From an uncultured Dehalococcoidales bacterium (lineage in GTDB: Bacteria; Chloroflexota; Dehalococcoidia; GIF9; UBA5629), in assembly GCA_964413085.1 (NCBI GenBank), contig CAYPRI010000006.1, positions 1-46,666 on the forward strand: a DNA stretch of 46,666 nt, in the 5' to 3' direction. The translations under genes were made by a program, and so were the position numbers. Under the pieces are notes generated by a model. The model was given only the letters and a program-made list of their open reading frames with translations, ran no database searches and was not told the DNA's origin. This document shows, piece by piece, positions 1 to 46,666 of this stretch (the first letter of the stretch is position 1; each line of letters opens with the position of its first letter).

Positions 1-98
1 GGCTTATTGACGGCGGGTGGGCAAGAACAGATTCGAATTAAAGAAGACGATTGTGGGTAGGTCGAGACATCTAATATAGCTTCACTCTATCTCAAAAT

Positions 99-127
99 TT
101 GACAGAATATGATATATATGTCATAAT
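99..127 (+). promoter_or_regulatory. sigma70-type promoter with overlapping inverted repeat (TA operator); probably leaderless
   Basis: TTGACA(99-104)-17 nt-CATAAT(122-127); imperfect palindrome ATGATATATATGTCAT across spacer/-10; ATG 8 nt after the -10, no SD. Confidence 0.7.
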
Positions 128-135
128 TCTCTTTA

Positions 136-495
136 ATGGACTGGCAAATAGAATTCTATTTGACCGAGAGGGGTGAGTCGCCGATTGAAGACGATATAGC
201 TGATTTTCCCAAGAAAGCTGGCGCTAAAATACTCAGATGGTTGGATCAACTAGAGAAGTACGGACTAAGCAATTTAAAAGACTATATAACAAAGCTCGAG
301 GGATATAACCTATTTGAATTTAAGATTTTACATGCGGGCAATTATTATCGTATCTTCTTTTGCTCCTACGAAAATAAACGATTAACACTATTCCACATTT
401 TCAAAAAGAAATCGAATAAAACACCTCGACGTGAAATTGAGAAGGCAATGAGCAGGAAACAAGATTACGATTCTCGCTCACGGACACATAATTGA
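136..495 (+). CDS. RelE/ParE-superfamily toxin (HigB/Gp49-like)
   Basis: W-I-FY..GESP N-terminus, LFEFKI..YYRIFF, LFHIFKKKSNKTPRREIEKA C-terminus typical of Gp49/HigB; lies upstream of an XRE gene. Confidence 0.85.
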   Translation: MDWQIEFYLTERGESPIEDDIADFPKKAGAKILRWLDQLEKYGLSNLKDYITKLEGYNLFEFKILHAGNYYRIFFCSYENKRLTLFHIFKKKSNKTPRREIEKAMSRKQDYDSRSRTHN

Positions 496-570
496 GTAAT
501 TAACATTGGAGGTAATTGGTTATGTAAGAATAAAAACGCTAAGAAAAAATACAGATGGAAAGATGGATAG

Positions 571-918
571 ATGGAAATGAAAAATAAATTACACGAAATT
601 AAGGATATTGGGGGTATAAGGACATACAAAGAAGTAAAGCAAAGGTTTTTAGCGGACCCGGAGTTTCGAAAGGAATACGAGGCGCTAGGACCCGAGTTCG
701 AGTTAATTGAATTCATAATCAGACGCCGAATGGAACTGAAAATGAGTCAAGAAGAATTAGCAGCCAAGATAGGAACCGGACAGGCTGCTATATCCAGGTT
801 GGAGAGTGGTAATGCCAACCCTACACTGGCATCACTTAATGAAATTGCAGAAGCTTTAGATGCTGAACTCAAAATTGAGCTAAAACCTAAGAATAAACAA
901 AGATTAGCTACAGCTTGA
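571..918 (+). CDS. XRE-family HTH antitoxin (HigA-like)
   Basis: DPEFRKEYEAL...RRRMELKMSQEELAAKIGTGQAAISRLESGNANPTLASL; start may be 577. Confidence 0.88.
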   Translation: MEMKNKLHEIKDIGGIRTYKEVKQRFLADPEFRKEYEALGPEFELIEFIIRRRMELKMSQEELAAKIGTGQAAISRLESGNANPTLASLNEIAEALDAELKIELKPKNKQRLATA

Positions 919-979
919 ATTATCAGATTTTTATGAACATAACAGCTATAAATGAAGCAGCGGAAAAAGGATTAATATT

Positions 980-1246
980 ATGAGGCTGGGAGAAATTATC
1001 ACACTCATAGTATTCATGGTATTTGTACTACCTTTGCTCTTGACTTTTGTAGGCTGGGCTATCTCAAGCGTAATTAATCCAACGCCCGAAAATATTGAAA
1101 AAGGAACCGAGCTTATTGCTCAAGCAGCCACGCCTTGGTGGGTTACCGTTTTCCAATGGATAGGGGATCATACTACAGGTCTTTTAGCCACGATATTGAT
1201 CCTCGGCATTATTCTAATCCTAAAATACAACCCACAACTTATATAA
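980..1246 (+). CDS. small two-TM membrane protein, unknown function
   Basis: AAGGA SD; two hydrophobic stretches (N- and C-terminal). Confidence 0.7.
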   Translation: MRLGEIITLIVFMVFVLPLLLTFVGWAISSVINPTPENIEKGTELIAQAATPWWVTVFQWIGDHTTGLLATILILGIILILKYNPQLI

Positions 1247-1309
1247 AATAATCAAAGATTTCACTTTTTAGGAAACAATTCGAAGCTAAATAGATATTTG
1301 ATTTGAAAA

Positions 1310-2533
1310 TTAAGGAGCACCTAGAAACAGACGGTGCTCATACTTAGCCTGCCGCGGATTATACTCAAAACGAATACCAACTACGCGATACTTAGAAGCC
1401 GACCGATTGGCTCCGGAATCCGATATTTGCACCACATCAAATAACTCCTGGCCACAATTAGGCGGAATGAGAATAATTCCCATGGCTTTTGTAAGCCGCA
1501 TCTTTGAAAGTATAGCATTAGCCACACTCGCCACCTGGCTATCAATGGGGATCGCCAGCTCCTGCTGGCAATCCAACCTCTCACCAACAAGATCCAGCTC
1601 GGCGGAATCTACCGCGTTACCATAGACCGGGTAGCCGTTCTGGTCCTGGCCAACGACAAACGACCGATTAACTCCCGGCGTCTCAATAGCGTATTGACCT
1701 TCCAGGATAACATGCCAGACATACTTATGAAGCGTTGGAATACCGATCGATACTTGCTGAATAATACCGGATGGCTTAAGTACACCTACGTCAAACAAAA
1801 TAGGCTGTCCAATATCGATAACATGGACAATACTCGGAGGACTTATTAACTGGGGATAGGAAAGAGACGGCTCACCCACGGAAACAGAAACAATGGTACT
1901 ATCGGGCAAAATAGAGAACTTCCCCATTGACAACGCCGGCTGCCCTACGCTGACGGACTGGACCATAGCCGAGGGCTTAACAAACAGAACGAGCGACGGC
2001 ACACCTAAAACCAAGGCTTGGGCTATTCCCAACGGAGATATCGTCTGCGGAGCGCTGGCCGTGAAATCAACTACCAACCAGACCTGAGTACCTGAGGCAC
2101 CAGATCCCTTTCCGTCATTGCCGGCTAAACCAAGACCGGCTTGCGCGGCGTTGACTTTAGCCCACGTCCAGGCTACACCATCCATAATGGCATACTGAGT
2201 ATAATATTCGGTCCAAGCTCCCACCGGGATTGACTGTAAATTACCAGAATAAATAGTACTTCCCGATTTCAGCTCAGTGCGAGCATATCCCCCACCAGCA
2301 GTATAAACCCTAATATATGCACGAACCCAGTTAATGGTCCCCTGCTGGCCGGTATCCGCCATGGCATAGAGATCACGAACCAAGCCTGAGCTTACAGTAC
2401 TACTAACAGTAGTGGCTGCATCATCGGAAACTGACTCGTCTACTTTGTCCCAATGATAACCAGTATCAGGATATTGAGCTGGAATAGAAGTCTCATCTCC
2501 TGCACCATTGGGACGTAAAATGAGCTGTGGCAT
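1310..2533 (-). CDS. phage tail/virion-like protein with five internal repeats
   Basis: 407 aa; Gly/Ser/Thr/Trp-rich N-domain, five xxPxxIxxxVxxGxPxL repeats, C-terminal PPNCGQELFDVVQISD...YRVVGI segment reminiscent of tail-hub C-termini (inference). Confidence 0.55.
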   Translation of the reverse strand: MPQLILRPNGAGDETSIPAQYPDTGYHWDKVDESVSDDAATTVSSTVSSGLVRDLYAMADTGQQGTINWVRAYIRVYTAGGGYARTELKSGSTIYSGNLQSIPVGAWTEYYTQYAIMDGVAWTWAKVNAAQAGLGLAGNDGKGSGASGTQVWLVVDFTASAPQTISPLGIAQALVLGVPSLVLFVKPSAMVQSVSVGQPALSMGKFSILPDSTIVSVSVGEPSLSYPQLISPPSIVHVIDIGQPILFDVGVLKPSGIIQQVSIGIPTLHKYVWHVILEGQYAIETPGVNRSFVVGQDQNGYPVYGNAVDSAELDLVGERLDCQQELAIPIDSQVASVANAILSKMRLTKAMGIILIPPNCGQELFDVVQISDSGANRSASKYRVVGIRFEYNPRQAKYEHRLFLGAP

Positions 2534-2536
2534 TCA

Positions 2537-3034
2537 TTAGCTCCAGAAAACATCAAAATCAAACGGCTCCATCTTGCCACCGCGGATACCATGACCCGGC
2601 GGGCAGAATGTCTGAACCGTCTTACCATCTGCTTTTAACTTTCTGTACTTATCCATAGAGAAAGTAATCTTGGTGCTACCCGCAGCTAAAGACTTTGTCT
2701 TCATGGCATGAAACAAGCCACGCTTAAAATCATCCTTGGTTGCCGGCGTTCCCATGGCTGCACATGAAGCATTGCCGTGGACTTTCCGGCATGTTGGAGT
2801 GCCTCTATAACCGGCGCAAAGATCGCACTCGCCCTCGAGGGTACATCTCTTATCGTACTCTTCCCAGCAGAGCTGCCTATTAAAATCGTAGAAAGCCTGT
2901 ATGCCTGAATACCCTAACTTCTGAATATCGGCCAGCAGCTGCGCCGACTCATCCAGTGTTGGATCCGCGGCATGACGGACTCTATATGCGTCTATCAGCT
3001 GGCGGCCGGCCAGCAAGCGGTCAACATCAGACAT
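2537..3034 (-). CDS. Cys-rich hypothetical protein
   Basis: 165 aa, GAGG SD, tightly packed between neighbours; CxxxxxCxxC...C...C cluster. Confidence 0.7.
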   Translation of the reverse strand: MSDVDRLLAGRQLIDAYRVRHAADPTLDESAQLLADIQKLGYSGIQAFYDFNRQLCWEEYDKRCTLEGECDLCAGYRGTPTCRKVHGNASCAAMGTPATKDDFKRGLFHAMKTKSLAAGSTKITFSMDKYRKLKADGKTVQTFCPPGHGIRGGKMEPFDFDVFWS

Positions 3035-3048
3035 ATATAACCTCTACC

Positions 3049-3390
3049 TTATTTAATAAGAGCCTTGATACCCAAGGGCACGGCGATATCAGTTAAGACC
3101 TTGGTAATGGCTTCCTTCAAGGTTTTCTTCTGCTCTCTGGTTATGCTGTAGCGGGTCCGGACCAAGCGGGCGATGGTATTAGCAGCAACGAGATGGAGAT
3201 CGAACCTCTCCGGCTGCTTATCAATGAGATTGCGGAGCTTTAACCGGAGTATAGCGATCTCCTCATCAATGCCCTCTACCTCCCGGGCCTGAGCGAGCTC
3301 AAGCTTTTCTGACTCGTCAAGTACCTGGCTGTAGAACCCGTGCTTCCTGGCATTCTGATTTCCTTTCGGAGCGCCTCTTTTCTTCTTCAA
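3049..3390 (-). CDS. terminase small subunit-like protein
   Basis: N-terminal KRGAPKGNQNARKHGFYS (GAPxGNxNAxxHG motif of phage TerS families) followed by predicted helices; TTG start. Confidence 0.65.
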   Translation of the reverse strand: MKKKRGAPKGNQNARKHGFYSQVLDESEKLELAQAREVEGIDEEIAILRLKLRNLIDKQPERFDLHLVAANTIARLVRTRYSITREQKKTLKEAITKVLTDIAVPLGIKALIK

Positions 3391-3484
3391 TTCTTTTCAC
3401 CATTGCCTTTAGCAGCCCGTAGACAAGTAGCCGGGCGGCTAGATCGTAATTTTGCTGGTCAAGGGCGGCTTTTAATAACGACAT
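3317..3484 (-). CDS. 55-aa hypothetical protein (not in ORF track)
   Basis: AAGGAGAG SD then ATG at 3484: MSLLKAALDQQNYDLAARLLVYGLLKAMVKRIEEEKRRSERKSECQEARVLQPGT; fills the rep-terS gap and overlaps both. Confidence 0.6.
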   Translation of the reverse strand: MSLLKAALDQQNYDLAARLLVYGLLKAMVKRIEEEKRRSERKSECQEARVLQPGT

Positions 3485-5288
3485 GCTGACTCTCCTTATG
3501 GTTTGATTCTATAGAAATAAGCTTGGCGCCGGCGCGCTTCTTAGCCTCATGGATGATACGCAATGTTGCCTGGGGCACTCTATACCGGCCGACTTCTTCC
3601 ATCTCTGCCTGGGTATAAACAACATATCCGGCAGGGACATCTTTGACCGACTCATCGCGGACCAAGGCGATTATCTCGCCATCAAGGGCAGCGCACTGCC
3701 AGAGGCACCAGCCCCGCTTCTCAAGAAACTCTTCGGTAGTAACTTCCTCTTGAATAGGGGCGTCCTTAGAAAATGCGTCCCTTTTGTCCCCAACGTCCCC
3801 TTGAAGCTGACTTTCCACTAGCTGGGGGGACGATTGGGACGTTTGGGACGTAAAATCAAGGGGCGTATCACTAAAGCCGTATTCAGCAGTTAGATGGTTC
3901 AAAAGCTCGAGGTCATAGCAATAGCGCCGCTTGCTGGCATGCCGGCGGGACAGCTGGAAACCGAGGCGGCGCAAGACCTTACCGATATACCGTGATGATT
4001 CTTTATGCAAGTCACTGCGCTCTTGATTAACCTTATCAGTTATAAGGTCGACTTCGATTTTGCCATCTTCAACCGCTGACTGGAGGTCCAGCAACGCCTT
4101 TATTACCTCTCCCTCCAGAGTAGACGATTTGCCTTGTCGTCGTTTCTCGTTGAACTCCTGCACGAGCTCCTCAAACTGAGGGCAATGAGACGGGGACACG
4201 AGATTGATTATCTGCCATAGCGGTATGGCGATATCATTCAGCCGGCCCATGGGAAACTGCGGAGGCAAAGGCAGAGCGAGCTTATCTAACAGGAAATGGG
4301 CGCGCCAGGCAAGCAGCCTCTCCCGGAAGGGCAGGCCATGCTGGGGCTGGGGCTTGGGGAAGTTAACATGAGCGAAGGGCATATCAATGGAAAAGGACCG
4401 GCTTTCCATGACCTCATTAATCGGCTCGTTAGTGGCGATGGCGGTGGCGCCGAAGATATCGTAGAAACGGCTGTCCTTAAAGGGGCCCCACTCCGGGTGA
4501 AGGACCCGCTGGACCTTGGCTCCTTTTTCAAAGCGCTGGAGGACAATATCCAGACTGCTTTCCCTGACGGCTTTCTTTGACAGATTGGAGACATCGATGA
4601 AGAGAGTAGCGGCGAGGTCGTGGGAGGAACGGAAGAGGTTGGCTTCCCTGAGGTTCTCTTGGTGAATGCCGCGGTAGGAAACATAAATCATAGATTGACC
4701 GGTCTTGGTCTTGCCTCTTTCCGGGACTGCATAAAGATAGATATAGCCGGAATAATTTAGGTGCTCGATGATATAGGTAGAGAAATCCCAGGCGGCAAGG
4801 AGGACATAGTAGGCTGCGGACGGTAGCTGCGCGAAAGATTTGTGGTAGTCGATGAGATCCTGGAAGAGAACCTGGGAAGTATCTTCGTGGTACGCCCGAC
4901 TGATCTCTTTCCAGCGGGGGATAAGAAAAGGGAGCTGGTCTTTAGGGGGTGGGAAAGCAACCTTGCCGCCCAGGGAAACCGAGGGAACTGTCTTTAGCTG
5001 AAGTCCTTCGATAATAAGGAAGAGGAGATTGCCGTTATCTTCAACTATGTCGACCAAATTGGGGAAGCGGGCCAGATAACAGGACTGGACAGCCGGCTCC
5101 TTCTTGGGGAGCTCAAACTTAGGTGGGCTTGATAAGGCTACTGGTTTTTTATCAGGCTTTATGAACTCTTCCAGCTTATGGATAGAACCGTCAGGCATAT
5201 GCACCTGCTGGATAATCCTGCCGTCAGAATGCTGCGCCGGCATGATAAAAGCACCATCAGGGATCTTGGAATGGTCAACGCGGGACAT
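3459..5288 (-). CDS. replication protein, P-loop NTPase/helicase-like (DUF3631-like) with winged-helix-like C-terminal part
   Basis: Walker A-like AVPERGKTKT, Walker B-like TLFID, IATN..ESR sensor/Arg-finger-like segment, IGKVLRRLGF wHTH-like motif; directly follows xis; likely start ATG 5288 (track ORF extends to 5363). Confidence 0.65.
   Translation of the reverse strand: MSRVDHSKIPDGAFIMPAQHSDGRIIQQVHMPDGSIHKLEEFIKPDKKPVALSSPPKFELPKKEPAVQSCYLARFPNLVDIVEDNGNLLFLIIEGLQLKTVPSVSLGGKVAFPPPKDQLPFLIPRWKEISRAYHEDTSQVLFQDLIDYHKSFAQLPSAAYYVLLAAWDFSTYIIEHLNYSGYIYLYAVPERGKTKTGQSMIYVSYRGIHQENLREANLFRSSHDLAATLFIDVSNLSKKAVRESSLDIVLQRFEKGAKVQRVLHPEWGPFKDSRFYDIFGATAIATNEPINEVMESRSFSIDMPFAHVNFPKPQPQHGLPFRERLLAWRAHFLLDKLALPLPPQFPMGRLNDIAIPLWQIINLVSPSHCPQFEELVQEFNEKRRQGKSSTLEGEVIKALLDLQSAVEDGKIEVDLITDKVNQERSDLHKESSRYIGKVLRRLGFQLSRRHASKRRYCYDLELLNHLTAEYGFSDTPLDFTSQTSQSSPQLVESQLQGDVGDKRDAFSKDAPIQEEVTTEEFLEKRGWCLWQCAALDGEIIALVRDESVKDVPAGYVVYTQAEMEEVGRYRVPQATLRIIHEAKKRAGAKLISIESNHKESQHVVIKSRP
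3776..3850. repeat. inverted iteron array, putative replication origin
   Basis: CGTCCC 3776, TGTCCC 3785, CGTCCC 3794 then GGGACG 3827, 3836, 3845; 9-bp period, 27-bp spacer. Confidence 0.75.
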
Positions 5289-5304
5289 AGAACTGGCATC
5301 CTCG

Positions 5305-5487
5305 CTAGCTGGGAGTAACGGCCAGCTCCAGCATGTTCTGGACGGCTTTCTTGGGGACGACAAGCCTCTTGCCGAAGCGAAGAGTGGGGAGCTTACCAGT
5401 GCGGGCCATCTCGTAGGCCAGGGCGCGGCTGATACCCAGGAGTTTGCCGGCTTCTTCTACAGTAAAAGTTAGTTTTTCTTCTGCCAT
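5305..5487 (-). CDS. excisionase / HTH_17 DNA-binding protein
   Basis: LTFTVEEAGKLLGISRALAYEMARTGKLPTLRFGKRLVVPK; AGGAG SD. Confidence 0.9.
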   Translation of the reverse strand: MAEEKLTFTVEEAGKLLGISRALAYEMARTGKLPTLRFGKRLVVPKKAVQNMLELAVTPS

Positions 5488-5503
5488 TACGTTAGTTCTC
5501 CTA

Positions 5504-5556
5504 TTGACAAGTGATGGGGTGTATACTACAATAGAACAAATGTTTCACTTGGTCAA
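5504..5556. promoter_or_regulatory. overlapping divergent sigma70 promoters with LexA (Cheo-type) box
   Basis: + strand TTGACA(5504)-17-TACAAT(5527); - strand TTGACC(5556-5551)-17-TATTGT; AGAAC-AAAT-GTTTC at 5533-5546. Confidence 0.65.
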
Positions 5557-5579
5557 GGAGTTTTTGTCCACCCCTACTT

Positions 5580-6233
5580 ATGATAAAGTGGCTAAACGGG
5601 GGGCAGTTTATGTATAAAAAGAACCAAATCAGTGCCATGACAAATTTTCATATACCAGACTGCGAAGAATTTAAAGATGGAATCAACGCTTATAATATGA
5701 AGGAGAAACGCGGCCCGATATGGTTCAGTGCCCTATCAACAGTAACAACAAACTGGGGGAAGCCAGCAAAAATGGCGGAGGGAATACACGAATTAATTAA
5801 AGGTTGGAACAGATTTTATTCAGATATAGACCTACAGAAATTAAGCACCTGCATAAAAAAGAATCAAACTACCTTAACGGGACTAAAAGGCAGACATATT
5901 ATTAGCCTATCAAATAAAGACATACCGATAATTGAGGACTTATTTAGACAATTTCTTTCTGCTTTAGCACGAGTCAAAGATGATAGAGAAAGTCCAGTAT
6001 CTGTCGCCAAAGCATTTAGTTTATTAGCTCCAGACTTTTTACCCATATGGGATATTTTAATAGCATGGGCATATGGTTCTATAACAGCATCAGGGACATA
6101 CATACCTTTTTGTCTGAAAATGAAAATATTGTATGAAAAAGTAAAACACTGCATCCCGCCCGGGGACGACAGATCTCTTTTGAAAAGAATAGATGAATAT
6201 AATTATTCCAAATATACTATGAAATGGATATAG
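5580..6233 (+). CDS. hypothetical protein, HhH-GPD/OGG-fold DNA glycosylase-like
   Basis: SPVSVAKAFSLLAPDFLPIWD and LLKRIDEYNY motifs; AT-rich; true start may be 5610 or 5637. Confidence 0.5.
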   Translation: MIKWLNGGQFMYKKNQISAMTNFHIPDCEEFKDGINAYNMKEKRGPIWFSALSTVTTNWGKPAKMAEGIHELIKGWNRFYSDIDLQKLSTCIKKNQTTLTGLKGRHIISLSNKDIPIIEDLFRQFLSALARVKDDRESPVSVAKAFSLLAPDFLPIWDILIAWAYGSITASGTYIPFCLKMKILYEKVKHCIPPGDDRSLLKRIDEYNYSKYTMKWI

Positions 6234-6274
6234 AATAATATAGAAAGACTTTAAAGTGAAAGCATGAGAATACT

Positions 6275-7726
6275 ATGAGGGGGCATATCAAACAAAGAGC
6301 TAAAGGATCATGGAGCATAGTGATTGATGTGGGGAGGGACCCGCAGACCGGGAAAAGGCAGCAGCAATGGCACACAATTAAGGGGACAAAGAAAGAAGCG
6401 GAGGCGAAACCAAGAGAGCTGATCGATGCGCTGGAGAAGGGTGTCTTTGTTAAGCCCAGCAAGATGACGGTGGGAGAATGGCTAGAGGAATGGCTTAAAA
6501 ACTACGCGGCGCTTCATGTATCACCGAGAACATTAGAAGGATATAAATTCCTTATTCGAAGACACATAGCTCCGGCGCTTGGAGCACTCGAGTTAACCAA
6601 GCTTGAATCACGGCACTTGCAAAATTACTACGCCAAAGCGTTAACCACAGGCAGGCTTAACGGCGAAGGTGGCCTGGGAAATAGGAGCGTTCAATATCAG
6701 CACCGCATCATATCCAATGCGCTTAAATATGGTTTGAGGATGGGGGTACTCAGCCGAAATGTGGCGCAGGCGGTGGACCCGCCCAGATTGGTTCGAAAAC
6801 CTCTTTCAGTCTTGTCTCCAGAAGACCTAGCCAGGTTTCTCAAGGCCGCTAAAGATACAATTTACTATCCAATACTTTTCGCCGCACTTTATACCGGCAT
6901 GCGCAGAGGAGAACTGCTAGCGTTACGGTGGCGGGATATCGACCTGGCCATGTCAACACTATCAGTGGTCAATTCATTATACCGACTTAATAGGCAAACC
7001 GTAATAAAAGAACCTAAGAGCCAGCACAGCAGAAGAATGATAGCTTTACCGCCAACGCTGACGTTAATGCTGAGCAACTATAAAATTGAACAAGCGAGGC
7101 AGAGAGAAATTATAGATAAGCCTTTGTCTGATAACGACTTTGTATTTGCACATATCGATGGGGAGCCCATTGACCCTGATACCGTGACACAAGCATTCGG
7201 CAACATACTCCAAAAAGCAGGGCTACCGCACATGAGATTCCATGACCTTAGACACACTCACGCTACACTAATGCTAAAGGCGGGAATACATCCCAAGATC
7301 GTTAGCGAGCGGTTGGGGCACGCTAAGGTATCTATAACGCTCGACATTTACAGCCACATACTACCCGGACTGCAGGAAGCAGCAGCTGAGAGCTTTGACA
7401 AGATGCTTAAACCGAAGATACTTGATGTTGAGGATGTTAGCAAAATGTTAGCAAACGAAGGGGATTTGAATGGTGGAGCTGATGGGATTCGAACCCACTA
7501 CCTTTTGACTGCCAGTCAAACGCTCTCCCGATTGAGCTACAGCCCCACGCCGAAAAGTCTAGCAAAAAGCCCGCCGAAACTCAAACGTGTTCAGTGTTTC
7601 AGCGGCCGTCCCCAGGCATCCAGGCGCCAGTCGCTGGCAATGATGATAAAATCGGTCAACCACCACACGCCAAAACAGCCCAGTGTCACCAGCTTGATTA
7701 TCGCTGAGCGAGTTCTACCGATGTAG
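6275..7726 (+). CDS. tyrosine recombinase / phage integrase (ORF extends through tRNA antisense)
   Basis: Arm-binding-type N-terminus MRGHIKQR..SW, core-binding domain, catalytic GMRRGE, HDLRH, LGH, TLDIYSH. Confidence 0.95.
   Translation: MRGHIKQRAKGSWSIVIDVGRDPQTGKRQQQWHTIKGTKKEAEAKPRELIDALEKGVFVKPSKMTVGEWLEEWLKNYAALHVSPRTLEGYKFLIRRHIAPALGALELTKLESRHLQNYYAKALTTGRLNGEGGLGNRSVQYQHRIISNALKYGLRMGVLSRNVAQAVDPPRLVRKPLSVLSPEDLARFLKAAKDTIYYPILFAALYTGMRRGELLALRWRDIDLAMSTLSVVNSLYRLNRQTVIKEPKSQHSRRMIALPPTLTLMLSNYKIEQARQREIIDKPLSDNDFVFAHIDGEPIDPDTVTQAFGNILQKAGLPHMRFHDLRHTHATLMLKAGIHPKIVSERLGHAKVSITLDIYSHILPGLQEAAAESFDKMLKPKILDVEDVSKMLANEGDLNGGADGIRTHYLLTASQTLSRLSYSPTPKSLAKSPPKLKRVQCFSGRPQASRRQSLAMMIKSVNHHTPKQPSVTSLIIAERVLPM
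7434..7455 (+). repeat. perfect 11-bp tandem repeat (ATGTTAGCAAA)x2, candidate integrase arm site
   Basis: 15 bp from the tRNA CCA end, on the element side. Confidence 0.55.
7471..7546 (-). tRNA. tRNA-Ala(GGC)
   Basis: GGGGCTGTAGCTCAATCGGGAGAGCGTTTGACTGGCAGTCAAAAGGTAGTGGGTTCGAATCCCATCAGCTCCACCA; cloverleaf, G3:U70, encoded CCA. Confidence 0.98.
7556..7584 (-). promoter_or_regulatory. tRNA promoter
   Basis: TTGAGT-17-TAGACT with TGn extension, just upstream of the tRNA 5' end. Confidence 0.6.
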
Positions 7727-7932
7727 AACCTGTCAGCCCCGAACGGCCCCAGGAAAAGAGATAAAAGAAGCGCCACCCGCCAGCTTCTTGGTTTTGGTCT
7801 CTTCTTAAGGCTGAGCTCGGGTCGCGGCAGAAGTTCAAACTCGGGAGCTGGCTTTCGCCTGGCCCTGGTTTTTACCTTCGGTGTAACTCTGGCGCTGGTT
7901 TTTGATTTAACTTTAGACCTGGTTTTTGGCAT
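7591..7932 (-). CDS. TM2-domain membrane protein
   Basis: SWRVALLLSLFLGPFGADRFYIG...GVWWLTD TM2 signature; Lys/Arg/Pro-rich N-terminus. Confidence 0.88.
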   Translation of the reverse strand: MPKTRSKVKSKTSARVTPKVKTRARRKPAPEFELLPRPELSLKKRPKPRSWRVALLLSLFLGPFGADRFYIGRTRSAIIKLVTLGCFGVWWLTDFIIIASDWRLDAWGRPLKH

Positions 7933-8031
7933 GGCTCAGTTACACTCCTAAAACTCGGATCCATGGCAGTACATTGCGCAGTCCGCCGCCAGCATATTCT
8001 CTTTTTTTCAATTCCGGCTTCTCTGAAATCG

Positions 8032-8880
8032 TCACCTTTTAAAACTCTCTTGTCGGTGTCGGGCCTGTCGACCGAAATTGGCCTCGAGAAAATCGGTAAT
8101 CTGCTCCCCAACCACCGGGTTTCCGCAATCGTATTCGTGACCCGGTGCCCTGACGCAGTGGGAAAGCAGTACCTTTTTGCCCTGCATACGATAACCGAGC
8201 CACTTTAACGGGGCAGCCAGAAATATAACAGCCGCCTGTAAAAGAGTGCCGTTTACGAACTTGTCGGATTTTAAGCCGTTGGAGTCAATAGCCAGAGTTT
8301 TTTCCGTAACTTTACGCCGGTAGCGGTAAAGAAAGGGAAAACCCAGTTCAATGCTGTATACCGGGCAGCCGACGCCCAGGCACTGCATGACTGCATTACC
8401 GAAGGCAGCCCCCTGGCTCACACCTATTAAGACGATTCTTATACCTTTGACGTGGGCAACGATAAAACGCAGCCAGGCTGCCATCGTCTCTGCTTTATCA
8501 GAAAAAAAGCGTAATTGCTCCTTAAGGTCGCCAACCTCATTTCTAAATCCGCGCCCCGTTCGGAAGTACTGTGTAACTAAAAACCTGTACCCCAGTTTTT
8601 GTAAAATGCCTGTTATGCCGGTGACGAGACCTCTCTCCCACTCGAGGCACTCATGCATTCGGGCGTGTCCCCAGCCGCCGGGATTATGAACAATAAGGAA
8701 TTCTTTGCCCCTGGCGCGATGACAAACGTCTATTAGCCGCCGGGCGAACTCGTCAGCCTTTCCCTGTTCCTTAAAAACTTCCCGAGCTAAAAGATAGGAT
8801 TCCTCCTGAATCGTCATCTCCGCCAGAATTCCGTCTGCTGCCGAAATAGCGGCCTCACCCTCCCGGCGAATTTTTATCAA
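8032..8880 (-). CDS. hypothetical protein, alpha/beta-hydrolase-like
   Basis: IVLIGVSQGAA nucleophile elbow (GxSxG), late His in PGHEY; 4-nt overlap with upstream gene. Confidence 0.6.
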   Translation of the reverse strand: MIKIRREGEAAISAADGILAEMTIQEESYLLAREVFKEQGKADEFARRLIDVCHRARGKEFLIVHNPGGWGHARMHECLEWERGLVTGITGILQKLGYRFLVTQYFRTGRGFRNEVGDLKEQLRFFSDKAETMAAWLRFIVAHVKGIRIVLIGVSQGAAFGNAVMQCLGVGCPVYSIELGFPFLYRYRRKVTEKTLAIDSNGLKSDKFVNGTLLQAAVIFLAAPLKWLGYRMQGKKVLLSHCVRAPGHEYDCGNPVVGEQITDFLEANFGRQARHRQESFKR

Positions 8881-9455
8881 TCGGAGGCTCCGATGAACCC
8901 ATTTACCTCCAGGTATCTGGCCGTCTTCTTAGCTTTCCAGCTGTTCCTCTGTTTAAAATATACAGTGTTCCCCTCCTGCCACACCCACAGGTGATGGCCG
9001 CGATGGAGCCAGGCGCCGATGGATTGCCTTGAGGGGTGTACCAGAAATACTGAGTCCGATACGCGGCTAAGCTCATCCAGAGCCTGATTGGCAGAATAAA
9101 CGGAGGGCAGGTGTTCCAGTAGATGGCTGGCAAACGCGGCGCCGAATGTCTTATCTGAAAAAGGGATTTGTGTGACGTCGGCTATCAGTCCGCATGGATG
9201 CCCGGCGAAAGCCCGGCAATCGATATCAAGGCAGACGTCCCCGCCACCATGTGCCGGCATGTTTAGCTTCTTGCGGATTCCTCTGTTGCTCCACGGGCCG
9301 CCGGCCACCAGCAGCGGTTTGCCGAGTTTCTTACATTGCTCAACGGCAGCCTTATATCTATGGTCTTTTTGGGAAATCTCACCGGCCCAGACGGCCACTT
9401 GCCAGACCGTCAGCCCTAGAAATATGCCCCCTGCCACGGACCAGAAGACATACAA
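8877..9455 (-). CDS. membrane-anchored class I SAM-dependent methyltransferase (Methyltransf_11-like)
   Basis: LDID, ADVTQIPFSDKTFGAAFASHLLEHL; N-terminal TM helix. Confidence 0.75.
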   Translation of the reverse strand: MYVFWSVAGGIFLGLTVWQVAVWAGEISQKDHRYKAAVEQCKKLGKPLLVAGGPWSNRGIRKKLNMPAHGGGDVCLDIDCRAFAGHPCGLIADVTQIPFSDKTFGAAFASHLLEHLPSVYSANQALDELSRVSDSVFLVHPSRQSIGAWLHRGHHLWVWQEGNTVYFKQRNSWKAKKTARYLEVNGFIGASD

Positions 9456-9473
9456 ACTGGTTCAAGCCTCCTT

Positions 9474-10115
9474 TCAAACTCCAAGGAAATGGAACAATGA
9501 TGTCAGACCGAAATAGCCGCAAAAGGCGATGAATGTGCTTTTAACTATATTCCCGAGTAGAGAGAAAATGAAGAATTTCCAGCTTGGATACCGGAGCGAG
9601 GCCATGGCCAGTGTCATGGGCAGGTGAAAAGGATTTATCACGGCTGACATGACAAAGACGGACAGCGAGCCATGCTGCTCCGCCCACCTCATAGCCTTAT
9701 CATACCAGTTTCTATTGACCCTATAAGCCAGTTTCTGAGACAGGTCCCGGCTGCCGTAGCCGAGCATAAACGTTAGCAGCTGCCCCAGACTGGCACCAAG
9801 CCCGGATATCAGACCCACCAGTACCGGCGCAGCTAATTGAAATTGGGGTGCCAGAATCGATGGCAGCGTGAATACCAGCAGCCAGTAGGGTACCGGTATA
9901 GCCAGCATGCTGAGTATGCTTCCACCAAGGAAAGCAATTATGAGCATGCCCAAAAGGCCGTACTGGGCCAGGTGTCCTGTATCCATCAGGGTATCTTTGT
10001 AGATGACAGCGACAACGCATAGAGCGATGGTGACCAGTAGCGACAGGACACCTAACGTTATGTCTTTTGTGGATAATCGTGGTCTGGCTTCTTTTTCTGT
10101 GCTCAGCGCATCCAT
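9474..10115 (-). CDS. VTT/DedA (SNARE-associated) membrane protein
   Basis: GASLGQLLTFMLGYG, INPF, multiple TM helices. Confidence 0.8.
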   Translation of the reverse strand: MDALSTEKEARPRLSTKDITLGVLSLLVTIALCVVAVIYKDTLMDTGHLAQYGLLGMLIIAFLGGSILSMLAIPVPYWLLVFTLPSILAPQFQLAAPVLVGLISGLGASLGQLLTFMLGYGSRDLSQKLAYRVNRNWYDKAMRWAEQHGSLSVFVMSAVINPFHLPMTLAMASLRYPSWKFFIFSLLGNIVKSTFIAFCGYFGLTSLFHFLGV

Positions 10116-10130
10116 TATTCAGGTTTAAGG

Positions 10131-12563
10131 CTATTTAGCCGCTTTTACTTTTTTTTTGGTGCTAAAGCTTAACACATCACCACTGACGCTAACAACTACC
10201 GTCTCTCCGTCTTTTATCTCACCCTGCAGTATTTTGCTGGAAAGAGGGTTCTCGACGTAGCGTTGAATGGCCCGCCGTAATGGACGCGCCCCGTACGCCG
10301 GTTCATAGCCTTCTTTTAGCAGCCAGGCTCTGGCATCGTCATCCAGGTCGAGCTTTATATTCCTGTCAGACAGGCGCTTCTCCACCTCCAGTATCAATAG
10401 TTCGACAATCTTCTTCAGGTCGTCCTGAGTCAAGGGCTGGAAGATGATGATATCATCAACCCTGTTTAAAAACTCAGGTCGGAAAGTTTTTTTCAGTTCT
10501 GTATCCACGGCACTCTTCAACCGCTGCTGCTCGCTTTTCTCCTGCCGGGAAAAACCGATTGCCTGGCGCTGAAATTCCTGCGTACCCAGGTTGCTGGTCA
10601 TTATCACCACTGTATTTCTGAAGTCTACAGTCCGGCCGTGGCCATCGGTCAACCTGCCGTCCTCAAGTATCTGAAGCAGTATGTTGAAGACATCGGGATG
10701 CGCCTTTTCCACCTCGTCGAAAAGTATTACCCGGAACGGCCTCCTGCGTACGGCTTCAGTCAATTGGCCGGCTTCCTCGTAGCCAACATATCCCGGCGGT
10801 GCGCCTATCAACCGCGATACGGTGTGTTTTTCCATGAACTCGGACATATCGAGCCGTATCATGGCATCCTCATCATCGAAAAGGAACTGCGCCAGGGCTT
10901 TGGCCAGCTCCGTTTTGCCGACGCCGGTAGGCCCCAGAAATATGAAGCTGCCTATTGGCCGCTTCGGGTCCTTAAGGCCGGCACGTCCCCGCCTGATGGC
11001 TTCAGAAATAACGGAAACCGCCTCTTCTTGGTCCACAATCCTCTCGTGAATTCGCTCCTCCATGTGAACCAACTTCTCAGACTCGCCTTCCAGCATGCGG
11101 GATACAGGTATACCCGTCCATTTGGAAACCAGTTCGGCGATGGTTTCCTCGTCGACAACGCTGTCGATTTTCTTCTCCTTGCGCCACTCGGCTTCCTTGT
11201 TATCACGCTCTGGTTCGAGCTGTAACCTTTGTGACTTGAGCTCGGCTGCTTTTTGATAGTCTCCTCGCTGAGAGGCTGAGTCTTCCTCTTCTTGCAGATG
11301 CTTTATTTCGCTATCCAATTCCCTGATATCCGAAGGCTTACTTTCCATGTCTATACGCAGCTTGCTGGCTGCCTCATCGATAAGGTCGATTGCCTTGTCC
11401 GGCAGAAACCTGTCTGAGATGTAGCGCTGGCTGAGCTTGGCAGCTGCTACCAGAGCCGAATCATCAATTTTTATCTTGTGATGTGCTTCGTATCTGGGCC
11501 GGAGTCCGCAAAGCATCTCAACCGTTGTCTCCACACTGGGCTCGTTGATGAACAACGGCTGCAGCCTGCGCTCCAGAGCTTTGTCCTTCTCGATATGCTG
11601 TCTGTACTCATCGAGAGTAGTAGCACCCACACATTGGAGCTCGCCTCGAGCCAGAGCCGGCTTTAACATATTACTGGCATCAATGGCGCCTTCAGCAGCA
11701 CCGGCACCGACTACGGTGTGCAGCTCATCGATAAACAGGATTATCTCGCCGCTGGCCTGGCGGACCTCGTCCATAACTGCCTTCAGCCTTTCTTCAAACT
11801 CACCACGGAATTTACTGCCAGCAACCAGCGCTCCCATGTCTAGGGCGATAACCTTTTTATTTTTAAGGGAATCGGGCACATCGCCAGCTGCAATCTTCTG
11901 CGCCAACCCTTCAGCAATAGCTGTTTTCCCAACACCGGCTTCACCAATAATAACCGGATTGTTCTTGGTACGGCGGGTCAATATCTGCATTACCCGTTTT
12001 ATCTCTTCGTCGCGACCAATGACAGGATCAAGCTTGCCCTGCCGAGCCAGCTCCGTCAGGTCACGGCCGTACTTTTCGAGGGACCGGTATTTGCTTTCAG
12101 CCGTAGGGCTGTCCACTCTATGGCCGCCTCTGATATCTTGAAGCGCCTGATATAGTTTTTCACGGTCGACGCCAAACTCCTTCAGAATTGCCGCTGACTC
12201 GCCGCTGTCATCACCAGCAATGGCAATAAGCAGATGCTCGGTGCTGATGAAGTCGTCTTTTAGCCGGTCGGCTTCATGGCCAACACTATCCATAAGTCTG
12301 GCAATTCTGGGAGTGGCATAAAGTTGCGCCGATTCGTAGGTCGCCTTGGGTGCCTTCGCCAGAACGTCCTCAACCCGGGCTTTTATTGCGTCCACATTTG
12401 CTCCCAGCTTGGCCAGTATCTGCGATGTTAAACCATCCTTTTGCTCCAGCAAGGCTAGCAATATATGCTCAACATCCCACTGGACGTGGTGATAGCGGCT
12501 GGCGATGCCTTGCGAAGTGGCCAGAACTTCTCTGGCCTGTTCTGTGAATCTTTCAGGTCTCAT
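10131..12563 (-). CDS. clpC: Hsp100 Clp ATPase, ClpC-type features in a ClpB-like context
   Basis: Clp-N repeats, two AAA+ modules ([16 protein letters not shown]), short UVR-type M domain, AIGF ClpP-docking loop. Confidence 0.9.
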
Positions 12564-12568
12564 ATTAT

Positions 12569-12853
12569 CTACTTCTTCTCCCCAAGTTCTTCTTTAACCA
12601 GCTTATCTTTATAACTGGTAACATAGGAACAGTCTGGCCCCTGGCATTTGTCCACCTTAGGCTTCAGTTTCCTATCGACTTTGTAATTCTTATCTTCGAC
12701 TGTCTTTTGTTTATTACGACTGTACCAAACACATTTGGTCGACCAATCCTTGTAAACCATGAGTGTAACGTACTCATCTACCATATCACACTTGATGGTC
12801 GTTGCCGTAATCTGCCATTTAGCAGGCGCTAATTTTGTTTTTGTTCTAGCCAT
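12569..12853 (-). CDS. 94-aa four-Cys hypothetical protein
   Basis: Overlaps the hspR stop, 5 nt before the clp start; GAGGAG SD. Confidence 0.75.
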
Positions 12854-13199
12854 TTTTTATTCTCCTCTTTCCCCTTTCGGATTCCGCGGCTTCAACCTGC
12901 TTTAATCCCTCAATTTCAGATTGCATCTCGCTTATCCGGCGCTGCATTTCCGCCATTTTCTCTGCCATCCTTATGACCACCTCTATGCCGGCAAGGTTGA
13001 TACCCAGGTCACCCATCAAGGATTTGATGTGCCGCAAACGATCAATATCGGCCTCGGAGTAATATCTGATATTACCCTTGGAGCGATACGGCCGTACTAA
13101 ACCGATACTTTCGTAGTATCGCAACGTATGCGTCTCGATGCCCACCATTCGAGCCGCCACGCTAATCACATATCTGGGTTCTATTTCTGCCGGATTCAT
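12846..13199 (-). CDS. hspR: HspR-like MerR-family heat-shock repressor
   Basis: PRYVISVAARMVG..THTLRYYE, RSKGNIRYYS, LGINLAGI; follows a cbpA/dnaJ gene. Confidence 0.85.
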   Translation of the reverse strand: MNPAEIEPRYVISVAARMVGIETHTLRYYESIGLVRPYRSKGNIRYYSEADIDRLRHIKSLMGDLGINLAGIEVVIRMAEKMAEMQRRISEMQSEIEGLKQVEAAESERGKRRIKNG

Positions 13200-13237
13200 T
13201 TCTATCTTATCACCTGACTATTGCACTGACAATACAC

Positions 13238-14221
13238 CTAGTTAGGCCTTATCGATTTCAATTGCTCAAATAATTGCTTTTCCTGAGGAGTTAATCTCGT
13301 GGGCAGCAACACCTTCACCCTGGCGAACAAATCCCCCTTCGATGAATCGTTTAAGTGGGGCATGCCCTGCCCGGCCAGGCGGAACACCTTTCCGTTCTGC
13401 GTCTCCGCCGGTATTTTCAAAGCCACTTTACCTTTCAATGTCGGTACCGCCGCCTCGCCCCCGAGCATAGCTGTAACCAGCGGGATTTGTATCTCGGCAT
13501 AGAGGTCGTCTCCCTTTCGCTCAAAAAGCTGATGAGGCAGTACTCTGACTACCAGATACAGGTCACCTCTAACTCCGCCAGCACTCTGGCTTCCCTGGCC
13601 GGCAATCCTCACCCTTGAGCCATCTGAAACGCCGGCTGGAATTTTGACTTCGAGCCGTCTGGGTTTCAATAGCCTGCCGGAGCCTCCGCACATGGAACAG
13701 CGCGTCCTACCTACCCTGCCGGTGCCGCCGCAGGTGGGACAAATTTCCTCACCCTGAATCTGGATGACACGCTTGGTGCCCTGATAGGCTTCCTCCAGAG
13801 TGACATCGACAGGATGCTCCAAGGCTCTGGGCCTGGCTGCCCGGCGAGCCGTGCCGGCGCCGGTGCCGAAACCCTGGAAAACATTACTGAATATGTCGCC
13901 TAAATCGCCAAGGTCGCCGAAGTCATAAGTAGTGTAACCGCCCTGCCTGCTAAAATCCCATCTACCCCCCTGTCCGGCTTTGGCGAACTGGTCGGCAAAT
14001 TGCCACTGTTCACCGAACTGGTCGTACTTCTTTCGTTTTTCGGGGTCGGAAAGTACCTCATAGGCCTCGTTTATCTCTTTGAATCTGGCCTCTGCTGACT
14101 TATCCCCGGGATTTACGTCCGGATGATATTTTCGGGCAAGCCGGCGATAAGCCAGTTTTATGTCCTTGTCGGTAGCAGTACGGCTTACACCCAGGATTGC
14201 ATAGTAATCTTTATTCGCCAT
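13238..14221 (-). CDS. CbpA/DnaJ-class co-chaperone with only two CxxCxGxG motifs
   Basis: J domain with HPD, G/F region, CPTCGGTG and CSMCGGSG, DnaJ C-terminal domains. Confidence 0.93.
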
Positions 14222-14248
14222 AATCCCAATCCTTCTTTAGTACGCTAA

Positions 14249-14277
14249 ATTATAACTATAATTGTAAGTTTTGTCAA
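14249..14277 (-). promoter_or_regulatory. consensus sigma70 promoter of the cbpA-hspR-clp operon
   Basis: TTGACA(14277-14272)-17-TATAAT(14254-14249); IR TTTAG-N4-CTAAA at 14236-14249. Confidence 0.8.
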
Positions 14278-14326
14278 GTAATATTATGATGATAGTTAAC
14301 AATAAATTGTTAAGATTTAGCCGGTT

Positions 14327-14896
14327 TTAGCTTCGGCAAGCGGATTCCCAGACCTCGATAAGCTGTTGTACGAGTTTGGCCGTTGCCCCCCAAATCAAAC
14401 GGCCCTGGTACTCGTAGGAATAACCGACGTAGGCTTTACCGCCAAATGTATAGCGTTCTTTCTTCTTTCTAGCTCTGTGCAGCAAGGCTGAGATGGGCAC
14501 GCTAAAAATTTTACTTATCTCATAAGGACTCGGCGTAAATTCATATGGATAGGGTATAAAAGCTACGAAGGGGGCTATTTTAAAACCGGACGTAGTGGTT
14601 GGAGTATCATCCAGTTCGCCCACAACTTCGGCGTCTTTAACCTTCAGTCCGATCTCCTCCCAGCTCTCCCTGAGCGCTGTATCACGAAGGCTAGCATCGC
14701 CCTGGCTTTTGGCTCCGCCCGGAAAGGATATCTGGCCTCTGTGATGCATAACACGGTCACTGCGCTTGGTGAAAAGTATGTGATATTCACCGCCCTTACA
14801 GAAAATCGGAATGAGGACCGCAGCCTCGGTCAACCCCATATCGTTTATGCTCAGCCTCTGACGGGCAGCCAGAGCCTTCCTCAGTTTTTCTCTCAT
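14327..14896 (-). CDS. Nudix hydrolase, CoA pyrophosphatase family
   Basis: AAVLIP, LFTKRS..HRGQISFPGG, ALRESWEEIG, IWGATA. Confidence 0.92.
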   Translation of the reverse strand: MREKLRKALAARQRLSINDMGLTEAAVLIPIFCKGGEYHILFTKRSDRVMHHRGQISFPGGAKSQGDASLRDTALRESWEEIGLKVKDAEVVGELDDTPTTTSGFKIAPFVAFIPYPYEFTPSPYEISKIFSVPISALLHRARKKKERYTFGGKAYVGYSYEYQGRLIWGATAKLVQQLIEVWESACRS

Positions 14897-15021
14897 TTAA
14901 TAGTCCATCATACATCAGCTCCAGTGACAAGACAAACCTAAAATCCGTCGACATCACGTTCAAAATTTGCCAAAAATTCGATTTTTCGGCTATACTCAAA
15001 TGTTAATCCGAGGCAAACCAC

Positions 15022-16116
15022 ATGCCGAATAATCGAGACTACTACCAGATACTCGGAGTGCCGAGAAACGCCAGTGACGAGGAAATCAAAAAGGCATTCC
15101 GCAAGCTGGCCTTTAAGTACCATCCCGACCATAACCGGCAGCCTGAAGCCGAGGCGAAATTCAAAGAAATAAATGAAGCCTATGAAGTTTTATCTAACTC
15201 TGAGAAGCGCGCCTCCTACGACCGCTTCGGCCGTGTAGCTACCGGTTCTTTGTTCGGTTTCGATGATATCGGCTTTGGCGGTCTGGGTGACATATTCGAC
15301 GCCTTTTTTGGTGCCACAACAGCTAGAGCCCAACACCGCGCCCCTCAAAAAGGTGCCGACCTGCGCGCCAATCTTACTCTTTCCTTCGAAGAGGCGGTTT
15401 TCGGAGCCACTAAGGAATTCGAGACCTGGCGTATAGAAAACTGCTCCGTGTGTCATGGCGTCGGAAGCAAGCCGGGGACAAATCCGCAGAAATGTCCGAA
15501 CTGCAACGGTAACGGTGAAATTCGCCGGGTCCAGCAAAGTATCTTCGGTCGTTTCGTCCATGCTGCTACCTGCCCGCACTGTAAGGGAGAAGGCACGGTT
15601 ATCAGCGACCCCTGCCGGCACTGCAAAGGCAACGGCAAGGAGAAAGTGAAAAGAAAGCTCACCGTAACCATTCCACCGGGAATCGACGAGAACTATCAGA
15701 TGCGCCTCCGGAATGAAGGCGACGCCGGTAAGTACGGCGGCGCTTCGGGCGACGTCTATATAAACTTTTCAATAAAGCCTCACAAGTTCTTTGTCCGCGA
15801 GGACTACGATATCTTCTATGAAATGCCGATCAATTTCGCACAGGCCGCGCTCGGAGATACGATAGAAGTGCCGGCACTCGAGGGCAAGGTATCATTGAAG
15901 ATTCCGCCGGGCACGCAGACGGGAAAGACATTCCGAATTAAAGGCAAAGGCGTACCACACCTGCATGGTAGGGGTAAGGGAGACGAACTTGTCGTGGTCC
16001 GCGTAGTAACGCCCAGGTCTATCACTGCCAGCCAGCGTCGGCTTCTGGAAGAATTGTCCGATACCTTACCAGAAGCTGAAATGCCAGAACCAGAAGACCA
16101 CGAAGTTATCGAGTAG
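15022..16116 (+). CDS. dnaJ: molecular chaperone DnaJ
   Basis: J domain HPD, DIF motif, four CxxCxGxG repeats. Confidence 0.96.
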
Positions 16117-16129
16117 GGGATGGTCAGCC

Positions 16130-17110
16130 TTAGTCAGGTTTCAGTCCGTTCTTAAACCGCAACGATATCTCGGCCGGTGGCAGCGATTCAAATAACACAC
16201 TGTAGACGAGATTTACTATCGGCGCTTCCAGCCCGGCCTCGGTAACCAGCTTATGTGCCGCTACGGCCGTATCCACACCCTCAGCCACCTGCGTCATGGA
16301 CTTTATTATCTCGCTTAAAGCCCGGCCCTTGCCCAGTTCATAGCCAACATAATGGTTACGGCTCAACGAGCTGTTCCCCGTGGCTATTAGGTCACCCAGG
16401 CCGGCCAGCCCGTAGAACGTGTCCATCCTGGCTCCCAGCGCTGTTCCCAGCGCCACAACGTCTTTCCAGCCTAAAGTAATAAACGCCGCTTTAGCATTGT
16501 TGCCGAGTTCAAGCCCGTCCATTATACCTGCACCCACGGCAATCACATTCTTGAGCGCTCCGCATAGTTCAACCCCAATAATGTCATCGCTGATAAAAAC
16601 AGTAAACTCGGGTGAGTCAAGCAGCCTCTGTACTTGCTTGGCCACCTGCAGGTCGTGGCCCGCCACCATTGACGTAGCCGGCAGGCCCTGGTTAATCTCA
16701 CCCGATAAGTTGGGGCCGGATAGGGCACATATCCTGCCCTCAGAAACAGAGGGCAACTCATCTGCTATGACCTCCGACATCCTTTTACCTGTCTCAGCCT
16801 CAAGCCCCTTGGCCACACTGATTAAAACTGTCGAAGTACCCAAATAGGGTGAGCTCAGCTGTAAATTCTGCCGCATACGTTGAGCCGGCACAGCACAAAC
16901 CACGAACTCCGAGCCGCTCAATGATTCTTCGATGTTGCCGTTAAAGGTAACACGGTTTTCTAAACCGCCCTGGGAGGCGGCATTTTTTGTCAACTCGCTG
17001 GCCCTGGATTCAGTCCGTGTCCAAACGCTGACCCGGGCACCTCTGGCAGCCAACAAATTCGCCAGCGTCTTACCCCACGTGGTATCACCGATAACAGTGA
17101 CTTTAGGCAT
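16130..17110 (-). CDS. gpsA: NAD(P)H-dependent glycerol-3-phosphate dehydrogenase
   Basis: AKGLE, LSGPNL, GALKNV, GLGDL..T..SRN, AEG; der-plsY-gpsA order. Confidence 0.95.
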   Translation of the reverse strand: MPKVTVIGDTTWGKTLANLLAARGARVSVWTRTESRASELTKNAASQGGLENRVTFNGNIEESLSGSEFVVCAVPAQRMRQNLQLSSPYLGTSTVLISVAKGLEAETGKRMSEVIADELPSVSEGRICALSGPNLSGEINQGLPATSMVAGHDLQVAKQVQRLLDSPEFTVFISDDIIGVELCGALKNVIAVGAGIMDGLELGNNAKAAFITLGWKDVVALGTALGARMDTFYGLAGLGDLIATGNSSLSRNHYVGYELGKGRALSEIIKSMTQVAEGVDTAVAAHKLVTEAGLEAPIVNLVYSVLFESLPPAEISLRFKNGLKPD

Positions 17111-17162
17111 AGTTACTCCCAGACGAAGGCAGGGATTTTTTCAAAAATAGACTCGCTTCAAA

Positions 17163-17825
17163 TCACAAGCTTAGCTTATTGGGGCCCTGGTCCAGCCGGC
17201 TCTCCGTCTTGGTCTGTAATCTACTGATATTGGTGCGGTGCTGGTATATAATCAAAGCGGCCGCTATCAGGCTGTAGATCAAGTAGACGGGCGGCGCAGC
17301 GCCGGTCAGGGTCATTATTATGAACAGGCACAGGATACTTAAAGAGCCCAGTATCGAGCCCATTGACATATATTTGCTTAACAGAACAGTTATTATCAGC
17401 ACTATACCGCCGAACAGCCCCACAGCCGGCCAGATGGCAAACCAGCTCCCATAGTAGACAGCAGCGCCCTTGCCACCGCGGAACTTGATATATATCGACC
17501 AGTTATGCCCCACCATCACCATTAAGGCCGTGATCACTTGAGCCCATCGCCAGTCAAGTGTGAATCCGGCAATGGGCAGAACACTGTCGCCTATGACAAA
17601 TCTGGCCAGTATCACGGGCAAAAGCGCCTTGGCCAGATCGAGAATTACCGTAATCGCCCCGGCCCTGTAGCCTAAAACGCGAAGCACGTTGGTTCCGCCG
17701 ATATTGCCACTGCCCTTCTTGGAGATATCGACTCCCGCCATGCGCCGGCTGATTATCATGGCGAACGGTATGGCACCCACAAGATAGCCGACTACCGCCA
17801 TAAGAATAAATTTAGCTGCAATCAT
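17163..17825 (-). CDS. plsY: glycerol-3-phosphate acyltransferase PlsY
   Basis: GSGNIGGTNVLR, GH..FRGGKG, HRTNI. Confidence 0.95.
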   Translation of the reverse strand: MIAAKFILMAVVGYLVGAIPFAMIISRRMAGVDISKKGSGNIGGTNVLRVLGYRAGAITVILDLAKALLPVILARFVIGDSVLPIAGFTLDWRWAQVITALMVMVGHNWSIYIKFRGGKGAAVYYGSWFAIWPAVGLFGGIVLIITVLLSKYMSMGSILGSLSILCLFIIMTLTGAAPPVYLIYSLIAAALIIYQHRTNISRLQTKTESRLDQGPNKLSL

Positions 17826-17831
17826 CTGGTG

Positions 17832-19160
17832 TCACCCCACTTTTTGAAGCTTTCTCGAAGGTGCCTTTTTAAATATAAGCCGTAGCGATGTGCCGGAAAA
17901 CCCGAAGGTTTGCCGTAGTTTGTTTTCCAGATAGCGCTGATACGAAAAATGAACCAGCTGCGGGTCATTGACCAGAAGTGTAAAGCTGGGTGGCCTGATG
18001 CCGCCCTGGTAGGCGCGTATAACTTCCAGTTGCCTTAAACCTTTCCTAGGCCTTGTATGAGACATAACCGCCTGCTTGATGAACTCATCTACCACCGGGT
18101 CTGCCAGTCTTTTCGTAGTCTCATGCCATACCTGCAGAGCCTGATGTATTATATCATCTATGCCGCGACAATATTTAGCCGAAACAAAAAGGACCGGCGC
18201 ATGAGACATAAACTTTAGTTTCCGCCGTACTTCCTGCAAGTATGCTTCCCTTGGCTGCTCCGGGATGAGGTCCCACTTATTGACAATCAGTACCATGCCC
18301 TTTCCTGATTCCTTTATATAGCCGGCGATGTGTACGTCCTGAGCGGTTATGAATTCGGTGGCATCCGTAACCAGCAGGGCCACGTCGCAGCGGTTGATGG
18401 CGCGTAAAGCCCGAATCAGGCTGTAGTATTCCACACCGGTGTCGACCCGGCTGCGTCGCCTTATTCCGGCGGTATCTATGAGCAGCAACTCCTGTCCTTT
18501 GAATGTGATGACCGCGTCCACTGCGTCACGAGTGGTTCCCGGTGTTTCGTGGACGATAGCCCTTTCCTCCCCGGCGATGGCGTTCAGCAACATCGATTTG
18601 CCTGCGTTGGGCCGGCCAACGATCGCCAGTTTCGGTCTATCCGAATCAGCCGGAATATCAGAAACTTCGGGAAGCAACGCCACAATGGCCTGCCACAGTT
18701 CATTTATACCCCGATTATGCTGGGCGCTTATAGCCAGCGGAGCGCCCACACCCAGCTTGTAGAAATCGTTAATCTGATTTTCTAATTTGGAGTTATCTGC
18801 TTTGTTAGCCACCAACACTATGGGTTTCTGACACATGCGCAGCAGGTCGGCTATCTCACAATCGGCGGCAATGACGCCGTCGCGAACGCCCACCATGAAA
18901 ATAATGACATCCGCTTCGGATACGGCTGCTTCAGCCTGCTCTCTGACTTTCTGAGCTAGAGAAGAGGTAGGCTTTAAATCCAGGCCGCCTGTATCGACCA
19001 GCGTCACCTCTCTGCTTTCTCGGGAAATATCGGCAAAGACTCGGTCACGAGTCGTACCCGGCAGGTCTTCAACGACGGCAACCGATTCGCCGGCAAGGCG
19101 ATTAAACAGCGTCGATTTTCCGACGTTGGCTCGTCCAATTATAGCTACAACAGGTTTCAT
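17832..19160 (-). CDS. der: ribosome biogenesis GTPase Der/EngA
   Basis: Two G domains (GRANVGKS/GRPNAGKS, GTTRD, DTGG/DTAG, NKAD/NKWD) and KH-like C-terminus. Confidence 0.96.
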   Translation of the reverse strand: MKPVVAIIGRANVGKSTLFNRLAGESVAVVEDLPGTTRDRVFADISRESREVTLVDTGGLDLKPTSSLAQKVREQAEAAVSEADVIIFMVGVRDGVIAADCEIADLLRMCQKPIVLVANKADNSKLENQINDFYKLGVGAPLAISAQHNRGINELWQAIVALLPEVSDIPADSDRPKLAIVGRPNAGKSMLLNAIAGEERAIVHETPGTTRDAVDAVITFKGQELLLIDTAGIRRRSRVDTGVEYYSLIRALRAINRCDVALLVTDATEFITAQDVHIAGYIKESGKGMVLIVNKWDLIPEQPREAYLQEVRRKLKFMSHAPVLFVSAKYCRGIDDIIHQALQVWHETTKRLADPVVDEFIKQAVMSHTRPRKGLRQLEVIRAYQGGIRPPSFTLLVNDPQLVHFSYQRYLENKLRQTFGFSGTSLRLIFKKAPSRKLQKVG

Positions 19161-19222
19161 ATTTCTGTATTTTTTGCCCCCGGAACTGCGTACCTAAAAA
19201 GCATGACTAAGGATACCATTTG

Positions 19223-20152
19223 CTATCGGGTGCGTCCAACCCTGCTGTACATCTCTATCAGCAGCGCCTTCTGCGCATGCAGCCTGTTCTCTGCCTGGTC
19301 AAAGACGACTGAGCGAGGGTCTTCCAGGATTCCGCCGGCAACCTCCTCATCGTGGTGTGCCGGCAGAGGATGCATAAATATGGCATCTTTTTTGGCTAAA
19401 GCTAATAATCCAGCATTAACCTGATAGCCGGCAAAGGCCTGGCGGCGCTTCTGTGCTTCGGCCTCCTGCCCCATGCTGATCCAGACGTCCGTGTAAACTA
19501 CATCCGCATCCTTGACCGCTTGTTCCGGAGTATTCGTTAACAAAATCTGACTGCCGCTCTTGGAGGCATGGCCTTTGGCTGTCTGCAATACATCTTTGTC
19601 CACCTCGTAACCGGCCGGTGAGGCGATATGAAAGTTTATGCCTGTGGCTGCGGACGCCAGTAGCAAGCTATTGGCAACGTTATTACCGTCACCGATATAG
19701 GCCAGCATTAATCCCTTGAGTTTCCCCTTTTTCTCACGAATGGTCATTATGTCGGCCAATGCCTGGCACGGATGCTCCAAATCGGAGAGGGCATTAATCA
19801 CCGGAACGGTGGAATAATTTGCCAGGACACGTAAGTTTTCATGAGAGAAGGTACGGGCGATGATGCCGTGCACGTAGCGGCTCAGCACCCGGGCCACGTC
19901 TGAAACCGGCTCACGTTTGCCCAGGCCTACCTCCTCAGGTGACAGATAAAGGCAATAACCTCCCAGCTGATGAATTCCGACCTCAAAGCTGACGCGCGTC
20001 CGCAGGGACGGCTTCTCAAACAGCAGTGCCAGTATCTTGCCCCACAACATATTCGGCACGCGTCTGCGCTTAATTTTCAGAGCACGAGCGACAATTTTCT
20101 CGATCTCCGCCGGGCTTAAATCAGCTACGGATAGAAAGTCCTTTTTGTTCAT
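19223..20152 (-). CDS. argF: ornithine carbamoyltransferase
   Basis: SLRTR, HPCQ, GDGNN, TDVWISMG, HPLP, QAENR. Confidence 0.95.
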   Translation of the reverse strand: MNKKDFLSVADLSPAEIEKIVARALKIKRRRVPNMLWGKILALLFEKPSLRTRVSFEVGIHQLGGYCLYLSPEEVGLGKREPVSDVARVLSRYVHGIIARTFSHENLRVLANYSTVPVINALSDLEHPCQALADIMTIREKKGKLKGLMLAYIGDGNNVANSLLLASAATGINFHIASPAGYEVDKDVLQTAKGHASKSGSQILLTNTPEQAVKDADVVYTDVWISMGQEAEAQKRRQAFAGYQVNAGLLALAKKDAIFMHPLPAHHDEEVAGGILEDPRSVVFDQAENRLHAQKALLIEMYSRVGRTR

Positions 20153-20241
20153 TTTTAACTACCTGTTCAGAGTGAGCAAATAGTATACCATGGCTGTCAA
20201 CTTGAGATATAATTAACCTGAAAAAAGGTTCGAATATAGTT

Positions 20242-22956
20242 TTGTCTAAAGAAAAACCACTTCTGCTTCTCTTCGATGGAAACGCCCTGATTCACCGGGC
20301 TTTTCATGCCATACCCCCTCTAACCATAGCCAGGACCGGTGAAATTGTCAACGCTGTGCAGGGTTTCGCCAGCACCTTACTCAAGGTTTTGAACGAAATA
20401 AAGCCGACCTACTGGGCTATTGCCTTCGACCGCCCCGGACCTACCTTCCGCCATGAGAAATTCGAGGACTATAAAGCCCAGCGACCGAAAGCTCCCGAAG
20501 AACTCATCAGCCAGATTCATCGAGTCCATCAACTGGCCGAAGCCTTTCACATTCCCACCTTCGAAATCGAAGGCTTCGAAGCCGATGACGTGCTGGGTAC
20601 CTTGAGCCGTCAGGCCGAGAAAAAGAACGTGGACACGCTGGTGGTAACCGGCGATAACGATATGCTGCAGGTGGTATCTGAGAAAACAAAGGTGATGTCG
20701 CCCAGGCGCAGCTTCAGCGATACCGTAATATATGATGAAGCCGCTGTTGGGGAAAAATACGGAATACCTCCCGGCCAACTGGCTGAACTCAAGGCTTTGA
20801 CCGGCGACCCTTCGGACAACATACCTGGCGTGCCCGGCATAGGCGATAAGACAGCAGCCAAGCTGCTCAGTCAGTTCGGCAGCCTGCAGGGAATCTACGA
20901 CCACATTGACGAAGTTACACCTGAAAGGATACGGAACTTGCTCAGCGAGAATAAGGAGCGCGTTTTTCGTAATAAAGAACTGGCCACCATAGTCACCGAC
21001 GTACCTATCGACTTCAATCTGGACGCCTGCCATGTTACAGCCTATGACAGAAACCAGGTGGTGGAACTCTTCCGCGAACTTGGGTTCGTTCAGCTACTAT
21101 CCCGACTGCCGGAGGAGATTGAACAGCAGCTGCCCCTGGCTGCGGCGAAGCCTCCTGTCAGCAAAGACTACCATACGATAAGTACTGAACGGGAGCTGGA
21201 CAATCTGGTGGATAGACTGCGGGCAGCCACAGAGATCACCGTAGATACCGAGACATCAGCCAAAGAAGTAATGCTTTGTGAGCTTGTCGGCATCTCGCTA
21301 TCGTCAACTGCAGGAGAAGCCTACTACATACCGGTTGGGCACCGCGGCTTGAGCCAGATAACTCAGTTGCCGGTAGTTGAAGTAGCCGCAAAGCTGAAAC
21401 CTGTGCTCGAAGACAACGAAATCCCAAAGATAGCGCAAAATGGCAAGTTCGATATGACCGTGCTGGCCGAATACGGTATTAACCTAAAGAACCTGACCTT
21501 CGATACCATGCTGGCTGCTTACCTGCTGGGCGAAAAATCGTTAAACCTCAAAGCCCTGGCTTTCAACAAACTTGGGGTGGAGATGACGCCCATTACCGAC
21601 TTGATCGGCAAAGGTCTCAAGCAAGTATCGATGAACATGCTGCCCATCGAGCAGGTCGCCGACTACGCCTGCGCCGATGCTGACATCACGCTCAGGCTCA
21701 AGGGCGATCTGGAAAAGGAACTTAAGGAAGAGAGGCTATGGCAGCTTTTCAGCGAGGTTGAGATGCCTCTGGTTCCCGTGCTGGTAGCCATGGAAAGGTG
21801 CGGGGTGGCCATAGATATCGAACTGCTTAAAGATATGTCCAACAGCCTGGGAAAAGATATGCTCAGGCTGGAAGCAGAGGTCTATAACAGTCTCGGCTAC
21901 AGGTTTAATATAAACTCGTCGCACCAGTTGTCCAGGGTACTCTATGAAGAATTGAAATTGCCCCGGCCGCGCAAGACAAAAAGCGGTTATACAACGGAAG
22001 CATCATCGCTCGAGGACCTGAAGGGAATGCACCCTATGGTTGAACTTATACTTCAGTACCGCCAGCTGGCCAAGCTTAAGTCCACTTACACCGATGCTTT
22101 CTGCGCCCTGGTTAATCCCAAAACGGGCCGGCTGCATACCAGCTTCAATCAGACGGGCACCACCACAGGCCGTCTCTCATCCAGCGAGCCCAACTTGCAG
22201 AACATCCCTATAAGGACCGAACTTGGAGGTAAAATCAGGCAGGCAATAATAGCCGAGCCCGGGTGGCAGCTTATGTCAGCGGATTACTCCCAAATCGACC
22301 TCAGGGTACTGGCGCACATCTCTCAGGACCCAGAACTCATTGCCACGTTTCTAAGGGACGAAGATGTTCATACCGCCACTGCCTCCCGCATCTTCAACGT
22401 TCCGGAAGAAAAGGTTACTTCAGAAATGAGGCGCGTAGCCAAAACGGTCAATTTCGGCGTTATCTACGGCATGAGCGACTACGGTCTGGAACAGGCCACC
22501 AGTTTCAGTCGTGAGGAGGCCTCCGAATTTATATCCGCCTATTTCGAGAAATACCCGGGAGTGAAAACTTACGTCGAGAACACCAAGAACCAGGCCAGAG
22601 AGCTGGGCTATGTGCAGACGGTTATGGGCAGGCGGCGCTACATACCTGAAATAAAATCGCCGAACCGGCAGGTAAGAGAGGCCGCAGAACGGATGGCCAT
22701 AAACATGCCGGTGCAGGGCACATCGGCGGACATCATAAAAATCGCCATGGTCAACCTGCATCGGGAAATGGAAAAACAGAACCTACGTAGCCGGATGACG
22801 CTTCAAGTGCATGATGAGCTGCTATTTGAAGTGCCTCCCGATGAAACAGGACGGATGAAAGAGCTCGTCTCCAGAATAATGCCCCAGGCATTGAAGCTCA
22901 GCGTGCCACTGAAGATAGACATCAAGATGGGCAAAAACTGGGCTGAGATGAGCTAA
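20242..22956 (+). CDS. polA: DNA polymerase I
   Basis: 5'-3' exonuclease (DG..RAFHA, EADD, GDPSDNIPG), 3'-5' exo motifs, polymerase DYSQI, KTVNFG, QVHDEL. Confidence 0.98.
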   Translation: MSKEKPLLLLFDGNALIHRAFHAIPPLTIARTGEIVNAVQGFASTLLKVLNEIKPTYWAIAFDRPGPTFRHEKFEDYKAQRPKAPEELISQIHRVHQLAEAFHIPTFEIEGFEADDVLGTLSRQAEKKNVDTLVVTGDNDMLQVVSEKTKVMSPRRSFSDTVIYDEAAVGEKYGIPPGQLAELKALTGDPSDNIPGVPGIGDKTAAKLLSQFGSLQGIYDHIDEVTPERIRNLLSENKERVFRNKELATIVTDVPIDFNLDACHVTAYDRNQVVELFRELGFVQLLSRLPEEIEQQLPLAAAKPPVSKDYHTISTERELDNLVDRLRAATEITVDTETSAKEVMLCELVGISLSSTAGEAYYIPVGHRGLSQITQLPVVEVAAKLKPVLEDNEIPKIAQNGKFDMTVLAEYGINLKNLTFDTMLAAYLLGEKSLNLKALAFNKLGVEMTPITDLIGKGLKQVSMNMLPIEQVADYACADADITLRLKGDLEKELKEERLWQLFSEVEMPLVPVLVAMERCGVAIDIELLKDMSNSLGKDMLRLEAEVYNSLGYRFNINSSHQLSRVLYEELKLPRPRKTKSGYTTEASSLEDLKGMHPMVELILQYRQLAKLKSTYTDAFCALVNPKTGRLHTSFNQTGTTTGRLSSSEPNLQNIPIRTELGGKIRQAIIAEPGWQLMSADYSQIDLRVLAHISQDPELIATFLRDEDVHTATASRIFNVPEEKVTSEMRRVAKTVNFGVIYGMSDYGLEQATSFSREEASEFISAYFEKYPGVKTYVENTKNQARELGYVQTVMGRRRYIPEIKSPNRQVREAAERMAINMPVQGTSADIIKIAMVNLHREMEKQNLRSRMTLQVHDELLFEVPPDETGRMKELVSRIMPQALKLSVPLKIDIKMGKNWAEMS

Positions 22957-22989
22957 CAAAATATAAATTAAAGTCGACTTGAAATTACT

Positions 22990-23634
22990 TTAGAGCCTTT
23001 CCCTCAGGTCTTTAGCGGCCTTGGTCAGTGCCGGGTCGGTGGATATCTCGATACATTTGTCTGCATCGGCCTTTGCTGCTTCCAGATCGCCCATCCTGTT
23101 ATATGTATAGGCCCGGTTGAAATACGCCTTGGCCAGATTGGGGTCCAGTTCGATGGCCCTGGTGAAGTCTGATATTGCCAGGTCATACTCGTCTTTATCG
23201 CGATACATCAGGCCGCGGTTATCATAGGCCACAGCCAGTTTGGGGTTTTGACGGATAGCCTCACTAAAATCGACTATAGCTCTGTCATACTGCCTTTGGC
23301 CGGCATACGCCAGACCCCGGTTGTTGTAAGCCATAGTCATTTTGGGATTAAGCGCAATAGCCTTATCGTAATCAGCAACAGCGGTTTGCAGCTGCCCTTT
23401 CTTCAGGTAAACATTGCCGCGGTAATAGTACAGGTCCGCATTTGTCGGTTCCAGCTCAATAGCTTCAGTGAACTCGGCAATAGCCTCATCGTATTTCCCT
23501 CGACCGAAATACTCATTTCCTTTGTCGATATATTGTTGAGCCGGACTGACGCAGCCGAAGGCTGCTATAACCATCGCTAGTACCGTTAAGGCGGTCAGCA
23601 GCAGTAATCTTCCTTGCGCCATGCCGATTTCCAT
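22990..23634 (-). CDS. TPR-repeat lipoprotein
   Basis: Signal peptide with AFGC lipobox; about five AYxNRG-type TPRs. Confidence 0.88.
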   Translation of the reverse strand: MEIGMAQGRLLLLTALTVLAMVIAAFGCVSPAQQYIDKGNEYFGRGKYDEAIAEFTEAIELEPTNADLYYYRGNVYLKKGQLQTAVADYDKAIALNPKMTMAYNNRGLAYAGQRQYDRAIVDFSEAIRQNPKLAVAYDNRGLMYRDKDEYDLAISDFTRAIELDPNLAKAYFNRAYTYNRMGDLEAAKADADKCIEISTDPALTKAAKDLRERL

Positions 23635-23730
23635 TAAATGGAGATTATACTCAGCAAATGTTTAACGCACAAGCACTTTAGGATAAAATACGGTAACAGC
23701 CATCCAATTTACCAAAAGGATGTACCAACA

Positions 23731-24546
23731 TTGCCTGAACTACCCGAAGTAGAGACCATAAAGAACGAGCTTTCGCCTTACATCATCGGCCGTCGATTTA
23801 CCGATGTCTCGGTTCTTGATGCCAAACCGCTAAAACATCTGCCGGTTGGGGAGTTTCGACGCCGACTGGTAGGCCAAACTGTTGCCGGCACGGGGCGCCG
23901 CGGCAAATACCTTATTTTCCGCTTATCCGGTGGTAACGTGCTGGTGCTTCATCTTAAAATGACCGGCTCGTTGTTGCTTAATCCCGGTGAAATTAACCGT
24001 TATGCCAGAATTGTCTTTCACTTTGACGACGGCGCTCAACTGGTTTTTATGGACCGCAGGCGGCTGGGGGCAATTTGGATGCTGGAAAATGACCTGTCCG
24101 TTGCCGGCAAGCTCGGTCCTGAACCTCTATCCCCTGATTTCACCGTCGACGTACTGGCCGAACGGCTGCGCAAACGCCAGGCTCCCATAAAGGCAATACT
24201 TCTCGACCAGGGATTTATCGCCGGCGTAGGCAACATGTACGCCGATGAAGCTCTGTTTGCGGCTAAAATTCATCCTTTGCGAAAAGCCGCCGGCCTGTCA
24301 CACAAGGAAATACGAAGCCTCCACCGAGCGATCGTCAATGTCTTGAAGTCAGCCATCAGCAGCAAGGGGGCCAGCATAGATACGTATATACGGCCCAATG
24401 GACAGTTCGGAACAGCGCATGATAACTTCCGCGTGGCTCACCGCGCGGGCCACTCCTGCCCTGTTTGCGGCACACCAATCCAGCGGCTGGCAATTAGAAA
24501 CCGGGGCAGCTACTTTTGTCCCCACTGCCAGAAGCTTTATCCTTAG
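23731..24546 (+). CDS. mutM: formamidopyrimidine-DNA glycosylase
   Basis: TTG start at 23731 after AAGGA gives PELPEVE; RRGKY, HLKMTG, GVGNMYADE, C-terminal zinc finger. Confidence 0.96.
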   Translation: MPELPEVETIKNELSPYIIGRRFTDVSVLDAKPLKHLPVGEFRRRLVGQTVAGTGRRGKYLIFRLSGGNVLVLHLKMTGSLLLNPGEINRYARIVFHFDDGAQLVFMDRRRLGAIWMLENDLSVAGKLGPEPLSPDFTVDVLAERLRKRQAPIKAILLDQGFIAGVGNMYADEALFAAKIHPLRKAAGLSHKEIRSLHRAIVNVLKSAISSKGASIDTYIRPNGQFGTAHDNFRVAHRAGHSCPVCGTPIQRLAIRNRGSYFCPHCQKLYP

Positions 24547-24578
24547 ATAAGTGCAGGGTGAACGGAATATGAAGAGAC

Positions 24579-26018
24579 TTAAGAAATTTTATCTAATGCC
24601 AACTTCAAACGTTTCAGGCATCTTTCCCTGCCCAGGACCTCCATGGTCTGAAACAGAGGCGGCGCGGCAGTTCTTCCAGTAAGCGCTACTCTTAACAGTC
24701 CAAAAAACACGCCGGTCTTCAGCCTGAGTTCATCGGCCAGCGGCCGAAAAACCGTCTCGAGAGAAGCCGCGTCTAAGCTTTTTACACTTTTTATGGCTGC
24801 GATTGAGGCTTCCAGGCTTTTTTGGGCTTCAGTTTTATCTAATTTAGCGAGCAGCAACCCCGTGTCATATTCAAGTCCATCGACAAAGAAAAAGTCGCTT
24901 AACTGCGGTACCTCGGCAAGCGTCCTGGCCCGTTCCTGGATTAGCGGCATTATTCTGCGAATGTAATCGGCATCCAGCGGGCGTTTAACTTCCGCTGGTA
25001 GGCCCTTTTCCAGAAAAGGCATGGCCTGCTGCACAAATTCTTCCTGGTTCAAGCCTCTGAGGTAGACGCCGTTCATCCATTCCAGCTTGTCCTTATTGAA
25101 CACCGCCGCAGTCTTACTTATTCTCTCCAGTGAGAAATTCTTCACAATTTCTTCCCGGGTTAGAAACTCCGTCTTATCATCCAGCGACCAGCCTAGCAAT
25201 GCCAGGAAATTAAACATGGCTTCAGGCAGATAACCCTGCTCACGGTACTCGGTTATAGCGGTAGCCCCATGGCGCTTGCTTAATTTGGACCTGTCCGGAC
25301 CCAGTATCATGGGCAGATGCGCGAACTGCGGTGGCGACCAACCAAATGCCTGATAAAGCAGCATGTGGCGCGGCGTGCTCGACAGCCATTCATCAGCCCT
25401 GAGCACATGGGAGATTTTCATCAGGTTGTCATCTACTATATTCGCCAGATGGTACGTGGGGTAGCCATCAGATTTAAGCAGTACAAAATCATCGAGTGTG
25501 CTGTTATCAAATTCTATTTTCCCGCGAAGTAAATCATCGAAGGACGTTTTACCCTCTAGCGGCGATTTAAAACGAACAACAGGGACGATGCCAGCGGCTT
25601 CTTTGTCAGCGCATTCCTGAGGTGTAAGATTGCGACACAAGCGGTCATAGCCGGGCGGCTGCTTCCGTTTCATCTGCTCCTGGCGCATTAACTCCAAACG
25701 CTGCGGGGAGCAGTAGCAGCGATACGCCTTGCCCTGCTCCAGTAGTTTATCAGCCGCTTCGCGATAATAGTTGAGCCGTTGCGATTGAAAATACGGCCCT
25801 TCATCCCAGTCGAGCCCCAGCCACCGCAGACTATCCAGTATAACGTCAGCTGCGCCCGCCACCATGCGAGCCACATCGGTATCCTCAATACGCAGGACAA
25901 AAACGCCCTTGTGGTGCCGGGCAAAGACCCAGTTAAAAAGAGCGGTTCTAATGTTGCCTAAATGAGGTAAACCTGTAGGGCTGGGAGCAAATCTGACGCG
26001 AATATTATTCTCAACCAT
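24579..26018 (-). CDS. gltX: glutamate--tRNA ligase
   Basis: RFAPSPTG.PHLGN, LRIEDTD, KLSKR; likely start ATG 26018. Confidence 0.97.
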   Translation of the reverse strand: MVENNIRVRFAPSPTGLPHLGNIRTALFNWVFARHHKGVFVLRIEDTDVARMVAGAADVILDSLRWLGLDWDEGPYFQSQRLNYYREAADKLLEQGKAYRCYCSPQRLELMRQEQMKRKQPPGYDRLCRNLTPQECADKEAAGIVPVVRFKSPLEGKTSFDDLLRGKIEFDNSTLDDFVLLKSDGYPTYHLANIVDDNLMKISHVLRADEWLSSTPRHMLLYQAFGWSPPQFAHLPMILGPDRSKLSKRHGATAITEYREQGYLPEAMFNFLALLGWSLDDKTEFLTREEIVKNFSLERISKTAAVFNKDKLEWMNGVYLRGLNQEEFVQQAMPFLEKGLPAEVKRPLDADYIRRIMPLIQERARTLAEVPQLSDFFFVDGLEYDTGLLLAKLDKTEAQKSLEASIAAIKSVKSLDAASLETVFRPLADELRLKTGVFFGLLRVALTGRTAAPPLFQTMEVLGRERCLKRLKLALDKIS

Positions 26019-26469
26019 AGCTGGCGTGGCCTCTAGCATAAGGCCCGGTGAACGCTACCTGCCGCACCGGGAGCTTCACCACATAAGTATCGGCGATTTT
26101 ATCATGTGTACCCTGCTTACGACTATCGAAGGCAATCCAGATAAAGCCGATCAACAGCATCAACGTTGATGTAATATACCCCAAAAAACGGCGCAGCGCA
26201 CACCGCCAATCAATTGTGGCATGGTCGGTTCGAATTACCTTAACAAGCACGGCCATTTTACCTGGAGTTTGCCCTCGCCATGTCCAAAAACCAACGAAAT
26301 AAGCGAAGGAAATTAATAACACGCCAATAATGGAATAACTCGGAGAACCGGTGGTAAACAGGATTGTTAAGCCAAGAACCGCTAAGATTAAAAGATCGAT
26401 AATACCTGCGCCCAGCCTAATCCAGAATCCAGCATATTCTAAGGCAAACTCTTTTGGCTTCTTCTCCAA
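26011..26469 (-). CDS. RDD family membrane protein
   Basis: YAGFWIRLGA..ID, GQTPGK, HDKIADTYVV. Confidence 0.9.
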   Translation of the reverse strand: MEKKPKEFALEYAGFWIRLGAGIIDLLILAVLGLTILFTTGSPSYSIIGVLLISFAYFVGFWTWRGQTPGKMAVLVKVIRTDHATIDWRCALRRFLGYITSTLMLLIGFIWIAFDSRKQGTHDKIADTYVVKLPVRQVAFTGPYARGHASYG

Positions 26470-26590
26470 CCCTGATTCCTTCCAAGAATGCTGGCCTTAC
26501 TGTAATGCGCTGGGTTTTTTTACGGCAAATTCTAACAACTAAAAATGTTAAAAAACTTCGAATGGGCGCGCGCCAGACCTTGCCCAATTA

Positions 26591-26869
26591 CTATTTCTTC
26601 GTCAGTATGCGATACATACCTTCGAGTTCGTTCAGGCGCCTTCTGAGTCGGTCGGCTAGCTGTTCAGCCTGCTTAAGCGCGTTCCTGACATCTTCCATAT
26701 CGCTCTGGATTTTAAACAGTGTCTCATTCCGCCGAACAGCGGAGTCGGCCTCAAAGGTTTCCAAACTGCCAAATTCGCCGCCCTTACCCGTTAGCTGCGA
26801 ATACAGGTCACCTTCACGCCCCGTCTGGTCTTTTTTAATTTTTTCGAAAGGTTTGTCAGCGCCCTTCAT
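26591..26869 (-). CDS. hypothetical protein with C-terminal coiled coil
   Basis: GAGGT SD; heptad-like C-terminal half. Confidence 0.6.
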   Translation of the reverse strand: MKGADKPFEKIKKDQTGREGDLYSQLTGKGGEFGSLETFEADSAVRRNETLFKIQSDMEDVRNALKQAEQLADRLRRRLNELEGMYRILTKK

Positions 26870-26935
26870 TGCTTACCTCTCTTAGCGTACAATTTAGCAC
26901 ATTATCTATACATAAGCAACAGTAGTCAAAAAATT

Positions 26936-27871
26936 TCAGTCTTTCCTTTCTGACAATAGCGCCACAGCTCTTTTCAGGTCGAGCGGCAGTCCACAGCTGA
27001 ACTCTTTGAATTGCCCGCCGGCCGGGAGATGGAAGCCCAGGCGGTAAGCATGGACGAATTGGCGTTCGAGGTATGGAGACCTTACTCCGTATACCGCATC
27101 ACCGACAACCGGATAGCCAATGGCTGCCAAATGGACTCGTATCTGGTGTGTGCGGCCAGTTTCAGTGGTTATGTCAAGTAAAGTATATCCGTCGAGATGA
27201 TCTTTGACCTTATATCTGGTTCTGGCCTGTCTGCCTTTGCTGACCACAGCCATACGTTTGCGATTCGATGGATCACGGCCGAGAGCAGCATCGATAATAC
27301 CCTCATCGGGAGTCACCTTTCCCTTCACCAGAACCAGGTAACCCTTGGACACCAACCTGACTTTAAACTGATTAATAAGATACTGCTGAGCGCGGCTATT
27401 TTTGGCCACAATCATTAGTCCTGAGGTGTCCCTGTCCAGACGGTGCACCAGACCCGGCCTCATGGTGTCTCCAAACGCGGCCAAATCGGGACAGCGTGCT
27501 AAAAGGGCGTTGACCAGCGTGTGTGCAGTATGGCCCGGCGATGGATGAACAACCAGTCCGGCAGGTTTACATATGACCAGCAGGTCACTATCTTCGTAAA
27601 TAATATTAACAGGAATAGATTCAGCTTCGAGTGATACTTTTTCAGGCGGGGGCAATTTGACACAAATCCTGTCCCTGACATTCAATTTATAGCCTGGTTT
27701 AGTTGGTGAATCATTGACTAGGATAAAGCCTCGTCTTATCAGTTTCTGAAGAATAGAGCGGGAAAGTTCGGGGAATTGCCCGGCCAGGTATTTATCCAGT
27801 CGAAGGCCCGGCTCGGTCACCTGAAATGTCCTAACTTCGGTCTTTTGCGGTTCTACCATCAGACTTGCCAA
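26936..27871 (-). CDS. rluD: RluA/RluD-family 23S rRNA pseudouridine synthase
   Basis: S4 domain RLDKYL, HRLDRDTSG, GRTHQIRVH; follows lspA; start uncertain. Confidence 0.93.
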   Translation of the reverse strand: MASLMVEPQKTEVRTFQVTEPGLRLDKYLAGQFPELSRSILQKLIRRGFILVNDSPTKPGYKLNVRDRICVKLPPPEKVSLEAESIPVNIIYEDSDLLVICKPAGLVVHPSPGHTAHTLVNALLARCPDLAAFGDTMRPGLVHRLDRDTSGLMIVAKNSRAQQYLINQFKVRLVSKGYLVLVKGKVTPDEGIIDAALGRDPSNRKRMAVVSKGRQARTRYKVKDHLDGYTLLDITTETGRTHQIRVHLAAIGYPVVGDAVYGVRSPYLERQFVHAYRLGFHLPAGGQFKEFSCGLPLDLKRAVALLSERKD

Positions 27872-28349
27872 AAGTAAAAAATATAAATACCGCCAGCATT
27901 ATGCTGCCGACGGTTATGGCGGAGTCCGCAACATTAAACGTCGGCCAGTGGAAATCACCCCATAAGCGAACGTCGATAAAGTCGGTAACGAAGCCAAAGC
28001 GAAGCCGGTCTATAAGGTTACCTACGGCGCCGCCTAGAAGTAGACCCAATGCTGAAATCCCCAGCATATTAGACTTGGAAAAATAGCGGTAAAATAGCAG
28101 AATGGCTACCACGCCGACTATGGCGATTAGCGTCAACAGGAAAGCCTGGTTCACAAAAAGCCCGAAGGCCGACCCAGTGTTCCGAACATTTGTTAAGCTC
28201 AGTCGGCCGATGATTGGGACTGTTTCGTAGAGAGGAATGCTTGACCTTACCCAGAATTTGGTGACCTGGTCCAGTGCAATTACACAGGCAGCAATGAGGA
28301 GGAAGATCCCCAGTCTCAAGCTGCTATCTCGCCGGTCTACCCCTGGCAT
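27831..28349 (-). CDS. lspA: lipoprotein signal peptidase II
   Basis: DQVTK, NTGSAFG, GNLIDR, FNVAD; likely start ATG 28349. Confidence 0.95.
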   Translation of the reverse strand: MPGVDRRDSSLRLGIFLLIAACVIALDQVTKFWVRSSIPLYETVPIIGRLSLTNVRNTGSAFGLFVNQAFLLTLIAIVGVVAILLFYRYFSKSNMLGISALGLLLGGAVGNLIDRLRFGFVTDFIDVRLWGDFHWPTFNVADSAITVGSIMLAVFIFFTFGKSDGRTAKDRS

Positions 28350-28698
28350 CCTTCGTCCGGCTCGCTTTACATTGAAGACATAAGCTCGCTTGAGGTAGCG
28401 CCTCAAGCCTGGCCAACTCTATGGTATTTCCGCAAATATCACATATATCATATATGCCGGCTTCATATTTTTTAATGGCGTGTTCCACCTCAGCCAGTGA
28501 ATCCGTCAGCTTTTTCCCCAGCGCCATTCTCTTTTCCATCTCGAAAGCCTCGGTAGCTCCCTCTTCCCTCTTTCCAAAGGGACTACCCTCACGCTGTTCA
28601 TCGGCGGATTTCTCCTCAGCCTTCAGCCTTTGAAGCTCGGATTTCAGGCGTGTCCGCTCTTTTTTCAGTTGCTCATATAATTTAGGTAATTCGGACAT
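28324..28698 (-). CDS. TraR/DksA C4 zinc-finger protein (YlyA/YteA-like)
   Basis: CDICG..I...RLEALP...LCLQC; coiled-coil N-terminus; directly upstream of lspA-rluD. Confidence 0.88.
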   Translation of the reverse strand: MSELPKLYEQLKKERTRLKSELQRLKAEEKSADEQREGSPFGKREEGATEAFEMEKRMALGKKLTDSLAEVEHAIKKYEAGIYDICDICGNTIELARLEALPQASLCLQCKASRTKDARGRPAR

Positions 28699-28763
28699 TA
28701 CATTAAGATCCGTGATTGAGTCTTTTGCGAACTATTCTAGCCTACGCCAGATACGAAAGCAAA

Positions 28764-29531
28764 CTAGTCAAGCATCATACGGAGCTGCCGTATAGTGCTT
28801 ATCGACTGCCCTCGCCAGTGATTGTTGGCGAAGATAAAAGTCTTTTCTGCCAGACTGTTCAATTTCTTTATCTTTGGCAGCCATTCTTTTAGCTCCTCAG
28901 CTGCATAAGTGTAATCATACCTTTCATAGGCATGCTGATGTTCCCACCATTTGGCAGCGTTGCGTCCATGAAAACGCACGTAAGCAATGTCGGCGGTAAC
29001 TTCAGCTACGGGAGGTAAAAGATTAGGCAGCTGCGGCTCATCAACACAGCAGAAACCAAGGTTTTGTTTTCGCATCCAATCGAACATTTCCGGTTTCAGC
29101 CACTGGACGTTTCGAAATTCCACGACCACCGGCAAATCTTTTAAACTTTCACGAAAAAATTTCAGATAGTTGATATTGGGTCGGGTTGCAGCAAAACTAA
29201 AAGGAAATTGGGCCAGAACGCATCCGAGCCTTCCGGCATCTATAAAAGGCTGAAGCATATTAGCGAACGCCGAAAAAACGCCGCTGTCGGTTTGACGCAA
29301 ATGCGTCATCTCCTGATTCGCCTTAATGGAAAACAGAAAGCCTTCGGCGGTTTTACGTATCATCGATTCTACGACGGAAAGCTTGGGTATGGCATAGTAA
29401 GTGGAATTAAGTTCCAATGTATTGAACTCGTGGGCATAATAACTCAGCCAATCGCGACGCGATATACCACGAGGATAAAAATTACCTGCCCAGTCGGTGT
29501 AGCTAAAGCCGGACGTGCCTAAATAAAGCAT
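28764..29531 (-). CDS. DUF72 family protein
   Basis: GTSGFSY..W, ELNSTYY, QFP.SF, EFR, YVRFHGRN, RYDY.Y, FANNH. Confidence 0.92.
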   Translation of the reverse strand: MLYLGTSGFSYTDWAGNFYPRGISRRDWLSYYAHEFNTLELNSTYYAIPKLSVVESMIRKTAEGFLFSIKANQEMTHLRQTDSGVFSAFANMLQPFIDAGRLGCVLAQFPFSFAATRPNINYLKFFRESLKDLPVVVEFRNVQWLKPEMFDWMRKQNLGFCCVDEPQLPNLLPPVAEVTADIAYVRFHGRNAAKWWEHQHAYERYDYTYAAEELKEWLPKIKKLNSLAEKTFIFANNHWRGQSISTIRQLRMMLD

Positions 29532-29665
29532 GGCTGACCTCTATGGAGCTTCTACATGAAACCAAAACCGGTAGCTCTATCTAACCGGATTACCGTCGAA
29601 CAAAGGAATTGCTTGGTGAGTATAGCCTGAATAGTCGCCCAGTTGCAGACAGAAAAATCGGGCCA

Positions 29666-29818
29666 TTACTTATTTATTAAGGCCAATATACCCCAAACAA
29701 TAAGAAATATACCAATAACCCACCGGGCTATATCAAACCAGAATATAACTAAAATGCCGGCGATTATGGCCAGTATGGCCATAACTGTATTGCTTATAGT
29801 TATATTTCTCTTAGCCAT
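29666..29818 (-). CDS. DUF3096-like 50-aa two-TM protein (not in ORF track)
   Basis: AGGAGGG SD; MAKRNITISNTVMAILAIIAGILVIFWFDIARWVIGIFLIVWGILALINK. Confidence 0.8.
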   Translation of the reverse strand: MAKRNITISNTVMAILAIIAGILVIFWFDIARWVIGIFLIVWGILALINK

Positions 29819-29907
29819 CTGATTACCCTCCTTGATTTCTCATAGTATTGATTTCAAAATGTGTTGTCAATATTAAAAATGCGATGGGTCAACGCGAATC
29901 GCCGTTT

Positions 29908-29949
29908 AAATAAAAATAAGCGGCGGACTGGCTTGCACCAATCCGCCGC
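29908..29949 (-). terminator. Rho-independent terminator after dnaK
   Basis: GCGGCGGA...TCCGCCGC stem followed by TTATTTTTATTT on the - strand. Confidence 0.8.
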
Positions 29950-29979
29950 CGATATGACAGGTTCCGTAGCGAAGCTTGC

Positions 29980-31899
29980 TTAAACCTCTCTGAATTCGCC
30001 TTCTACGGTGCCCTCCTCACTGCCACCCGGAGGAGCGCCGGGACCCTGCTGCTGTGAATCTCCTCCCGGTGGAGGTGGTGCACCACCCTGCCCGTATACA
30101 GCAGAGCCTATTTTTTGCATGGTGTTTGACAGGTCCTGGGTAGCACTGCGCATATAGCTCGCATCGCTCCCCTGAAGAGCTGAACGAACTGCTGCGATCT
30201 TGCCCTCCAGTTCCTGTTTCAGGTCCGCCGGTATCTTATCTCCTTGCTCCCTAAGTGTCCGTTCAGCCGTATAGACAAGTGTATCCGCCGCATTTCGGGC
30301 TTCTACTTCCTCTTTCTTTCTGGTGTCGTCGGCAGCATGCGCCTCAGCGTCCCGCCTCATTTTTTCTACATCGTCCTTGCTGAGGCCGCTGGAAGCAGTA
30401 ATCCTGATTTTCTGCTCCTTGCCTGTACCCTTGTCCTGCGCCCGGACATCCAAAATGCCGTCAGCACTGATATCAAAGCTAACCTCAATCTGTGGTACAC
30501 CTCTGGGCGCCGGCAAAATACCATCGAGCATGAAGCGCCCTAATGTTCGATTGTCATTAGACATGGGACGCTCGCCCTGCAGCACGTGTATTTCCACACT
30601 CGGCTGATTGTCCGCTGCCGTGCTGAAAACCTGGCTCTTCGACGTTGGTATGGTGGTATTCCGCGGAATGAGCGGCGTGGCTACACCACCGAGGGTCTCG
30701 ATACTTAAAGTAAGCGGCGTAACATCAAGCAGGAGAACATCTCTAATACCCTCTGTAAGCACGCCCGCCTGAAGGGCTGCACCCAGCGCCACCACTTCAT
30801 CGGGATTGACGCCTTTAACGGGCTCTTTGCCGAAAAACTGGCGAACCATATCCTGTACCTTAGGCATCCTGGTCTGCCCGCCGACCAGAATGACATCGGT
30901 GACCTGGGCGGTGGTCAGTTTGGCATCAGCCAAGGCTTTGCGGCAGGGCTCGATGCTCTTTTCCAGCAAGTCCAAGGATAACTGTTCCAATTTAGCCTTC
31001 CTCAAAGTTATGTTCATGTGCTTGGGACCGGAGGCATCCGCCGTGATGAAAGGCAGGTTTATCTCCGTCTGACCGACCGTGGACAACTCACGCTTGGCTT
31101 TCTCGGCGGCATCCTTCAATCGCTGCAATGCCATTCTGTCCTGTTTAAGGTCCACGCCCGATTCCTTTTTAAACTCATCGCAGAGCCAGTCCATTATTCT
31201 CTGGTCGATATCATCACCGCCAAGATGCGTGTCACCGTTAGTCGACTTAACCTGGAATTGGCTTTGACCTTCTTCTACACTAAGTTCTAGTATAGAAATG
31301 TCAAACGTACCTCCACCCAGGTCGTAGACGGCGATAGTCTCTTCCTTCTTTCTATCCAGCCCGTAAGCCAGGGCTGAAGCAGTCGGCTCGTTTACTATGC
31401 GTTTTACGTTTAATCCGGCAATAGTGCCGGCATCCTTGGTTGCCTGCCGCTGGCTATCGTTGAAATACGCCGGCACCGTAATCACAGCATCAGTGACCTT
31501 TTCCCCCAGATAGGCCTCGGCATCTATCTTGAGTTTTTGCAGAATCATTGCCGAGATTTCCGGCGGGCTGTATTGCTTGCCGCCCATGACCACCCAGGCA
31601 TCACCGTTGCTGGCCTCGACTATTTTATAGGGTAACCTCTTTATGTCGTACTGTACTTCCGAATCTTTGAACTTACGGCCCATCAGCCGTTTCACACTGA
31701 AGATGGTATTATCTGGATTGGTGATCGCCTGTCGTTTAGCCAGAAGCCCAACCAGACGTTCACCTTTTTTATCGATGGCCACCACCGAAGGTGTCAGTCT
31801 CTCGCCTTCGGCGTTGGGGATTATTTTAGGTTCACCACCCTCAATAACCGCTACCAAACTAAATGTGGTTCCTAAATCAATACCAACTGCTTTAGCCAT
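29980..31899 (-). CDS. dnaK: molecular chaperone DnaK
   Basis: [30 protein letters not shown]; GGAGG SD before ATG 31899. Confidence 0.98.
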
Positions 31900-31938
31900 A
31901 ATAACCTCCTTCACACACTGAGTTTTTCATTATTGCCA

Positions 31939-32532
31939 TTATTCTTCCGGTTCTGCTTCGGATTTAGATTTTTCCCGAGCGGACTTGGCCGGTGCGGACT
32001 CAGGAGCTTTCTGGCCCTTTCCCACAACCACTTGCGGCGCCCGAAGTAACTTATCCTTTAAAGTGTATCCTTTTCGCGTTTCGCCGACTATCAATCCTTC
32101 TTCACCCTCCTGTTGAGCCACAGCTTCATGGCGGCTCGGGTCAAAAACCTCACCCAGGCATTTAACCTCAGTTAGTCCGTGTTTATTTAGAACATCAAAT
32201 AACATTTTTTGAATTTGTCTAAAGCCGGTAATCCAGCTCAGGTCGTTGCCCTTAGGAGTAACACCTTCGAAAGCGCGGTCGAACGCATCGAGTACAGGTA
32301 GTATATCACAGACCAATGTAGCATTAGCCCAGTTCACCACGTCTTTCTTTTCTTTCTCCTCTCTCGCTTTATAATTTCTAAAATCAGCTTCGGTCCTTTG
32401 CCAGCTGGCCAGATATTTTTCGGCTTTCTCTTTCTCCTGAGCCAGAAGTTGCGCTAAAGACTCCGCGTCCTGCACCTCAGTCGCGTCAGACACTCTGTCA
32501 TCGAATGTACCTTTTTCTTCTTTAGCCAACAA
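31939..32532 (-). CDS. grpE: nucleotide exchange factor GrpE
   Basis: ADFRNYK.R, LPVLD, FDP..HEA, GY.L...LLR.P.V.V. Confidence 0.95.
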   Translation of the reverse strand: MLAKEEKGTFDDRVSDATEVQDAESLAQLLAQEKEKAEKYLASWQRTEADFRNYKAREEKEKKDVVNWANATLVCDILPVLDAFDRAFEGVTPKGNDLSWITGFRQIQKMLFDVLNKHGLTEVKCLGEVFDPSRHEAVAQQEGEEGLIVGETRKGYTLKDKLLRAPQVVVGKGQKAPESAPAKSAREKSKSEAEPEE

Positions 32533-32550
32533 AGCCTCCTAAATTGAATT

Positions 32551-33582
32551 TCAGACGTTGCGGACGGCGCCAGCTACTAAATCACTCAATATACGTGAAA
32601 TGTAGTCGACTGTAGAAATAGCCCTGCGATAATTCATTCTTGTCGGGCCGATTATACCGATGGTACCGCCCATCTGATCGGGTATACCGTAGCGGCTAAA
32701 AACCAGACTTAAATCTCGCAGTATCTTGTTCTGATTTTCTCCGCCGATTACCACTTGCACTCCAAGCTTCTCTGGTCGTCGTCCGAACGCCGAACTTAGC
32801 CAGTCCCTGGTCTCCATCAGTTCCATAATACTCAACATCCGGTCTTTTTCTGCGAACTCGGGTTGCCCCAGCATTAAGCGCAGTCCTTCAAGATAAGGCT
32901 GCTCGTATTCCATTTCATCCTCGGCAGACATCATATCGACAACTGCTTCGCTTACCTGAGCTTCTTCTCGAGAAAGTTGTGCCCTCCTGGCCATAATCTC
33001 AGAGCTGGTTAATCCTGCTAATATTGTGTTCAATTTATTAGATATAATTGCCAGCCGTTCCTGAGTTATCGGCTGAGCGAAAGACAAGATATGCCGCTTC
33101 AAAATTGCCTGGCTGAGCACTAAAACCATCAAGGCCATCGACTCCTGCAAGGCGACCAGTTCCACATGTTTAAACCGGCACTCTCTTGGCTTTGGTACAG
33201 TAACCAGAGCAGCATTTTTCACAAGGCTGGCCGCTATGGCAGCTGCCAGCTTCAGCCATTTCTCGAATTCCTTTTCGACCTCGCGAAAAAGTTTTTTTAT
33301 CCGGTCTTGTTCCTGCTGGTCAAGTTCAGTTTTCCGGGTCAATGACTCCACATAAAGGCGGTAGCCTTTATCCAGAGGAACGCTGCCGGCTGAGGTATGC
33401 GGGCGAACTATATAACCTTCGGCTTCAAGATAGGCCATGTCATTACGAATAGTCGCCGGGCTAACACCCAGTTTGTAATTTCGAAAAATTGTTTCCGAAG
33501 CCACGGGTATCGCCGTGTCTATATATTCGCTGACTATAATTTTCAGCACTGCTTCTCTTCTAGAAGTTAAACCCTTAAGCAT
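32551..33582 (-). CDS. hrcA: heat-inducible transcription repressor HrcA
   Basis: SPATIRNDM, PHTSAG, IGPTRMNY; likely start ATG 33582. Confidence 0.96.
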   Translation of the reverse strand: MLKGLTSRREAVLKIIVSEYIDTAIPVASETIFRNYKLGVSPATIRNDMAYLEAEGYIVRPHTSAGSVPLDKGYRLYVESLTRKTELDQQEQDRIKKLFREVEKEFEKWLKLAAAIAASLVKNAALVTVPKPRECRFKHVELVALQESMALMVLVLSQAILKRHILSFAQPITQERLAIISNKLNTILAGLTSSEIMARRAQLSREEAQVSEAVVDMMSAEDEMEYEQPYLEGLRLMLGQPEFAEKDRMLSIMELMETRDWLSSAFGRRPEKLGVQVVIGGENQNKILRDLSLVFSRYGIPDQMGGTIGIIGPTRMNYRRAISTVDYISRILSDLVAGAVRNV

Positions 33583-33584
33583 TT

Positions 33585-33611
33585 TTAGCACTCTCCCCCT
33601 AAGACTGCTAA
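33585..33611. promoter_or_regulatory. CIRCE operator
   Basis: TTAGCACTC-TCCCCCTAA-GACTGCTAA, one mismatch to TTAGCACTC-N9-GAGTGCTAA; promoter TTGACA(33647-33642)-17-TAAATT just upstream. Confidence 0.92.
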
Positions 33612-33656
33612 CTACTATAATTTATCATTATATTAACAATATGTCAAAATCGGTGA

Positions 33657-33690
33657 AGAAATAGGCAAGGCGGCCCTTGGACCGCCTTGC
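33657..33690 (-). terminator. probable intrinsic terminator after the Ig-domain lipoprotein gene
   Basis: GCAAGGCGG...CCGCCTTGC stem, then CTATTTCTT on the - strand. Confidence 0.65.
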
Positions 33691-33714
33691 TCGTAATATT
33701 TTATGAGAAATGGA

Positions 33715-34884
33715 TTACTTGTACTGTTGAGAAGGTGTTGGAGGCCCTTCTGAATAAGTAACCTCCAGAACTGCATCCGACCACTCGATAAATTGAGCTA
33801 CTCCATCGCCGTTAGTTGCCAGATCTGGAAACAGCGCTTCGACCTGAAAGCGGTTAATTGCGCCAGCGGCGATATTTTCTATCTCCTGCGTTACGTCCAA
33901 GCTGGTTGGCGGCTTGGTCTGGATGGGAACGTTTATCAGATTGCTACCGCTGTACCTAGGATTCGGCAATTTATCACCGTATGTGACTTTCCAGAACCGC
34001 AGCCCACCGAGATTGGGAGGACGGGAAAACGGGTCGCCGACAACGGTCCTCGTAGTCAGCTTAAGCGTTGCATTTTGTATGTCTTTCCCAGCCAGGCCAA
34101 AGGTATCGAAACTCCAAAAAGCATAATAACCTATATTCTTATCATCGTCACCAGCTCTAGTCCGGGAGGTATCTCTGTCACCGTTAGAAGCCACTGTCCC
34201 AGTCTCCGCCGCTATTGGCGTTAAGGTTGTCACATTCGTGGCCGCGGCGACAGTAACCATCACATTGCCCTGAGTCTGGCCACCCTTGCCATCACTGACA
34301 AGCACTGTGATATTAAAGCTGCCACTCTTACTGGGAGCTATCCAGGTTACTTTGTTTCCTACCCCACTGATGCTGCCGGCACTGGCTGACCAGTTATATG
34401 AGAGCACGTCACCGTCCGGGTCATTAGCTATACATGTGAGCATCGCAGTCTGCCCATACAATACTCCTGACGGGCTGGCGGAGAGGTCGGAAATAATCGG
34501 AGATTGGTTCGCACCGACGGTTATGGGTACCGTAGACTGAACTGTTCCGCCCTTACCATCGTCGACTGCAACCGTTATATCGTACGTACCATAAACCGGA
34601 GGAGCTTTCCAATCGACGGTAGGTCCGGAGCCACTGAAACTACCACCGGTAGCCGACCAGGTAAAGTTTAGCTGGTCGCCGTCTGCATCCTGTGCAACAC
34701 ATGTAATCTCAGTATCACCGGAAGGGTAAATCTGCTGGCTCTGTGCTACCAGGCTTACAATTACCGGCGGTCGGTTTCCCGTCGGTGCCGGCGTTGGCGT
34801 TGTCTGTTTCGCACAACCTACGCCCAGCATTGCTACGATAGATAGCACGATCAAAATACTAACAGCGCTCTTGTAATTGTTCAT
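33715..34884 (-). CDS. lipoprotein with two tandem PKD/Ig-like domains and a C-terminal beta domain
   Basis: LGVGC lipobox; duplicated NxxPxI...C.A.D.DGD.L.(F/Y).W....G..S.....W.AP...G.(Y/F).ITV.V.DGKGG. Confidence 0.8.
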   Translation of the reverse strand: MNNYKSAVSILIVLSIVAMLGVGCAKQTTPTPAPTGNRPPVIVSLVAQSQQIYPSGDTEITCVAQDADGDQLNFTWSATGGSFSGSGPTVDWKAPPVYGTYDITVAVDDGKGGTVQSTVPITVGANQSPIISDLSASPSGVLYGQTAMLTCIANDPDGDVLSYNWSASAGSISGVGNKVTWIAPSKSGSFNITVLVSDGKGGQTQGNVMVTVAAATNVTTLTPIAAETGTVASNGDRDTSRTRAGDDDKNIGYYAFWSFDTFGLAGKDIQNATLKLTTRTVVGDPFSRPPNLGGLRFWKVTYGDKLPNPRYSGSNLINVPIQTKPPTSLDVTQEIENIAAGAINRFQVEALFPDLATNGDGVAQFIEWSDAVLEVTYSEGPPTPSQQYK

Positions 34885-34965
34885 CTCAAACACCTCCCTA
34901 TAAAAAAGAATATCAAAAGCGGATGTTTACTACAAGATAGAAGACTAATTTGTAAATATGTGATC

Positions 34966-35328
34966 TTACTTTGTGGCGACAGCAATTTCATAGCTCACTA
35001 TCTTCCAGGCATCGGGGCCAACGGTCTGGATGCTGAAGTCCCATGCTTCACCGGGTTGGAGATTCTGCTTGATCGCCGAACCCATGGCTATGACTGTCTT
35101 GTCCTTATCATAGAAATTGACTGAGATAGTGGCATAATCTATTGTCGCTTTTGTAATATTCTGAGCTCTACCGTACACAACAGCCATGCTTTGAGATAAG
35201 TTGCCAGGGAACTCGTGTACGGTCATGTCCTGGCTTAGAATCTTTATTCCGCTATTGCTGCCGCCGCAGCCAAAAGAAGCAACTAATAAAGACAGAGAAA
35301 GAACAACTATTACTATACTGTATTTCAT
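34966..35328 (-). CDS. FxLYD-domain lipoprotein
   Basis: SFGC lipobox; VYGRAQN, VNFYDKD, LQPGEAWDF. Confidence 0.8.
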   Translation of the reverse strand: MKYSIVIVVLSLSLLVASFGCGGSNSGIKILSQDMTVHEFPGNLSQSMAVVYGRAQNITKATIDYATISVNFYDKDKTVIAMGSAIKQNLQPGEAWDFSIQTVGPDAWKIVSYEIAVATK

Positions 35329-35362
35329 CTAAAAAGCGATCCACAAAGAGATGGCTATTTTT

Positions 35363-35752
35363 CTACCTGCCACAACAACGATGAATCGGCCTAGGTACAA
35401 CACTAAGGGTTAGGACAGCGTCAGCGCTACCTCCGTTGTTGTCTTTGGCTGTCACCATTACGTGATAGTCACCATACTCATTCGGCGCCTTCCACTGGAC
35501 AGCGGAACCATCGCCAGTCAGGCTGCCACCGTCCGACGACCAGATATACTTGACGCCATCGCCCGCGGGAGCCGTTACAACACACTTTATATCCAAGGCT
35601 CCTTTAGGATAAACGCTCATATAATCCGCCTGAAGGCTGGCTATGGCCAGGCTCTTGTTGATGCCAGATTCACTACTAACAAGACAGGCACTCAGCAAAG
35701 CCAGCAAGGCAGCTAGCAATCCCAAACATGCCTTAGATACACGTGTCTTCAC
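35363..35752 (-). CDS. single PKD/Ig-like domain lipoprotein
   Basis: LSAC lipobox after GTG 35752; W...GG....G..V.WKAP..YG.Y.V.V...D..GG matches the repeats of the 33715 protein. Confidence 0.75.
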   Translation of the reverse strand: MKTRVSKACLGLLAALLALLSACLVSSESGINKSLAIASLQADYMSVYPKGALDIKCVVTAPAGDGVKYIWSSDGGSLTGDGSAVQWKAPNEYGDYHVMVTAKDNNGGSADAVLTLSVVPRPIHRCCGR

Positions 35753-35857
35753 CGTTATTCCACCCTCAGACAGACTAGTATATAGAAGCATCTGTATTTT
35801 GGCAAGATTTTAATAAGACAATCAATGAAAAATTTTACCGTCTGGTCATATAGGGAG

Positions 35858-35886
35858 TTGATATTATCGATAACATATTCTAAACT
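35858..35886 (+). promoter_or_regulatory. promoter with palindromic operator (candidate MarR site)
   Basis: TTGATA-17-TAAACT; perfect palindrome TTATCGATAA at 35864-35873 in the spacer. Confidence 0.55.
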
Positions 35887-35897
35887 ATTAATTAGAT

Positions 35898-36386
35898 GTG
35901 AACGTTCATTTAAACCATCCGCCACAGACGCAAATAAGGGCTGATAGAATCGAGCTTATCGAAGAAATAATTCTGCTGCAGCGGATGAGCCATGCACTGG
36001 GTCAATATTCGCCCGAGGCATGGCTTGATTTAAACTTGACTATCGGCCAACTGAAAAGCTTGTTCTTCATAGACTCCGAAGGCAGCACTAATTTCAGAAA
36101 ATTAGCCAACGCATTGGGAGTCACTCCCCCAGATGTAACCAGAATAATCGACCGTCTGGTTCAACAGGGACTGGTAAGTCGGCGTGAGAATCCTGAAGAC
36201 CGACGTATGCAACTGCTCCAGGCAACCAAAAAAGGAAAGTCCCTGCTGGCCAGGCTTAGAGAGAACAGGACCACGCATTTGCATCGAATTCTAACGCACC
36301 TCGGTACAGAAGAACTGACGACCGTGGCACAAGGTCTCCGTTCGTTGGTCAGAGCAGCCGGAATTCGGCGAGAGGAAAAAACGTGA
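35898..36386 (+). CDS. MarR-family transcriptional regulator
   Basis: LTIGQ, VTRIIDRLVQQGLVSR...EDRR...TKKG. Confidence 0.92.
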   Translation: MNVHLNHPPQTQIRADRIELIEEIILLQRMSHALGQYSPEAWLDLNLTIGQLKSLFFIDSEGSTNFRKLANALGVTPPDVTRIIDRLVQQGLVSRRENPEDRRMQLLQATKKGKSLLARLRENRTTHLHRILTHLGTEELTTVAQGLRSLVRAAGIRREEKT

Positions 36387-36430
36387 TGAAAGTATTAAAA
36401 ACATATTGGGTTACTTCAGGAGTTCAGAGC

Positions 36431-38110
36431 ATGAGTAAAAAAATTTGTACAATCATTTTAGCCGCTTTCTTCTTAATTTCCATCCTTCCTATAGGCTGTA
36501 CTTCAACTAAACCTGTCACCGAAATGCAAACCGTGGCCGTAGCCAAAAGGGGTAACCTTGAAGTTACAGTAACGGCGAACGGGTACATTGAAATGCCGGT
36601 TGCGGTCAACCTTTATTTCGATTCCACTATGTTCACTCCTCCTTACAGTGCAAAAATTGAGAATGTCTACGTTAAAAAAGGAGATTTAGTCAAAGCCGGC
36701 GCCCTGCTCGCCAAGCTGGACGATGCCACTCAGAAAATGGCCGTCGAATCTGCACAATATGCCCTGGAACTGGCTATAAATAACGTGGTTCAGACGACCT
36801 GCTGCGGCGTGATACGAACGCCATCTTTTTATAGCGATGCCGTAGCTCTGTACCGCTACGAATTTGCCGTAAGCGAAATACAGAAAGCACAAACATTGCT
36901 GGCTGACAGCCAATTTCAGCCCGCAGCTTCACAGATAGTCCTGGCTAGATTTGACATCGATGCGTCAAAAAACGTTTATACCAATCCGGAATACCGCAGT
37001 CTCAGAACCGAACTCAATGAGTTTACGCAGGAAGCTGTTCCTAACTACGATCTAGACCTTGCCATTACCAGGCTGACTAACGAAGTAAACGATATTCGTG
37101 AAATCCAGACGCAAATCGGATCTGGCAATTACACCATGGCAACCAAGTCGCTTGAATCGCTGGCAAGTGACATGGCCGAGACAAATGTAATCATCCGGCG
37201 GCTTTCGCATTCACCAGGTGCGTATACCTGTCCCGATAGCTGCACTGGCTTCACCATAATAAACGAAGCGCTGGTTAAGCTGGAAGAAGCCAAGCAGATG
37301 GCTAGTTCACAGGAGGTCGACTCCTTAAAACTGAATGAAACACTTCAAATGGTAATACATGACCTTGAGTTAGGGGACAAGGTGCTGCAAGAAAACGTAT
37401 CTACCTTTCGCCAGGGACTCAATTTAAAGGCCCAGCGAGACTACAGCATAAATATCCAGACAGCCTTGATTAACCTCGACCGCGCCAAACAGGCTCTGCT
37501 CAAGACCGAATTGCTGGCACCTTTCGACGGAGAAATCGTTGATGTCAACCTACACGCAGGAGACATGATAACCCAGAGATATTCTGTAACCGGCCTGCCC
37601 ATCGATGTCTACGTATTTAAGCTGGCCGACACCCGCACTATCACTATGACGGGCGTAGTCGATGAAATCGACGTGGACAAAATATCCAAGGGCCAGAAGG
37701 CGACCGTCTTCTTAGATGCTTTCCCCGGTAAAACGTTCGACGGCGAGGTGCAATTCGTTTCACCTTTTGGCACGCTGCAGACAGGCGCTGGCTCATATAA
37801 CATCGAGATTGCGCTTGCTCCGGAGTCCACCCCGTATCTTGCAGGAGGGTTGACTGCAACCGCCGAAATAATGGTTGCTAATCGCAGCGATGTTTTACTG
37901 GTGCCGGTCAGTGCCCTGCATGCGAAGGGTGCCGAATACTGGGTTTACGTAATTAAAGAAGACACGGTAGGTCAAATGGAACAGCGTCAGGTGCAAGTTG
38001 GCCTACAAAGTCATACTCAAGCAGAAATTTTATCAGGCTTAAACGAAGGTGAAAAAGTGTTACTGGAAAGTAGCAGTACACCGGCCAGGTCGCTAGGAAG
38101 TGGAAATTAA
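36431..38110 (+). CDS. efflux membrane-fusion (adaptor) lipoprotein with very long helical insertion
   Basis: PIGC lipobox after ATG 36431; V..GDLVKAG..LAKLD, LLAPFDG, VDEIDV..I..GQ, VP.SAL, V.VGL...EILSGL.EGEKV. Confidence 0.85.
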   Translation: MSKKICTIILAAFFLISILPIGCTSTKPVTEMQTVAVAKRGNLEVTVTANGYIEMPVAVNLYFDSTMFTPPYSAKIENVYVKKGDLVKAGALLAKLDDATQKMAVESAQYALELAINNVVQTTCCGVIRTPSFYSDAVALYRYEFAVSEIQKAQTLLADSQFQPAASQIVLARFDIDASKNVYTNPEYRSLRTELNEFTQEAVPNYDLDLAITRLTNEVNDIREIQTQIGSGNYTMATKSLESLASDMAETNVIIRRLSHSPGAYTCPDSCTGFTIINEALVKLEEAKQMASSQEVDSLKLNETLQMVIHDLELGDKVLQENVSTFRQGLNLKAQRDYSINIQTALINLDRAKQALLKTELLAPFDGEIVDVNLHAGDMITQRYSVTGLPIDVYVFKLADTRTITMTGVVDEIDVDKISKGQKATVFLDAFPGKTFDGEVQFVSPFGTLQTGAGSYNIEIALAPESTPYLAGGLTATAEIMVANRSDVLLVPVSALHAKGAEYWVYVIKEDTVGQMEQRQVQVGLQSHTQAEILSGLNEGEKVLLESSSTPARSLGSGN

Positions 38111-38139
38111 CGACTGCGACCACTTTGGAGGAATGCGTT

Positions 38140-38862
38140 ATGGCAAATAAATTTAGCGATAGGATGAAAACGATGCTCACATCGAGAACGGGCAAAATTA
38201 TTTTCTTCACTGCCTGTATCTTCGTAGTTATTGCCGCCGTTGTTGGCGGCTATCTTTGGTATGAAAACTTCAAATACGTAAGCACTAGCAACGCAAATAT
38301 ATCTGCACCACTAATATCCATAGGTGCTCTGGCGCCGTGCCAGGTTATCAGTCTCGATACAGACTATGGCAGCTATGTAGAGAAGGGACAGCGGATTGCT
38401 ATTGTCGGTGCACCTCGCTCCGACAACCCTCTAACTATGCAGGGATTGAAAGATATCCCGATAGGTCGTAGCAATGTCGAATCCCCGGTGAACGGCTACG
38501 TAGCCGCAGTCTGGACTTATCCGGGGGCCGTACTAGGTGCCGGGCAACCCATAGTTACTGTTTACGACATTTCCGAAACATGGGTACTGGCTAATGTAAC
38601 CGAAACAGAAATTTACCGAATAAAACCCGGACAACAGGCTCAAATCACCGTTGATAGCCTAGGCGGCGCCAATTTAGAAGGGCATGTGGAAGGTATAGCA
38701 GCAGCTACGGCTGGGACATTTTCAATAATACCTCAGAACAATACCACCGCCAACTTCATAAAAGTAGCTCAGGTAGTGCCGGTAAAAATTGCTATCGATA
38801 ATCCTGGAAGATATATCCTAATCCCCGGCACCTCTGTGGAAGTAAAGATAACTATAAAGTGA
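38140..38862 (+). CDS. EmrA/HlyD-family adaptor lacking the alpha-helical hairpin
   Basis: N-terminal TM, SPVNGYV, WVLAN..ET, FSIIP.NNTTANFIKVAQVVPVKI, PG.SV. Confidence 0.88.
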   Translation: MANKFSDRMKTMLTSRTGKIIFFTACIFVVIAAVVGGYLWYENFKYVSTSNANISAPLISIGALAPCQVISLDTDYGSYVEKGQRIAIVGAPRSDNPLTMQGLKDIPIGRSNVESPVNGYVAAVWTYPGAVLGAGQPIVTVYDISETWVLANVTETEIYRIKPGQQAQITVDSLGGANLEGHVEGIAAATAGTFSIIPQNNTTANFIKVAQVVPVKIAIDNPGRYILIPGTSVEVKITIK

Positions 38863-38877
38863 CCGGAAAAATCCACC

Positions 38878-40413
38878 ATGCCGCAGACTACTGAATGGAA
38901 AATTTTACTGGTCGCCGTAGCGGGCACCTTCATGGTCATACTCGACCAGACAATTATGAATATTGCCTTGCCGCATATTATAGCGGTCTTCAATGTACCC
39001 ACAGACCACGCTCAGCTGGTTATTTCCGCCTACCTAATGGCCACCGCGATTACGACACCAGCAGCAGCTTATTTATGTAATCGTTTCGGTACCAAAAGAG
39101 TCTTCATTACTAGTCAAGCAGGTTTCCTGGTCGGGTCAATTCTGTGCGGCCTTTCCTGGAACGCCGACTCACTCATAGTATTCAGAATACTTCAGGGGCT
39201 TGCCGGCGGATTGCTGAGTCCCATAGCCATGACTCTGCTTTTTCTCAACGTGCCTCCTGACCAGCGTGGCACGGCTATGGCTATTTTCGGTATACCCTTG
39301 ATGCTTGGGCCTATAATTGGACCAACGCTAGGTGGTTTTTTGGTAACCGACGTATCCTGGCGTATGTGCTTCTATGTGAACGTTCCCGTTGTGCTTGCAG
39401 CCATCATGCTGGGAATGTTGTGGATTCAGGAGACACCATCCATGCCGGCTGGCTTTGACCTTAAAGGATTCGCTTTGGCAGCCACAGGCTTTAGTGCCGT
39501 ACTCTACGCTCTATCTTACGCTCCCACCTGGGGATGGGATGATATTCGTGTTGTAGGACTGTTGATTCTGGGCACGCTCTGTCTCATAAGTTGGATTGTC
39601 CTGGAATTGCGGTCAGATCAGCCAATGCTTGACCTTCGTATTTTTAAAAACCGAGGCTTTTCTATCGCTACAGGATTGGTTTTTGTGACTACTATAGGTC
39701 TCTTTTCAGTTATTTTTCTATTACCTCTATTCTTACAAAATATTCGAGGCCTGACTGCACTGGAAACAGGATTGCTCATGTTGCCGGCGGTGCTGGGCTC
39801 CATTGTTACTATGCCAATAGCGGGACGTCTTTATGACAGGATCGGTCCCAAAATACCCGTGGTCGCCGGATTGCTTGTGACAGGTGTCACAACTTACTGG
39901 ATGCGTACCATAGACACCACCACACCGGATAATCTGTTAAGGCTAATACTATTTATCAGAAGCATGGGAATAGGGTTGTCCATGATGCCCGTGATGACCT
40001 ATGCTTTAGCCACAGTTGAACAGAAAATGACAGCGCAAGCGTCTTCGATTATGAACGTCAGCCGGACTGTTTTCGCCTCTCTGGGCATCGCCGTCTTTGC
40101 CACCATGCTTTCAAATTTTCAAAAAACAAACCTCGCTGTTATTTCACAGACGTTTACTCCTAACTCTATCGAGACCATCCACTTCGTTTCCATGGTACAG
40201 GTCATTCTAATGCAGGCAGGCCAGACTTTAGAAGCAGCCAGACATACAGCCGTTTACGTACTCTATCTTTTGGCCAATTCAAGAGCCGCAGTGGCAGCCT
40301 TTCAGACGGAATACGTGATCGCCTCTATCATTATTTTAGTCGGTGTATTACCAGCGCTGCTCATGCCGCTTCGTCGTCCCAAAGGTAACGAGATAGCTGC
40401 ACCCATCGGATAA
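38878..40413 (+). CDS. DHA2 (EmrB/QacA) MFS efflux transporter
   Basis: FMVILDQTIMNIALP, FRILQG, GP.IGPTLGG, WR..FYVNVP. Confidence 0.94.
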   Translation: MPQTTEWKILLVAVAGTFMVILDQTIMNIALPHIIAVFNVPTDHAQLVISAYLMATAITTPAAAYLCNRFGTKRVFITSQAGFLVGSILCGLSWNADSLIVFRILQGLAGGLLSPIAMTLLFLNVPPDQRGTAMAIFGIPLMLGPIIGPTLGGFLVTDVSWRMCFYVNVPVVLAAIMLGMLWIQETPSMPAGFDLKGFALAATGFSAVLYALSYAPTWGWDDIRVVGLLILGTLCLISWIVLELRSDQPMLDLRIFKNRGFSIATGLVFVTTIGLFSVIFLLPLFLQNIRGLTALETGLLMLPAVLGSIVTMPIAGRLYDRIGPKIPVVAGLLVTGVTTYWMRTIDTTTPDNLLRLILFIRSMGIGLSMMPVMTYALATVEQKMTAQASSIMNVSRTVFASLGIAVFATMLSNFQKTNLAVISQTFTPNSIETIHFVSMVQVILMQAGQTLEAARHTAVYVLYLLANSRAAVAAFQTEYVIASIIILVGVLPALLMPLRRPKGNEIAAPIG

Positions 40414-40429
40414 ACACATATAAGACTTA

Positions 40430-40458
40430 TTGACCTCTCTCAAAGGCGGTGGTATTAT
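40430..40458 (+). promoter_or_regulatory. glyA promoter
   Basis: TTGACC-17-TATTAT with TGn extension. Confidence 0.65.
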
Positions 40459-40483
40459 TCTCTAAGCCTTTTGGAGACTTAGA

Positions 40484-41725
40484 TTGTCCGCAAATCCCAA
40501 AAAAGACACCGAAATCGCGCGATTTCTTAAACTGGAAGCAAAGCGGCAGAAAGATACTATAAATCTTATTGCTGCAGAAAATTACGCCAGCCGGGCGGTT
40601 CTTGATGCCCAGGGCTCGATACTGACCAATAAATATGCCGAAGGCTACCCCAATCGCCGCTATTACGCGGGCTGCCCCAATATAGATGCTATAGAAAGTC
40701 TGGCAATCGAACGCGCCAAGAAATTATACAACGCCGAGCACGCCAATGTTCAGCCTCACAGCGGCAGCCAGGCTAATATGGCGGCTTACTTCGCCTGTCT
40801 CGAGCCTGGTGATACCGTTATGGGAATGAGCTTAAGCCACGGCGGCCATCTAACCCACGGTGCCCCCGCAAACTTCTCAGGTAAATGGTACAAATTCATT
40901 TCCTACGGACTGGACCCTAAAACCGAGAGGCTTGATTACGATGAGGTGGAAAAAATAGCTTTAAAGCACAGGCCGAAACTCATTGTTTGCGGTGCCAGCG
41001 CCTACCCCAGAATTATTGACTTCCAACGATTTCGCATGATAGCTGATGCCGTCAATGCCATACTTGTGGCCGATATGGCTCATCTGGCAGGACTGGTAGC
41101 TGCCAATTTACATCCATCGCCCGTACCGCATGCCCAGATAGTTACTTCTTCCACCCATAAGACGTTACGCGGTCCGCGTAGCGGTTTCATCTTATGTAAA
41201 CAGGAATTTTCTGCCAAAATAGATTCAGCGGTATTCCCAACCATGCAGGGGGGCCCGCTGATGCACGCCATAGCAGCTAAAGCCATAGCCTTTTTCGAAG
41301 CTATGCAGCCTGGCTTCATTACCTATCAAAAGGCTGTTCTGAAGAATGCCAGTGCGCTGGCGGCCGGCCTTCAAAATGACGGTTTGCGCCTGATATCCGG
41401 GGGCACCGATAACCACCTTATCCTTGTTGACTTGACCTCGACCGGCATAACTGGGATTAAAGCTCAAGAAGCACTGGAGGCCTCCGGCATTTTGGTTAAT
41501 AGAAACGCCATTCCCTCAGACCCCAGGCCTCCGCAAATAACCAGCGGCATCAGATTGGGCACGCCTGCCACTACTAGTAGAGGTTTCGGGCCCAGGGAAA
41601 TGAAACGAATCGCCGCCTTCATCATGAAGGTTCTTTCCGACCCTGAAGATAAAAAGACTCAGAAACAAATAGCGGAGCAGGTAGCCGCCATTTGTCGCCG
41701 TTTTCCCGCCCCGGGCATAGACTAA
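40484..41725 (+). CDS. glyA: serine hydroxymethyltransferase
   Basis: [35 protein letters not shown]. Confidence 0.97.
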
Positions 41726-41834
41726 GCATGCCCGCTGACAGCTCTCCTGGATAACCCAAACAGCAACGGTTAAACAGCCAGGTAGAGTTCATTCACATAA
41801 TTAGACCTGCCGGGCTATTTATTCCTATAATTAT

Positions 41835-42848
41835 ATGTTGCGGTCAAAAATTATTATGAAACCGAAATTTGCCATCGAGACCGAAGATTTAACGAAAAGA
41901 TATAACGGGCTGACCGCGGTTGACGGGTTAAACCTGACCGTGGACCATGGCGAGGTGTTTGGCTTGCTTGGTCCCAACGGCGCGGGCAAGACAACCATCA
42001 TTTCAATGCTTTGTACCATCATAAATCCATCGTCAGGAAGCGCCACGGTGAACGGTTTCGATATACTGAAACAGTCAGGTAAGGTTAGACGCAGCATAGG
42101 TATCGTCTTTCAGGACCCCAGCATCGATGACCGGTTGACAGGAAGAGAGAACCTGCAGCTCCATGCCTGCCTTTATGACATGCCGTCGGAGCTAACCAAA
42201 AAACGTATTGCCGAAGTACTGGAACTGGTGGGATTGGCAGACAGAGCCGATTATGCTATGAGAACCTACTCCGGCGGCATGAGGAGGCGCCTGGAACTGG
42301 CCCGTGGCTTACTTCACCGGCCGAGCGTCCTGTTCCTGGACGAACCAACACTGGGACTGGACCCCCAAACTCGGGAGCACCTCTGGGAATACATTGAAAA
42401 CCTGTCTCTGACTTCCGAAATTACGATCATCCTTACCACTCACTACATGGAGGAAGCCGACCAGCTTTGCCAGCGAATAGCCATCATCGACCATGGCAAA
42501 ATCAATGTTATTGACACGCCAGCGAATCTGAAAACGGCGCTTAAAGGTGACGTCATCACGGTCGTTACAGCACAGGCCAAAAAACTCGCTTCCAGATTTG
42601 CCGAACTCAAGCTCGACCGCCATATAGACTCCTCCAAGGATTCCATAAGATTGACTGTTCCCAATGCTGAAAAGCTGGTACCCAGATTGATTAAAATCGC
42701 CACAGAGATCGGAGTAGAGGTAAGCTCCGTTTCAGTTCACCGTCCAACTTTAAATGACGTTTTCCTCCACTATACTGGGCGGGATATACGAGCCGACGAA
42801 GCCGAGTCGCAAATGAGGAAATTTATGATGAGGAGGCCGAGCAGGTGA
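41835..42848 (+). CDS. ABC exporter ATP-binding protein (DrrA-like)
   Basis: GPNGAGKT, YSGGMRRRLE, LFLDEPT, TTHYMEEA; start may be 41856. Confidence 0.94.
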   Translation: MLRSKIIMKPKFAIETEDLTKRYNGLTAVDGLNLTVDHGEVFGLLGPNGAGKTTIISMLCTIINPSSGSATVNGFDILKQSGKVRRSIGIVFQDPSIDDRLTGRENLQLHACLYDMPSELTKKRIAEVLELVGLADRADYAMRTYSGGMRRRLELARGLLHRPSVLFLDEPTLGLDPQTREHLWEYIENLSLTSEITIILTTHYMEEADQLCQRIAIIDHGKINVIDTPANLKTALKGDVITVVTAQAKKLASRFAELKLDRHIDSSKDSIRLTVPNAEKLVPRLIKIATEIGVEVSSVSVHRPTLNDVFLHYTGRDIRADEAESQMRKFMMRRPSR

Positions 42849-43597
42849 GCGACCTCCGGAAAATCTACGGACTTTGGCATCGGGAGGTGCTGAGATACTG
42901 GCGTGAAAAGTCACGTATTCTGTCGTCGCTTATATTACCCTTGCTGTGGCTCGTTGTTTTCGGCAGCGGTCTCCGGGGCATCGAGCTATCAGGCACGATC
43001 AACTATCAGACATATATTTTCCCCGGAATTCTCGGTATGACGCTTCTCTTCACTTCGGTATTTTCCGGCGTTTCAGTCATATGGGATAGGGAGTTCGGAT
43101 TTCTCAAAGAAATTTTGGTAGCCCCTGTCTCCCGTACCACGATAGTCATAGGTAAAGCGCTCGGCAGTGGGACGAGCGCTCTTATTCAGGGAGCGTTATT
43201 GTTGCCGCTATCATACCTGGTAGGAGTTCACCTGCCGCCCATTTCCTTTGTCATACTCTTGCCTATCATGGTTCTTATATCTATTGGGCTTGTCTCAGTG
43301 GGGCTGCTCATTGCTTCACTTATGACCAGCATGGAAGGCTTCAATTTCATAATGAGCCTGGTAATTATGCCTATGTTTTTCACCAGCGGCGCACTGTTCC
43401 CGCTGACATCGGCCCCGGCCTGGCTAAGAGACTTCAGCTATGTAAATCCAATGACGTATGGCGTTGACGTACTTCGCTGGGCATCTTTCAGCGGGTCGGC
43501 TACTGTGCTGCCTGTTTATATCGAGTTTCTCATACTGGTCTTATTTGCGGCGGCTATGATAGGGGCCTGTTCCTATACTTTTGGCCGAAAAAAATAG
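42845..43597 (+). CDS. ABC-2 type permease (DrrB-like)
   Basis: WDREFGFLKEILVAP, SGALFP, NPMTYGVD; GTGA overlap. Confidence 0.93.
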   Translation: MSDLRKIYGLWHREVLRYWREKSRILSSLILPLLWLVVFGSGLRGIELSGTINYQTYIFPGILGMTLLFTSVFSGVSVIWDREFGFLKEILVAPVSRTTIVIGKALGSGTSALIQGALLLPLSYLVGVHLPPISFVILLPIMVLISIGLVSVGLLIASLMTSMEGFNFIMSLVIMPMFFTSGALFPLTSAPAWLRDFSYVNPMTYGVDVLRWASFSGSATVLPVYIEFLILVLFAAAMIGACSYTFGRKK

Positions 43598-43822
43598 GCT
43601 GGCAAAGTTCTTCAGTCGTCATCTTCAGTATCACTTTCACTTAACTCATCACCCTTAATTTTTTACTAAAACTTTACATGGCGATAAAATCAAGGCAACA
43701 TTCCACTGTTAAACTATAGAGTTAACCACACGCAAAAGTGATACTTTACCTGTCAACGTATACGCCATACGCACATGGAGGTGTTTGATATATAATTATC
43801 CAAACCTCTTCGGAGGCATCTT

Positions 43823-44512
43823 GTGACAACAATACTGGTAGTCGACGACGAACCGAATATCGTAGCTCTGGCCAAATTATATCTGGAACAGGAGGGGTAT
43901 CGGGTAGAAGGAGTTGGCAATGGGAACGATGCATTGAAAAAATTGAGTGACAGCAAGCCGTCTCTCGTTGTACTGGACCTGATGCTGCCTGATATAGACG
44001 GTTTTGAGGTATGCCGCCAGATACGAAAGAAAAGCGACGTGCCTATTCTTATGCTCACAGCCAGGAAAGAAGATGTAGATAAAATAGTCGGCCTGGAGCT
44101 TGGAGCGGATGACTATATAACCAAACCGTTCAATCCCAGAGAACTTGTAGCCAGAGTAAAGGCAATCCTTCGCCGCTACAAGGCCGGATTTAAATCTGGG
44201 GAGGCTATCGATGTGGGGAACTTGCGAATCGACCTTGCCAGACGCGAGGCCACTATCGATGGACAGCCGCTGCGCCTGCGGACCAAAGAGTTCGACTTGA
44301 TGACAACGCTGGCCCAAAACCTGGGTGTTGTATTGACCAGGGACAGGCTCCTTGAGATAGTGTGGGAAACAGATTACTACGGTGAAACTCGAACCGTAGA
44401 CATACACATCAATCATTTGCGCGATAAATTGAGGGTGTCCAACGTTGCCATTGAGACCGTCCGGGGCATTGGCTACAAGATGGTGCTTAAATCTCACACG
44501 TCAAAAAGCTGA
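43823..44512 (+). CDS. OmpR/PhoB-family response regulator
   Basis: VVDDE, LDLMLP, GADDYITKPF, RTVDIHI..LR.K, TVRGIGY. Confidence 0.96.
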   Translation: MTTILVVDDEPNIVALAKLYLEQEGYRVEGVGNGNDALKKLSDSKPSLVVLDLMLPDIDGFEVCRQIRKKSDVPILMLTARKEDVDKIVGLELGADDYITKPFNPRELVARVKAILRRYKAGFKSGEAIDVGNLRIDLARREATIDGQPLRLRTKEFDLMTTLAQNLGVVLTRDRLLEIVWETDYYGETRTVDIHINHLRDKLRVSNVAIETVRGIGYKMVLKSHTSKS

Positions 44513-44529
44513 GGTAATAGAGGTATAAA

Positions 44530-45978
44530 TTGAGCCTACGCATGCGCCTCATTCTTTCTTTCGTTCTAATTATAGTTCTATGTCTCGGAATAGTCGGCGC
44601 TTCGCTTATAATCTTGCTGGGCGACCAGATTAACAAGATGGCTATGGCCCATCTGGCGGATACGGCGTTGCCGATCTACGTGCAGTTTAGAGCTGCTGCC
44701 AGAGGTCAGGTAACACAGAATCAGGCCTGGAACAATCTGCAGGAAACGGCAGATGAAACGGGGACATATATATTTTTGCTGGATTCCGAAGGTAATGTCA
44801 TTAATCAGGCAATACCTAATAACAAGTCCTGGACTCCGCCTTCCAGCTTCGAAATTATGCAACCACCCGGCAATCGGCCAGGCGCTTATCGTGGAATTTA
44901 CACGGCTGAGGGCGGCGAGAAATTTATATTCGTTGCTCAACCTGTCGGCGCTCTATTCGGACCGCCCGGTCCAATAAATCCACCTAGTCCGAATACATTG
45001 CTGCTGGCTGTGCCCCGTAGCCAGGCGCTGGCTATTTGGGCTGATTTCGTTAAACCATTTATCTGGGCTGGTCTGGTGGCCTTAGCCGTGTCCATAATTA
45101 TAGCAATCGTTCTAGCCCGTTCTGTATATGTGCCTATCCGTCGTGTGACCAATGCCGCTGAAGAAATCGCACGTGGCAACTACGAACAGGAAGTTCCGGT
45201 AAACGGGCCGAAGGAAGTAAAAGGCCTGGCTAAGAGTTTCAATCAGATGTCCAGGCAGGTCAAGCGTTCTCAGCAGATGCTTCGCGATTTCGTTGCCGAT
45301 GTCTCCCACGAACTCAGAAGTCCGCTGACCTCTATCAAGGGATTTGCTCAGGCTATGGTCGACGGCACAGCTAAAGGAAAAAACGCTCAACTTAAGGCTG
45401 CCACCGTCATCGAGGACGAATCGAAACGCATGATGCGCTTGGTTGAAGAACTACTCGAGTTTTCCAGACTCGAATCGGGCCAGGTAACAATGATTAAGGA
45501 ACCTGTTGACTTGAAAGAACTATTGCTACAGTGCTACGAGATATTTTTAATGCGTGCGGAGGAGAAAGGCGTGAACCTGAAAACGGATATCGGACATTTG
45601 CAACCCGTGGCTGGTGATATCGACCGTCTGGAGCAGGTATTCAGCAACCTGCTGGACAATGCCCTGAAACATACACCAACTGGCGGTGAGGTCAGCGTCA
45701 AGGCAAAACAAATAAATCCGGATATCGCAGAGATTTCCATAATCGATAATGGCCCGGGCATACCCGCCGAGCAAATAAGACATGTCTTTGAACGCTTCTA
45801 CCGCGCCGATATTTCAGCCGGTAAAGCTGGTGCCGGACTTGGGTTAGCCATAGTCAGGCAGATAGTGCTGGCTCACGGGGGAGAAATCACTGCCAGAAGT
45901 ACGCTTGGTAAGGGCACGGAATTCGAAGTCAGGCTACCTGTGCACTCCACTTCCGCCCCACAAACTTCTCGTAGCTAG
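44530..45978 (+). CDS. HAMP-domain sensor histidine kinase
   Basis: Two TMs, HAMP, SHELRSPL, NLLDNA, DNGPG, FERFYR, GAGLGL. Confidence 0.96.
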   Translation: MSLRMRLILSFVLIIVLCLGIVGASLIILLGDQINKMAMAHLADTALPIYVQFRAAARGQVTQNQAWNNLQETADETGTYIFLLDSEGNVINQAIPNNKSWTPPSSFEIMQPPGNRPGAYRGIYTAEGGEKFIFVAQPVGALFGPPGPINPPSPNTLLLAVPRSQALAIWADFVKPFIWAGLVALAVSIIIAIVLARSVYVPIRRVTNAAEEIARGNYEQEVPVNGPKEVKGLAKSFNQMSRQVKRSQQMLRDFVADVSHELRSPLTSIKGFAQAMVDGTAKGKNAQLKAATVIEDESKRMMRLVEELLEFSRLESGQVTMIKEPVDLKELLLQCYEIFLMRAEEKGVNLKTDIGHLQPVAGDIDRLEQVFSNLLDNALKHTPTGGEVSVKAKQINPDIAEISIIDNGPGIPAEQIRHVFERFYRADISAGKAGAGLGLAIVRQIVLAHGGEITARSTLGKGTEFEVRLPVHSTSAPQTSRS

Positions 45979-46609
45979 GGCACAAACTGGCCAGCACGCA
46001 CTCCACACAGCGCGGCCGCTGCGCTTTACACGTCCTACGGCCATGCTCAATAAGCAAAACGTGAAACTGATAAACATCATCAGACGGCACACGTTGCTCT
46101 AATAGCCTGTGCGCTTTTTCTACCGAAATCTTATCATCAATAAGCCCTAGTCTTTTAGTCACGCGGAATACATGCGTGTCCACGGGTAAAGCCGGCGTAC
46201 CTAGGGAGAAAAGCAAAACGACGCTGGCCGTCTTCATGCCGACCCCAGGCAGTTGCATTAGCCAGTCTCTGGCTTCGTCCAGCGGTAAGTTCTTTAAGAA
46301 CTCAAGGTCGAAGCCACCCCGCTGGTGCTGTATTTCCTGAAGGGCTTTCTTTATGTACCTGGCTTTGACCATTCCCAGCCCGCCGGCTTTAATGACTTTA
46401 CAAATTTGGACTACACTGGTATTGGCTATCTCTTCCCAGCCAGAAAAAGAGGCCAGGAGGCGCTCAAAAGCAGGCCTGGAATTCCTGTCTGACGTATTTT
46501 GCGACAGAATCGTTTGCACCAGGGCAGCCACCGGGCTTTCCCTACGCCGCCGACTTCCGTGACCATATTCGGCGCTTAAAAGTTCAAGTATTTTCTGAAC
46601 ATCTGCCAT
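45929..46609 (-). CDS. nth: endonuclease III family DNA glycosylase
   Basis: ILSQNT, LPGVGMKTA, PVDTH, Cx6Cx2Cx5C; likely leaderless ATG 46609, 7 nt after TATAAT (46622-46617); 50-nt convergent overlap with the kinase. Confidence 0.9.
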   Translation of the reverse strand: MADVQKILELLSAEYGHGSRRRRESPVAALVQTILSQNTSDRNSRPAFERLLASFSGWEEIANTSVVQICKVIKAGGLGMVKARYIKKALQEIQHQRGGFDLEFLKNLPLDEARDWLMQLPGVGMKTASVVLLFSLGTPALPVDTHVFRVTKRLGLIDDKISVEKAHRLLEQRVPSDDVYQFHVLLIEHGRRTCKAQRPRCVECVLASLCPSYEKFVGRKWSAQVA

Positions 46610-46666
46610 TAAATTCATTATACAGGGATTTATGAATTTAGATTTATAATTTTATCCTAAATTTAG

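Follow-up and report, generated by a model that had tools for sequence, protein, structure and literature searches.

A head-less element of phage descent that carries a tail-type gene at a tRNA-Ala of an uncultured Dehalococcoidales bacterium: a candidate PICI-like satellite

INTRODUCTION

Does a run of phage genes that encodes an integrase, an excisionase, a replication helicase, a TerS-like protein and a tail-type protein, with no head genes, belong to a phage satellite or to the remains of a prophage? The question is raised by one end of a 46,666-nucleotide stretch of DNA (the window) from an uncultured Dehalococcoidales bacterium. Known satellites come mostly from Proteobacteria and Firmicutes and are essentially without tail genes, according to the portion of a 2023 survey that is cited here (PMC10085698). 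The hosts in the present case are uncultured, slow-growing Chloroflexota, and a satellite in them would represent a route of gene transfer (for a toxin-antitoxin pair here and for restriction-modification genes in relatives), none of which has been characterised in the clade. If the locus is merely a defective prophage, the finding is ordinary.

RESULTS

Gene layout and the end of the contig

The gene order proposed in a sequence-only reading, namely int, orf217, xis, helicase, orf55, the TerS-like gene, a Cys-rich ORF and the gene of a tail-like protein, proved real, and the ORFs were open (Table 1). From xis to tail407 the genes form a leftward, tightly packed run in the ORF list of window 1-7470; the claim of Shine-Dalgarno (SD) sites narrows to SD-like motifs before most starts. 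The convergent toxin-antitoxin pair was located as described (Gp49, 1.8e-20; HTH_3, 6.9e-14), and homologues of the antitoxin (72-79%) occupy the same relative position in related elements of two same-genus genomes, G001 and G008.

Table 1. Features at the left end of the window
Feature	Position	Strand	Basis
Conserved non-coding motif, TTGACA and two GGGTGGGC repeats	1-61		blastn, alignment
Toxin-antitoxin cargo: Gp49/HigB-like toxin (136-495), HTH_3 antitoxin (571-918)	136-918	+	Pfam
TM88, small hydrophobic protein	980-1246	+	ORF list; without family match
tail407, tail-type protein, 407 aa	1310-2533	-	Homologues, models
cys165, Cys-rich, partner gene of the tail protein	2537-3034	-	Alignment, neighbourhood
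TerS-like small protein, 113 aa	3049-3390	-	PHROG, neighbourhood
orf55, small conserved ORF, overlaps terS start	3317-3484	-	Homologue context
MCM-like/SF3-type AAA+ helicase, replication protein	3459-5363	-	Structure model, homologues
xis, excisionase-like HTH_17 protein, 60 aa	5305-5487	-	Pfam, PHROG
orf217, cargo between int and xis	5580-6233	+	ORF list
Tyrosine integrase	6275-7726	+	Pfam, PHROG; ORF reads into the tRNA and beyond
tRNA-Ala(ggc), integration target	7471-7546	-	ARAGORN; Rfam RF00005, 69.5 bits

Base 1 of the window is the end of contig C6 in a metagenome-assembled genome (MAG) of 115 contigs and 88% completeness, and a Logan unitig of run X1 stops at the same base. The earlier argument that the operon ends at the toxin-antitoxin cargo and leaves no room for head genes therefore fails, because the contig is simply cut there, 1.3 kb beyond the tail gene. 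The motif at window 1-61 is common to the interiors of the att-bounded G001 and G008 elements (79% identity, blastn), and since window 5-61 matches this interior DNA, the element continues past the window. No portal, capsid or TerL gene was found within window 1-7470 by Pfam, PHROG or tblastn. The claimed absence of TerL is borne out for the visible part of the element; elsewhere in the genome, at an unrelated chromosomal locus on contig C84, there is a TerL that looks intact.

Integration end

The att core consists of the 3' 46 bases of the tRNA (window 7470-7515). A copy of 46 bp, 100% identical, bounds the homologous element of G008, and no second copy was found in the bacterium's own assembly; the duplicated tRNA-Ala 3' end that had been postulated was thus seen at the relative and not here. 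The integrase matched Phage_integrase (1.3e-26), Phage_int_SAM_3 (4.8e-14) and Arm-DNA-bind_4 (1.3e-6) in Pfam and phrog_1 in PHROG (8.9e-79), and was 84% identical to the same-site integrase of G008; its true C-terminus is set by the att junction. The xis product matched Pfam HTH_17 (1.5e-10) and PHROG excisionase families (1.5e-5 to 7e-4), with 84-88% identity in the full-phage contig L128, G001 and G008. No AlpA-family match was listed for it, and no repressor was identified. The product of orf217 had no Pfam, PHROG or NCBIfam match; the gene is missing from L128, G001 and G008, and one X4 contig represents a variant without it, linking 5570 to 6275 via 34 other letters. A check for circular attP junctions came out negative, with neither an excision joint nor a circular form in the Logan contigs of DNA runs.

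Replication protein

The helicase measures 609 aa from the ATG at 5288 or 634 aa from the TTG at 5363. It contains a Walker-A-like AVPERGKT and had no Pfam or PHROG match. The homologue list comprised 60 proteins in all, and many of those with 33-58% identity carry primase domains (DUF3854, Toprim_2, zf-CHC2, PriCT); no primase domain is fused to the copy in the window. The best PDB folds for its AF2 model (pLDDT 78.6) were MCM/CMG, the NrS-1 helicase, the SCCmec Cch helicase, PriRep1 and ASFV PrimPol (E 1.5e-6 to 1e-5), and sequence similarity to any PDB chain was not detectable. By its MCM/SF3-like helicase fold and its primase-fused homologues, the protein provides the element with the primase/replicase (pri-rep) of its own that is expected of a PICI-like satellite. 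The gene was rare, being present in 6 of 202 genomes of the order and in 3 of 401 sampled genomes of the class, own genome included. The tRNA-Ala was retained in five of six same-genus loci, with no such element at those five. Together, the data indicate a patchy occurrence, as for a mobile element.

orf55 and the TerS-like protein

In 29 of the 30 terS loci examined, a homologue of orf55 immediately precedes terS, and homologues are also present in L021, L057, G001 and G008. The TerS-like protein matched phrog_1889, terminase small subunit, at 1.1e-10 over residues 5-59 only, and TerL directly follows its homologue in 25 of 30 loci. These data support the earlier assignment, which is weakened by the partial extent of the match and by the score against NCBIfam TerS_not_xtmA (34.2 bits, under the cut-off of 120). 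Judged by its homologues, the protein would be the TerS packaging gene product expected of a PICI-like satellite.

Comparison with full phages

A full relative was found on IMG/VR contig L021/L128, in addition to 16 other loci. Its front reads int (51%), xis (88%), rep (80%), orf55 and terS (86%), and terS is followed by portal, scaffold, major capsid protein (MCP, SU10-like), SU10 adaptor, p119, p247, p606, p135, a tail homologue and TerL. Nucleotide homology with the window breaks off at 3056 and is found again at 1759-1355. The block from portal to p135, of about 7 kb, is missing from the window element, as is TerL, and the stop of terS and the start of cys165 lie just 14 bases apart. The comparison with full-phage relatives supports the earlier view of an int/xis/helicase/TerS core as in PICI-like satellites, joined to a tail-type gene and without the head genes that those relatives have between terS and that gene. 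Window 1-7546 covers the 7.5 kb next to the tRNA in an integrated element that descends from phage and appears to be without head genes. The ancestor was probably a member of a small, temperate, podovirus-like phage family of Dehalococcoidia with an SPP1-type portal, an HK97/SU10-type capsid and an SU10-type adaptor. From the gene comparison, the element appears to have lost portal, scaffold, capsid, adaptor, p119, p247, p606, p135 and TerL, kept integrase, excisionase, helicase, orf55, TerS, cys165 and tail407, and gained the toxin-antitoxin pair.

The cut contig would also be consistent with a complete temperate phage of unusual gene order whose portal, capsid and TerL lie unassembled to the left of base 1, and gene order in the family does vary, with TerL after terS in L016, L017 and L046 and after the tail gene in L021, L015, L018, L024 and L027. 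We regard this as highly improbable. Every full relative has its head genes placed between terS and the tail gene, and a complete phage of the L021/L016 family was rejected on the 14-base spacing, which accommodates no portal, scaffold, MCP, adaptor or p606. The match of window 5-61 leads in G001 and G008 to p131 homologues (in G001 also to a Gam/Gp157 gene) and not to head genes, both of these att-bounded relatives are without any head genes, and no portal, MCP or p606 match was present on any of the 115 contigs.

The tail module

The tail407 protein, with 193 homologues, comprises a CBM-like beta-sandwich (residues 1-160), repeats of about 20 aa (165-270) and, from about 270 to 407, a conserved C-terminal anchor domain that shares 58% identity with its L021 counterpart and as much as 73% with those at other loci of the phage family. 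Its gene is the last of the structural module in 16 of 16 IMG/VR loci listed, as in L021, and p606 precedes it in all 16. The N-terminal domain (AF2, pLDDT about 90) matched CBM6/16/35-type folds and uncharacterised phage proteins, and the Atlas model of residues 268-407 resembled phage tail and baseplate domains (TM 0.66-0.83). Predicted docking of the C-terminal domain on p606 of L021 yielded an ipSAE of 0.81, compared with 0.00 for the best of three controls; 58 of 80 solved complexes attained the mark, as did 2 of 110 mismatched pairs. The runs, on self-built alignments, shared at least 75% of contacts, with a partner pLDDT of at least 66. The model expresses a likeness to complexes, not binding. 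The predicted interface segments (356-375 and 381-394) include the invariant family residues N359, C360, G361, Q362, E363, D366, V367, D372, R383, V384 and Y391. Neither p606 nor other head/tail-core proteins had a tblastn match in the bacterium's own genome.

An alignment of six cys165 sequences showed seven invariant Cys and one invariant His, and in 5.8 billion proteins only four clusters of it turned up. Contig L056 spans just the last part of a structural module and reads p606, p135, cys165 (56%) and tail407 (54%); cys165 plus tail407 is therefore a normal end of the structural module. Since L056 has the same cassette behind p606-p135, a necessary change of host range through the tail module finds no support.

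Head-less relatives

An independent metagenome contig, L057, carries rep, orf55, terS, cys165 and tail407 collinear with the window over 1553 bp, at 83.4% nucleotide identity with three gap positions and dS of 0.65-0.89. For this one sequence pair of 1.5 kb, dN/dS was 0.14 for rep, 0.02 for terS, 0.14 for cys165 and 0.10 for the N-terminal part of tail407. Since L057 shares the terS/cys165/tail407 junction at this divergence and under purifying selection, the head-less form is old and selected and not a fresh deletion, and a one-off deletion of a full prophage, which would have undone the earlier proposal, was not seen. The cys165 of the L057 lineage is letter-identical to P0182, which lies on a 4288-bp contig; P0001, a full-length 407-aa tail protein, likewise lies on a 4288-bp contig.

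Two complete att-bounded relatives, of 15.9 and 18.2 kb, were found in G001 and G008. The 18.2-kb element, in G001, is bounded by a 42-bp repeat of tRNA-Thr and reads int, xis, rep (81%), orf55 and terS (89%), and nothing in it matched TerL, portal, MCP, p606 or the tail protein. In the G008 element, which occupies the same tRNA-Ala, terS carries a +1 frameshift, cys165 and tail407 are both absent, as are head genes, and the cargo comprises type I R-M, Fic and PIN genes; this looks like decay into a genomic island. The three junctions (window, G001 and G008) differ and all start right after terS. The gene order recurred from rep to tail407 in L057 and from int to terS in G001; no full phage of the family, by MCP, portal or p606, was found in the MAG.

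These relatives bear on whether the element is a defective prophage or genomic island, its morphogenesis block deleted, which no particle transfers any longer and which persists by its toxin-antitoxin pair and possibly host-useful cargo, the surviving phage genes being not yet degraded or host-serving. We consider this, the main rival reading, rather unlikely. It would agree with the loss, relative to L021, of the essential morphogenesis genes from portal to p135 and of TerL, with the failure to find a helper phage in the 88%-complete MAG, with the state of the G008 element, and with the remnants that the phage family has left widely in the order, among them tail genes that stand alone or are frameshifted (L048, L050 and L051) and an orphan terS-TerL locus. 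Synonymous divergence from G008, at dS 1.5 for int, 1.6 for the flanking ClpB and 1.9 for TM2, is compatible with old vertical inheritance. However, the eight element ORFs are all open in the window, the shared head-less junction shows dN/dS of 0.02-0.14 with dS near 0.8, and a second lineage likewise has the tail protein at its full 407 aa. Unselected decay does not predict three junctions right after terS, and the element is absent from the five same-genus tRNA-Ala loci. The former description "unlike a decaying prophage" accordingly fits the window copy and not its G008 relative.

Purifying selection without a visible helper could also point to a host-domesticated module, with cys165, tail407 and perhaps terS kept for surface adhesion or for phage interference by p606 titration, and the predicted p606 binding could equally serve to disturb tail assembly. 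An orphan terS-TerL locus, kept in most genomes of the order, indicates long-term retention of phage genes in the clade. Domestication is nevertheless very unlikely: cys165 was missing from the remaining 13 genomes of the genus and gave only weak matches in 2 of 76 genomes of the family, a distribution unlike that of a domesticated host gene, and the genes belong to an int/xis/rep element that occupies a tRNA hot spot.

DISCUSSION

Our preferred reading, to which we give about an even chance, is that the element is a helper-dependent PICI-like satellite. With its head genes apparently lost, it probably needs a helper phage to spread. When a full phage of its own family infects the cell or is induced, the satellite would be excised by Int and Xis and replicated by its own helicase, and its TerS together with the helper TerL would direct its DNA into helper capsids. 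The tail407 protein may be mounted on helper p606 via its conserved C-terminal domain, with the CBM-like N-terminal domain as a putative adhesin. We infer helper dependence, excision, replication and packaging.

More tentatively, and with distinctly lower confidence, satellites may arise repeatedly from one small podovirus-like phage lineage by losing everything after terS, the lineage of the window and L057 keeping a receptor-binding cys165-tail407 pair that plugs into helper p606. Particles built by the helper would then carry satellite DNA and an adhesin chosen by the satellite, a mirror image of the capsid-forming PICIs. If so, a Chloroflexota satellite with its own adhesin would widen the known host range and strategies of phage parasites. 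The data also offer a rare view of how a satellite-like element originates: the phage it came from, three distinct derivatives without head genes and one decaying copy all occur in a single genus, which makes the step from phage to satellite directly open to study.

Among known systems, the element, as far as it is seen, resembles PICIs and SaPIs in the integrase at one end of a tRNA/att-integrated island, the small HTH excisionase/AlpA-like gene, the MCM/SF3-type mobile-element helicase, the TerS gene, the accessory toxin-antitoxin or defence cargo, the lack of capsid, portal and TerL, and the size (16-18 kb, taken from its relatives). It differs from them in having a tail-type gene with a partner gene, in lacking a capsid-size redirection gene and in its host phylum, a name ("Chloroflexota") with no occurrence in the main text of the 2023 survey (PMC10085698). 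As described in the cited portion of that paper, SatelliteFinder forbids tail and holin genes as PICI components, whereas the element holds tail407 with its tail/baseplate-like C-terminal domain and predicted p606 docking. Unlike those of PICIs and SaPIs, its genes share 80-90% identity with a full phage, a sign that it arose from one recently. With the full phages (L021/L128 and the L016/L046 type) it shares int, xis, rep, orf55 and terS at 51-88% identity; it differs from them by the missing 7 kb or so from portal to p135, the missing TerL and the gain of the toxin-antitoxin cargo and orf217. The predicted fold of the 609-aa replication protein is that of the SCCmec Cch, PriRep1 and NrS-1 helicases, from which it is set apart by undetectable sequence similarity and the lack of a fused primase domain. 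The cf-PICIs, which according to the cited portion of the same survey (PMC10085698) produce their own capsid, portal, connectors and TerL and take their tails from the helper, are alike in that the satellite would provide one part of the virion and the helper the rest. Identity with a cf-PICI was rejected, as neither the window nor the genome gave a match to capsid, portal or head-tail connectors and the only TerL match was the C84 copy; in contrast to the cf-PICIs, it lacks head, TerL and tail core and keeps only the tail-tip module and TerS.

Gene content of the element

As contig C6, the window belongs to a metagenome-assembled genome (MAG) of 115 contigs and 88% completeness, and its base 1 is the first base of the contig. 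Gene calls, Pfam and PHROG bore out the gene list of the sequence-only reading. SD-like motifs were present ahead of most start codons in the element, promoter-like sites (13 vs. 11.6 in shuffles) and terminator-like sites (10 vs. 7.9) were not commoner than in shuffled sequence, and the tRNA was the sole match in an Rfam scan.

Features of the element, listed leftward from the tRNA gene, with dN/dS between the window and metagenome contig L057
Feature	Position	Strand	Remarks	dN/dS
tRNA-Ala(ggc)	7471-7546	-		
Tyrosine integrase	6275 onward, ORF to 7726	+	Pfam Phage_integrase 1.3e-26; phrog_1 8.9e-79	
orf217	between integrase and xis		no family match	
HTH_17 excisionase-like gene (xis)	5305-5487	-	first of leftward packed set	
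Replication protein (rep), 609/634 aa	3459-5363	-	leftward packed set	0.14
orf55	between rep and TerS-like gene	-	leftward packed set	
TerS-like protein (terS), 113 aa	3049-3390	-	leftward packed set	0.02
cys165, Cys-rich, 165 aa	2537-3034	-	leftward packed set	0.14
tail407, 407 aa	1310-2533	-	leftward packed set	0.10 (N-part)
Small membrane ORF and Gp49-toxin/HTH_3-antitoxin pair	left of tail407		convergent with leftward set	

The integrase ORF has no stop ahead of the tRNA and continues through it into the antisense of a TM2 gene, so its C-termini would differ between the integrated and excised forms; the same read-through was observed in two genomes of the genus, G001 (where int overlaps tRNA-Thr) and G008. 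In sequencing run X4, one contig (depth 2) links window 5570 to 6275 by 34 different letters, a junction representing an element variant without orf217, as in G001, G008 and the phage locus L128.

The replication protein had no Pfam or PHROG match and carries a Walker-A-like motif. Among its 60 listed homologues, many at 33-58% identity have a primase domain fused to them, and its AF2 model (pLDDT 78.6) matched MCM/CMG, NrS-1, SCCmec Cch, PriRep1 and ASFV PrimPol helicases (E 1.5e-6 to 1e-5); the motif, the fusions and the modeled fold lend support to the P-loop replication protein first proposed. The TerS-like protein matched the PHROG terminase small subunit over residues 5-59 (1.1e-10), with an NCBIfam score of 34 bits, below the 120-bit threshold. 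TerL lay directly downstream of the terS homologue in 25 of 30 loci.

Parent phage family and age of the head-less junction

Most of the 193 homologues of tail407 share just its C-terminal 50-70%. In IMG/VR and genome loci, a tail407 homologue closes a conserved structural block consisting of an SPP1-type portal, scaffold, HK97/SU10-type capsid, SU10 adaptor, p119, p247, p606, p135 and the tail protein, and p606 preceded the tail homologue in 16/16 further IMG/VR loci shown. The closest full phage relative, L021/L128, has the order int (51%), xis (88%), rep (80%), orf55, terS (86%), an 8-kb structural block, TerL and small genes. Its nucleotide homology with the window stops at the terS stop (window 3056) and restarts inside the tail gene (1759-1355). 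On contig L056, the order p606-p135-cys165 (56%)-tail407 (54%) indicates that cys165 and tail407 together form the natural end of the structural module; compared with these loci, the window lacks the stretch from portal to p135 as well as TerL. The tail407-type C-domain is a separate small gene directly after p606 in some phages (L030, L053, L054 and L066). Scans of viral contigs with cys165 yielded no match, and those with rep matched L128 only.

The head-less arrangement recurs in L057 (1554 bp), which carries rep (87%)-orf55 (91%)-terS (96%)-cys165 (82%)-tail407 (83%) and aligns collinearly with the window (83.4% nucleotide identity, 3 gap positions). The collinearity, the dS of 0.65-0.89 and the dN/dS of 0.02-0.14 indicate that the junction is old and that all four genes have been kept under purifying selection. 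A one-off deletion of a full prophage, which the sequence-only reading had named as the event that would count against it, does not account for the junction, since L057 carries the same one. The cys165 of the L057 lineage is letter-identical in alignment to protein P0182, whose 4288-bp contig is exactly as long as the one carrying P0001, a full-length tail protein of 407 aa. None of the seven Cys of cys165 varied among six sequences.

Complete relatives and integration site

Two complete elements were found in the same genus. The 18.2-kb element of G001 (L159 and L164, C4 130-18351) lies at tRNA-Thr(cgt), and 42 bp from the 3' end of this tRNA are repeated at its two boundaries. It begins with int-xis-rep (81%)-orf55-terS (89%), followed by a 971-aa Peptidase_C92 protein where the window has the cys165/tail407 cassette, and further cargo includes a PIN/HTH toxin-antitoxin (TA) pair, the antitoxin being 79% identical to that of the window, a Gam/Gp157 gene, a DndB-like gene and a methylase. 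No match for TerL, portal, capsid protein (MCP), p606 or tail was detected in this element. The 15.9-kb element of G008 (L171 1695-17589, C23) lies at the same tRNA-Ala(ggc) as the window element, with int and rep both 84% identical, and its cargo comprises TA, Fic, PIN and GIY-YIG proteins and a type I restriction-modification system.

The junctions of the window, G001 and G008 are all different, and each begins directly after terS. The dS of rep between G001/G008 and the full phage L128 was 0.36-0.45, vs. 1.0-1.3 between G001/G008 and the window, which suggests that head-less forms arose more than once or swap modules with phages. The G008 copy has a +1 frameshift in terS and lacks cys165 and tail407, and remnants of the parent phage family are frequent; both fit the view that the window element is a defective prophage or genomic island, which we hold to be possible but less likely than not.

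The rep gene was present in just 6/202 genomes of the order and in 3/401 sampled genomes of the class, including its own; the other two matches were at 36-39% identity. tRNA-Ala(ggc) is kept in 5/6 fetched loci of the genus, behind a conserved ClpB-VTT-methyltransferase-p282-TM2 synteny, and the window element was absent from all five; the fetched stretch of the sixth (G004) had no tRNA. Within the genus, this site is a hot spot for integration. In genome G006, one of the five, tRNA-Ala(ggc) is occupied by a different island of 6.7 kb, with 26 bp of the tRNA 3' end repeated at its boundaries (L111 3548-10394, C1), and in G009 an integrase-like ORF lies downstream of the tRNA (L113).

Left end of the contig

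The sequence-only reading placed the end of the element at the TA pair. This was incorrect: window 5-61 aligns to internal DNA of the G001 element and of the G008 element, just past their TA genes, so the element goes on beyond base 1, probably for 8-10 kb in DNA neither assembled nor binned. Head genes hidden in this part would also explain their absence from the window, a reading we regard as very unlikely. Window 1-61 is a conserved, non-coding motif of about 60 bp (one TTGACA and two GGGTGGGC repeats) common to the G001 and G008 elements beyond their TA genes, and may be a regulatory site; it may also be the repeat at which the assembly broke.

One Logan unitig likewise stops at base 1. 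The own assembly held neither the upstream contig nor the duplicated tRNA-Ala 3' end anticipated by the sequence-only reading: no contig overlapped the start of C6, and no second copy of the 26-nt tRNA 3' core was found with up to 4 mismatches allowed. The duplication does exist in the homologous G008 element, a 46-bp repeat at its ends matching window 7470-7515 at 100% identity. Logan contigs of four DNA runs contained no excision joint, either circular or empty-site, and nothing beyond base 1, and no RNA run was listed among those containing the sequence. The lack of any sign of excision or packaging again fits a defective prophage or island.

Two contigs of the assembly were rejected as the left part. 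C24 opens with a tRNA-like end that was considered as attL but comes from the 3' portion of a tRNA-Ser; the identical end opens both C24 (1-53) and C47 (3-94), and C47 also has an integrase-like match. The pair probably marks a further island, with its att repeat interrupting the assembly. The TerL of C84, truncated by the contig start and 72% identical to L021 TerL, belongs to another locus: next to it come genes for a CetZ-like tubulin, an Ig/TIG protein and Rho, the same orf55-terS-TerL trio adjoins the same genes in G006, G009 and G076, and Rho lies about 837 kb from the tRNA-Ala neighborhood in the one-contig genome G004.

Phage genes elsewhere in the genome and order

In tblastn searches of the own genome with all L021 proteins, only the window genes, a 41% p247-like stretch on C61 and TerL on C84 were recovered, and an MCP search gave no match. 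That no helper was found in the 88%-complete MAG also fits a defective prophage or island. The C61 ORF (265 aa, 1804-2601, L127) shares 41% identity with the last 150 residues of p247, and both a protease-like gene and a fragment of an integrase (3997-4665) are close by; the region looks like another phage-derived patch.

Four genomes, three from the genus plus the same-family genome G076, have the orphan orf55-terS-TerL trio, at C84:1-1410 (L044), L123 5159-7002, L124 11302-13117 and L161 7795-9573. In G006 the trio is flanked on the far side by ordinary chromosomal genes. Homologues of terS were found in 147/202 genomes of the order (71/78 of high quality), mostly in single copy, and MCP in 66/202. 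The trio looks like a long-kept, possibly domesticated terminase, perhaps GTA-like. In G006 (C3), p247-p606-p135-tail genes (L125 16601-19999 and L126 2-3512) are separated by about 23 kb from the Rho/terS-TerL locus, and neither portal nor MCP gave a match; in G009 MCP is about 18 kb from Rho. The phage-derived gene set appears to be split across chromosomal genes.

Predicted structure of tail407 and its complex with p606

Residues 1-160 of tail407 were modeled by AF2 as a CBM-like beta-sandwich (pLDDT about 90), and Foldseek matched this N-domain, the only part concerned because the model is unreliable past residue 160 (pLDDT <50), to CBM6/16/35 and Cry domain III in PDB and to uncharacterised phage proteins in BFVD (1.9e-9). 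Other family members have DUF4082, Laminin_G_3 or DUF2341 in this position. Short repeats occupy residues 165-270, and residues 268-407 (Atlas own model) resemble the phage tail/baseplate domains YQBQ, Phage-tail_3 and GpP-like (TM 0.66-0.83), which serve as leads only. An Atlas search with cys165 gave no usable match, and searching PDB by sequence for tail407, p606 and rep gave nothing useful.

The predicted complex of L021 p606 with window tail407 265-407 had an ipSAE of 0.81 vs. 0.00 for the best of three controls, a mark reached by 58/80 solved complexes and 2/110 mismatched pairs, counts that hold roughly as own alignments were used. Runs shared at least 75% of contacts, partner pLDDT was at least 66, and the interface covers invariant residues of the tail407 family. 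As a prediction, the modeling supports binding of the tail407 C-domain to p606. Host domestication, e.g., for tail-assembly interference, would put such genes to use in the cell itself, and we consider it quite improbable.

Interpretation and comparison with known systems

The element combines a PICI-like core (integrase, xis-type HTH protein, replicative helicase, TerS and cargo), without head genes in the part seen, with a tail module predicted to need p606, a protein seen only in full phages. A helper-dependent satellite, to which we give an even chance, is in keeping with the selection across this old junction, the patchy distribution, the exact att repeats in relatives and the repeated retention of terS. 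Its significance hinges on mobilisation being demonstrated.

The literature covered yielded no satellite with its own tail adhesin, and, judged by titles and the opening of abstracts, none of it dealt with elements of this kind in Dehalococcoidia; "Chloroflex" is absent from the main text of PMC10085698. The element departs from PICIs on one criterion, the tail module it carries, and its mode of working, if any, would be PICI-like. Compared with capsid-forming PICIs, which make heads and borrow tails, it is a mirror image.
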